DNA of 64,000 bases from Selaginella moellendorffii (taxonomy: Eukaryota > Plantae > Lycopodiophyta): NCBI RefSeq assembly GCF_000143415.4, contig NW_003314317.1:1164164-1228163 (forward strand), given 5' to 3'. A model generated the notes under the pieces. It saw only the letters and a program-made list of their open reading frames with translations, was not told the origin of the DNA and ran no database searches. This document shows, one piece after another, positions 1 to 64,000 of the stretch. Each line of letters starts with the position of its first letter. Positions within the stretch are counted from its first letter, which is position 1. The position numbers and the translations under genes were made by a program.

Positions 1-1617
1 CACCAAAGCAGTGTGTATGAACATCCTTGTCTTCGTCCTCTCTGTGTAATCAAACGCAGCGTCAGCATGCTTGTACAAAGACTGACTAGAGGAATCTTTA
101 TCACCTCGTCTCCTTGAGAGCGATGTTTTGCTGGGAGAACGCATAATTCTTTACTTCCTACTCTAGAATGCGTGGTAAAGGAAGCCAGTCGCACCTAGAG
201 AACACGTTCTTCTGAATAGAAACAAGTCACAGTACCTGATCCAAATCGCTGTCACACGATATGTGCGCATCAAAGAACCCATAGTTTCCGTGCGATCTTC
301 CAGGCCCAGTTTCAAATGCAAGGCACTGCAAACGGAACCATCAATAAACAAAAACAAAAGATGAGAAGAATTCGGCTGTGAGGAGTTTTGGAAATCTGCA
401 AGCAGCTCAGCTGAACACTAGGTCACAGTATCCACAATTGTAGAAAACCTCAGAGAACTTTTTGTCGTAAAATCTAGCGCTGATCCTGTGACAAAACACT
501 GAAAGTAAAAATTGACTGCTGTCAAGAAAACTGCAAGCCTTTCTTGCAGCGAATTGAACTGTACCGGTTTGTGAGACAAATCCATCACGTGAAATTCACG
601 TGATGGCCCTCGTACGAACCTTGACAAGTTGCAACAGTTCCAACGCGCAACTTAGCGCCTGCCACCAGGAGAAACGGTGTCAGAGATCGCGCAGAAGATG
701 TGCTGTACCTGTTGCCGGGTGGTCCAGAATGAATAAACTATGAAATCTATCTCCTGGCCTTCAACCAATTTGCAGCAGTTTTCGGTAGGAGCGCTCAGTT
801 TGCTGTAAGATAACAAGATCAGTGATGGAAGAAGCTAAAAAAAGGTTCATAACATCCATGAATCCACAGCTCGCTGAAGCCTTTCATAATTCTTGGAAGA
901 CCTCTGGAGCTACCCGTAGAAGTTTCGCGCTTTCTCCCAGGAAAATACGGAAGTAAGATCAGCGAGAGAGCACTACACTCATGCCAGGCCAAGAACGCTA
1001 ACCTTTTCTAATGGATCCAATCCAGCTTTCTGACTGTTCTCAGGAGGAGATCGAGTTGCGCTACCTGGCTTTGCGAAGAAATACCCGCCCGCATTCCTGG
1101 AGCTCCACAAACCCTAGAAGCTAAATGAAAACCTGGAAAAAATCACCGCAGTACGACAAACAAAAGGGCACTCAGAAAAGATATCCATAGTGGCAGTGAT
1201 CTTTTGGCGCTCTAACGTGGTGAGCTTACACACCTGGGATGTGATTGCCATAAAGCAAGTTTGCTATGGATCAAATGTTTCCTCCTCTGTCAAGTTCTTT
1301 GCGTTTGCCGGGACCTTGAGAGATGGATCTGCTTGTTAGATATCCGCAAGATGAAAGAAAATACTTCTCCGTCGAAACAAAGGCAAAGAACTCGCCTGTG
1401 CCGTGTTGTGTTCATCTGATGCAGCTACCTTAGCCAAATCCGTCTATGCCGTCTGCGGCAATCGAACCCACCACGTTGTTAAAAGCCACGCTGGTGGTGA
1501 GCTAGGACGGAAGTGACCGGTTCTGAACGAAAGAAGAATTTCGTAGAAAATAGAAATAGAAGCACCATACCTTAAGTCTGCAGCAGAGATTTTACGGAAT
1601 CTCAGGCCGCTGTCCAT
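1..1617 (-). other. Probable multi-exon transcription unit of unknown function (runs off the window start)
   Basis: Repeated GT..AG short-intron signals on the minus strand; possible first exon ATG 1617 (MDSGLRFRKISAADL) followed by gtatgg. I could not build a consistent spliced ORF. Confidence 0.25.
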
Positions 1618-1648
1618 CGCTTTTAAACTCTGTCGTAGAGGTTATTAA

Positions 1649-2249
1649 ATGAAGTGTACCCCCCAGCTCGTGGAACTAGATCTACAAAAGGAAGTTTCGA
1701 ATTAAATTTCCGAGTGCAGATTGCTCTACTCTATTGCTAGCAACCAATCAACTGAACTAAGGTTTCTTACACAAGTAAGAGCGAAAGACGTACCCGGTAG
1801 TGATAGTCACCTGAATATTTGGGAGCACGAAACCGGTACCGCGACTTCCCCTTGGTACGGCACCTTCCAAGTTGCAACAATCTTCCTGTCATCGAAGATC
1901 TCGTCAGCAAAATGTGATCAATCATGCAGTTTACCATTGCTCTTTAGACGATGGTACATGAAGTGTACCGCAGCTTGTGGAACTGCATCTACAAAAGAAG
2001 TTTCGAATTAAATTTCCGAGAGTACATTGCTCTACTCTATTGCTAGAAACCTCACACAACCCAACCAAGACTTGTTACACAAGTAACAGCGAAACACGTA
2101 CCCGGTTAGTTGAATATTTGGGACCACGAAACCGGACGTTCATCGTGAAACACGACTTCCCTTTGCTGCGAAACCTTCTAAGTTGCAACAATCTTCCTGT
2201 CATCGAAGATCTTGTCAGCAAAAATGTGATCAATCATGCAGTTTTATTG
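1649..2249. repeat. Diverged ~300-bp tandem duplication (1649-1939 / 1958-2249)
   Basis: Both copies run atgaagtgtacc...gaagtttcgaattaaatttccgag...gttgcaacaatcttcctgtcatcgaagatc...aatgtgatcaatcatgcagttt, with indels. Confidence 0.9.
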
Positions 2250-2581
2250 TTAAGACTTGCCGGCTGTCCGAAGAAAGCGACCGCGCGTGCCAGAGAAACC
2301 GATTTATTTCGCCGACTTACAACAAGTTGCAAAAGCTCGACAGTATCGTCAGTTATGGATGGAATGAGCCAAAGGTACCAATTCCTGCGCAGCGACAATA
2401 TCAGTGTGAGAAGGAGCCAAGCCAAGCTTCGTAAGTCTTTAACTTTACAGCTAGCAGGAAAATGTTTCCGAGTCCACCGATGACTGCACATAATGAAGAT
2501 CGCTCTCCCACCAAAAGCCTCCAAAAGCTTGGGCCAGTTGATATATAGTACCTTGCAGCAAAGCACCGCTCCCACGCAGTG

Positions 2582-4123
2582 ATGGAGACCCTCAAGTTCT
2601 TGCTGCTGCTCTCGTCGTTCCTGACTCTTGCAAGAGCTGATCAGCAGCAGCCATGGGTATGGCTGGATCCAGATAGTGATCTCGAGCAGAAACCACGGCT
2701 TTCTTACCGATCAACCTGGCAAGGTGACAGGATAATGGATTTCTCCGCGGTTGGCTACCGAGGTGGGATGGATCCCATTCCCCCGGCTCCTCCAGTGAAG
2801 GTAACGTTGTTTCCTGGTGGTGGCGGCAGCAGCGACGACACAGAGGCGCTGCAAGCGGCAATAAACACCGTGTCTGCCATGCAACCAGACGAGCAAGGAT
2901 TCAGAGGGACTGTAAAACTTGCGAAAGGGACGTTCAACCTCGGTAAGCAGTCCATAGTGATCAACACCAGCGGCGTCATTATAGATGGCAGCGGCGTAGA
3001 CCAAACGCTGATCGACGCACACTCTCTGGAGGCCCAAGTTTTGTTCCGGATCCATGGAAATCCTGCGACGACAGTAAACAGCACACGGTCAGCTGTTGTC
3101 GAGACAGTTCCTTCCGGGAGCAAAACTCTCCGGCTAAGTTCAGTAGCAGGCTTCTCCGAGGGAGACCAAGTGAGTATTACCTGGACTTGGAGCCCCCAGT
3201 GGATCCAGATGATGAACATGAGCGACTACTGGCGGCCGGGATACGGCTACAAAGCCGAGCGGATCATAAAGACGGTCTCCACACTCGACTCTTCCATCCA
3301 GCTGGATATCCCTCTCCCGTTTCGACTGGACACGAACTACCTGGACGACGCTCACGGCGCAAGCGTCGAGAAGATATCCACAGCCCCCCGCATCGGCCGA
3401 GTCGCCCTGCAGAACTTCAAGGCGGTGAAGAACATCACATTTCCAGGCACGGGATGCTTCCTAAAAATGCAAGACGTGGAGGATGCGTGGATAACCGACC
3501 TGGAGCTCCACGACTTCAGCGGCACAATCCTGAAATACCCTAGAGAGTTGCTCCATACCTCGATCGCCATCGCTGGGACGAGAGTCACGGCCCAGAACTT
3601 GGTCCTGCACCGCACCGCGAACGCAACAAAGGGGCCGAAACCGTTCGACATAGCTCTCCACCGTCCTGGACAGCAAATACTCGTGAGAAACGTCACCGTA
3701 TCTGGGAACAGGGAATACAGCTTCATTACTGGAGACAGCATCGCCGGCCCCAACGTCTTCCACAACTGCACCGGATTCGGAGCCAACACCGCGCAGCCGC
3801 ACATGAGGTTCGCCACTGGACTGCTGTACGACAACCTTCGTATACCAGACGGTGGCATCGAGATGATAAACCGGCGATGGTTTGGAAGCGGCCATGGCAT
3901 TGCCGCCGCCTTCTCCGTTGCATGGAACACGGAGAGCAAAAGCTTGCAGGTGATCAGCTCTCCCGGGGCTGCAAACTGGGCGTTAGGATGCCGAGCTCAA
4001 GAGGTGAACGACAAGATACAAGGGATAAGCGAACCTGGATTCGTGGATGCGGTCCTAGATCCACGTATTCCCTCGCTTTTCCTGGCTCAGCGTCACGCTG
4101 CCGGCATGCCGGCCGTCTTCTAG
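2582..4123 (+). CDS. Secreted intronless pectate-lyase-3-like / right-handed beta-helix protein of bacterial type
   Basis: 513-aa ORF from ATG 2582. Signal peptide (METLKFLLLLSSFLTLARA). Motifs DFSAVGYRGG, DDTEALQAAIN, GFRGTVKL, QPHMRFATGLLYDN, NRRWFGSGHG, PSLFLAQ. TATA-like gatatatag at ~2541. Confidence 0.75.
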   Translation: METLKFLLLLSSFLTLARADQQQPWVWLDPDSDLEQKPRLSYRSTWQGDRIMDFSAVGYRGGMDPIPPAPPVKVTLFPGGGGSSDDTEALQAAINTVSAMQPDEQGFRGTVKLAKGTFNLGKQSIVINTSGVIIDGSGVDQTLIDAHSLEAQVLFRIHGNPATTVNSTRSAVVETVPSGSKTLRLSSVAGFSEGDQVSITWTWSPQWIQMMNMSDYWRPGYGYKAERIIKTVSTLDSSIQLDIPLPFRLDTNYLDDAHGASVEKISTAPRIGRVALQNFKAVKNITFPGTGCFLKMQDVEDAWITDLELHDFSGTILKYPRELLHTSIAIAGTRVTAQNLVLHRTANATKGPKPFDIALHRPGQQILVRNVTVSGNREYSFITGDSIAGPNVFHNCTGFGANTAQPHMRFATGLLYDNLRIPDGGIEMINRRWFGSGHGIAAAFSVAWNTESKSLQVISSPGAANWALGCRAQEVNDKIQGISEPGFVDAVLDPRIPSLFLAQRHAAGMPAVF

Positions 4124-4221
4124 TCTAGTCTGGCCTCAGCTCCATAGCCAGAGCTTCCGTCTGACTTTGAACTTTCATAATCGCCCTGGATCTCATCATA
4201 CCTATGACGCGTCCGAGTCGG

Positions 4222-4309
4222 ATTGATGGCAGAAGAATAGAGAGCACAAGCACCCAAAAGCCTCTCTAGAGCTGGTGGCTGCTGGTGCTCCCTGTCTTCT
4301 GTCAACAAT
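4222..4309 (-). ncRNA. MIR156: MIR156-family precursor; mature UUGACAGAAGACAGGGAGCAC (4285-4305)
   Basis: The minus-strand 5' arm matches the miR156/157 consensus. The 3' arm GUGCUCUCUAUUCUUCUGCCA (4227-4247) pairs with it, and the stem extends outward. Confidence 0.9.
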
Positions 4310-6900
4310 AGATCCATACCAATTTTTTGCATCTGGAGAGAAAACGAAAGAAAGAAAAAAAAAGGACAAGAAACCTTGACATTCTGAGAAGCGAAAAAAC
4401 TTATAAGCCGGATAAAGTTTTAAAGCTTATCTGATATAGTTCACATCGGACCGTCGATGTGTTCCGTCCAGCTTACTTTCCGAGTTTTTGGCTCCAGCAT
4501 TGAGAATAGTTAGTTGATTGGCCCAACTCCCAAGGGATCAAAGGACAAGTCGTGGAAACCACTAAAGAGGAAACAACAAAAAAGCTCAGACCTCTTTGAA
4601 GCGGTCAAAGACTCCGACCCGGCGCCATCCTGTGAGCTGCCTGTCCTTGCCAATTTTGCTAGCTTCAAAGGTGGACAGAAGACTATTTCCTCTTGCCTGC
4701 ACAAAAACAAAGTGAGAAATGTTTCAATCTCGTCAACACTAGACTAGCCTCCAAGTGATGTCATGGTTGCTGACGATTGATCAAAGTTAAAACTCGTGGT
4801 TGCTGCTGCGACAGTACTCTGCTATTCTGCATTAGCTTCAGTGCTGTTTGTTCTCTGAAAGAAGCTTAAAAAACGCCACCTACAAGCTGCCAGAGGCCCT
4901 GCTCTGCAACACCGTAAAATCATTTATGTATACCAAAACAAACTCCTCACAAGTCTCTCAGCACATACGGGAGACCGGACGGTCGAGGCAGGTTGATAGG
5001 TAACACCCATGGCCATGTGCAGACGGGACTCCACCAGGCAACTTGCGATTTGAGACAAAAACGGTTCAGCTTCCAGCAAAGAATTGCAATTTAAACATTG
5101 TTAACTTACAGACAGGAAGGCACACTCCGGCTCCGTCTTGCAGACTAAGATAATCAAAAGATAGCCGAGCTGAATGTTTCCGTGATTGTCCTTCCTGCTG
5201 GTAAACATCCAGATATTTTAAACCTGTACGATTTGAACCAAAATGCTCCCACCTTGAGTGGCTGCACGTTGGACATCTTTTCTGGGTACCATGGCAGTCT
5301 TTTGCGTAGTCTGAAAAGAAACGCATCTCAATCATGACTTAGAATTTACCTTGAGCAAGTCCATTTTTTGTGAACACTTTCGTTTTCGGAATAGTTTCGG
5401 GGGTAGCTCGCTCCTGATATTTCCGAAAGAGAATTCTTATCTGTCATCTTAGAGCTTAGAAGTAGGATTTGATAGCTTGAATTCGAGGTTTGCAGATCTG
5501 AACAATATAGCACGATCACAAACAAAGAAGGTATAGAAAAAGGACAGCGCTATCTAGCGAAAAGTGCTGCACCTGGAGGCAAGGTTTTGTCTTTTCGATA
5601 ATCATTTCGATATTATCGTTGAGCTGCAATTAGTATAATATGGTGTTTTCGAATAATTTCCACTTTCTACAGATTGTACCTTATAGAAAGGCATCACTGA
5701 TATCAGGAAGCAACATTTGAATCTCTGTGTGATTTTGAAAAGGAAGTGCACAATATAATTCGACTGAAAACGCTGTTTAATTAAATGAGAAGTTAAGCTG
5801 CCCCAACCCATTGTCTCGACGAAAAGCAAAAACTGTGTAATCTAGATTGCAAATCTGAGAACTCAATCAGTTTCCAAAATTCTGTCAAAATCAACATAGT
5901 AAACTCAGGACTTCATAGCTTTGTCAATACCAAAATGCAGAAAACCTGGAGCGGTGTAGTTTACAAGTTCGACAGCACCACACCACCGAGTTCATCGATA
6001 ACAATAATATCAGCAGGATCCTAGAACTATGGCAAGCATGACAGTTACGGCAAATCACACCTTTTCCGAGAGTAGTCTTTGTGGATAACTGGATAACCCC
6101 GGATAAGATTAGAGAAGTCCAAATTCCTGATGTGACTGAGCTGCAGAAACATCTCATGAGATCAGAAATAACAGCTGTATATAGCGAAGAGAATTACCAC
6201 AGGTTCTGCCCGAGTACTTATCCAAGAAAGTTTACTCGAAAACTCGTCTGCATATCTAGAACGGATTTCCTGCAAAACGTTTCAAAGTTTGCAAAGGAAA
6301 AAAATTGCGTTCTTAGCCAATCCAGTTAACTAGATTCCCATACCTTTTTCTTCAAGGCAAAATGCATTACAAGTGAGATTTGAAGCACCACTACGTGTTC
6401 AAAAAACGGGACTTACGCTACCGATGTTCATCTTAAATGTTGATTCTGAAGACCACTTTAGAGACCTGAATGCAAGAGGAAAACATTGATAGGTAAGATT
6501 TTTCTGTAGGCAATGGTGCACAGCTAACGAGCTGCTGACTCTGAAATCCGTGTTTGCACGATACTAGTTGCCAGCGAATGTTCAAATATATCTTCGCGTA
6601 GAATGCATTTACCTGCAAGCATTCAGTCAGAAAACTATTATGATAGTGGTCGAATTCTACCGCTCGGTATGTATCTGACCGGAAAAACTCGCAGCTGGTG
6701 TAGCAGCAAAGTTAACACAAGCCTGGCCATGAAGTGACCTGAGATAAATAGTTCTGAGAGAAACAACAGCGAAACTTACAGGTATTTCTGGATCAGTCCG
6801 CACCTATCAGCCTTGTTGGAAAATGTCAATCAATCTGCTTCTCAGCGAATGCCTGAAAGTGAACTTCGAATAGACAGGAAAGAACGCGGGCAATTACGGA

Positions 6901-6993
6901 CAGGGACTCCCGACAGAAGAAAAAGAGCACGCATCGAGGCTGCAATCAGAGGCAGTGTTCATGCGTGCTCTCTTTCTTCTGTCTAGAGGCCTG
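6901..6993 (-). ncRNA. MIR156: MIR156-family precursor; variant mature UAGACAGAAGAAAGAGAGCAC (6965-6985)
   Basis: Near-perfect stem between 6912-6934 and 6961-6983. A G:U pair favours the minus strand. Confidence 0.8.
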
Positions 6994-8840
6994 CTCGTCG
7001 CAAAACGAAACTCCCCTCAAGAGGCATCCAAGGATGCTCCAATTCCAAATCTGAGAGAGATGTGAGACGGATCATATGAGAACCGAAACCCTACCAGTAA
7101 AATTTATTGAAGAGCTCATCATTGAAGCAGAAAATACGGTTCAGCTGGGACAGGTCTTCCGCATCGCTCCAAGCAACACTGACCAAAGACTGGTCGATTG
7201 CTCTCGGAGAAAAGACGAAAATATTCCGTACCCTGCGTAATAAAAACTCATTGTCAATATATTATGAAGTTGCTTTACCATGATTAATCCGTCTTCCCTC
7301 ACGCGATCAAGAGCTTCTGCGAAAACAATTAGAGCTTCTGACTGAACTGCTCAAGAGCCTCTTGATGTGAATACAATGAAGCGATCACCACTGCTATCAA
7401 ACTCATTGAATTTTTCTTTTGTAGATCTATGCCTGCTTCAAGAAACAGTTAGAAACACAAGCTATTGCAAAATAGTTCTGAAATGTAGATTGAGCTGCAC
7501 AGAATATCAACACCGGATTTCACGTTCGTATCTCCTCAGAAAATCTGTCCATATCGTCGGTGATCGCATAAAGTATCGCATACTTGTCCCTGCAGATCAC
7601 GAAATACATAAAACGTGTGTACTGGGATCGCCCGCTTTTCGTCATGGCTATTAAACCGCACTCACCGGCCATAGTCTCAACCTGTGATCATCTGTCAAGA
7701 GCTGTGCTCCAAGTGCCTTGCACGGCCAATGCTGCGCTGACAATTATACCCTTTGAAACTGTTGCTGGTTGACTGCTGCGTTATGTTGCTCCGAATGCAT
7801 GTGTGAGGTTTTGACATCCACGCAGCAACTGCCAGAAATTGTTAGAAAACGATACGCTTCACTACATAAATATCCATATAACCCTCAGTGGTGTCATTCC
7901 TTGTTATCGGTACTACTATAGCCGAAAATAGAGAGTAGACTCAGATGGATCGGAAAAGAAAACGCTGCAAAGAAATACAACAAGAAGAAATGTCCCCAGA
8001 TGAAGATTGCGAATCTGCCAAGCTACTGAACTCCTACCTGTTGAATCCTTATGTTCGCTTATTTTGCGCTCCACTGGTAACGATAAAACCGATGCTAAGA
8101 ACGCAGTATTCTCCATCAACGGACATATTTACCACAACCTGCATTCAATGGAGGTTAACCTATTAGAGGCAATCAAGTTTGACTTACCCATGGCAATGCT
8201 GAAGACGTAAGAAAGCACGCATATACATACAGTGCGTGTTCAAGAGAAACTTTAGATCTTGATGCGAAAAACATTACTGCAAGCCACATGAACGGCAACG
8301 AAAAGCCCCGCATTCTCATATTCAAATATTAGCCCGGCAAACCACACCCGAACTCAGACCAGACAATGCGTGAAATGATCACGTTGCTGACCTTTTGTCA
8401 TAGATCGATCTGCTCGCCATTTGTAGCTCAGGTTTGGTGGCAATCAACACCTTTAGCGCTTTTATCCCTTTCCCTTCACAGTTATTCAAGCCAGAGGCAA
8501 CATCAAGAGCATACACATTTGTTAAATTCTTACACAGGCCTCGTTCTTCTTTGCGGATTAATGGAAAATGAATATAGGAAAAAACACTCATGAAAAGTCC
8601 TCGCCAAACAAAACGAAACTCACCGATTCAACCGCCAGATCGCACGCGACACCGCCCATGTCCCGTGCGTTGAAGCATTTCCTTTGCCACATATTTCACG
8701 TACTTGATCCAAACTGACGAGCAAGCACTTGCAAGAGAGGAAAAAGAAAAGCCTTCAGTGCAACAGTCATAGGATACCTTCCATGCATTCCTCGTGTGTC
8801 TTGAAACAGCGCCTAATGAGAGCGAGGCCTCAGAAGTTGC

Positions 8841-8928
8841 GATATGACAGAAGAAGAAGAGCACGCATGAGTGACACACTAGAACCAACGGCGTGCAGCC
8901 AAATGTGCTCTCTTTCTTCTGTCAAATC
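8841..8928 (-). ncRNA. MIR156: MIR156-family precursor; mature UUGACAGAAGAAAGAGAGCAC (8905-8925)
   Basis: Minus-strand miR156/157-type 21-mer pairs with GUGCUCUUCUUCUUCUGUCA (8845-8864); flanking GAU/AUC pairs extend the stem. Confidence 0.9.
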
Positions 8929-9617
8929 AGTCTCCTCTAACTGCAAGCAGATCGATTCTCAGCTTCACAAAATCTCGCCAGGAAATTTCTCGTCTTGCTC
9001 TTCCACACACCACGCAAAGAAATCCATCACCAACACCAACACCACACCGCAAGCAGACGCAAGATCCACAAGAAAGAGACCAAGAAATCAGCAGACAGCC
9101 GCTGATCCACAAGAATTCGAGCGCAAACGCCAGGAATCAATACGCGCGACCTGCATTCCACCACAAAATTTCGGTGGCGCAGCAGCGGCGCTGACGATCC
9201 CAGCAGCAATAGCGGCGCCATACCGGCCAGCGGCGCGGATCTTGCGACTTTGATCGAGGACGATGTGAGAGATGCTCGCGTCGGCGCCCTTCTTTAGCGC
9301 AGTTCTTCCCGTCGATAAAGCCTTTCTCCACTTGCATCACAGAAACCCTAGTTTAAAACCCACCGTGTCACACTAACAACCATACATCCCGTTGCGATCT
9401 AAGTATATTCTGTCCGGCGTAATTTGGAGGACTGTCCTTCAAGTGTACATTTTTTCCTTCGCGAAATCCCTGCTTGTACTTGAGGTGTGCTTTCCGCCGT
9501 GGAATGGCCAAACGAATTCCAGCCCTTGGATGCGAGGCATCCAAGGGCGCAATCTATGCTAGATCTGAGTCGTACACGTACACACGGTGGGAGAGTTTGA
9601 ATTTGAATTAAAACACA

Positions 9618-12089
9618 ATGTTTTTAGGGCTGTTGCCCATGCTGGGGCATGGCGGATTGGAGCTCGGGAATCCGGCTCCTGGATCCCGGTACAGGACCCG
9701 CGGAGAGATCGCCGTGACGATCGGCGCTCTCAAGGTATGCTCGGGGGATTTAGAACGGGGTAAGATGCTTCATCTCGATGCGATCGAGAGTGGGATTCAC
9801 ACGCACCCTCACGTCGCGGCGGCGCTGGTGAGCATGTATGCGAGGTGTGGGAGCTTGGCGGAGGCGCACAGGGTTTTCGAAGAGATGCCTCGGCGTAATG
9901 TGGTCTCTTGGAACGCATTGATTCAGGGGTATGCCGAGAATGGACAGGAGAATTTGGCTATGGAATCGTTCGTGGTAATGCAGGACAGGGAAGGACTTTG
10001 TCCGAATTCTCAGACTTTTGTGGCGGTTCTCAAGGCTTGCACCAACATGGCAACTAAAGGAGAGAGAGCAGGCGATGGGGTCTCGGTGAAAGAACAGGCT
10101 TTAGAGAAGGGGATGGCGCTTCACTCTCACGCAACAGTCAGTGGATTCGAGTTGAATGAGTTTGTGGCGAACAGTCTTGTGGAGATGTACGCGAAGTCTG
10201 GAAGCATGGAGGATGCGAGCCGAGTTTTCTTCGGGATGAAATCACGGAGCGTCGTTTCGTGGACTGCTATGATACTTGGTTTCGCAGAAAATGGTGAAGA
10301 AGAACTTGCTCTGGAGCTGTTCGACCTCATGCTAGAGACTCAAAGTTGCCGGCCAGATGCGCTTACATTTGTTGCTGCTATCAAGGGCTGCACACGCTTA
10401 GCTATCAAGGAAGAAGGGAGGCTGATCGGGAAGAGCCTTGTCAAAGTCACAAGTCTGGAGAAAGGCAAGATCGTCCACACTAGAGCTAGAAACAGCGGCT
10501 GCCAGTCGAGCATTGTTTTGGAGAGCGCACTTGTGGACATGTACTCGAAGTGTGGCAGCATGGTGGATGCACGAAGGGTCTTTGACAGCGCGAAGTGTCA
10601 CAACGTTGTGTCCTGGAACTCACTGATACAGGGATATGTCGAAAACGGGGAAGAAGATTTGGCTCTTGAGTCACTCCTTCGCATGCAAGCGGAAGAGAAC
10701 TGTCAGCCAGATGCTCGCACGTTTGTCGCAGCTTTTAAAGCATGCGGTGGCTTGGCGGCGAAAGAGAATGGCAAGAAGCTGGACGATCTTCCAAAGCTGG
10801 TGAAGGTTCAGTCTCTAGAGAAAGGCATGGCCTTGCACGCTCGGCTGGCAAAGAGCACTTGCGGCCCGGACGTGTTCCTGACGAATACCTTGGTAGACAT
10901 GTACGCTCGGTGCAGAAGCATGCAAGACTCTCAGAAGGCATTCGATCAAAGTTCCCATCATACTACAGTTTCGTGGAACGCCTTGATTCTTGGATACGCA
11001 GAAAACGGGGAAGGCGAAGCTGCTCTCGAGTTTTTTCAACAAATGTTAGCAGCAGGGGAGTGTCCACCGGATTGTCTCACGTACGTTGCCGCGCTCAAAG
11101 CTTGCAACACCGTAGCAGTGACGGAGAAACAACTTGTAAATGGTAAGCCACATAACTGGAGATCACTTGAGACTAAATTTGCTATCCACTCGCATGCCTG
11201 TGCTCACCCTGACGTGTTTCTCGCCAACACACTTGTGGATGCTTATGCGAGCTCTGGAAACATGTTCGATGCTCGCAGGGTATTCGAGAGTATGAACTTT
11301 CGTACTCTTGTTTCCTGGAACACTCTATTGCATGCATATGCTGACTGCGGGCAGGTAGAAGAAACTCTGGAGCTGTTTCCTTGGATGAAGAAGGACGGAT
11401 ACAGGCCAGATTGTCGAACTTTTGCTGCTCTACTCAAGGCCTGTGGACTCTTGGTGACTTTGAGTATTGGGAAAGCAGTCTACAGAGATATATGCCGAAG
11501 TGGTTTCGAGGACGACATGGTTTTACTCACGGCATCGGTGGACATGTTTGGGAAATGTGGGAGCATGGCCGAGGCACAACATATCTGCGATTCTAGCACA
11601 AGTTCTGAAGTTGTGACCGCACTAGTAGTCGGATACAGTCGACAAGGAGACGTTGGACGTGTTTTGGGCCTGTATCATCAGATGAGGGACGAAGGTGTGA
11701 AGATCACCAGTAATTGCTTCGTGTCAGTTCTCGCTGCATGCAGCCACGGTGGCCTCGTTGAAACCGGCAAGAAGATTTTCCGGACAATGACCTCCCAAGA
11801 GTTTGGAATTGTCCCGGGAATGGAGCACTACGTCTGTATGGTGGATGTCCTCGGCCGCGCTAATCAACTCGACGAGGCAGTCGAAATGGTGAAGAGGATG
11901 CCTTTCGACGCAAACGCCATGATCTGGATGACAGTTCTTGCTGCATGCTGCAAGTGGAACAATTTGGAAACTGGAAGGCTGGCCTTCGACAGATTGGTCA
12001 GTTTAGATGCAAGCAACGGAGCAGCTTACACCTTGATGGCCAACCTCTGCAAGAACAGTGATCACCAGGAGCTTTCGAATCACCAGTAG
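9618..12089 (+). CDS. PLS-class PPR protein (E-type, no DYW) with extended L motifs
   Basis: 823-aa intronless ORF; repeated LVxMYAKCGS...[10 protein letters not shown] triplets; [12 protein letters not shown] and [10 protein letters not shown] (S2/E1). Confidence 0.92.
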
Positions 12090-12400
12090 TCACCGCAAGA
12101 ACAGGTACCATTCTCAAAGTTATGGAACCTGTATCCATCACGAACTATGATTTCTCGCTGCAGCAACTTGGAGAAACTTGGTAGCTGGAAGGCTGGCCTT
12201 CGACAGATTGGTCAGTTTAGATGCAAGCAACGGAGCAACTTACACCTTGATGGCCAACCTCTGCAAGAACAGTGATCACCAGGAGCTTTCGAATCACCAG
12301 TAGTCACCGCAAGAACAGGTACCGTTCTCAAAGTTATGGAACCTGTATCCATCACGAACTATGATTTCTCGCTGCAGCAACTTGGACAGAAACTTGGTAG
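11971..12400. repeat. ~215-bp tandem duplication of the convergent PPR/PPR-DYW junction
   Basis: ctggaaggctggcc...aacttggtag occurs at 11971-12184 and 12185-12400, nearly identical (copy 1 has a 2-nt deletion). Confidence 0.95.
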
Positions 12401-15215
12401 CAGTGTGACAATCCGAGCAGACACGCAAGTTCTTCATTATCCTAATCGGCGTCCCCGGCTCACAGGCGATGCTTGCAAACGCTATGGCGAGCTTCTCGCT
12501 ATGGTAACTCAGCAACACCTCCTTCTCCTCGTCCAGGACGCTGTGAAGAACAGCCTTGGTGTCCGGCTGGTAGCCGGCCTTCTTCATCAACTCCTGGAGT
12601 CTGCTAAGCTCGGACAGAATCTCCTGGTGCCGGGGATGCGAAGCCTCTCCAGCAACGAACCTGTGAAGAACGCCGTCGACTCTGATCAAGCTCACTCCCG
12701 GCTGCTTCTTCACACCCCGAGCTTTCATCCGGTTCCTCACAGCAAGCGCATCGGCCACTCGACCAACGGAAGAGTACATGTTGGCCAGAAGAACGTAAGG
12801 CCCGGAGCTCTGATCATCAAACTGGAGCAAGCTCTCGGCAGCCCGGGTTCCCAGCTTCACGTCACTGTGAGTTTTGCAAGAACCAAGCAATGATCCCCAG
12901 GCTCCAACGTCGGGGATAAACGGCATGGTCTCCAGGAGCTCTCTGGCCGCTCCGAGCTGCCCCGCGCGTCCCAAAACATCCACCATTCGGCAGTAGTGCT
13001 CTCGCCAAGGGATCAAACCATGGTCTCCTTGCATGGAAGTGAAATGCGTCCATCCTTCCTCGACCAGGCCAACATGACTACACGCTATCAAAATTCCCAT
13101 GAAGGTGATATGGTCGGGCTTGGCTCCTTCGTTCCTCATCACGTACAAGTACCGTACTGCGGCCATTCCGTGGCCACAGCTGGCCATACCAGCAATGAGG
13201 GAGTTCCAGGACACGACGTTTCGGTACGGCATTTTGGCGAATAGCTCTTGGGCCTCCGCGAGGCGTCCGTGCTGGGCCAGCATGGCCACCATGGCCGTCC
13301 ACGTCACGGTATCTTTCTCGTCCATGGAGTAGAATATGCGCCTTGCCTCCGCGAGGTCCATGTTGTGGGCATATGCCACGACCATCACGTTGTGTGAGAC
13401 GACGTTCTTGTGTGGGATCGAATCAAAAATGGACTTCGCCTCGTCAAGATTCCCGGCTTGGGCATATGCCGCGACCATGGTGTTCCACGAGACCAGAGTC
13501 TTTTGCTTGATGCTATCAAACATCGCCTTTGCGTGATCGAGCATTTGGGCGCTCGAGTAAGCCTCCATCATCGCATTGCAAGCTATCACGTCGGGGTTCT
13601 TGATTGAATCAAACATCTCTCGCGCATCTTTGATATACCCGTTTTGGGCATATGCAACGATCATGGATGTCCGAGTGCTTTGATCTGGATCCGGCAAGGT
13701 ATCGAGCATCTTTCTCGCTTGGACGACCTCCCCGTTCTGGCTGTAAGCGATGATCATGGCCGTGTGTGACACGCGGTTTCTCTCGGGCATGAGAGCGTAC
13801 ACTCGCTTGGACTCGGTCAGCTGCCCGTTGACTCCGTACGCCTGGATCAGAGCCGTCCATGCCACGAGATCGCGCTCCGGAATGAGGTCGTACAGCACCT
13901 CCGCCTCCTCGAGCTGCCCGTTCTGGCCGCTGACCGCAATGAGAGCCGTCCACGCCACGACGTCGTGACGTGGCATTCTCTCGAACGTGGATCTTGCCAG
14001 GTGGACGTGCCCGGCCTGGGCGTACGCCGAGAGCAGCGCGTTCCACGACACCTCCTCGCGGCGTGGCATCTCGTCGAATATCCTCCTTGCCTGTCCGGGC
14101 TGAAGGCTCTGGGAATATGCCGCGATCATGGAGTTGAACGCCACCACCCCGCGCTGGGGCATTTTCGAAAACGCCAGCTCAGCTTCCCGCGCGCCGCACT
14201 TGTGGGCGTACGCTCCAATCAGCGCGTTCCACGACACGTCGTCTCGCCGGGCAGCCCTGTCGAATATCCTCCGCGCCTCTTCCACAAGGCCATGGCGCGA
14301 GTAGGCCGAGAGCATGCTCGTCCATAGCGTGGGATCTTGCTGGGGCATTCTTCGCGAAAGATTCTCGGCCTCGCCAATCTTCCCCTGGTCGATGTAGATC
14401 TGGATCATGAAGCTGTAGCTCACGGCGTTGCGATCGGGCATGGCGGTGAAGATCTCCACGGCGTGGCCGAGGATCTCCTGGACGGCACAGGCCTTGATCA
14501 TCAGCGTACACGACACGATGTCCTGCTGCGGCGTTCGATCGAAGAGCTCCTTGGCGGAATCAAGGTCGCCCGACTGGGCATAGGCGGTGAGCATTGCATT
14601 CCAGGAGATTTTGTCCCTCCCTGGCGCGCGATCGAACACGCCCTTGGCCTCTGGGATCATCCTGTTGTCGGAGTATCCAGTGATAAGCGCGTTCCAGGAG
14701 ATTACGTTGTGTTCGGGCGTGCGATCGAACATCGCGGTGGCGCCGGCAAGATCCCCGCTCTGGGCGTAGCCCGTGATCATGGAATTCCACGACGAGGAGC
14801 TCCAACGCGGCATCCTGGCGAAGATCTCGTCGGCATTGGACATGAATCCATGCTGCGAGAAGCCGGCGATGAGGCTGTTCCAGGAAACCACATTGTGGGA
14901 AGGGATTTGGTCGAAGATTGCCTTGGCGCTGCCAAGATCGCCATTCTCGGAGTAAACTTGCATGAGGATACAGCGTGAGAAGACATTGGGCTCGGGCAAT
15001 TCATTGAACACCGCCTGTGCATCATCGATCCGGCTACATTTGCCATACATTTGAATGATCAGATTTTGGAGGAATAGATTGCCCCGGTGCTCCCCATCCG
15101 CGATCTGGTTGTGGATCTTTCTACCCTGTGCGAGATCCTTAGCGATGCCACACGATCGTATTGCTGTGGCTAGTGCGTTCTGCAGCTCCCTGACCTGTGT
15201 TTTCAGCAAGGACAT
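12294..15215 (-). CDS. PPR-DYW organellar C-to-U RNA editing factor
   Basis: Intronless ORF of ~31-aa SS-like repeats; PG box (KKQPGVS), HSEKLA, CSDCH and terminal CSCGDYW all intact; first ATG at 15215. Confidence 0.96.
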   Translation of the reverse strand: MSLLKTQVRELQNALATAIRSCGIAKDLAQGRKIHNQIADGEHRGNLFLQNLIIQMYGKCSRIDDAQAVFNELPEPNVFSRCILMQVYSENGDLGSAKAIFDQIPSHNVVSWNSLIAGFSQHGFMSNADEIFARMPRWSSSSWNSMITGYAQSGDLAGATAMFDRTPEHNVISWNALITGYSDNRMIPEAKGVFDRAPGRDKISWNAMLTAYAQSGDLDSAKELFDRTPQQDIVSCTLMIKACAVQEILGHAVEIFTAMPDRNAVSYSFMIQIYIDQGKIGEAENLSRRMPQQDPTLWTSMLSAYSRHGLVEEARRIFDRAARRDDVSWNALIGAYAHKCGAREAELAFSKMPQRGVVAFNSMIAAYSQSLQPGQARRIFDEMPRREEVSWNALLSAYAQAGHVHLARSTFERMPRHDVVAWTALIAVSGQNGQLEEAEVLYDLIPERDLVAWTALIQAYGVNGQLTESKRVYALMPERNRVSHTAMIIAYSQNGEVVQARKMLDTLPDPDQSTRTSMIVAYAQNGYIKDAREMFDSIKNPDVIACNAMMEAYSSAQMLDHAKAMFDSIKQKTLVSWNTMVAAYAQAGNLDEAKSIFDSIPHKNVVSHNVMVVAYAHNMDLAEARRIFYSMDEKDTVTWTAMVAMLAQHGRLAEAQELFAKMPYRNVVSWNSLIAGMASCGHGMAAVRYLYVMRNEGAKPDHITFMGILIACSHVGLVEEGWTHFTSMQGDHGLIPWREHYCRMVDVLGRAGQLGAARELLETMPFIPDVGAWGSLLGSCKTHSDVKLGTRAAESLLQFDDQSSGPYVLLANMYSSVGRVADALAVRNRMKARGVKKQPGVSLIRVDGVLHRFVAGEASHPRHQEILSELSRLQELMKKAGYQPDTKAVLHSVLDEEKEVLLSYHSEKLAIAFASIACEPGTPIRIMKNLRVCSDCHTATKFLSKLLQREIIVRDGYRFHNFENGTCSCGDYW

Positions 15216-17259
15216 AGATTTCAAAAGCTAAACCCGGTTGATCCATATTATGGATAAAGAAAAGGTGGTAATATAAACTAATATATTTCCTTACTGAATT
15301 TTTAAGAAATAGTAAATAACTTTTTTTTCTCTAACTTCAATTAATAATATCATATTTATCTAAGTAAAAGATAAAATATTTTATGGGTTACTAGTAATGC
15401 CTGACAAATACTGGCTGGATAAATAAGTTTTAACTAACCTTGGAATTTAGATTTTAATTAATAATAAAATATTAAAATATGGAAACAAAAGAATTGGAAC
15501 TAGCATGGGACAATTTTAATAATGTATTGCATTTTATTAAGTTTTATTTACTTAAGTTACTTGTTGTTGCATGCACTTATGCTTAGAGGCTTACCATTCC
15601 TAATCTCGATCCTCATGCTAAAAGTGTCAATTCTAACATCTCATCAACTTGATATGCATGAGATTAAAAACAAAAGTTATTATCATTCCATCTCTAAGAA
15701 AAAGAGAATATTTTGCATTGATCCTTTAACTTGGTTCATTTCAAACAACACTCCATCACCTCTATTACCCCCGCCCCCCCCAGATAGATGCTCTAGATAA
15801 CAAATTCTATCAAGTGAAGAGTGGCCATTGGCTTAAAAAATGTTACTTGTATTAAACACCACATATTATCTTGTGATATGTCATTGATGTGACACTTTGC
15901 TATGTGGAAAAAACATTAAGAAATATCAACCAAAAAATGTTATTTATATAGTGGCAATACTGAATCAAAAGTTGAAGTAATCCACATGTCATTTGGTTGC
16001 TATAAGAATGTTGTAAAAATGCATGTTAAAAGAAAATTATATACTTGTAAGTAGATGTAATTCCAATGGTAGATGTTGCATGTTCGTGTGAACTGGAAGA
16101 GTGTTAGTATGATATAGACATTAGCGAACTCTTTTACAAGAGTATTTGATCATGATATATTAGTTAAAAGAGACAAATAAAAGAAGTAAACATACCACTA
16201 ATATCAAGTATGTTATTGGAATTTTATCAATTGTAATGCAAATTAAATTGTCATTTGAAAGTAAAAGTGTAATATACCACTAATGTCAGGAGTGCCAAGT
16301 TCACATTAACTATAGGGCAAATTTGATTAATCAAAGAAGAAAACAATGTATGAACCATTAGATTATGCAATCCAAGAATATTGTGGTGCTTGGTGATAGT
16401 AGGTTTTGTTACAACATAGTTCATAGTTATTTTTATTTTTATTCCTTGATATAGCATGCTTATAATGTTATAGATAAATTTTGATTATTATAAGTTTAAG
16501 AATTGGCTATATATATTGTCAACCTTGTGAACTAGTGATGTAGTAGAAATATAGTCAATTGCATCATCACTTGAAGACAACACATATACTTTCCATTATT
16601 GGAAAAACAAAGAACTTTAGGAATGTTGAAAGTATAAGAAATATATCATCAATGGAGCAAATTCATGTATGAATATAAATATGTTACATAGAAACAACCA
16701 ATAGAAATAATGCAGCTTGTCTATGAGAGATGAGGTTGTATTAGTACAAACATAATTTTATAAATTACAACTAGGGAATGTATCTAGTGTTATTATATAT
16801 AGGTATATATAGTTTCTAGAAAGGCTCAGTTCAATGTTTTAAACAAAGCTTGGTTGGTATACAAGCTCCTTAGGTTTCTCTGTAGCCTATCATTTCTAGA
16901 AAGGCTTGAAAAATTAGTGTTTTAAATGTCATGCATGCTCACTAATAGCAATTGGTAGAATGCCATGTTTTCTTCCTCCAATAGCACACCAAGGATCAAG
17001 GAACATAAATAGTAGCAAAGGAGCTAGCTATGTTTGAGCATTCCATCTATAAAAAAATAAAGAATAAATTTATATCCACCTTACTATGTAAAAGGTGGCA
17101 CAACTCTTTATCATTCTCCAAGAAACCTTTTAACACTAATAAATTGGATGAGCATAAATTTTGTGGATAGAACAATAGAGTTAAATCACTCTTGTGCAAC
17201 AAGAATATTAAAGGATTAAACTACCACTCATTTACCTAGAGAATTGAATTTGTTTTTAA

Positions 17260-18360
17260 AAAAGTCTATAGTAATATATAGGCAACCAAAGGGAATAACT
17301 CAAGAGATATTTATAAAGGTTCAAATATAAAGAGAAAGGGTGCACCTTTTTTTTCCAATTAATTAAAGATCTTGGGATATTTGAAGTTAATTGTCTTTGG
17401 GTTTAAATAGTACTGGATTGGATGACTTCCCAGAAAATCCAAATCCACTAGCTTCCATTTGGTATTCCATTTGGTATTAAAGGTTTCAGATCCGACTCAA
17501 TTGATTGGTTAAGGGAATCACACTATATGTTGAGATTGACATCTAGCAAATTTAGTTTACCTCTGACTATGCTCGACCTAAAGAGTAGGGTGTCAAAAGA
17601 GCAGGGCTCTTAAAAAGGTTGTAATTTTAAGCTTCCACTCACGAGAGCGTGAACTTTGTAACCACATGTTAAAATTAGCATCTAGCAAATCTAATTTGCC
17701 TCCAATTAAGTTTAACCCGAGGGGTAGGGTGTTAAAAGAGCAAGGCTTTCTGAAAAGTTGTAACTCTTACCTTTCATTCATAAAAGTGTGAATAAAAGGG
17801 AACAACTAAAAAGATAATTCATAAGGGTTCAAATATAGAAAGAAAGGGCATATGAATAAGAGTGCACCTCCTTTTTTAATTGATTAAAAGTCTTGGGATA
17901 TTTAAGGTTAAATATCCTTGGGTTTAAATAGTACTATGTTAGGTGACCTCCTGATAAATCCAAATCTAACAGCTTATATGATAATAGAAGTGTTAACAAT
18001 ATACTATATCAATTGATTTCTTATGGCACTCAATTTCTGGATAACATGAGGTTAAGTATCCTTGGGTGTAAAAAGTATTGCGTTAGGTGACCTCCTAGAA
18101 AGTTTAAATCCAACAATTTACATAATAATAGAAGTATTAACAACATACTAGATCAATTCATTTCTTTTAGCACTCAATTGGGTTGAGTGACCTCCTAAGA
18201 AGTCCAAATAGAAGTATTAACAATATACTAGATCAATTGATTTCTTATAGCACTCAACTAGGTTGAGTGACCTCACGAAAAGTCCAAATCTAACAGTTTA
18301 TATAATAATAAAAGTGTTAACAACATACTAGATCAATTAATTTTTTATAGCACTCAACTG
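17260..18360. repeat. Degenerate AT-rich repeat family with local tandem copies
   Basis: Blocks repeated at ~17290/17797 and ~17535/17675; gtgacctc...gatcaatt...agcactcaa units at 17940-18360; an inverted relative at ~28020-28155. Confidence 0.7.
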
Positions 18361-19699
18361 CTGTATAATATGACCATGGCACTCTACTACTACCTAGAGT
18401 GCTAATCACACTCCACTACTCTAGAGTGTTTGCTCCACTGTTAATATAGCATGACAAAGGACAATCACTCAACATTCCCATTCATAAACCATAGAGCTCC
18501 TTGGCCACCATCACTAGCACTTGGTGGCCGCTAATAAACATCTTTGTGCTTGAGTGACACAAACTCTTACACCTTTATCTCTAGCCCTGGGTGTTTCCTC
18601 CCCCACTTCCCCTAGAAAGTTCATAGTTGAAGAGCTGCAGTAAAGAGGGGTTTTATCCCTTAAAACAAATAGGTGTTGCTCACACCATTGCCTATTGGAC
18701 GACCCAACCTTGCAAATATTTTTCAAAAGGACGTGCAATAAAAAAGTAATGTTTATTGGGTTACCCACATCCAATAGCACTAATTAGCCAAATCAAACAA
18801 CCCACAAATTTGATTTAGTAGATGTAGATTAAAAAAATTAACACTAAGCTAATCTAGATTAAGATAAAAATCAGGTTTGTGGACCATACTAAGTGGTAAC
18901 TTTTATCTCTTATTTGAAACTTTGTATAATGGCAAGGGAATGTGGTCCTCCTCCATGGCTAGAGGAGCAATTGGCATTGGTGTTTGTGCAACTTGCACAA
19001 AATCATGTAGGCATATAATAAGTGTTGCAAGCATTTAACAATGAACTATACTAGTTACAATCCTTGTCTTCATCTGACACTAGTTAGATTATTAATAAAG
19101 GATGCATACTCTTAGATTGAGCATTTGGCATAGTGGCTACTAAAATAGTTAGGATGATGTGGTGAAGCTTTATGAACTTCCTTTATACTTGTAAAGTAAT
19201 ATAGCCTTAAAGTTTGCAAACTTTATAACACCTCATGATGATGTCCTTAAATTGTAACATCAATAAGGTCAAAATGCAATCTTCTTTGGAGAAGGCATGA
19301 AGAATTTCTCAAGTGGATCAAGTTGGGTTTTCTTTATTATTTTTGGCCAAAATGTAGTGTTTGTTTGTGGCCATCATCCATAACATGAAGGAGGTAAAGT
19401 TCTTAATGCCATATCCATGTGGCATACATTCCTTTCCTCATCCTACACTTAACAAATCTTTGATACCAATGGAGGTGGACACTCCAACCATTTCAGTGGC
19501 ACATGAACAAAATAGCTATGACAACTAGGGTAAGCACGCTTATGGTTAGGTGAGGAAAGAATAGAGGATGTGTTCATAGATTATAATGTTATAATTGTTA
19601 AAGTTGAGGGCATATCATGGTAAACTATAGCAATTGCATCAGATGTTGAAAATGCATACGTAATTTGTAAAATAAACTATAACTAAAGACAATCTTAAT

Positions 19700-21572
19700 A
19701 TAACTTAGTGACAATTAAGGATAATTGAGGATAACTAATTGAATACAACCAAAGACAAACTAGTCTATGTGGTGGCTTATTACTTCAATTATTTAGTGTA
19801 AGTAGCTAAAAAGAATGACTCGAGATGATTCATAGGGTTCAAATATAAAGGGGTAACAAACCAAAAGTTCTAGATATTTTCTAGATAAAATTGATCATTA
19901 TAACCTCTAGAGATTATATATTACCTGGCCATATAATGAAAGAAATTAAAATGGGGCTTCATCTTATTTGTGATCAAGCTTTGAAGCTTATCTCATGAAG
20001 CCTCTTAAGCTTGAGAGGCAAAAATATCACATCCCTAGAATTTGTCTTCTAGGAGCACTACACACTTCTTGCCACTCTTTTACCTTGCATCATCATGCAT
20101 TAGAAAAAATCTATGGCACTGAGAATTTTAGTGAAGCCTTGTAAGTGTGTCCACAATTTATTTAATCTATGATTGAGGTTGTGATGGGTAGATAGAAAAA
20201 GTCATGATGCCCCATCCGTAGCTTATTTTTAGCCATTCCATAGCCAATAAGATTCTAGAATATTCTATAACCAAATCAGTTTCTTTTTGGCCAATTTTTT
20301 TAAAAAGTAGTATGGAGTAAATAATGAAGATGTGCTTCATGCTAGCTTTATCTATGAATAAGTAATAAGGAATTCATTAATATCATTAATTCTTACATGT
20401 CCAAGTTTGTTATAACTTCTAAAATGGTTAGATATACAATATAAATAGGAGAAAATAATTCTTTATCAAGATTTATTTATCAATACTCTGAACTTCCTTT
20501 TGCAACTACTAACAATTTAGCAAAGCCTTTATCATTAGCTTTAAAGGTCTAAATTAAGAAAGCCACAGAAATGACAATTATCATCCTACTTTGCTTTACA
20601 AGACTAAAAATGAGACAAAAGACAAACAAACTCTTTAAACAATAGTATGAATGCAAGCAATAATTCAAGTTGATGAATTTAGAATATGAAACCTACTAAA
20701 TGAAACCTTTTCACACTGCTAGCATTTATTGCAGGTTGTACTTTTAATGTCTAACATGGCTTTCTTATAACATCCATGGACATAAAAACTTGCTACTAGC
20801 TTGCCACAGCTCTTACATGGTCACCATGTAAATGGTCTCTAGTATAATAACCTTGATATTGCATAAATAAAAGAGAAAAAATAACATAATAGTGCTTGGT
20901 GCTCCCTTGCATGCCTCCTCTAAAGAAGCAACTTCTAACCTTTAGAGATTATATGGCTGGCAGGTGACATGAGCAAGAGAAGTTAGAATGAAGCTTCCTC
21001 TTATTTGTAATTGACCTCTTGAAACTCATCCAATGAAATGTCTCATTCATAACTAAACTTGTAAGACATACATATTATGTCCCCAGAACTTGTGTTCCAA
21101 GAGCATTACACACTTGGTTGCTCTACATCGTCACATGTTGGAAGAAATTTATGGCACTAAGAATCTTCATGAAGCCTCCTAGATACATCCACAACTTATT
21201 TAATTTACAATTAAGGACTATAGTAAGCTAGCCAGTGCCACTAGGGCAAAGTTGTGCAATGACCAAACAGGAAAGCTCATGCCCTAATGGGCTATAATGC
21301 TCTATCCATGGCCCATTTGCATTCATTCCATAGCCAAGAAGATTCCAGCCTTGATGGGCTATGATGTCCATTAATAGCCCATTTGTAGCCATTCCATACG
21401 CAAAAAGATTCTAGTGAATATTTTATAACCAAGAAAGTTGGATCAAGTTTTTTCTTGCCAGTTCTAATTTGTCTTTATTTGTCTTTAGTTGTGTTAGTTG
21501 TCTTTGGTTGACTTCAGTTGACTTTAGTTGTTCTTGGTTATCTTCAGTTGTCCTCAGTTGTCACTAAATTAT
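19700..21572. mobile_element. Decayed TIR-bounded DNA element (non-autonomous)
   Basis: ttagtgacaattaaggataattgaggataact (~19705) is the reverse complement of ggttatcttcagttgtcctcagttgtcactaa (~21536-21567). Internal direct duplication ~19900-20300 / ~20935-21440. Confidence 0.5.
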
Positions 21573-23206
21573 TTAGAAAGAAGTTTATCTTAACTATTTA
21601 TTTAGAAAAACTACCTCATTATAATATAAGTTTTACTAGCATTTCTTATACTTATTTGATAGTGAGTTAACATTTATGTGTCTTTCACTTTAATTGCTAA
21701 CAATTTCATAAGTACTAGGTATTCTTAGGACTATTTATGTCTTTCATAGTTGTATTAAAAATTTAGGATGTTTAAGTTTTTCTATAATAGAGGTTTTAAT
21801 TCTTGAAAATAGGGAAAGTTTAATTTACATTTAAAAATTGTTATTTTTTCAGATGGATAAATAAATTATATTTAATTATAATTTTTCTATTCTTTATTTA
21901 TTTTATTTTACTTTCCACTAATTTATGGCAAATTGCACATTGGTGCCCCTTTTATTTACACATATGTGGATATTTGTTATTACACACATATATAAAATAT
22001 TATACACATAATCATGTTGATTGCTATAATAAGTTATTGTATGCATTTTAATATTTGAATGGGACTACTTACTTTTTTTAAGTGATTATTTATTTCACCT
22101 GTAAAATAATTAGCAGATCTGAAATATGTATATATAAATATTAAATGGTTTGATGGGATAAAATCATATTTTAGTGGACTCAGTTGCAATTACTTATGGA
22201 TGTGCCCCCATTATTACTATTTCTCATCATATTGACTTACTTTTCAATGCACCATTATACAAAACCACCCTTCTATAGAAGATCTCTCGCTTCAATTCTA
22301 ATTCATTATATGTGTGACAATACTTTATATTTTTCTTTACCCAGTAAGTAGCTAAATTTAAATATTGTAGTACTTAAACTTTAAAGTGTATAGTGTAAAG
22401 TTTAAATAGTGAAAAGTTCTATATTTAAAATACCTATAAAATAATGCAACTTAATCCATATACAAAAAAATATTAAACAAATGATTATAATTGGCTCCTT
22501 AATTGGTGTTTCAAGTTAAAAAATGTAATTAATATAATTTTAATTTGTATGGAATTCATCAAGAAATAAATAATTTAACATTATATCAAATTTATTTATT
22601 TAAAACTGATGGTTAATATGGATAGCAAGTTTAAGCACTTGGCTCAACTTTGAAGAGTGGTTCGTTTCTTGTTTTGAAGGGTTTATTTGACATATACCTT
22701 TCACTTTGAGCGTCTAATAAAATATATAGACTTTAAAATGTAATATATATATTCATGTTTTATAAGTATAATTAGTATAGATATATATAATGTTTATAGT
22801 AGATATACTTAATATTGTTACAAACACTTTAATACAATCATACTGCTTGATGTATTACATTATGTTTAACTCTTTATTAACTGTATTTATCACTATAAGT
22901 CTATAGTTAAAACTCATAATGGTTTCTGAGAACACTATATTTCATTATGAAATTTTATTTTTAATTTTAACCTTTTCTTTTGAAATGTTAAATAAGAAAT
23001 CATCATGTTATAAACAGTAAAATACCTGTTGAATTATACAAAAACTGTAAAACATTGAGACATGCTGAGAAGCATATAAATAAAAATTAAAGCAATTATA
23101 ATAAAATAGAGAGAATAAATATTAATATACGTTATTATATTTAAAATATTATAATTTTTGACAACTTGAAATCAATTTAGTTTTTAATTTCTTATTTCTA
23201 AAATTT

Positions 23207-24115
23207 TTATTTAATATGCCACACTGCATATCCAGTTAAACTATGATATACAACCAAATTCCCATCATCTTGTAAAGCTAAAATTGAAGGTACTTCACAT
23301 GGAGATTTACAATATTTATCACTTGACCATAGAGAAATTTTATTTCTTGTATATAAAACTAAATTACCATCAGTTTGAAGTCTTAATATACATCCATTTT
23401 CTCCAAGATTACCAGTATTTAATTTCCAATATTCTTGTGAGCTTGGGACATGCATTAATTCTAGCTCACAATTGTTTAACAAATTTAGTTGATAAATTTT
23501 ATTTGGTGAGAGCTTTATGGTGCCTGGCATCATAAAAGAAAAGGTATTATAGTCCTCTCCACTAATAAGACCCGAATACAAAATCCAACAATCATAAAAG
23601 TCTCCTGGCTTTAGAGATGTGGTGTCAGAATCATTTATATATACTGTGTTAAAAGCTTCTAAGTTGGGAATTTTTGATCCATATTCTAAATAATAAAGAA
23701 CCATAAAATTGTTATTAACAACTATTAGAGCATCATAACCTTTCCATTTAGCTTTATCATTAAGAACATGATAAATTGGAAATAGCCCAAGCTTTAGTTC
23801 TTCACCACCAGCACCACCTTTAACATCCCATTGACCACTACAGTATCCATTTAAATTTACAGGCCCTAACATCCATGCACCAACTAACACTCTATAAGAG
23901 CCTATAACATTATAGAAAGCAAAACCTCTACCATATGGATAACTGTGATAGTCATCAATGGAATCCATTACTTGGTCTAATGTGTTCAAGATAACTTCTC
24001 GCGGCCCACCAACTGGGATGACATTTTCATGCCCAACATATTCTAAACTACTCTCTAAAACAATTACTATGTTTAATAGAATTGATAACAATAGTAACAC
24101 AGAGTTTACTTCCAT
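23207..24115 (-). CDS. Secreted protein with C-terminal bulb-type (GNA) mannose-binding lectin domain
   Basis: 302-aa intronless ORF; hydrophobic N-terminus; QTDGNLVLY and QDDGNLVVY (QxDxNxVxY) motifs. Confidence 0.8.
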   Translation of the reverse strand: MEVNSVLLLLSILLNIVIVLESSLEYVGHENVIPVGGPREVILNTLDQVMDSIDDYHSYPYGRGFAFYNVIGSYRVLVGAWMLGPVNLNGYCSGQWDVKGGAGGEELKLGLFPIYHVLNDKAKWKGYDALIVVNNNFMVLYYLEYGSKIPNLEAFNTVYINDSDTTSLKPGDFYDCWILYSGLISGEDYNTFSFMMPGTIKLSPNKIYQLNLLNNCELELMHVPSSQEYWKLNTGNLGENGCILRLQTDGNLVLYTRNKISLWSSDKYCKSPCEVPSILALQDDGNLVVYHSLTGYAVWHIK

Positions 24116-24318
24116 TTTGTTTAAGTGATTATTTTTCCTTCTATAAATTAAAAAAAAAGTAATACTAGGCTCTATTTATAAAGTAGACTTTTATTTTAAT
24201 AATCCACAAAACTTAGGAAATTAAGTTGAAAAAGAAAATTGATATACCAAAATAAAGTGTGGTGCAAATATTTAATATATCTTTTTTCTTTTCAAAAAAG
24301 CGTCTTCATTAGTAGAGA

Positions 24319-26175
24319 ATGTTAGGGTTCCGTGCCAAGAAGCTCGTCGCCTCCGTAGTCTCCAAGAGGTACTATTCCTATCCCCCGCCGCCGCGCAAGA
24401 AGCGCAATCCTCCGCCGGCATTCTTCGATGCCAGGGCCGTCGCACAGATCGATTCGTGCCCGGTGACCAGCGCAGCCCGGATTCGTGCCACTCTTCTCCT
24501 CACCTATCACTGGATTTGGAGCTTCCAGCAGCACAGGGACAAGAAGCATCATTGCTTGGGCGGGCTCTTGAGAAATCCCGACCTCTGGATCTGCGCCTAC
24601 CAGAGGGCCTGCTACAACAACAAGCTATGGAGTCCCGTGAGCTCTCTCCCTCCCAAAACTCTGGAAACGCTGGAGCTTCTCATGGAAGCGGTGTGTGCGA
24701 ATTGCTATGGCTGGGGTGGGACGAAGGTTGTGTACGTTTGTCCTCCACACAAGACGGCTATAGAGGCCACGGAGGTGGACGAGAAGAGCTTCCAGGACGA
24801 GATCGTCCAGGAGGTTCTACTCATGGTTTTGGAGCCGATATACGAGGCCAAGTTCTCGAGAAGATCGTTTGGATATAGGCCGGGAAGGGGTGCTCGCGAG
24901 TGCCTCCGATTCATCCACGGCAACTTTGGTGATGTCTCGTGGACTGTGAAAGGAGATCTCTCCAAGCTCTTCGATTATCCACAGGCCGAGCTCTTCAACC
25001 GGGTTCTACGCAATGTGATCCAGGACGACAAAGTTGGCGAGCTGATCATCAAGGGGATGAAGACACGAGCTCCTCCGGCCGTGCTTCCGTTTAAGAGATT
25101 GAAGCCGACAAAGAGGAAGTTCCTGGAGTTTGAGCCGAGAAGGACTCCGTTGTGGCTGGAGGTGGTTCTGGGATTTGCTCCGGCAGAGGCTCAAAGAACT
25201 CCCGACTGGGGATGCTGCAACAAGCTGGGTCCGTTTCTGGCCAACGTTTATCTAAGTGAGCTCGACGCCTGGATGGAAAAGCAGGCCGAGCTGTTCCGTC
25301 GGCCTCACGATCCGTCCATCGGTGTAAGCTTTAGCACCGACGAGCAGGAGAAGCCAAACAATGCTAGGAAAATGGAGTACGTCCGCTTTGGAGCTCACTT
25401 CCTTATCTCGGTAAGAGGCACAAGAGACGACGTTTTGAGCTTCGAGGAGAAGTGTAGAGTCTTCTGCAAGCAAAAGTATCATCGCGAGCCGGAGTTTGGA
25501 GCACCTGAGGCGATCTCAACGCCGACGCTGTTCCTCGGCCACCATTTTTTCCAGACCAAGAAGTTGAAAACGAAGTGGGAGCCGTCCTCAAACAAGAGAG
25601 GAACGGTTTCGAAAGTGGAGAAGACCGTCTTCTGCGTGGACGGCGCTGTGGGGCACGCCGTCCACAGCTTGAAGCGAGTAGGCGTTCTCGACGACAAAGA
25701 CAACACGCTTCCATGCATGCGGCTCTTTCACGAGGACCAGGTTCACAACAATGCTCACGTCAACAAGATCTTGCGAGCGCTGGCCGACTTGTACCAGCAC
25801 TCGACAAACCGAGCGGAGATGTGCGAGCTCATCGGGTACTTGTTTCGATCGTCGCTGGCGAAGATGTATGCTGCGAAGTACAAGCTCCGGACGCAGATCC
25901 GGGTGGCCAAGTCCGCGTCCTTGGATCTTTGCAAGCCACTCAAGGATCCTCAAAAGGCCGGAGGAGGAGCACAGACGGAGGCGGTGCCGGAGCCACTGGA
26001 GCTTGTTTACAGCGTTCCAGAAGCTCTTGTGGCACCCATAGCTCACGACTGGAAGCCGCTACACGAGAAAACTCTGAGAAGTGTGGCCAGGCTGCTCCGT
26101 CCGGAGGGACTCCAGGACGGACTAGTTGTGCTGGCCAAGGAACTTGGAACTTGCTGGAAGCTAGTCGATGACTAG
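24319..26175 (+). CDS. Nuclear-encoded group II intron maturase (nMAT1/nMAT2 type)
   Basis: 618 aa; mitochondrial-like presequence; FQDEIVQEVLLMVLEPIYE, SFGYRPGR, GPFLANVYLSELDAWME; YADD position replaced (YVRFGAH); domain X (SLAKMYAAKYKLRT). Confidence 0.9.
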   Translation: MLGFRAKKLVASVVSKRYYSYPPPPRKKRNPPPAFFDARAVAQIDSCPVTSAARIRATLLLTYHWIWSFQQHRDKKHHCLGGLLRNPDLWICAYQRACYNNKLWSPVSSLPPKTLETLELLMEAVCANCYGWGGTKVVYVCPPHKTAIEATEVDEKSFQDEIVQEVLLMVLEPIYEAKFSRRSFGYRPGRGARECLRFIHGNFGDVSWTVKGDLSKLFDYPQAELFNRVLRNVIQDDKVGELIIKGMKTRAPPAVLPFKRLKPTKRKFLEFEPRRTPLWLEVVLGFAPAEAQRTPDWGCCNKLGPFLANVYLSELDAWMEKQAELFRRPHDPSIGVSFSTDEQEKPNNARKMEYVRFGAHFLISVRGTRDDVLSFEEKCRVFCKQKYHREPEFGAPEAISTPTLFLGHHFFQTKKLKTKWEPSSNKRGTVSKVEKTVFCVDGAVGHAVHSLKRVGVLDDKDNTLPCMRLFHEDQVHNNAHVNKILRALADLYQHSTNRAEMCELIGYLFRSSLAKMYAAKYKLRTQIRVAKSASLDLCKPLKDPQKAGGGAQTEAVPEPLELVYSVPEALVAPIAHDWKPLHEKTLRSVARLLRPEGLQDGLVVLAKELGTCWKLVDD

Positions 26176-26434
26176 AACTTTCGCGGGGATGAAGATCAAC
26201 AGTTCGTCAAAGTGATATTCTGCGAGGTACAAAATTCCCAATTCTATCTATGTTTGTCATCCAAGATGTGACTCTTTGAAACTTTCAGAGCGGCCAGGAG
26301 ATGCCTATGACGAAGAACGGTAGACGATGAATTGACTAAGTTTGTCTACTTGCGGAAGCTTCATGTCGCTGGTAAGTGCCTTGTTTTTTTATCCATTTTC
26401 AGCAACAAAGTTTTTCCTTTCCACAACCGCAGCT

Positions 26435-27043
26435 ATGGCCTTTGTGGAGCACTTGGTCCTCTTCAGGCTGAAGAAGGAGGTATCAAATTCTCAAGAAGAA
26501 GAATGGCTACACTCGCTCAACAATCTCAAGAGCCTGGATGGCATTCTCTACTTCAGAGCTGCCAGGATTGCGGAGATCAGCGGTACGTTTTCATTTACTC
26601 ACGCCCTCTACGCCAGGTTCTCCGGGAAAGCAGCTCTTGCGCACTACTCACCACATCCAGAGCATCTCAAAGTTGTGGAGATTGGGAGGCAAATATGTGA
26701 CGACTTCTTTGGGCTCGACTGGGAGACCAACGATGCCTCTCAAGTGGGAGACGGCCCCAAAGTCTTCATGGTTGTGAAGCTCAAAGACGGGGTTGATTCA
26801 CATGTGCTCCTGGAAGTGGCTTCCGTGTGTGCAAAGCAGGCTTCCCAGGGGAGATTTGTCAGTGCTGGTTCCGATTTTTCGAAGCGGGGCAGAGGTTTTG
26901 ATTTTGGATATCTTCTGGGAACTTGCAGCGATTGTCCTCCAGACCAACATGCTACTGCTCTTAAGCATCTGCAAGACGAGCTTGCGTTCCTCCAGGGAGC
27001 GATCGATTCTTTCTTGGAGAGCTCTTTTGTCGTCCAGTGTTGA
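26435..27043 (+). CDS. Stress-responsive A/B barrel (Dabb) domain protein, copy 1
   Basis: VEHLVLFRLK, FTHALYARF, YSPHPEHLKV; probable 5'UTR intron gtaagt..ccgcag at 26372-26432. Confidence 0.85.
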   Translation: MAFVEHLVLFRLKKEVSNSQEEEWLHSLNNLKSLDGILYFRAARIAEISGTFSFTHALYARFSGKAALAHYSPHPEHLKVVEIGRQICDDFFGLDWETNDASQVGDGPKVFMVVKLKDGVDSHVLLEVASVCAKQASQGRFVSAGSDFSKRGRGFDFGYLLGTCSDCPPDQHATALKHLQDELAFLQGAIDSFLESSFVVQC

Positions 27044-28731
27044 CAAAGATTAATATTTAAATTATGGAGGAAATAGTAGCTTCTTATGGAATTTAATTAG
27101 TTTCTGGTATGCATTTTCGAAATTAAAAAAAACAAAAAACTTGGATGTTTTGATTATCTAACCTGTGGGTTATAGGTACTTCCACTGCACCACTTGATTT
27201 ATATATCTATGAGCCAGGTCAAATGTGGCTCTTTTTTTCACTCCTGGAGTGATCTTTCCTCCACTCCCTTTTTAAAAGCTAGGTGAGAGTAAGAATGAAG
27301 GTCATTTCTGCCAAGCAAAGTTCACTTTTGTGGAGTGAAGTTCACTCAAGAGCAAAATCAAGAATGAATTTTACTTTTATCCCTATTAGCAAATAAAATG
27401 CTGTCTTTCCTTAATGAACTATTACATGTTTCATATTTCACCTAATAACATTTACCTTAAAAGGGTTTAGTCCAACCAATTATCAATTAAAGCTTCCCTC
27501 TTCATTTTTGACATATGTTAAACTTGACAATCAAGAATATTGCCTAGAAGTCCTATAGAAAAGTCTAGAAACCTTGTTTTTCTATCCATGGTTTCTTGCA
27601 CAACCATTGAATAATGCATTTTTACTCTAGCATACCAATTCTTTGGATCTATATTCAAACTAGAATATCAGTGCAATCCATAGCTCCAAAGCAATTTGGG
27701 AAACCTTTCAACTCTTGAAAGTTATGTTTGATATTTGAATCTATAGGCCAAGTAATTTGATGCATGGAATTCAAAGCAGTATAGAATTATAAGTTTCTGA
27801 ATTCAATTGAAAAAAGGCAAACAAGATAATTAATTAGACCAAAAAGGTGTATTTTTGTTCATGGACTATTTCTTTCTATATTTGAAGCTTTATAGATTAT
27901 TTTTCAAACCAAACTCAAATATAAATCTCAATATATGATGTGTTTTTTTCTAATTAACGAACAAAGTTGAACTCAAAGCCCTTTTGATACCAAATATAAC
28001 TTCTTGAATTTAAATTTCCCGAGAAGTCATTTTACCCAATAATACTTAAACCCAAAGACAGTTAACCTCAAATATCTCAACACCCTTAATTTATTAAAAA
28101 ATGGTCATTTCTCTTTGTATTTAAACCTTTATAAATTTATTCTTTTTGGTTGTTTATAGAAACTTTTTCAAACATTTATATGCGGTAGATGATGCCATCC
28201 TAAAATTATTGCTAATATTTTGCTAATGATCACCTATTGCCAACCTCTTCAAAGAAACCATAAACTGTTTAGATACTGAAATAAACCTTCCTAGAATGCT
28301 ATCAGACTAGTTGGAGGTAAAGTCTTTAAGTTGTCCCCTAATAGTCCCTGTAGAGATGGCAAAATATTTCCTGGAATTGCAAGATCAATCTTCAAAACCT
28401 CTAGCTCCATTTAATACTACCAATGAAAAGATTTAGACTTGATATAGAAATCTCCTATTTTCTATCCCACTAATTCTTTTCTATTGATCATATGAGATGT
28501 AAAGAGTGCTAAAGCAAGATTATCAACAATAAGAATGTTAAGGACATTTGCAATAAAGCATGAAAATACCTAAACCTTTGCATCATGTCCTTAAGAAACT
28601 TTTGCTCTTTTACTATAAAGAAAGCAACTAGAGTTGCACTTACCTCCACAATTGCAATGACAATTTACAATCCAACCATGAAGAACTTTCTTTTGCCAAT
28701 TCTTGCCATTACACTACTTGGTGGCTTTGCT

Positions 28732-29903
28732 GGTTCTACTCATGGTTTTGGAGCCGATATACAAGGCCAAGTTCTCAAGAAGATCGTTTGGATATAGGCC
28801 GGGAAGGGGTGCTCGCGAGTGCCTGCGATTCATCCACGGCAACTTTGCTGATGTTTCGTGGACTGTAAAAGGAGATCTCTCCAAGCTCTTCGATTATCCA
28901 CAGGCCGAGCTCTTCAACCGGGTTCTACGCAATGTGATCCAGGACGAAGTTGGCGAGCTGATCATCAAGGGGATGAAGACACGTGCTCCTCTGGCCGTGC
29001 CTCAGTTTAAGAGATTGAAGCCGACAAAAAGGAAGTTCCTGGAGTTTGAGCCGAGAAGGACTCCGTTGTGGCTGGAGGTGGTTCTGGGATTTGCTCCGGC
29101 AGAGGCTCAAAGAACTCCCGACTGGGGATGCTGCAACAAGCTGGGTCCGTTTCTGGCCAACGTTTATCTAAGCGAGCTCGACGCCTGGATGGAAAAGCAG
29201 GCCGAGCTGTTCCGTCGGCCTCACGATCCGTCCATCGGTGTAAACTTTAGCACCGACGAGCAGGAGAAGCCAAACAATGCTAGGAAAATGGAGTACGTCC
29301 GCTTTGGAGCTCACTTCCTTATCTCGGTCAGAGGCATAAGAGACGACGTTTTGAGCTTCGAGGAGAAGTGTAGAGTCTTCTGCAAGCAAAAGTATCATCG
29401 CGAGCCGGAGTTTGGAGCACCTGAGGCGATCTCAACGCCGACGCTGTTCCTCAGCCACCATTTTTTCCAGACCAAGAAGTTGAAAACGAAGTGGGAGCCG
29501 TCCTCAAACAAGAGAGGAACGGTTTCGAAAGTGGAGAAGACCGTCTTCTGCGTGGACGGCGCTGTGGAGCACGCCGTCCAGAGCTTGAAGCGAGTAGGCG
29601 TTCTCGACGACAAAGACAACACGTTTCCATGCATTCGGCTCTTTCACGAGGATCAGGTTCACAACAATGCTCACGTCAACAAGATCTTGCGAGCGCTGGC
29701 CGACTTGTACCAGCACTCGACAAACCGAGCGGAGATGTGCGAGCTCATCGGGTACTTGTTTCGATCGTCGCTGGCGAAGATGTATGCTGCGAAGTACAAG
29801 ATCCGGACGCAGATCCGGGTGGCCAAGTCCGCGTCCTTGGATCTTTGCAAGCCACTCATGGATCCTCAAAAGGCCGGAGGAGGAGCACAGACGGAGGCGG
29901 TGC
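28732..29903 (+). pseudogene. 5'- and 3'-truncated duplicate of the maturase gene
   Basis: Near-identical to 24813-25987; lacks the N-terminus; broken at 29903 by an inversion; the frame is still open. Confidence 0.88.
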
Positions 29904-29961
29904 GCATACCAGAAATTAATTAAGTCCCATATTTCCTCCATAATCTACATAGTAATCTTTG

Positions 29962-30567
29962 TCAACACTGGACAACAAAAGAGCTCTCCAAGAAAGAATC
30001 GATCGCTCCCTGGAGGAACGCAAGCTCGTCTTGCAGATGCTTAAGAGCAGTAGCATGTTGGTCAGGAGGACAATCGCTGCAAGTTCCCAGAAGATATCCA
30101 AAATCAAAACCGCTGCCCCGCTTCGAAAAATCGGAACCAGCACTGACAAATCTCCCCTGAGAAGCGTGCTTTGCACACACGGAAGCCACTTCCAGGAGCA
30201 CCTGTGAATCAACCCCGTCTTTGAGCTTCACAACCATGAAAACTTTGGGGCCGTCTCCCACTTGAGAGGCATCGTTGGTCTCCCAGTCGAGCACGAAGTA
30301 CTCGTCGCATATTTGCCTGCCCATCTCCACAACTTTGAGATGCTCGGGATGTGGCAAGTAGTGCGCAAGAGCTGCTTTCCCGGAGAACCTGGCGAAGAGG
30401 GCGTGAGTAAATGAAAACGTACCGCTGATCTCCGCAATCCTGGCAGCTCTGAAGTAGAGAATGCCATCCAGGCTCTTGAGATTGTTGAGCGCGTGTAGCA
30501 CTTCTTCTTCTTGAGAATTTGATAACTCCTTCAGCCTTAGGAGGACCAAGTGCTCCACAAAAGCCAT
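29962..30567 (-). CDS. Dabb domain protein, inverted copy 2
   Basis: Reverse-complement paralogue of 26435-27043; intact ORF with substitutions and a 1-codon deletion. Confidence 0.85.
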   Translation of the reverse strand: MAFVEHLVLLRLKELSNSQEEEVLHALNNLKSLDGILYFRAARIAEISGTFSFTHALFARFSGKAALAHYLPHPEHLKVVEMGRQICDEYFVLDWETNDASQVGDGPKVFMVVKLKDGVDSQVLLEVASVCAKHASQGRFVSAGSDFSKRGSGFDFGYLLGTCSDCPPDQHATALKHLQDELAFLQGAIDSFLESSFVVQC

Positions 30568-30816
30568 AGCTGCGGTTGTGGAAAGGAAAAACTTTGTTGC
30601 TGAAAATGGATAAAAAAAAAACAAGGCACTTACCAGCGACATGAAGCTTCCGCGAGTAGACAAACTTAGTCAATTCATCATCTACCGTTCTTCGTCATAT
30701 CTCTGAAAGTTTCAAAGAGTCACGTCTTGGATGAGAAACATAGATAGAATTGGAAAATGCTGTACCTCGCAGAGCATCACCTTGATGAACTGTTGATCTC
30801 CATCCCCGCGCAAGTT

Positions 30817-30980
30817 CTAGTCATCGACCAGCTTCCAGCAAGTTCCAAGTTCCAAGTTCCTTGGCCAGCACAACTAGTCCATCCTCTGGACGGAGCAGCC
30901 TGGCTACACTGCTCAGAGTTTTCTCTTGTAGCGGCTTCCAGTCGTGAGCTATGGGAGCTTCTGGAACGCTGTAAACAAGC
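30817..30980 (-). pseudogene. Inverted, deleted 3' end of the maturase duplicate
   Basis: Reverse complement of ~26001-26175 with several small indels. Confidence 0.85.
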
Positions 30981-31145
30981 GCATTTTCGAAATTAGAAAA
31001 ACAAAAAACTTTATGGTTTTCGATCCTCCGCCCTGTAGGTTACGGGTCCTTGATTTAAATAGTTAAAAGTCTAAGACAGGCTTTGATATTAAATAGTTGA
31101 ATACATTTTGAATTAAAAAAATATTTTTAAAGCTGTCGAATTTGC

Positions 31146-33059
31146 ATGAAAACTTTACTTTGCTCTTTGGCTGAATCAGAGCTTTACAGTGCAAGCTTTG
31201 AGAATGAGAAGCATCGCGTTGCAGAGCTCGTAAGAAACGCTAGAGATGTAGCCACTGCAAGTCGAGTACACTGGAGCATACACAAGAGCAGGCTCTCCAA
31301 AAACAAGTATATCTCCAACCTGCTCGTCCAAATGTATGGCAAACTTGGCAGCCTTGGCGAAGCGCTTCAAGTGTTCGATTCAATCGCACAACCCAATCTT
31401 TTCTCCTGGAGCATTGTTGTGGTGGCATTTGTCCAGAATGGCGAATTGGAGAAATCATGGACGCTACTCGAAAAGATGCCCGAGACCAACGTAATTGCTG
31501 TCACAGCCATTTTGACAGCCTATGCTAAGCAGGGAAACTTAAACGAGGCCAAGGTGATATTTGACAATGCCCCGGAGAGGAATCTAGTCACTTGGAATAC
31601 TATGCTCCAGGTATATTCGCGGACAGGGCATCTGAAAGAATGTAGAAAGATCTTCGAGGACATGCCAGCCAGAGATTCCGTGTCATGGAATATGCTAATC
31701 ACAGCCGCTGTAAACAACGGCAATGTGGAATATGCGCGGGAATGTTTTCAACTGGCTCCCGACAGAGACGTGGTACTCTGGACAACCTTGCTGGCGGCAT
31801 ATGCCGAGATAGGGAATCTGGAAGAAGCAAAGGGGTTGTTCGACCGGATGCCGTCCACGGACGTGGTGACGTGGACGGCCATGATCATCGCCTACGCTCA
31901 TAGCGGCCACCTTGAGGGGGCTAGAGCCGTGTTTGATAGAATGCCTGAAAGAAATGTCGTGTCCTGGACGAGCATGGTGGCGATTCTTGGCAAAACTGGC
32001 ATGGTGGGCGATGCTAAACTCATCTTTGATTCCATGCCCGAGCAAAATGAGGTTTCGATCACGGCGATGATCGCTGCATACGCGAAACATGGCCAAGTAG
32101 AAGCCGGAATGGCACTGATAGATCGAATTCCAACCTTAAACACAGAGATTTGTACGACGATGATTCAAGCTCATGCCCAAGCCGGAGATTTAGACCGTGC
32201 AAAGAGAATGTTTGATTCGATGAGGGATCACGACGTAATCGCGTATAACACAATGATCAGTGCATACGTCGATTCTTTCAAAGTAGAGCACGCAAAGTGT
32301 TTGTTCGACAAGATGCCTGTGCAGAATCTTGTGACATGGAATGCTATGCTTGCGGCATATGCCTTGAATGGGCATCTTGATCAAGCAAAAGAGTTGCTGC
32401 TTTCAATGCCGGACAAAGATGTGGTGACGTGGACAACGGTGATCATAGCATACGTGGCTGCTGGAGACCTGGACACGTCACAGATATTGTTTGACAACAT
32501 GGTCGAGCGGACGTCGGTGTCTTGGGCTGTTATTCTTGCAGCATATGCCCAGAGTGGGCATCTTTGCAAAGCAAGAGGAATCTTCGACAAGATACCCTGT
32601 TTAAACGCTGTGATATGGACGTCAATGGTGGCAGCGCATGCGCACTTTGGACTTGGGAGCCAAGCCGTTGATCTCTTCCAACGCTTGAACCTTGAAGGGC
32701 TGGATTCCTGCCAAGTGTTGCTCACTCACATTTTGAACGCTTGCAGCCACTTGGGTCTTGTTGAGGAAGGCCGGAAATTCTTTAGATTTATGGTTTCTGA
32801 GCGAGAACTATCTCCAACCAAGGAGCACTTTCGAGCGATGGTGGATATCCTGGGAAGAGCCGGGCAGCTCAAAGGTGCCGAGGAGATTATTGTCAACATG
32901 CCCTTTGTTCCTGACGTTGGTGACTGGGAATCGTTGTTGGGCTCTTGCAAGATGCATAGAGAAGTTGTCTTGGCAGCTCGAGCAGCAGAGATGGTGTCTC
33001 GGTTGGATCGGAAAAACACTACTAGTTACCTGTTAATGTCAAACTTAGTTACCAGCTAA
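31146..33059 (+). CDS. PLS/SS-class PPR protein (E-type, no DYW)
   Basis: 637-aa intronless ORF of ~31-aa repeats; HFRAMVDILGRAG; WESLLGSCKMH. Confidence 0.92.
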   Translation: MKTLLCSLAESELYSASFENEKHRVAELVRNARDVATASRVHWSIHKSRLSKNKYISNLLVQMYGKLGSLGEALQVFDSIAQPNLFSWSIVVVAFVQNGELEKSWTLLEKMPETNVIAVTAILTAYAKQGNLNEAKVIFDNAPERNLVTWNTMLQVYSRTGHLKECRKIFEDMPARDSVSWNMLITAAVNNGNVEYARECFQLAPDRDVVLWTTLLAAYAEIGNLEEAKGLFDRMPSTDVVTWTAMIIAYAHSGHLEGARAVFDRMPERNVVSWTSMVAILGKTGMVGDAKLIFDSMPEQNEVSITAMIAAYAKHGQVEAGMALIDRIPTLNTEICTTMIQAHAQAGDLDRAKRMFDSMRDHDVIAYNTMISAYVDSFKVEHAKCLFDKMPVQNLVTWNAMLAAYALNGHLDQAKELLLSMPDKDVVTWTTVIIAYVAAGDLDTSQILFDNMVERTSVSWAVILAAYAQSGHLCKARGIFDKIPCLNAVIWTSMVAAHAHFGLGSQAVDLFQRLNLEGLDSCQVLLTHILNACSHLGLVEEGRKFFRFMVSERELSPTKEHFRAMVDILGRAGQLKGAEEIIVNMPFVPDVGDWESLLGSCKMHREVVLAARAAEMVSRLDRKNTTSYLLMSNLVTS

Positions 33060-33156
33060 TGTTACACTTGCCAAATGCTCAAAGAAGTTACGTTGTTTTG
33101 AGCGTTTGTTTAAACCCGTTAATCGATAGTAAGTGTCGGTAAGTAGTGTGTGTCGT

Positions 33157-34391
33157 TTAAACGTTGGAACTCTCTGGTGGTAATGGAGGATTATCCTCCA
33201 AGACTTTGTTGCGTGGGGATGATGGTTGCTGAGTTAGCTGCGAGTAAGTTCCCTGAGCTGTACGAGTACAAGTTAAGATCGGTCATGTTGGAAGGCAGGA
33301 GAGAACTTACAATCGGGAGCTCCAAAAACAGATGGAAAATGTTGCCCATAGCACAATGTAGCACTTGTCATTCCTGTTGTCAAAGAAAAAAAACTATTCA
33401 ATGATCATAACTTGTGTAGGCCAAGGTACCTATCAAAGCGGCAACGCACACGTCCTCCCAGTGGTGTTTGTAGTCTTCCAGGCGAGAAATGGAAACGTAG
33501 GCTGCGACCGCAAGCGGCGCAAATGGAATTAAAAACTTCCACATTTGTCCTTCTCGACGGTGATCAAACAGCTGAAGCTTTCCAGCAAAATAGAGAGACA
33601 GGTAGCCCAGTCCTGCGAAACACCCTGCCAGAGAAGTCAAATAAACTAGAATATACACAATAAAGAAGTCGCTCACACGAGGCATGGCCACTTGGAAAGC
33701 TTTTGTGTCCATCTCTGATCACAGCCTCGTCACCAGTGCAGAGAACTTCGCCAATTGCTGTATAGATCTGAATCGAGAAAACAATCACAAAGGTGTCATT
33801 GGAAAAGAAACTGCTACATACCTCGACTCCATCTGGAAAGCATCGCCAGAAGAAATCCGGCCGAGGCCGACCAACAGACACCTTGATCGCATTTGTCACA
33901 ACACCAGCAAGAGCGAGTGAGAAAGCCAGCCCTGGATCGTAGCATTGAGAAAACAAGTGTAGGAAGAGAGAGAAGAAAAACCAAGAAAAACTTACCCAGC
34001 AGAGCATGGTGAAGGTCGCGAGGATCTCTTTTGTAAGCGTGGAAACATAGAATGATGAGAGCAGGAACTGCCAGGGAAATCACCTGATCAAAAGAGACTA
34101 CCAAAACTTCCATCACTACACCAAAGCGTTCGCAAGAGGAAAAAAGTGCTTTACCGGAACGTAAACAAAGGAAACCGTGCTGGATTTCATGGGATATCGC
34201 AGATCGTCCAGCATGTACCTCCCCACAAATCTCTGGAAAGGATGGAGGACATGGAGCCCATAGAATGCCCCGCCAAGGAGCACGACCACAATCCAGTCGA
34301 GAATGTGGCGCCTTGCAAGCTCCAAGAACGATGCTCTGCAAGAAATCCTCGGACCGGGAGCGTCCAAGAGCGGCATCTCTAGCCTCTGCAT
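33157..34391 (-). CDS. LPP: Lipid phosphate phosphatase (PAP2 family), multi-exon
   Basis: Catalytic motifs [18 protein letters not shown] and [13 protein letters not shown] on successive exons. Confidence 0.92.
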
Positions 34392-34544
34392 TTGCCCCGA
34401 TCTGCAAGAAATTGCTGGAAATTCCAGGGAAATACGCCGACAATACCAGAGACAACGATCGCGCGAGCTTCTCTCCCGAAGAACCCTAAACTGGAAGTCA
34501 TTGACGGCCAAGTTATACGCTGGCACCAGTCAGCCTCGTCAGCT

Positions 34545-35021
34545 ATGGCGATTAGGGTTTTAACGTCTCTCCTGCGCCATCGCTCGCCCGCCGCCGCCCT
34601 GGTAAGCTTCTCTCGGCAAGATCTCCCCAAAATCTCTCCCGGAATCGCACGGCGCAGTGATCCCTGCCGCCATTTTGTTGCGCCGCGCGGATCATCATCG
34701 ATCGAGAGGGAACCTGGATCATCGTCGCGCTCCAGGTACCGCTACTCGACATTGAGCGAGAAGAATCACAACAAGGAGCTGGATGATATCAATTCCAAGT
34801 TCGCCGAGGCCAGGGAAGAGATTGAGCTGGCCTCGGAGTCGAAAGAGACGGTGTATTTCAACGAGGAGGCCGAGACCGCTAGAGTGGCTGTGCAGGCGGT
34901 GCTTGACAAGTACCAAGCGCTCCTCGCCAAATTGAGCCCGGAAGAAAAAGGTGGCGTCCAGAGAGCCATGGGGATGAAGATGGAGCAGCTCAAGGCCGAG
35001 CTTGCCCAGCTCAAGGAGTGA
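34545..35021 (+). CDS. Embryogenesis-like (EML-like) small coiled-coil protein, probably organelle-targeted
   Basis: Transit-like N-terminus; conserved INSKFAEAREEIE..SKETVYFNEE..MGMKMEQLKAEL. Confidence 0.75.
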   Translation: MAIRVLTSLLRHRSPAAALVSFSRQDLPKISPGIARRSDPCRHFVAPRGSSSIEREPGSSSRSRYRYSTLSEKNHNKELDDINSKFAEAREEIELASESKETVYFNEEAETARVAVQAVLDKYQALLAKLSPEEKGGVQRAMGMKMEQLKAELAQLKE

Positions 35022-35120
35022 CACCCAAACAAAACAACAAGAGAAGAGATTGCTGAGTACTCCGTTTCTTCTTTTTGCATGGCTTTGTGCCTGATGTCTC
35101 AATCTACTCAAAGGATAACA

Positions 35121-35592
35121 GTGGCTGTGGGATTAGATATTCATTCATTGAGGTGCGCCAGTAAGTGTTTATGGAGTATTAAATATTCATTCATTCATAT
35201 ACGGTTTACAAAGTCTTGCCCAGATATTTAAAAACACCTATTTATCTATGTGCACGAGTAAGTGGCTGTCGAATTAGATATTCATTCATTCATATATTGT
35301 TTACAAAGTCTTGCCCAAAGAAGTGTTGCATTGACTTTAAAAACATCTATTTATCTATGTGCACTATTAGTAAGTGTTTTGAAGTGGCTGTCGAATTAGA
35401 TATTCATTCATTCATATACTGTTTACAAAGTCTTGCCCAACTTGGGGTGTCTTGCACAAACTTTGAAAACAGCTATCTATCTATTTATTTATCTTGTAAT
35501 GCGTCTACCTCTATAAAGCATATGAGATCGAAAGATTTCGAAATGCTGCACTTCTATAAAGTATGAGACCGAAAGACTTAGAAATGCTGCAC
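35121..35592. repeat. Intergenic tandem repeats (~120-140 bp x3, then ~42 bp x2)
   Basis: gtggctgt..attagatattcattcatt at 35121, 35261 and 35383; ctataaag..atgaga..gaaag..gaaatgctgcac twice at ~35511-35592. Confidence 0.8.
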
Positions 35593-36060
35593 CAATAAGT
35601 GTTGCACCTTCAATGGCATCTGCATCTTGAGCCACGTCTTCATCAGAGACTAAAGCGTCCATTGCCTGGTTGCCATTGTCAATCCTGGTCTCCAGTGCTC
35701 CTCACCTCATCTCCTTGGTCCGTGTTGCCCTTCCTCGGCGCCACCTGATATAAGCAAATCAGCTCTTTTATCTTACGCATACAAACAAGTTCGATTATAA
35801 ATTGAGCTCCTTTTCACAGTCAGGTGGGAGCCCTTGCTTGACAGTGACGTGGCATGGCTTTGACTGCTACTTGGGTGGCTGGGATTTTGAGCCCGAATAT
35901 CCCGTGAGTATGCCCATTTTGTTTTATAAACAGGTTTTTGTGTCAAATGGTACCTCGACTGCTTCCTTGATTGGTATGTTTTGGCGGCTTCGCTGCTTTC
36001 TTGGGCTTGATGAATTCCCTGTGGTTTTTTTCTTTCCAGGCCTCTTGATCCATCGAAGCG

Positions 36061-36812
36061 ATGAAGGCCTGGTACATGGACAGCTCTTGCGAGGATCAGA
36101 GGCTTCCTCACCATCTGGATCCTCCGCAATATGTGAGTGAGGAGCATCTCTCAGGTATGGCGGCAGAAATTCTTCTCCTCTTTTCCTGGTTGTGGTGATT
36201 GATCCGAAGGTCCTGCAGAATTGGGGGTTTTGCATTGGGTGATGAATGCCGACGAGTACGAGACGGATCCCCAACTCAAGAAGCTCCGCGAGGAGCGTGG
36301 CTACGATTACGAAGTAGACATATCTTGCTATCTTTTCTTTTCTCTTCTCTGTAAGTTCTATAGTCTCTCTCCACGCGCAGGATTTCATCACTGTCAGCCC
36401 CGACAAGCTGCCGAATTACGAGCACAAAATCAAGACCTTCTACGAGGAGCACATCCACACTGACGAAGAGATTCGCTACTGTCTCGACGGAAGTGGTACT
36501 AAAATCGCGATTTCTCTTGAGAGCTTTACTTGTTTCATTCTTTCTTGTGGCAGGCTACTTTGATGTGCGAGACTCCGATGATCGCTGGATCCGGATATGG
36601 GTCGAAAAGGGCGATATGATCGTCTTGCCTGCCGGTAGTTACCATCGCTTCACAAACGACGAGTCAAACTACATCAAGGTTTTCTTTGATCTTCTTTTTA
36701 CTTCCATTTGCTCGAAGTGTTTTTTTACTTGATAGGCGATGAGGCTTTTCGTTGGAGCTCCCATTTGGACACCTTATAACCGACCTCAAGATGATCATCC
36801 CATCAGGTAGAA

Positions 36813-36848
<36 letters not shown>

Positions 36849-36953
36849 TTTGTTCTTCCAGAGCTTCACTCTTCTCAAATCTACACTTCCAGGCAGCAAT
36901 ACGTCTCTGAAATTCGCAGGAAATCGTCAGGAGCAGGAATAGAGGCGCACTAG
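36061..36953 (+). CDS. ARD: Acireductone dioxygenase (methionine salvage), multi-exon
   Basis: [52 protein letters not shown]. Confidence 0.95.
36815..36845. repeat. (CT)n microsatellite in the last ARD intron
   Basis: ctctctct... run. Confidence 0.9.
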
Positions 36954-37054
36954 AAACCAGATTTGTTTGAAAGTTTAGAAGCACTTCACTCGCATGAGAT
37001 AGCTAGCTAGCTATTCACAGTCCTGTCTAGCAAAATTTGTATCAAGTTACCTGG

Positions 37055-38960
37055 TTACCACTGACCGAGCGCTTGGCCCATTTTGATCCTCTGGCCCTTC
37101 TCGACTGTGAAGTTAAAGCCCTGGTAAGGATTGTCTAGGACCTTGAAAAGATCTTCCACTTCCCCTGGAGCCTCGAACACCATCACCACAGTTGATCCAA
37201 GGTTGAACGTGGCTACCTGAAACATAAAGAGGCTCTCAAAAGGATCTCCACAAAAATAATGACTTGCCTCGTCACCCTTTCTTATGCAGTAGCCACAGTT
37301 TTCTTTGATTGACGACTCTGCCTTGGGGATGTTTGTCTTCAAATCTGGCTCGAACTTTAGCTGTTGTCAAGCAAAAGATTTAGTCAAGAGAAGCTATACA
37401 GAACTTGATACACACGAATCATATCTTACCTCAATCGAGCCACAGTTCGTTGCTCCGACTAAAGCCATGGACATGAGTCCCTCCTGCCATTCCCCTTCCA
37501 GCACAATCTGGACGAAAGAGATGTGATCAGACTCATATCTGCTGCACAGTACTGCAACTTACTCGCTCATTGACAACATAGAGATTCTTAATTGTCCTGG
37601 CGGCACGCGCATTGACAGGATACAGATCTCCTGGACAATTGGAAATGGAGAAAAGCACTTTAAAATGCACCCAGCTTAAAAGGCATTCAAACTTGTACCT
37701 GAGAAATGACGCCGATTCTCTATGCACCAGTTGGAAGGAGAATGCACGCGGTGATAATCTCCAGGGCCCAGATACAAAACGCAATAGAAAAGTGCGCGAG
37801 GGGGCCTGGAAAGATAAAGGCATCCAAACATCACGCAAAAAACGAAGGTACCTTACCTTACCTCACTTCCTTGGGCCGCTTGTCAGTGCCTGGTGACCGC
37901 CAGAATGTAAATATACTTCGGGACGATTTCTTTTCTTCTGGTGCCGCTGCAGTCTTTATCGGATTCGGCTCAAAGCCAAGGAGAGCAGACAGCGAGTACG
38001 TAAATCCTTTCACTTGCTCTACCTTCGCTCCCGGTTGCGCAACACGGCCATACCTCGTGACTATGCCATCCACAGGGCTCAGCTGTGCATTATGAGAATT
38101 CAGCTATCAGCAGGAAAACAATAAGACAAGACAGACTTACCATACAGTTTTCTCGAGTGTCGATCGGCCGTGCTCCTGCTTTCAGTCCTCTGGCAAAAAA
38201 CTCGCGAAGCGAGGAGTACTCCTCCAGAGACAGAGGTACCTCGTCCAGGTCTGAACAACACATTTAAGTTAAGCTTTTCGCAAGTCCTGTACATATACCT
38301 GTGTGAAACGCTCGAGCCCAGCCCTTGTACACATAAGGTCGTGACCACGTAGGCAAGTTCTAAGAGAAGAAAAAAAATAAGAAACATATAAACAATGCAT
38401 GAAACCTGACTTACAATCGACGAGATCGATCCCCAGACACGAGAGATGAAGCGCAGTGGCAACAGTCGTAGAAACGAGGCCTGGAAAACAAGAAAGAAAA
38501 TGTAGGAACCATAGACCTTTCCAAAAACCCGGAAACTCTTCTAGTGTACCTTGGTGTCTGGAGAAAACTCTGGCTCGATTCCATTTTGTATCGCAAGCTC
38601 CATCTAGAAACAAAGCAAACCATCCATCAGCATTGTCACATCACAGGCTACCCTCGAAAAAAATCCACCTGTTTCTCCTCGTAAATTCTCTTTCCTTGCA
38701 GCACTGCGACCATCGCCAGTGTCGCGACTGTAGCGCCGGGAAGAAAAGACCTAGCTGCGCCATGCAAGAAAAGAAGCATTCGGATGCGGAATAGGATCGA
38801 TCGAGCTCTCACCTTTGCCCGCTGCTGATCCCGCCGGCTGCCGCTCCCGCGCCACAGATTCTTCCTCGGCGGCCGCGGCAGCGGTGGCGCCGGATGCCGA
38901 AGAGCTGAATCGCGCGCGCGATCGCGCCCTCCATCGCAATATTTTGGAGAGGAGCGCCAT
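37055..38960 (-). CDS. PSD1: Phosphatidylserine decarboxylase 1 (mitochondrial type), multi-exon
   Basis: [46 protein letters not shown] and the FNLGST self-cleavage motif. Confidence 0.93.
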
Positions 38961-39240
38961 GCAAGAAGAGCTTGCCCTACTCACGGTGCTTCTACTAAAA
39001 TTCCTTATATATTCTCTAGAAAATCTTTGGTTGGTTTCGTGGAGCTCAAGATATCCTTTCAAGAAGCCTACGATCGTGTTTTTCTTCCAAGTTCGTCCAC
39101 AGAGAACCCCAAGTAAGCTCGATCGAGAGCTTTTTTACCGATCGATCGATCTTGCTAGAGTGGAGATTTTCACAGCAAAAGAACTATGGGATTTCGAGCT
39201 CGATTCCTTGTAGGGGGTTTAGGGTTTAAAGCTTGGTGTG

Positions 39241-40942
39241 ATGCTGCGGAGACGCCTCTCTTCGCTCTTTCGACGGGCAAATGTGGCCTTTTTCTCGCAA
39301 TCTTCGCCGGGCTCGGGTTTGATCGATCTTTGCCTCGGTTTGTGCAATGGATTTGATTTTCTTTTTCCTCGCAGGCTCGCTCGATGTTGCTGAAAATCTC
39401 AATAGCAGGTAAGCCGCATTGGCATTTCATGCCATCGTGTTATGAGCTTCTTCCTCGTTGTTCTATCTCTTCTTGGCATCGCATGCAGTGTGGATTTAAA
39501 TTCTTAGAGAAGTTCTTGCCATCGTTTTCGAGCTTGATTCTTTCTAGCCTAATGGTAGCATGATCTTTCTTCTTTCTTTCTCTTTTCTAGGATCGTCATA
39601 CCAAACAAGCAACGAAAGAGAGTCAAGCCAGGGGTGATCTCACGAGAGTTGGCTCTACCGAAAAACACAAAGAGGCCCATGTACGCGCGAGAAACTGTGC
39701 GAGGAACTCCAGAGCAGCCACTCGAGCCTCAGGTGCACGATGAGCACGACCGAAAATCCATGAGAACTTCGTGCCGGTTGGCTGCTCAGGTCTTGGAATA
39801 CGCTGGAACTCTTGTCAAGGTAACAATCACCGCTAGATTTCTCTCAGAAAGAAAAAGGAAGTCTGATTGTTTTCCTTCAAAAGCCAGGGGTCACGACCGA
39901 TTACATTGATAGGCAAGCTCACAAGTTGATCATGAACTCTGGAGCGTATCCCTCTCCGCTCAGATATGCGCGATTTCCAAAGAGCATTTGCACTTCAGTA
40001 AACGATGTTATATGTCATGGAATCCCGGATTCCCGTCCGTTGGAGGCAAGATCTCTTTTTTCTCTTTCTGTTTTCTTCTTCCCAGATCAAGCTTCTCTTA
40101 CTCCAGCTGCTGCTTTAGGATGGCGATATCATAAACATCGATGTCACGGTGTACAGAAGCGTAAGGTTTCCACTTCTAGTTTTTCCAGGATTGTTAGCTT
40201 TGATTGATTTCCTTGTTGCAGGGATTTCACGGCGACACATCGAAGACGTTTCTTTGCGGCAATGTCGACGACGAGCTCAAACAGCTGGTGGATGTAAGCT
40301 CTTTCCATTTTTCCTTTTCCAAATCGATATTATTTGTGTTTCTTCTGATCTTTTCTCTGGTTTTTTTTTCTTTTGCGTAGGTAACTCGAGAGTGTTTAAC
40401 CATGGCGATTTCTATCTGTGGCCCTGGAGTTGACTACAGACTCATTGGAGAAACAATCAAGTAAATAAAAGTGTTATCTTTGTTGCCTCACAGGATCTTT
40501 TTATTCTTCTTCCTAGTGAAATTGCCGATCGCTACAACTATGGCATCGTTCGAGACTTTCTCGGTCATGGCATTGGCAGATACTTCCATTCCGCTCCAGC
40601 GATCATACCTTACCGTAAGCGTTTTCTTCTTTTGCAGCTCCAAAGTTTCTTAAGTTTCATGAATCCTTTCTTTCCAGGCAATAGAATTCCTGGAAAAATG
40701 CAAGTGGGAGAAACATTCACTATAGGCAAGACAAGAAAGAAGGAAAAAACTCTCTCGTTTAATAGCTCTCACGTCTATGCTCTGATCTCGCAGAGCCCAT
40801 TTTAACGACTGGAGGAACGGAGTATCAGATTTGGAACGATGGTTGGACAGCAGTAACTAAGGATGGTAGCTATGCAGCACAGTTTGAGCACACTGTGCTC
40901 ATCCTAGAAACTGGTGTAGAGATTCTAACACTGCCTCTCTGA
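39241..40942 (+). CDS. MAP1: Methionine aminopeptidase type 1 (organellar MAP1B/D-like), multi-exon; start uncertain
   Basis: [50 protein letters not shown]. Confidence 0.92.
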
Positions 40943-42211
40943 GACTTGTTTTCCATAGATTTTGAATTGTTAACATTAGCATTAGGCCAAAACTACAAAC
41001 TTTTAAACTTGTTTTTTAATATTTATTTTATTACTAAAAGGGAATTTTATATAGCTTTAGGATACATTTTTTAACTGCTTTTGTGAGGGGCAAGTGTACA
41101 GCTACGATGCCGTATACTAATATTAGCGTAGTAGATTTTGGTAGCCGTCGGATTGGTTTCAATCCAGACCACTCGCTCCTGTATATAAGCTAAGGTTTTT
41201 GGGCTAATTGAGATGCACATTTATGTATTCCCTTTCCATATTCCATGCACTCACATTGGTGGAGATGAGGGGCACCTTTGATTGTCCCTAGGGAGTGCTT
41301 GGATTTGGGATTTCAGTTTAGATCTAGCTTTTGCATTGTCTAGATCTAGCTTTTTCCATTTCCTTTCTTTTGTTCTTTCCTTTCAGGATTTTGGTTTAGA
41401 TCTAGCTTTTTGCATTGTCTACATCTACCATTTCTTTCCAGCTTTTTGTCATTTCTCTTCTTTTGCTCTTTCTTTTTCATTCATTTTCATGGCCGATCCG
41501 CAATCTCCTCCTTTGACTCTAGAGTAGCAGTTGGTTCAATTGCTTGATGCTATGCACTTGCAATTGAACAACCAAACTCAATTGATGGCGGTGTTCACGG
41601 CACATGGTACAACTCCTCCTGCTTTTAGTGCCAATCCTCGCGTTCGGCCGGAGTTCTTTCATGGGAATCCTGGGGATGATGTGTACCATTGGTTCGATCA
41701 CTTCACGGTGATTGCCACATATCATTCTTAGGATGATGCTCGACGTTTGCGTGAGTTCCCCACATGTCTCCAAGGGACGGCATTGCAGTGGTACAATGGA
41801 TTGAGCGCAGCTACTTGTGGCGATTGGAGTGTTCTTCCGGACGTTTTCAAACGCGCCTTCGGACACGCCGACGATTGTGATGATGCCTTCCAACAATTGC
41901 ATCGTCTTCGCCAAGGGCCATCTGAGTCGGTGATGCAATTTGGCGTTCGTTTCCGAAGTCTTTTGCTTCGTGCGGAGCCAAATATGTGTGAGACACAAAA
42001 TCCCTAGGCCCCAAAGTGGAGCTGGAAGGGCGCCACATGGTAGTGGCCGAAGCGAGAGCCAAACGAGCGTAACACGTTTGGACCAAAAGCTCCGACTTGA
42101 AAAGTCAAGAGTGGGAGTGGAACTCCCAACGAAGTGCTCGAGGAACGAGCACGAAGCGAGCAAAAGGCGAGGCTCCAAAAAGGGACCCAAAAGGGCCAAC
42201 ACATGACACGT

Positions 42212-42588
42212 GGGAGTCCGAGATGGACCCGAGTTGGAGTCCGAAGTGGAGTCCGAGATGGACCAGAGTTGGAGTCCGAAGTGGAGTCCGAGATGGACCC
42301 GAGTTGGAGTCCGAGATGGAGTCCGAGATGGAGTCCGAGGTGGACCTGAGATGGACCCGAAATGGAGTCCGAGATGGAGTCCGAGATGGACCCGAGATGG
42401 AGTCCGAGATGGAGTCCGAGGTGGACCCGAGATGGACCCGAAATGGAGTCCGAGATGGAGTCCGAGATGGACCCGAGATGGAGTCCGAGATGGAGTCCGA
42501 GATGGACCCGAGATGGACCCGAGATGGAGTCCGAGATGGAGTCCGAGATGGAGTCCGAGATGGAGTCCGAAGTCAAGACCGAGACCGG

Positions 42589-42620
<32 letters not shown>

Positions 42621-42730
42621 TCGGGACCGAGACCGAGACCGAGGCCGAGGCCGAGACCGAGCCCGAGCCCGAGTCCGAGTCCGAGTCCGAGTCCGAGTCC
42701 GAGTCCGAGTCCAAGTCCGAGTCCGGAGCC
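42212..42730. repeat. CCGAG-core mini/microsatellite array in the nested 5' LTR
   Basis: GAGTCCGAGATG / GACCCGAGATG units grading into GACCGA and GTCCGA hexamers. Confidence 0.95.
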
Positions 42731-45700
42731 TGAGAGGGTGAAAGCCCAAAGCGTTCGTCTCCCAGACCCTGGGGGGTTTGGTGAGCTCCAAAAGTATAGT
42801 AGGGGGAGGACTGCAGTGGAGCCAGTTTAGCCAGGAAAGGCCAGTTTGGCCCAGGAAGGCTGGACCCAGTGTTGGGTGATGAGCTGCCCACTGGGAAGTC
42901 CAAGACTAGAGTGAACACGGACCGACAAGCGGGGTAGTTTGGTGAAGTGTTCAAGAGCCGGCTCTAGTTCCCCCGGGAGATCGACTGGCCGATGCTCCCA
43001 GTCCAAGTGTGGGTGGCACTACCTACTTGGATACCAGGCGTGGCTCAACGGAACCTCGCTCTAAGCCCATGGCTAGAGCACCTAAAGGCGATAGGTGGGG
43101 AGAGTACCCAGGTGGCTCGCGTAAGGCCACGGTGTTCCGAAATGTTGTCCCAAAGGCCCAGACTGTGGAAAGGAAGAGGAGCAGTCCTCTGGAGAAGTGA
43201 CCAAGGACACAGTCGTGTGGTGAAGAAGTCCCAGAGGACCGTGAGACTTAGTGGTCGGGCCTGTGGGCCTCGATCCAGTGGCAGTGTTGGCAAACACGGC
43301 CAAGGGCAGAAAGGGACTTAGTGGGGACTGATAGAGGGATATTGGGGAAGGCTATTCCCCTTGTTAGTGGGCATCCTAAGGATGCTAAGGAGTGGATCTG
43401 AGATGACCACTCACGGATGGTTTGCCTAGTCTTGGAGAGCCAAGACTGTGATGCAAGTGGTATTGGACTACCAGTGTGGCAAAGGTGATTGGGCATGGCC
43501 TTAGCGTAACGGGCTGCCATGTCGGTGGTACCTTTGAGTGTCGGTCATGGGATCGGACACGTGGAGCACTTGGACCAAGTGTAAATGTTGAGTGGCATGG
43601 ATGCCATTCTCGGGGCTAGCAAGTCCCAAGTCCTGGATTGGACTGATGGAGGTTGTGAATGAGACTCCTCCAAGTGGTCGGAGGTGTGGTTAAGTGACTA
43701 AAGTAGAACGGAAAATTTAGTCGCTTACAATTTGGTATCGGAGCTGTTCCTTAGTCCGACTTTTATTGGTGCTCAAGTATATCACCACTAGTGTTGGCAT
43801 CGGAAGGTCCGAGGAGTGGGCCTATCCTTGAGGAGTAGCAAGTCGGGAAGACATGGCTCTCCATTACAGTTCATGTGTGAACTTGTAGACGAGGTGGTGG
43901 ATAGAAAAGGGCCAATAATGGAACGACTTTGGGATCTTGGGAACAGTATATGGTTTTCCTCAAAGAGTTGAGGATGTGATCCAGATGAGCGTTTGACTTA
44001 GCAAACTGGCTAATGTAGTTGTGGTAAACAACTACAGTTGGGATCACGGGAAAGATAAAGACTCCAAAGCAATAAAGGAGTCACAAGATTTTCCTCATAT
44101 AGTTGAGGTTGGTGCTCATGAATGTGAGACCAGAAGTAATGACCGTGGGAGGTCAAATACAGAAGAGGACTCAAGTCCTTGAAAAGGTAGCCGGGGCTAC
44201 CTCTAATAAATGCTGGAACAACCCAAGGAGTTGGGGGTGTATTAAGTGGATGAGTTGGTGTTCTCATCACATGGACAAGTAGTCCTAAGGGGCAAAGGTT
44301 GCCCCCAAAGAACAAAATCAGGTGTCGGAGTAACACTTGTGAAAATAGTCCTTTTGAGTAGGACAGGAATGCAAGAAGTGTATTCCAGTGAGCTAGTGCC
44401 TCACAAGTAGGACCTTACGGGTCTGTGGATTAACCAAGTCCAAAACTGCTGGATGACTCAAGTAGAGTCAACGGATGGTCCTAAAAGGACTGATGGAAGC
44501 ATTTTGACTGAGGTGTGTTGTACCCCACGAAGGATGGGGGGGGATCATAGGATCCAAGGATGAGAACAGAGGCTATCTCATTAATGGCAAAATGTGCCAT
44601 GATAAAGTTATGGGAAAGGTGTTCCCAGAAGAAAACAACTTTGACACAAAGTTGTGTGTGACCTCTATGGTGCAGTGCTAACAGGTGGTTGGCATGAGAA
44701 AGAGCGGTGTTGGTCTTGGCAAAGACTTAGACACAAAGGGGAAGTGTCATAGAGGTAGGCTCGTGGAGCCGATGGTGTGGAGACACCAAATGTGCCAAGG
44801 TGTGATACCTTGAGGCTATGTTGGTGGGTTCATGAGAACCCCTTGCCAAAGGAATCTCAATGGAAATGGGAATGGCATAGCCTAAGCTGCAGAGCATGCA
44901 GTTGAAGTGTGGTGACCCAGATAATGATGGAGGTGTGGAAGCACCAAGCAATGAGTTGTAGGACTTGACAACTATGAGGCAACTAAGCAAGAGGTGCAGA
45001 ATAACTGGTTAAACGGGTAGAAGGTAGCTACCCAAGACTTCTTAATAGCATAGGGAAGTTGGATATACCCTTACGGGGGATAAGTTACTTGTGTTGCGAT
45101 ATAGTAAGTCAATGTCATAAAAGGAAATACTCATTGTCAAGAAAGCCATCATTGGGACACCCGAACACTCTAGAACACCAGAAGGTGGTGTTTGATGTCG
45201 CGAGGGCAATGGATAAAGCCCAAGGGACTCAGTCCCTAGCGAATGATGGATAGAAGGTGCTATCCAAATGTCCAAGGTTGCGGAGACAGGAGAGGACTGT
45301 CTACCTGAGTTGGACAAAGCCAAAAATGGAATTTTGGCAAGGCTAGTGATGGGCATGTAAAGGCCCATAAGTAACAATGTAATCCCAGTGTGTGGGATTA
45401 TAAGGTGAGCATACCCGGATTGAGGAACCACTCCCTAGGCTATTGGGTAGGTTCATCCCTAAGAATACTTGCTAAAACATTATAGAAAGTGCAAAGCTAT
45501 CCTCCTGGTCTGGAGGAGAATGACCAAAGGAAAGGTGTGAAGCCAAAAAGCAAGAAGTAAGGGGATAGAACCGAACCGTAGGAATCAAAGGGCATAACTA
45601 AGGTTGGTTATGCCAGCTGGGAGTGGAGAATCAAGTGGGGGCTCGAGGGTGTTGCCGCTAGCAACCGTGATGCCATGGAGAGTCTAAAATATGGAATTGT

Positions 45701-48055
45701 CCATGTTAGACTATGTGGCATTTGGAAGGCTTGCAAAAAGGGAGGCTTTAGCAAGCTAAGGGACAGAGTTCCTTCAAGGTTCCCAAAGATGATTCTAGGT
45801 AGCGTAGTACCTAAAAAGGCCAAGCGTAAATGGTTCAAGGAACGCGCGAAATCAGAGTGGCGCAGCAGAAGCGTGGTCTTGAAGCTTGCCATGAGGCAAG
45901 GCTATCAAGGTTAGGGAAGAAGTTCCTGAGTGTTCAAAGAGAGGGCTTTGAACGAAAGTCGGTGATCAAGGGCTTTCACGCTTGTGCAGGAACCATGTTA
46001 CAGTGGTCGAAGGACTTGCCAAAGCGAGATTGGCGAGTCAGGGGAACAAATACCCTAGTTGAAGGTGATAACTTCAAAAAGGGTGGGCCATGGGGCCAAG
46101 CATGGAGGAGTCCATGCATGATCACAGGCCTGTCAAGTGAGAGGACTTGGCAGTGGGGAGGAACTAGGTTCCTAAGTTGTGATCTATAGCGCGCTTTAAA
46201 AATGAGTTGGTGCACCGGCGTGGGGAGTCACGCCAGGCATCTTGTGTGATGCCGTCCGTAGATGCATATACGGAGGTTGGGTTCGAGTCCCGACCCTCTA
46301 GTGCTTGGGTTCGAGTCCCAAATCACTAGGGCGTGGTGATGGTTTGGAATATGAGGACACTTATATTTCGGTGGTCATGGACTCTCAGTGGGGAGACTGG
46401 TTTGGGCACACCGCCAAGCGAGGGATGCCTCGGAGTCGTGATGCACGGTTAGATTGCTTAGTGTGAAAGCTTAGCATATCTAACTTGAACGCTTTGGTGC
46501 AAGTGGCACCAAGGTCGTGGTGAGTGAGATGGGGACACCTAATCTCAGTTGCTATGAACCCTTGGCCGTAAGGGCTGGCTTGGGTGCACCGCCAAGTGTG
46601 GGGGATGCCCCCGGGGTTATAGTCAACAACTTGGAGGTCTAGAAGACCAAGTACCTCTTGGCAACTCTGTTAAGGTGCCAAGGTGAGATCACTAGGTGAT
46701 CTTATGGCCAGATAAGGACAAGGTCCTTGGTTGGTTAAGGAATGAAGTTCCTGGTTCAAAATGTTGAAATTGAACTGTTTAAGGTGGTGTGGCTTGGTCG
46801 TGATGACCAAGTGGGAAGAGCACCTAAGGGAAATAAACTATGTCCGTGCGATGGCATAGTGAGTCCGAGGAAAGTAGTCTCTATAAAAGACCCATGGGAG
46901 GGTCACGAAGTTGGGCCGTGGATAGAGCCCATAGCAGAAGATGCTAAAGAGACGTACTAGGGGTGAACATCCTCCGGACTTGGTAAAGAAGAGTCTTTGC
47001 TATGGAACCGAAACAATACCTCAAGGAGGGAGGTAGAGATTCGATGTTGCTTGGTGCAACAATCAACGGATAAGAGCAAAAGATGAGTGGCCAAGATAGG
47101 GCCGTGGAATCCCTTGGAAGGAATCCAAGTGACAAAGTTAGGCGAGGAACACTAATGTGTTGGACGCTAACAAGTTGCGGGAAAGGAAGTGTGTTTCCAA
47201 GGAGGGATTCCGAAATGCTCCGATTTGGCGAAAGTGGAAGCTCCAAGGGAGGGAGCGGTAAGGTAGCCAAATGATAGGGCCATGAACAGCCCTAGCACAA
47301 AGTATGATAACTGGAACTTTGGCACGAAATAGAAGAGAGGATGATGGTGCCCTCAAGTAGAGAACTTCCTAGGATGGGAAGTGGAGTTGCACAAAAGGTG
47401 CAAGGCAAGGTGTCGGAGACACCTAGGAAATTGACTCCAAGAAGTCAAAATTCAAAGTTCCAAAGTGCAAAGGTTATATCGATGGAAATTGAGACTACTC
47501 GAGAAGGAGTAGTGGGATTGACTTAGAGAAGGGTCTCTAAGAGGTTTAGCGAGAACTAAACCAATAAAAGGAGAGAACCACTATATGTGGTCCAATCAGT
47601 CTCTAAGTTGGAGAGACTACCCTCTTTAGAGGATATGCAAAAGGCATGGTGAGCCTTCAATGTCCAACCATTGACGAATATGGAGAAGGCATGGTGAGCC
47701 TTCAATGTCAAACCATTGACAAATATTGGCTAGGTGCCAAGGATGGAAATGGTAACACACGCGAGTGTTACTTTACAAAATGGTTTACCGTTCGATGAGG
47801 ACATCGAACTTCGTCTATGGGTGGTGGAGTTGTGAGACACAAAATCCCTAGGCCCCAAAGTGGAGATGGAAGGGCGCCACATGGTAGTGGCCGAAGCGAG
47901 AGCCAAACGAGCGTAACACGTTTGGACCAAAAGCTCCGACTTGAAAAGTCAAGAGTGGGAGTGGAACTCCCAACGAAGTGCTCGAGGAACGAGCACGAAG
48001 CGAGCAAAAGGCGAGGCTCCAAAAAGGGACCCAAAAGGGCCAACACATGACACGT

Positions 48056-48514
48056 GGGAGTCCGAGATGGACCCGAGTTGGAGTCCGAAGTGGAGTCCGA
48101 GATGGACCCGAGTTGGAGTCCGAAGTGGAGTCCGAGATGGACCCGAGTTGGAGTCCGAAGTGGAGTCCGAGATGGACCAGAGTTGGAGTCCGAAGTGGAG
48201 TCCGAGATGGACCCGAGTTGGAGTCCGAGATGGAGTCCAAGATGGAGTCCGAGGTGGACCCGAGATGGACCCGAAATGGAGTCCGAGATGGAGTCCGAGA
48301 TGGACCCGAGATGGAGTCCGAGATGGAGTCCGAGGTGGACCCGAGATGGACCCGAAATGGAGTCCGAGATGGAGTCCGAGATGGACCCGAGATGGAGTCC
48401 GAGATGGAGTCCGAGATGGAGTCCGAGATGGACCCGAGATGGACCCGAGATGGAGTCCGAGATGGAGTCCGAGATGGAGTCCGAGATGGAGTCCGAAGTC
48501 AAGACCGAGACCGG

Positions 48515-48546
<32 letters not shown>

Positions 48547-48656
48547 TCGGGACCGAGACCGAGACCGAGGCCGAGGCCGAGACCGAGCCCGAGCCCGAGT
48601 CCGAGTCCGAGTCCGAGTCCGAGTCCGAGTCCGAGTCCAAGTCCGAGTCCGGAGCC
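48056..48656. repeat. Same array in the nested 3' LTR (~82 bp longer)
   Basis: Same units with additional copies. Confidence 0.95.
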
Positions 48657-50069
48657 TGAGAGGGTGAAAGCCCAAAGCGTTCGTCTCCCAGACCCTGGGG
48701 GGTTTGGTGAGCTCCAAAAGTATAGTAGGGGGAGGACTGCAGTGGAGCCAGTTTAGCCAGGAAAGGCCAGTTTGGCCCAGGAAGGCTGGACCCAGTGTTG
48801 GGTGATGAGCTGCCCACTGGGAAGTCCAAGACTAGAGTGAACACGGACCGACAAGCGGGGTAGTTTGGTGAAGTGTTCAAGAGCCGGCTCTAGTTCCCCC
48901 GGGAGATCGACTGGCCGATGCTCCCAGTCCAAGTGTGGGTGGCACTACCTACTTGGATACCAGGCGTGGCTCAACGGAACCTCGCTCTAAGCCCATGGCT
49001 AGAGCACCTAAAGGCGATAGGTGGGGAGAGTACCCAGGTGGCTCGCGTAAGGCCACGGTGTTCCGAAATGTTGTCCCAAAGGCCCAGACTGTGGAAAGGA
49101 AGAGGAGCAGTCCTCTGGAGAAGTGACCAAGGACACAGTCGTGTGGTGAAGAAGTCCCAGAGGACCGTGAGACTTAGTGGTCGGGCCTGTGGGCCTCGAT
49201 CCAGTGGCAGTGTTGGCAAACACGGCCAAGGGCAGAAAGGGACTTAGTGGGGACTGATAGAGGGATATTGGGGAAGGCTATTCCCCTTGTTAGTGGGCAT
49301 CCTAAGGATGCTAAGGAGTGGATCTGAGATGACCACTCACGGATGGTTTGCCTAGTCTTGGAGAGCCAAGACTGTGATGCAAGTGGTATTGGACTACCAG
49401 TGTGGCAAAGGTGATTGGGCATGGCCTTAGCGTAACGGGCTGCCATGTCGGTGGTACCTTTGAGTGTCGGTCATGGGATCGGACACGTGGAGCACTTGGA
49501 CCAAGTGTAAATGTTGAGTGGCATGGATGCCATTCTCGGGGCTAGCAAGTCCCAAGTCCTGGATTGGACTGATGGAGGTTGTGAATGAGACTCCTCCAAG
49601 TGGTCGGAGGTGTGGTTAAGTGACTAAAGTAGAACGGAAAATTTAGTCGCTTACAATATGTCGGAGCGGATCAAGCTAGGAATGCTGTGGCCAGCACTTC
49701 GTCAAGATCTTGTCGGACTTGTGCATGCACTTGCTCCTGCCACTCTTGACGATGCTCTTCGCTTGGCACAACGTTATGAGATGTCGCCTCTTCCACTTCT
49801 TGTTACACGTCCTTCAGCTCCACTTCCTATGAGTGATGGTCTTGTTCCCATGGAGGTTCATGCTGCTGCTACTCGAGTCCAAGGACAAGGGCGAGGACGT
49901 GGTCGTGGCTGTGACGTTCGTTGCTGGGCGTGTGATGAAGTTGGTCATACTTATCAGCGTTGTCGGCGCTTTCCGGATTGGCGACCTCCATTTCCTGGGT
50001 GGAGACCTTGGCGTCAGCAACGTCCCGTTGGTGCTGCTGCGGTGGAAGGTTTGGATACCGAGGTGCATT

Positions 50070-53000
50070 CGGGAAACGAGGAGTCGCGCGAGTAATGGAG
50101 GGACCTTGCGCGAATAAGTTAGTGACCCCTCCATCTTTCTTTCGGGAGTATCATCAAGGGGTTCACTCGGCACCGGTTCATCCAGTGTTTACTTTCCAAG
50201 CTCGTTTTTATAACAAGAGGTCTCCTATTCTTCTCTCCGTGTTGGTTGATACAGGTTCGAGTTTATCTTCTATTGCTCGACCTGTTGCCACATGTTGTCG
50301 TCTACACTTGCGTCGTGCGGCGGATCCAGTTTTCATTCTTTATGGCAACGGCCGTACACATGCATGTGCACGAGATGAGGCGGACCTGGTTGTGCGTATG
50401 GGCGATCTCGAGCTTGAGTTGCAGTCGTTGCGGGTGGTGCCGAGTCAAGCTTTTGACCTCATTCTTGGTATGGATTGGTTGCAGCACAATCATGCCAAGT
50501 GTGACTTTGAGGCTTCTCCCCCTTGTCTCATACTTCCTTATGTTTCATCCATTCCTCTCACTTCCGTACCTCTTCGTCCCTCTACTTCTACCTCTGCTTC
50601 CATTACTTTTATTCCCCCACTATTTCCTCTTGTGTTTCCATCTTGTTCTGCTCTTCCCTTTTCCGATCCCTCCGATGATCTTTGTGTTGCAGCTGTTGAC
50701 CAGCTCATATAGGAGTATTCTGATCTCTTTGAATTTGACCTATCGTCTGGGGCCAAGATTGCCACACGTCATCCCATTCCAACCGGGGATGCTCGTCCAA
50801 TCAAGGTTCCTGTTCGTCATCGGTCACCCAAGGAGATCAAGATTTTACGTGCAAACGTCAAGGAGATGTTGGAGAAGGGTGTTATTCGGAAGTCGCGGAG
50901 TCCTTGGGCATGTGAACCTCATCTTGTGACGAAGCCTGATGGGAGTATTCGTTTCTGCATCGACTATCGTCCGTTAAATGAAGTGACGATCCCGGACGTG
51001 TACCCTCTTCCTCACACTGCTGATCTCTTGGATCGTCTGGGGCGAAGTCGTTGGTTCACCAAGTTAGATCTTGCTTCTGGGTATTGGCAAGTACCGATGG
51101 CTGAAGAAGATATTCCTAAGACTGCTTTTCGTACACCATTTGGTTTGTACGAGTTTTTGGTGATGCCGTTTGGTTTGAACAATGCTCCAGCAACTTTTCA
51201 GCGGATGATGGACGAGGTTCTTTACGATATGCCGGAGGTGACGGCTGACTTCATTGATGATGTTTTGATCCACTCGGAGGGGACGTGGGAGGAGCATGTT
51301 CGTGATGTTTGTAAAGTGTTGGATCGGCTACGCGACGTTGGTTTAAAGCTGAAGCGGTCGAAGTGCGTGTTTGGGTCCAAGGACACAACTTATCTTGGGT
51401 ACCGTATTTCTCGTGAGGGTTTGCAAGTTGATCCTGACAAACTTGTGGCTGTTCTAAAGTTCCCTACTCCAAAGTGTGTGAATGATGTGCAGCGCTTTTT
51501 GGGTAAGGTGCAGTATCTCGGTCGTTTTGTGGATCATCTTTCCGATCGCACTACACCATTGCGAGCGTTGCTGAAGTCATCAACGTCATTTTTCATCTGG
51601 TCTCCCGATTGTGAGCGGGCGTTCGTGAATCTCAAAGAGCTATTGACGACTCCTCCGGTTTTGGCATATCCTGACTACACTCGACCTTTTATTTTGCGCG
51701 TGGATGCTTCTGACATTGGTCTTGGAGGTGTGTTGATGCAAGAGAGCTCGAGTGTGCCTGGTCAGCGCCATCCCATTGCATACATCAGCTGTACATTACA
51801 ACCAGCGGAGATGAACTACTCCACGACGGAGAAGGAGTGTTTAGCAGCAGTCTGGGGTTTCGAGAAACTTCATGCATATCTACATGGTTCTCGGACGTTA
51901 CTTGAAGGTGACCATGCTGCTGTTACTTCATTATTGAAGCGGAAGAACCTAGTTGGTCGTATGGCTCGATGGGCTTTGAAGCTTCAGATATATGATTTCG
52001 ATGTTGTTCATCGCCCAGGGAGTTCTATGGCTGATGCTGATACCCTTTCTCGAGCTCCTCTTCCTTCTCCACTCACTTCTCATGTTTCTGACGAACCTGT
52101 TGTTCCAGCATCTGTGGATTTTCTAGATGAGGATTCTGTGCCGTCGGCGGTTGCTGTCCTTGACGTTCAGTGTCCACAGGGTGTAGAGCAAGATCTACCT
52201 TCTCTTGATGAGGTTCGCGAGGCTCAAAAGATTGAGCTGTGGATTCGAAGGCTTCGAGGTGGGTTTGAGAATCCTGCATCACTTGCTGATGACTTGCCTT
52301 TTCGGCATTTACATTCTCAATATCGCCTTAAAGATGGCCTTCTTTATTTTGTGGGGACGGATCTTGCTGATCATTTACGGCTGGTGGTGCCTTCGGTGTT
52401 TATTCTGCGGTTTCTCCATGCCTACCATGATTCTCCTATTCTAGGTGGGCATATGGGACACCGTCGTGTCACTGAGAAGCTGCGCAGATCTTTCTATTGG
52501 CCAGAGATGCGACGTGATATTATCCGGTATGTGCGTAGCTGCGTTTGGTGCCAAGCTCGTAATACTCCCCCTTGTGCTGCGGAAGGACGGTTGGAGTCAA
52601 TTGCAGTTTCTCGTCCGTTTGAGTTGGTGGCGTTTGATCTTATGGGACCTTTTCCGCGATCGACTGCTGGCAATGAGTATATTATTATTGCTTCTGACTA
52701 CTTGACTCGTTGGGTGGAAGTTGGTGCTCTAACTGCTGTTGGATACTTCCTCCTCAATCGAGTGGTATTCCAGCATTCTTGTCCAGAGCGGATTCTTTCG
52801 GATAATGGTCTTGCATTTATGGCTGAGGTATTTCATGTTTTGACATCTCGGTTGGGGATACGCCACACTTTTACGAGTGCTTATCATCCACAATCAAACG
52901 GTCTGGTGGAACGGCTCGTTCGGACATTCAAAGGGATGATTGCGAAGTATGTGAACTTTCAACATTCAGATTGGGATGGTTATTTGCCGTCTCTTCGGTA

Positions 53001-53544
53001 TGCCTATGTCACAGGGGTGCAGAGTTCTGTTGGTGCTTCACCATATAAACTTCTATATGGTCATGATCCAATATTACCAACTGAGCTGGGTTTACCTTCG
53101 CGATTGCCACGAGCTCCTGATGCTAGGTCATGGGATCAATATTTGACAAGCATTCTTCCACTTGTCCGAGCAGAGTCTGCTGAACACTTAGGCCGCGTAC
53201 AAGTGGGACAACAACGGCGCTACAATTCCCATCATCGTCCACCTGCGGAGTACAAAGTGGATGATTTGGTGTTAGTCCATTTTCCCCATCTTACAGTACG
53301 TGGTTTATCTAAGGGGCTCCTTGTGCAGTGGAAAGGACCGTATCGGGTGTTGCGGCAAGTTGGACCACAAGTTTATGAGGTTCGGCATGACGTTCAGCAG
53401 GCTGATCCTCCGGAGATTGTGCATGTGCAGCGGTTAAAACACTTCATACAAAGGGATCAGGAGCAGTTAATACCGTCTACAGATCCACCAATGCCTCCTC
53501 CTGACGTTCCTCCAGATCCCGGCTCATATACAAGAGAACCCTGA
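50070..53544 (+). CDS. pol: pol polyprotein (PR, RT, RNase H, integrase) with one premature TAG at 50710
   Basis: LVDTGS; RFCIDYRPLN, MPFGL, FIDD; VDASDIG; HDS..GGH..CVWC, ILSDNG, NGLVER, WKGPY. Confidence 0.93.
50071..50134 (+). promoter_or_regulatory. -1 ribosomal frameshift signal (G GGA AAC + predicted H-type pseudoknot)
   Basis: Slippery heptamer in the gag frame; pol lies in the -1 frame; stems 50084-92/50105-13 and 50095-102/50127-134. Confidence 0.8.
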
Positions 53545-55820
53545 CGGCCTTCCATTATTCCGAGAGGAGGGGATGATATGAGGGCCAAGTGTACGGCTAC
53601 AATGCCGTATACTAATATTAGCGTAGTGGATTTTGGTAGCCGTCGGATTGGTTTCAATCCGGACCACTCGCTCCTGTATATAAGCTAGGGTTTTTGGGCT
53701 AATTGAGATGCACATTTCTGTATTCCCTTTCCATATTCCATGCACTCACACTTTTATGACTTAAATTAGGTTACTACTTTAACAATAATCACTAAAACAA
53801 TGTAGCCTTATAAGAAAATGCTGAATTTAATTATAATCTATATCAAAACATGGTTAAATATGTTAAAACTTTAGATATGATGTTTTTGGTCTGCATAAGC
53901 AAACTTGTAGAGGGACTGGGATGGTAGTGAATATATCAAAATTATGTTTGAATATTTTAGAATATTCTACCATCTAATGGTTGTTAATTTTGTATTTATA
54001 ATTTTATACATGTTTATAATGTATAAACTTTCTTAAACCCTATCTAGTATATTATTTTTTAGTACATTATCTATATATTCAATAAGATTAATCTTGTATT
54101 TATAAATTACAAACATTCTTATAATTATAAACATTATTTGATCAATTGGATTAATAAATAAGAATAGCACTACTATTAAACAAACAAAACATTGCTACAT
54201 GCAATGCATAGCATTTTTTTATATAAATTTAGTTAGTTAATTAATTAATTTTACAAATAATAAAGAGAATAATGCCTTGGAATTATTTTTTTATTATTGA
54301 GTATAAAGAAAAAAATAAGGTAAAACGTTTTTCCTCTTTTATGACTCTTAAAAACAATAAGTGCCAATATTTTTCTACTTCTTTACTAATATTTAAATGA
54401 TATTAATACATATATATTACAATCTTAAATTTAAATGACAATTAACAAATCCATAAACTATAATTACATTTATAATTAAAGTGCACTCTTCAAAAGTAAA
54501 TAAAAGTATTGAAATTTATAAATAAAAGTCTACAGTTTATAAATTTAATAAAAAATTATTTCTAATTTTTTAAATTTAATTTCAGCATTGTCATTACCCT
54601 TGTGAGACATTTTTGAAATTCTATTTTTCATCTACAATATATATAATATTAATAATTCTAAAAGTTTTACAAATTGTTTCTTTAAGATGTTTACAGCAAA
54701 ATATGTTATTAATATTTTTATTATTATTATTACAATAATTTTTATTAAAGTGTTTATATGTATACTATCCAAATTAAAATTATAATATTTTTCTTAAAGA
54801 ATTTATAACTAATTGAAATAACTGTTATAAATTGTATTAATATCAATTAAATAATCTTTCCTTGAAAGCCTATCTTGTACAGATAGTATTTGTTATGAGT
54901 TTAGAGTAGTAGAGAGAGCCTTTTTGATAGATAATATGTAGTTGACGATGGACCACTGATGGATTAATTTATCACAAAGTATTTTTTCTTGTATTTATAT
55001 GTAAAATAATATTTTTTTGCTTTTGTTGTAATAAATGCAAAAGTTTTCCTTTTGTTTTTTTTTACCCGTGGATGCAACTTTTTCCCCTTACCTAAAGGGC
55101 GCACGCTTGGAGGCATATCAACAAATGAAATTAAATATTTAGTTTTTACCAAATGGTGTTAAATCAGAATTCACTAATGCAACCAAAGATATGTTCTAGG
55201 TTACTCTTAGATAGTAAATTTTTCTTTTATTTTTCTTTTTTAATTTTAGTCTTTTTTTTTTCAGGAATGCTACCTTGGATAACATATCAACTACAATCAA
55301 TTGTCACTATCTCTTTTTTACTGTCTTTCGAACGAGTTCAAATTACATTCAATTTTTGCTTTCTTAATACTCACCATTATAGTGAATTAATTAAATTTTT
55401 TCTATTCATAACAAAATTATTTATCTTAAGAAAGTGTTTTTAAAACAATCATGAATAATAAACTTGTTTTAGGAAATGTTTTAATTTTTTGTGTCCCTTA
55501 TGAGAAAATAAAATCTTTAATAACCTTTATTGAAAATTAAAACTACACACTTATCAATCTTTGTTTTAAATTGAAGATTGATAAAAAACATTGTAATCAT
55601 GAAAGAAAAATAATAAAATCACAAAATGTTTAAAATATAAAACCAAATTTTTAAAAAATGTTTAAATTTTTTTTGAAATATTTTAAAATTATATATGCAT
55701 TTACATATCTTTTTAATACTTTACAACCAGCTGACTCGCGCAGAGGAGGGATCCAGCCGTGCGATTGGATCGTATCGGACGGCTCCGCGACTAGAAAACG
55801 CCATTATCGCCAATCTCGCC

Positions 55821-56253
55821 ATGGGAGTGACCAAGGAGGGCGTCGAGGAAACGCTCAAGGCCAAGCTCACCCCGACCCATCTGGTAAGCCCATGTTCTTA
55901 CTAGTTCTCGCCTCCTGATCCTCGCGGCTGGTTCTCACTTTTCAATTTCTCGCGATTTTCCTTCCAGGTCGTCATCGATACATCCGGAGGGTAAGCGCGC
56001 GGTGATGATCTGTGAGAGAATTCTCTGGCCTTCCCTAATGTTTCTCTTGGATTGTAGATGTGGGGCTAGCTTCGACATCGAGATCGCGTCTTCGAATTTC
56101 GAGGGCAAGAGGCTACTGGAGCGCCATCGCCTGGTGAACGCGGCGCTGGCTGAGGAGCTCAAAGACATCCACGCCCTCTCCATCCGCAAGGCCTTGACGC
56201 CCAAGCAATGGGAAGAACAGCACCCGGCGCCTGAGAATCTGGCCACGGCGTGA
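55821..56253 (+). CDS. BOLA2: BolA2 protein, 3 exons
   Basis: MGVTKEGVE..|VVIDTSGG|CGASF..FEGKRLLERHRLVN..IHALSI. Confidence 0.93.
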
Positions 56254-56378
56254 GCGCTCTTCTATGAATTAGCTTTGATCTTTGCTTTCTTCTCGGCACG
56301 AAAAAACCCCCGCGAAGAATTCGCTCGCTTTAAAGAATCTCATCGACCATATATTTTAGGGTTTGCTGTGCGAGAGCG

Positions 56379-59300
56379 ATGGCGGCCTCGCGGCGCGGCC
56401 AGAAGAGGAAGCGATCGGGCAATTCGCGAGGTATAGCTTCCTCCCAGTTCTCCTCTTGCGATGAAGGCGGCGATTACAAGCACTGCGGGTTCCTCCTCAC
56501 CGCCGTGGAATCCGATCTTCTCCTCCATGATCACAGCAGCATTCCCCCGGATTGCTGCTCCAACAGCGGTGAAGATTTCGGCGAGCTAGTCCAGTGCCGC
56601 GATGGCGTCCAGGAGGCGCCAGACGAATGTAGGTTTTCCAGCCTCGTGGGAGCCGAGTGTGAATTAACTGGCCAGGGCGCCAACGCTACCATTGCGATTG
56701 ACGCCTTTCACGCGATTCCAGCCGCAATCGCGGAAGAATCCGTGCTGATCGATCCCGCCACTCCGGATTCCACGTCGCGGAGCTCGGAGAAGTGTCGCAG
56801 CAGCTCAGGGAAGCGGCGGGGCAGCTCTAGCGTCACGATTCCAAGCATTGTCTCGCAGCTCCAGAGAGTGGCTTCCATGAACGGCTTGAAATTCCGGGGC
56901 CGCGTTGTCAAGGTTGTCGAGAAAGGGGCCGTGGTTCGTGCGGTGGTACTCATCGATGTGTTCTTTCCTTTGCGGCATTTTATCACGCTTAGCAGCTGGA
57001 AGGGTGGCAGTGCCAGTGCTTTCGCCATGGGCCACTTGAGGTAAGCATAGGTCTTGGTGTTCTTAGCATCGTTCTTAGCTCTAAGAAGTTCTATAGTTTT
57101 GGCGATCGATTCTAAAAGAGAAAACTTTACGTTTTTCTTGCAGCTGCGATTGGAGCCGGAGGAAAGAGCTTGAAGCTTCAAGTTCTTCGATCGATGACGG
57201 AGACGTGTGGAACCTTTCGGAATGCCATGTTGTTGGCTGCTCTCTACACTCCAGTGTGTCCACTTCCGTCAAGAACACGAGGTTTAGTCTTCACGAGATT
57301 TTTAACTCGCTCTCGGCCGGCGACGCAGGCAGGAGATTCGTGGGCACCAGCTTAGTCTGTGCTTGTGATGAAGATCGTCGGTGCAGTGGCTTGTGGGATC
57401 TCCCCGACGAGATCCTCACGTCCGTCTTTAGCAGGCTCCTTCCCAGGGATTTACTGAGCATTGCAGCGGTTTGCCGGCACACCCGCGAACTTACGAGGTT
57501 TATCGTCCCTTGTATGAACCTTCGACTGTTTCCACACCAGAATGCGGCGGTCCAGTGGATGCTCCACCGCGAGACGAATCCACAACGTTTCAGGAACCCG
57601 ATACATAAGGATTTACAGACGGAAGATGGATTCCACCTCTTTTTGAACAGCGTTACCGGGGAGATTTCTATCGAGATGCCGGAGCTCAGCGACTTCCGTG
57701 GGGGTCTCTTTTGCGACGAGCCGGGACTGGGAAAAACCATCACAGCTTTGTCACTTGTACTGAAGAGCCAGGGGATCTTTCCATCTCCTCCACCGGGTGC
57801 TGAAGTTTGCTGGTCTTCTAGTCTGTCGGGCGAGAAGATCGGATACTACGAAGCAACCTCAGGGACGCAGAGAATGTCGTTACTGAAGCGATGCATGGCT
57901 ATGAAGGGACGTAGATATCAGCTCGGAGCGGAAACTCCAAGCGAGTTTGGCAAGCGGAAGGCAGCCGCTGACGACTCTATACTAGAGCCTTTGCGCATCA
58001 GGAGGAAGCTTTTGGACAGCTATGGTGACGGTAGCGATGAAGCTGGCGTTGGGGATATCGGGGCAGCAGCAGCAGTATCACAGCAGCCAGAAGTAGCTGA
58101 TGATGTGTGGGTGCAATGCGACGGCTGTAAGAAATGGCGTAAACTGGCAAACGGTTGTGGCTCTCCGAAGGATGGTTCGGCCTGGTTTTGTAAGATGAAC
58201 AGGAACCCTCAGTATCAGAGCTGCTCAGCGCCGGAAGAATCATGGGACCGGAAAGACAGTATTTCTCACTTGGAAGGCTTTCACAGGAAAGGCAGCGAGC
58301 CTGGCCTGGAGCGGAACGTGTCGTTTTTCTTTTCGATCCTGAAGGACCGTGCGGCGTTACTGAACTCCGAGGCCAAGAAGGCATTGAACTGGCTAGCAGA
58401 TTTGCGTTCTTTGGAGCTTACAAAGATGGCAAGCTCGGGTATCCCAGTTCCGCAGCACTTGAGAATGGTCTCGGTCACAGGACGGACGGACCACGAGTAC
58501 GAAGAGTTCTTCCTGGCCTTCGGTCTCGTCCCAAAGCAGGACAAGAAGAAGGTGCCGAAATGGCAGTATCCGGAGGGACTGACGGGCTTTCACCTCGATA
58601 CGTTAGCTCTCAAGTGTGCTCTAGCAAAGCCCGTGGAAGAAGTCACTCGGGTATACCTCTCAAAGGCAACCTTGATCGTGGTTCCGTCAAACTTGGTGGA
58701 GCACTGGAAGACTCAGATACAGAGGCACACGAGTGAGAAGCAGCTGCGAGTTTATGCCTGCCTCGACTCGAAAAACACTCCTACGTCGCACAGCCTTGCG
58801 TGGGATTACGACATTGTCATCACGACGTTCAACCGGCTCAGCATTGAATGGAACAGCAGGGAGAGCAGCCTGCTGATGCAAATACACTGGTTTCGGATTA
58901 TTCTGGACGAGGGGCATACGCTCGGAGCTAGTTTCTCACTTACCAACAAGCTTCAGATGGCTGTCAATATGCGGGCTTCATGTCGGTGGGTTCTCACAGG
59001 AACTCCTACACCGGATACTCCATACAGTCAGCTCGTCAATCTCCATCCTATGCTGAGGTTCCTCCATGACGAGCTCTATGGTAGCCAGATCAAGCTTTGG
59101 GATGCTGCAGTTTTGCGTCCCTTTGAAGCACACTTGGAGGAAGGCAGGCTCCGTCTGGTGGACTTCCTCCGGAGGTGTATGATCAGCGCAAGGAAAGCCG
59201 ACTTAAGCTCCATTCCTCCGTGCGTCCGGAAGGTCAAGCTGGTGGAATTTACAGACAACCATGCTGCCAGCTACAACGAGCTCGTGGAGACGGTCCGGAG

Positions 59301-60668
59301 AAATCTTCTCATGGCAGACTGGAATGATCCCGACCACGTCGAATCTCTCTTGAATCCGAAGCAGTGGAAGCTCAAGAATACTACGCTGAGAAACGTCCGG
59401 CTGTCTTGCTGCGTTGCGGGCCACATCAAAGTCCGGAATGCTAATCAAGATATCCAAGAAACGATGGAGATGCTTGTTCAGGACGGCATGGATCCAACCT
59501 CGGACCAGTATGGATTCATAAAGGGCTCTCTTCTGCTTGGAGGAAACTGCTTCAGGTACTAAAGTTTTATCTTTTTCCTTTTAACTGATTCCATTACTTC
59601 GTTTGCAGGTGTGGAGAATGGTGTAGACTTCCGATCTTAACACCTTGTCTTCACTTCTTGTGCTTGTCGTGCGTATCGTTGGATTGTGAACGATGCATTT
59701 TACCGGAATGTGGAAAACCGTACCAAATGCAGACACCGAAAGCTCGTCCAGAGAATCCAAATCCGAAATGGCCAGTTCCACAAGATCTTATCGAGCTACA
59801 ACCATCCTATATCCAAGTAAGCGAATGGTCACTCAAAGGTAGCTGGCTCACGGTTTTTGGTTGTGCAGGAAGACTGGCATTCTGAATGGCAAGCAACGTC
59901 AAGCAGTAAAGTCTCTTATCTGGTTGAAAGGCTGAGAGGCCTGCAACAGGAAAACGGGAAACTGCCTGAAAAGGCCATCGTGTTTTCCCAGTTTTTGGAG
60001 CATATAAGTGCAATTGAAATGCAGGTAAAGAGCTGTCTCGAGTTTGGCTTACGATCTTACCTTCGTGTTCTTCGCAGCTCACCAAAGGAGGGATAGAGCA
60101 TGCAGGAATGTACAGTCCCATGCCTGCTGCAAGCAAGGTAGAAAGCCTTTCTTTTTCTCACGTTTGCTTATTGTGAAGCTGGATGCTATCAGATGAAATC
60201 CTTGAGAACGTTCCAAGAGAACCCCAAATGCGTCGTCCTTTTGATGGATAGCAGCTCTGCTCTTGGACTGGACTTAAGTTTCGTCACCCATGTTTTTCTC
60301 ATGGAACCCATATGGGATCGCAGGTTCTTTCAATCAGCCTTTAGTAGGATTCGTTCTTTCTGCTTTTATGTTCTAAACTTTTGAGTGCCTGGCAGTATCG
60401 AGGAACAAGTTGTGAGCCGTGCTCATCGAATGGGAGCCACTCGGCCAGTGCTTGTGGAAACCTTGGCAATGGCTGGGACGATCGAGGAGCAAATGCTGGG
60501 CTTCTTACAGGCATGCTACGTGAAAGCTCTCGAGGATTTGCTTGTGCTAATTGTACTCGTTTGTTTCAGCGCTGCTCGGATCCAAGTCGAGGTCACCATG
60601 ATCCTGCGGAGCTGCAATATCTCACCCGTTTAGCTTTCGTCAGGAAACATGCAGCCACTAACGCATAG
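56379..60668 (+). CDS. F-box / CW zinc finger / SNF2 helicase protein (At3g54460-like), multi-exon
   Basis: F-box LPDEILTSVF; GGLFCDEPGLGKT; WVQCDGCKKWR; LDEGH; WVLTGTP; RING-like Cys cluster; QVVSRAHRMG. Confidence 0.92.
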
Positions 60669-62377
60669 GAAAATTGATTTTTATTACACCATTTCTTTGT
60701 CCACAACTGAGGATAAAAAAGATAAATAAAATATTTAACGTTTAAATGGCCACAAAAGGGCTCATCATTGGATTTATCGCATCTCCCATTTTTGCAGGGA
60801 TGTAAATAAAATATTCTTGCATTGTCCAACTACTGTATAATTTCCCATTATTAAGAAACAGGAGCATCCTTAAAATGTGTTTAAATATTGGTTTTATTAT
60901 TTTACAGGTTTTTTAAATTATAATTTGTTTAACAAATGTTAAACTATTAACAAAATATAATCACTTTATAATGAAAGCCATAGTATCATGTATAATTAAA
61001 AGGAATAAAATAATTATATTTACAAGATCTATACATATATATTTTTGTTTGCTATTGATTCAATATTAAACTATCTTTAAAAATCTAAATTAACTTTTAG
61101 AGGGACACTTTGGACAAACACTACTAATTGTTAAAGTATAGATTTATTTTATATTTTGTAAAATAACTAGATTATACAAAAATTTAAGGAAACTAACTTT
61201 AAAATAAATATAAGACTTACTGAAAATAATTCATTTGGTGCTTTAAATTGGTGGTAATAACTATTTAATTTACCAACTTTACAGTCTTATTATATAACCT
61301 CTATTATTAATTTTGTTTTACCCATCATTGCTTCATATTTCAGATCTTTATATTGCAGTTAACAAAGTAATATTTGCCCCACTTAATTGATATATTCCCA
61401 ATCAATGATATTGTAGTCTCCTAATTGCAAAGTGATATATGCACTTATGGTGTGATTATGTTGATATTGAACATCCAGAAAAAAATTTAGTAAATTCTAT
61501 TACACCTTCTACAAACTCTTACCTAAAAATGTTGTATATCACTATGACACATTATTCTAAAAAATGCTTTACTAATAGTTTTAGATTGTTAGATTGTGTT
61601 GTGGCCATTCAAAGGGGAGAAGACCTTACAACCCACGCATCACACTTAAGCTATTAAACATAGATATCCCATTCAAGATGTCTTAAAGACAATTTCTTAC
61701 TCATTTGGGTTATTGTGTTATGATCTTCAAGTACCAAGGGCAAACATTTGCTAGTGTACTTGCCCCTCCCAGTGAGTTTTCACTTTCTACATGGCTTTGT
61801 CAATATATACATCACATGGACGACTAGAAAAAAAAATTCAAAACACCACACGCCAAGGACATCTCGTGTTTCCAGATTCTTTTTAGTTTTACATTAAAGT
61901 ATACAGCTTATACAAGATCTCTACAATATACAAAGAGGTCTTTTTAATGACCTTTGTAACTCATATTTGTATTGATGCATCCTAGCATTTGCTGGGTATT
62001 TCTAGTATGAATATAAAGAACCTCTAGGAGAAGATGGAATTTCAATGTTATAATCTGTTTTGACTGATAAAATTATGGGGCTAATACAATTATAGCCATG
62101 TAATTAGTAATGCTAGAAAATTGTTCTGAATTAGCAATTTAGATTAAAAAATGGATTATTTTTTAGAATTATATAAAAAAAGGTTGCAATTGCATAGTAA
62201 GCTTAACCAATGTATCAAGTGAATATAAAGAATGCTCTATGTATATTGTGTGGTCCCAAGAAAACAATGTTGTACAACTGAAAGAAAATAAGACCCTTCT
62301 TAAGAGTAAAATTTATTTTTTAAGGTTAACAGGCTCATCTTGGTCATTGGATTTTAAATCAATTTTTACTGACACAA

Positions 62378-64000
62378 TGTGAGTGCATGGAATATGGAAA
62401 GGGAATATAGAAATGTGCATATCAATTAGCCCAAAAACCCTAGCTTATATACAGGAGCAAGTGGTCCGGATTGAAACCAATCCAACGGCTACCAAAATCC
62501 ACTACGCTAATATTAGTATACGGCATCGTAGCCGTACACTTGGCCCTCACATCATCCCCTCCTCTCGGAATAATGGAAGGCCGTCAGGGTTCTCTTGTAG
62601 ATGGGCCGGGATCTGGAGGAATGTCAGGAGGAGGCATCGGTGGATCTGTAGACGGTATTAACTGCTCCTGATCCCTTTGTATGAAGTGTTTTAACCGCTG
62701 CACATGCACAATCTCTAGAGGATCGGCCTGCTGAACGTTATGCCGAACCACATAAACTTGTGGTCCAACTTGCCGCAACACCCGATACGGTCCTTTCCAC
62801 TGTGCAAGGAGCCCCTTAGATAAACCACGTACTGTAAGATGGGGAAAACGGACTAACACCAAATCATCCACTTTGTACTCCGCAGGTGGACGATGATGGG
62901 AATTGTAGTGCCGTTGTTGTCCCACTTGTACGCGGCCTAAGTGTTCAGCAGACTCTGCTCGGACAAGTGGAAGAATGCTTGTCAAATATTGATCCCATGA
63001 AATAGCATCAGGAGCTCGTGGCAATCGCAAAGGTAAACCCAGCTCTGTTGGTAATATTGGATCATGACCATATAGAAGTTTATATGGTGAAGCACCAACA
63101 GAACTCTGCACCCCTGTGACATAAGCATACCGAAGAGACGGCAAATAACCATCCCAATCCGAATGTTGAAAGTTCACATACTTCGCAATCATCCCTTTGA
63201 ATGTCCGAACGAGCCGTTCCACCAGACCGTCTGATTGTAGATGATAAGCACTCGTAAAAGTGTGGCATATCCCCAACCGAGATGTCAAAACATGAAATAC
63301 CTCAGCCATAAATGCAGGACCATTATCCGAAAGAATCCGCTCTGGACAAGAATGCTGGAACACCACTCGATTGAGGAGGAAGTATCCAACAGCAGTTGCA
63401 GAGGCACTAGCAAGAGCACCAACTTCCACCCAACGAGTCAAGTAGTCAGAAGCAATAATAACATACTCATTGCCAGCAGTCGATCGCGGAAAATGTCCCA
63501 TAAGATCAAACGCCACCAACTCAAACGGACGAGAAACTGCAATTAACTCCAACCGTCCTTCCGCAGCACAAGGGGGAGTATTACGAGCTTGGCACCAAAC
63601 ACAGCTACGCACATACCGGATAATATCACGTCGCATCTCTGGCTAATAGAAAGATCTGCGCAGCTTCTCGGTGACACGACGGTGTCCCATATGCCCACCT
63701 AGAATAGGAGAATCATGGTAGGCATGGAGAAACCGCGGAATAAACACCAAAGGCACCACCAGCCATAAATGATCATCAGGATCCGTCCCCACAAAATAAA
63801 GAAGGCCATCTTCAAGGCGATATTGAAAATGTAAATGCCGAAAAGGCAAATCATCAGTAAGTGATGCAGGATTCTCAAACCCATCTTGAAGCTTTTGAAT
63901 CCACGACTCAATCTTTTGAGCCTCATGAACCTCATCCAGAGAAGGTAGATCTTGCTCTACGCCCTGTGGACACTGAACGTCAAGGACAGCAACCGTCGAC
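62378..64000 (-). mobile_element. Second copy of the short-LTR gypsy family (3' LTR + integrase; runs off the window end)
   Basis: LTR 62378-62551 is the reverse complement of 53577-53750; integrase ORF 62584-63636; TGG>TAG stop at 63643. Confidence 0.93.

Follow-up and report, generated by a model that had tools for sequence, protein, structure and literature searches.

Do the three co-oriented MIR156 hairpins at this locus of Selaginella moellendorffii derive from one primary transcript, and do they supply microRNA variants that differ in their SPL targets? Both had been proposed in an earlier note on this DNA. miR156 represses SPL genes in the vegetative phase-change pathway, and no developmental-timing module of land plants is more conserved than the miR156-SPL pair. 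To our knowledge, data on the organisation of miR156 genes in lycophytes are thin. Positions below refer to the window, i.e. the whole 64-kb stretch of DNA that was analysed.

The three 21-nt sequences that had been noted are found on the minus strand with 5' ends at 4305, 6985 and 8925, and the start-to-start distances are 2680 and 1940 nt, close to the 2.6 and 1.9 kb originally estimated. The corresponding hairpins are H1 at 4226-4305 (Rfam MIR156 35.3 bits, E 1.8e-4; fold -46.7 kcal/mol, z -4.65), H2 at 6910-6985 (41.1 bits, E 4.9e-6; -61.4 kcal/mol, z -9.87) and H3 at 8844-8925 (40.1 bits, E 9.3e-6; -46.2 kcal/mol, z -4.58). Folding, which had been suggested as a check, places the miR156 sequence in the 5' arm of all three, and no shuffled sequence was equally stable. 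The mature strand is UUGACAGAAGACAGGGAGCAC in H1 (4305-4285, with the star arm at about 4246-4224) and UUGACAGAAGAAAGAGAGCAC in H3 (8925-8905); for H2 the predicted 21-mer in the canonical register, starting at 6985, is UAGACAGAAGAAAGAGAGCAC. When the window was searched with 20-mers, allowing up to three mismatches, five matches were obtained, namely the three miR arms and two star arms, and none in 100 shuffles.

The Rfam model for MIR156 (RF00073) aligns over its full length, positions 1-88, to each hairpin. The E-values of these matches are 2e-4 to 5e-6 when 7 kb is searched and 1.7e-3 to 4.4e-5 for the 64 kb. The scores, 35.3-41.1 bits, are under the gathering score of 62, so that a default scan is empty and the hairpins emerge at an E-value threshold; the gathering score is a curated cut-off without biological meaning as a criterion, and the loops of the three hairpins are shorter than that of the model. 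At the E-value threshold the window holds no other MIR156-like locus, and the second-best Rfam family for H2 and H3 is MIR535, at about 31 bits. Unpaired positions inside the mature strand, all in the 5' arm, number three in H1, one in H2 and two in H3. Axtell and Meyers (bioRxiv 10.1101/213314) allow up to five mismatched positions in the miR/miR* duplex and up to three that are asymmetrically bulged: all three hairpins have the MIR156 stem-loop and a duplex within these limits. H1, H2 and H3 are genuine MIR156-family hairpins. A covariation alignment of the three sequences was uninformative, with the star arm of H1 misaligned.

The outer two, which had been thought to resemble annotated Selaginella members, are in fact those members: H1 is identical to Smo-miR156d and H3 to Smo-miR156c, as quoted from miRBase in Table S6 of You et al. 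2017 (PMC5569507), and the smo-miR156c sequence is likewise given in PMC3602245 and PMC2826338. Two named Selaginella miR156 genes, c and d, are hence physically linked, at a distance of 4.6 kb. Among the small RNAs tabulated by You et al. 2017 (PMC5569507), those of H1 are UUGACAGAAGACAGGGAGCA (584 reads), UGACAGAAGACAGGGAGCACC (12 reads) and ACAGAAGACAGGGAGCACCAG (46 reads), all mapping uniquely to H1 with hairpin-specific flanking bases included, while 138 reads are identical to miR156c. Within the window, each published S. moellendorffii small RNA considered has its only match on the minus strand of its own hairpin. The expression criterion asks for a 20-22-nt miRNA and its miRNA*, both sequenced, with at least 75% precision and in at least two libraries; published 5p reads exist for H1, H2 and H3, and star-strand reads were not found for any of them among the small RNAs searched from You et al. 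2017.

A DCL1-type enzyme would excise the 21-nt miR156c and miR156d in the canonical register; in H3 the cut site is 15 nt above the base of the lower stem. The two microRNAs would then guide cleavage of SBP/SPL mRNAs, as the published degradome indicates: in You et al. 2017 (PMC5569507) peaks in the SBP genes Smo12796 and Smo9403 are assigned jointly to miR156a-d, without H2 products. If both cleave SBP/SPL mRNAs in this way, miR156c and miR156d may therefore be largely redundant and act as a source of dosage.

Minus-strand transcription, as had been assumed, is borne out by two agreeing lines of evidence, stranded RNA-seq and the orientation of GT-AG introns. Over 4248-9421 every read of X21 and X22, the stranded runs, has its first mate on the plus strand, i.e. 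the RNA comes from the minus strand only. A control is provided by the plus-strand PPR gene, whose reads at 9621-9800 have the first mate on the minus strand, opposite to the RNA studied here. The hairpins could also be read on the plus strand, where their reverse complements fold similarly (-47.0, -60.5 and -40.5 kcal/mol) and MIR156 matches H2 at 40.9 bits; this reading is rejected, since no plus-strand RNA appears over 4450-9420 in the stranded RNA-seq and only on the minus strand do the introns read GT-AG.

H3 and H2 lie in a spliced non-coding RNA on the minus strand at 5840-9421, with ends known to about 100 nt. Of its eleven exons the first contains H3 and the sixth H2: 9421-8188 (the 9421 being uncertain), 8138-7666, 7589-7514, 7432-7279, 7232-7095, 7050-6780, 6722-6661, 6612-6344, 6269-6198, 6140-6111 and 6026 to about 5840. 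The ten introns are 44-84 nt long and nine are GT-AG on the minus strand, or 10 of 11 when the joint 3968/4035 near H1 is counted; the non-canonical one on the window sequence, 6026/6111, is nevertheless present in all four RNA-seq runs. The spliced model is 2966 nt long, and because its longest ATG open reading frame has only 73 aa the RNA is probably a non-coding pri-miRNA. A coding host gene was rejected: besides the short spliced frame, there is no Pfam match in the ten minus-strand frames of 61-89 aa tested from this region, nor in the 174-aa plus-strand frame at 8729-9253.

Same-strand continuous transcription, the criterion for a polycistron, is found for H3 and H2, while H1 is linked by low-level same-strand RNA only. 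A contig from run X4 covers 8704-9090, including H3, unbroken; H2 sits in the internal exon 7050-6780 with spliced junctions on both sides; and from H3 to H2 coverage is uninterrupted across five consecutive GT-AG introns. A polycistron would further require one RNA molecule with more than one hairpin, a single start site and a single poly(A) site. No single read or contig covers both H3 and H2; at a low depth of 0-4.5x, they are connected by contigs that overlap, by reads across junctions and by same-strand coverage free of gaps. Over the bins of H2 and H3 the read depth is lower than in the exons next to them, as excision of the hairpins would predict. A joint 8727/9150, which would remove H3, was treated as an artefact, being non-canonical and supported by just 24 nt in a single contig. 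We consider it likely that H3 and H2 are carried by one non-coding pri-miRNA, a spliced RNA of about 3 kb that would probably be bicistronic.

H1 is found in a minus-strand transcript segment at 3850-4332, with a 66-nt GT-AG intron (3969-4034) 3' of the hairpin. A contig from run X8 runs over 4321-4035, then 3968-3850, plus 297 nt beyond. The joint 3968/4035 occurs only in reads with the first mate on the plus strand (7 and 2 reads), as well as in X4 and X8 contigs. Minus-strand depth is 6.4 at 4049-4247 versus 1.2 at 4248-4446. One contig end at 4195 is tagged by adapter and was considered as a DCL1 remnant; it was discarded, being 28 nt past the predicted cut at about 4223, with similar adapter ends at the unrelated positions 8237 and 9652.

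Between this segment and the H3-H2 unit, at 4333-5839, only low-level minus-strand RNA is seen. Past about 5840 coverage falls 3-10 fold (depth 0-1.4 vs 2-4 in the upstream exons). Three readings of the interval are possible: read-through, a long intron, or the 5' portion of a separate pri-miRNA for H1. At the level of motifs, it contains TATAAG at 4405-4400 and a pyrimidine tract with CAG that ends at 4333.

Of the single polycistronic pri-miRNA proposed earlier, the part that is supported is H3 and H2, which share one minus-strand exon chain from 9.4 to 5.84 kb; a link of H1 to it is doubtful, given the drop in coverage, an empty bin and the lack of a junction. A primary transcript with all three hairpins, which would extend from near 9.4 kb to some point below 3.85 kb and in which 4333-5840 would be either a long intron or sequence that is weakly retained, has in our judgement somewhat less than an even chance. 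It would fit with transcription of the same strand throughout: low-level reads and the X8 contigs 4483-4659 and 4786-4943 fill most of the interval, plus-strand RNA is absent from 4333-5840, and no transcript end was detected around 5840, just as RNA-seq shows no site in the whole region where many molecules begin or end. The tract at 4333, 27 nt upstream of miR156d, resembles a 3' splice site. However, the depth does fall after 5840, none of the four runs has any coverage in the bin 5442-5640, and no joint connects 5840 with 4333, though every other intron had junction reads. Such an intron would measure 1.5 kb, some 20-fold the length of the transcript's other introns (44-84 nt), and TATAAG could serve an independent promoter of H1. 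We regard as probable, with slightly less assurance than for the H3-H2 unit itself, a smo-MIR156c/smo-MIR156d locus with a third paralog in between, where H3 and H2 are bicistronic and H1 is separate or linked downstream. H1, 1.5 kb further down the same strand, would be fed by read-through or splicing from upstream or by its own promoter.

H2 has no miRBase name in the 2017 study, and its mature product differs from what had been predicted. The mature sequences foreseen for H1 and H3 hold, but for H2 UAGACAGAAGAAAGAGAGCAC is not the published small RNA: the major species starts 2 nt further 5'. This is UCUAGACAGAAGAAAGAGAGC at 6987-6967 (candidate 2351, 157 reads), and a minor one is CAGAAGAAAGAGAGCACGCAU at 6981-6961 (candidate 2348, 36 reads); about 81% of the H2 reads listed carry one common 5' end. 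In the tables of You et al. 2017 (PMC5569507) that give them, both candidates are without miRBase accession, have two genomic mappings each, and are listed with no predicted target and no cleavage site. Within the window they map solely to H2. The idea that the variants have different SPL specificities is thus not upheld, as miR156c and miR156d have the same SBP cleavage peaks and the H2 products are off-register, without predicted target or cleavage site.

The register may be set by the geometry of the hairpin. The H2 stem is uninterrupted over 23 bp. Its lower stem reaches to about 7001/6895, and from that base to the observed 5' end it is 14 nt. Dicing of H2 mainly 2 nt further 5' would agree with a ruler of 14-15 nt from that base, and would yield a seed-shifted isomiR with a 5' U and without demonstrated target; the star partner predicted for the -2 register is UCUUUUUCUUCUGUCGGGAGU. 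S. uncinata yields CAGAAGAAAGAGAGCACGCGU, with 257 reads in You et al. 2017. It is one base off the H2 product, which suggests conservation of both the H2 locus and that register among Selaginella species.

Rather than a functional miRNA gene, H2 might be a degenerating or siRNA-like inverted repeat with targetless by-products, which we consider unlikely. Its fully paired 23-bp stem is atypical of conserved MIR156, it has two registers 6 nt apart with the canonical one absent among the reported candidates, and no degradome site is assigned to either product. In the canonical register H2 is one base apart from miR156c, a change from U to A at position 2. Against this reading, the main product matches miR156c in abundance (157 vs 138 reads) and keeps its 5' U, most of the listed reads share a single 5' end, and the S. 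uncinata sequence points to a conserved locus and register.

The opposite possibility, improbable on our estimate, is that H2 functions as a MIR156-family gene, unnamed until now, whose divergence came about via a shift in dicing register rather than by base substitution. The seed of UCUAGACAGAAGAAAGAGAGC would have moved by 2 nt, and CAGAAGAAAGAGAGCACGCAU, apparently conserved in S. uncinata, would be in a near-miR529 register, a combination to which we give an equally small chance. If this were true, and UCUAGACAGAAGAAAGAGAGC or CAGAAGAAAGAGAGCACGCAU were AGO-loaded and cleaved SBP or other mRNAs at shifted positions, H2 would be a living example of the origin of a miR529-like family, and a register-shifted MIR156-type hairpin would sit within a lycophyte host RNA that is polycistronic and has many introns. 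In any case the paralog, which the 2017 miRBase comparison lacks, is expressed yet diced off-register. It offers a concrete case for how lower-stem geometry may set the DCL1 cut and how register shifts may create new family members, the question raised by miR156 and miR529.

MIR529 and MIR535 are sister families of MIR156. miR529 has 14-16 nt in common with miR156, its register being displaced 3'-ward, and the SPL element of 25 nt that it targets overlaps the miR156 one (PMC4739381). The minor H2 product begins one base ahead of the miR529 register, whereas the major one is shifted the opposite way, 5'-ward by 2 nt. H2 has no MIR529 match and scores best as MIR156, and its 3' tail is GCAU, compared with AGCCC in miR529. 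Selaginella is absent from the papers on miR156/miR529 evolution that we examined.

Similarity among the three loci is limited to the miR and star arms, with flanks that cannot be aligned; because the likeness is so confined, the loci appear, judging by sequence, to go back to an old duplication. That they are three independent MIR156 genes with their own promoters and terminators, clustered solely through such a tandem duplication, would accord with the unalignable flanks, with the lack of any molecule seen to span two hairpins and with reports that most same-family plant miRNA clusters are separately transcribed (PMC4860694), but is improbable given the unbroken same-strand coverage and five consecutive GT-AG introns from H3 to H2, with no start or end signal between them and H2 spliced on both sides.

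Under the preferred reading, with H3 and H2 on one RNA, the closest parallel is found in grasses, where a single promoter drives a non-coding primary transcript with tandem miR156 hairpins: Osa-MIR156b-c and maize Corngrass1 miR156b/c (PMC2812943, PMC4860694). As there, two homologous miR156 hairpins would share one non-coding transcript. However, in rice MIR156b-c the hairpins are within 541 nt of an unspliced precursor, while in Selaginella they are 1.9 kb apart, in different exons with five introns between, and the second hairpin gives an off-register product. Since the lineage is a lycophyte one, the arrangement very likely arose independently of that in grasses. At least two MIR156 hairpins on a heavily spliced non-coding host RNA would mean that tandem miR156 transcription is not confined to grasses. 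In the literature searched, neither a Selaginella MIR156 polycistron nor a 'smo-MIR156e' is described, and the same holds for the H2 sequence. The locus adds modestly to a familiar type of gene cluster and does not overturn current understanding.

Both flanks of the cluster are close to other genes or frames. At one end, the H1 transcript runs antisense into the 3' end of a plus-strand open reading frame at 2579-4123. At the other lies the PPR gene, on the plus strand at 9618-12086. It encodes a protein of 823 aa that has an exact counterpart in the protein collection, clustered there with named S. moellendorffii proteins. The gene is oriented divergently from the host RNA of H3 and H2, which starts about 200 bp away.

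The miR156 20-mer, allowing at most three mismatches, matches the minus strand at 4285-4304, 6965-6984 and 8905-8924, and the plus strand twice, in the star arms (the miR* sides) of the second and third hairpin; none of 100 shuffled controls had a match. The three co-oriented MIR156-type hairpins, H1 (4226-4305), H2 (6910-6985) and H3 (8844-8925), all on the minus strand, are real and far beyond chance, and the 21-mers proposed for them in the earlier note are reproduced letter for letter. All three form stem-loops that carry the miR156 sequence in the 5' arm, with folding energies of -46.7 kcal/mol (z -4.65) for H1, -61.4 (z -9.87) for H2 and -46.2 (z -4.58) for H3. The H2 stem has 23 bp without an unpaired base, one G:U included, in which it differs from H1 and H3. 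A default Rfam scan reported no match; with an E-value threshold all three match the full RF00073 (MIR156) model (35-41 bits, E 2e-4 to 5e-6), MIR535 being the second-ranked, weaker match. The 5.5 kb that contain the hairpins have no long ORF, and a permissive scan of the entire 64 kb gives no further MIR156-like locus. When the three loci are aligned, similarity is confined to the miR and star arms and the flanks are unalignable; H2 and H3 additionally have AUGCGUGCUCUU in common on the star side. Judged by this alignment, the hairpins arose by old duplication, H2 and H3 being the more closely related pair.

The mature sequences of Smo-miR156a, b, c and d are listed by You et al. (2017, Genome Biol 18:158, PMC5569507, supplement) as CGACAGAAGAGAGUGAGCAC, CUGACAGAAGAUAGAGAGCAC, UUGACAGAAGAAAGAGAGCAC and UUGACAGAAGACAGGGAGCAC, and for miR156c two further papers agree. 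By these sequences H3 encodes miR156c and H1 miR156d, in line with the resemblance to annotated Selaginella miR156 members that the earlier note gave for the outer hairpins; both are genes already known. Read counts for S. moellendorffii small RNAs were taken from Table S4 and the FASTA file of the same paper. There H3 is represented by UUGACAGAAGAAAGAGAGCAC (138 reads, identical to 156c), H1 by the 156d species UUGACAGAAGACAGGGAGCA (584 reads) and its variants UGACAGAAGACAGGGAGCACC (12 reads) and ACAGAAGACAGGGAGCACCAG (46 reads), and H2 by UCUAGACAGAAGAAAGAGAGC (no. 2351, 157 reads) and CAGAAGAAAGAGAGCACGCAU (no. 2348, 36 reads), the last two without miRBase accession. All six map once to the window, on the minus strand and in the expected hairpin. 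Since no. 2351 and no. 2348 match H2 alone, their 5' ends falling on positions 6987 and 6981, H2 is expressed and had no miRBase name at the time: it is an expressed paralog, absent from the 2017 miRBase comparison, whose product is off-register. The H2 mature form first proposed, with its 5' end at 6985, is missing from the species reported in these files, where the dominant one begins 2 nt more 5'.

Table S4 gives both H2 candidates as 'mapped in genome 2' (PMC5569507), which we read as two assembled haplotypes. An S. uncinata small RNA, CAGAAGAAAGAGAGCACGCGU, listed with 257 reads, differs from the minor H2 product by one base, a hint that an H2-like locus and the minor-product register may be conserved across the genus Selaginella. 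In the literature searched we found no description of a Selaginella MIR156 polycistron, no fifth smo-MIR156 name, and no quotation of the H2 sequences besides the PMC5569507 supplement.

The RNA evidence over 3850-9800 consists of X21 and X22, both stranded RNA-seq runs from 2026, and of contigs from two older runs, probably RNA (X4, X8). Over 4248-9421 the first mate lies on the plus strand in every X21 and X22 pair, while in the plus-strand PPR gene used as control (9621-9800) it lies on the minus strand in every pair; the RNA over the hairpins is therefore minus-strand, and no plus-strand RNA was seen over 4248-9421 in either run. Antisense hairpins, equally stable by folding, are ruled out by these reads.

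Among the 13 joints listed, 11 are canonical GT-AG on the minus strand, two of them with a common acceptor at 6198 and donors at 6140 and 6135. The resulting host RNA model of about 2966 nt has eleven minus-strand exons: 9421-8188 (its start provisional), 8138-7666, 7589-7514, 7432-7279, 7232-7095, 7050-6780, 6722-6661, 6612-6344, 6269-6198, 6140-6111 and 6026 to about 5840. H3 lies within exon 1, and H2 with its complete lower stem within exon 6. The longest ATG ORF in the spliced RNA is 73 aa, and the ten minus-strand ORFs tested from the hairpin region, 61-89 aa long, were all without a Pfam match. In these data (depth 0-4.5x) no read or contig of the four runs contains both H3 and H2, and no transcript start or end was detected over 3850-9800. 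Depth is lower over the H2 and H3 bins than over the adjoining exons, which is to be expected if the hairpins are excised but could also come from poor reverse transcription of strong hairpins. Our conclusion is that a single spliced and non-coding pri-miRNA, a bicistron, very probably carries both H3 and H2.

The joint 6026/6111, an 84-nt skip with non-canonical AA..AG ends on the minus strand, is present in all four RNA data sets and may represent either an unusual intron or a deletion or indel of one haplotype. The other joint, 8727/9150, comes from a single X4 contig and skips 422 nt including the entire MIR156c hairpin; given its non-canonical ends and a flank of just 24 nt at one side, it probably arose at the hairpin as an artefact of assembly or reverse transcription. 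Of the RNA reads over 3871-9683, about half match the window at no more than 95-99% identity, with about 37 variant positions, which fits a second haplotype or strain. None of the listed positions falls inside the hairpins, against about 1.4 expected by chance, a difference that is not significant.

The single polycistron of the earlier note would also include H1. Here minus-strand depth 3' of about 5840 falls to 0-1.4, and none of the four runs covers bin 5442-5640 or has a listed joint that bridges about 5840 to H1. The X8 contig over H1 runs from 4321 to 4035, then from 3968 to 3850, with 297 nt more, across a 66-nt GT-AG intron (3969-4034) supported by minus-strand reads only; X21 minus-strand depth rises about fivefold, from 1.2 to 6.4, immediately 3' of H1. 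Upstream, TATAAG (4405-4400) and a pyrimidine tract with CAG ending at 4333 are both present, so the sequence is compatible with an H1 promoter of its own or with a splice acceptor. A tricistron is possible, unproven, and we lean slightly against it; the claim stands as probable for the H3-H2 exon chain.

The miR156c 5' end lies 15 nt above the base of the H3 lower stem (fold of about 190-200 nt per hairpin), the usual distance in base-to-loop DCL1 processing. For H2, whose lower stem is continuous, the corresponding distance to the observed 5' end is 14 nt, where the canonical register would give 16 nt. A ruler similar to that of H3 could plausibly account for the 2-nt shift in H2.

Different SPL specificities had also been proposed for the three products. 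Among the SBP-gene degradome peaks in Table S6 of PMC5569507, miR156a-d and variants are listed and the H2 products are not; in Table S4 the H2 candidates are without predicted targets or cleavage sites. As the SBP peaks attributed to miR156c are also those of miR156d, and H2 has no known target in these tables, differential SPL targeting is unsupported. Redundant dosage of miR156c and d is the simpler reading, and H2 may be a neutral or decaying locus, or else a novelty that arose by a shift of register. In plants, clusters of homologous miRNAs are well established, and this locus adds a modest detail to them. Shifted registers are also seen between miR156 and miR529, which have 14-16 nt in common and for which SPL genes carry an overlapping 25-nt responsive element (PMC4739381).

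A 514-aa ORF (2579-4123, plus strand) has a weak, sub-threshold pectate-lyase-like Pfam match (PF12708, 20.1 bits, cut-off 27). It is transcribed on the plus strand, and spliced minus-strand RNA from the MIR156d hairpin (3850-4195) runs antisense over its 3' end, the two transcripts converging as a sense/antisense pair over at least 350 nt; by the extent of its contig, the H1 transcript is antisense to the last ~270 nt of the ORF. X4 contigs end in sequencing adapter at 4195, 8237 and 9652, implying many fragments with identical ends; the DCL1 cut predicted for H1 lies 28 nt 5' of position 4195.

On the other side of the hairpins lie two convergent, intron-less PPR genes, one of E-motif type (9618-12089, plus strand, 823 aa) and one of DYW-deaminase type (12294-15224, minus strand, 976-aa ORF). 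The gap of about 240 bp between the MIR156c host RNA start and the divergent PPR gene holds four GTAC cores (9445-9578), among them a tandem CGTAC...CGTAC at 9571-9581; just 1.2% of 240-nt windows across the 64 kb have at least four. SBP/SPL proteins bind a GTAC core, and a putative SPL feedback site is conceivable as a motif-level hint. The 823-aa PPR protein has an exact match in a public protein collection, where the other members of its cluster are named S. moellendorffii proteins; because these include shorter annotated models of 513 and 231 aa, the annotated model of this gene may be split.
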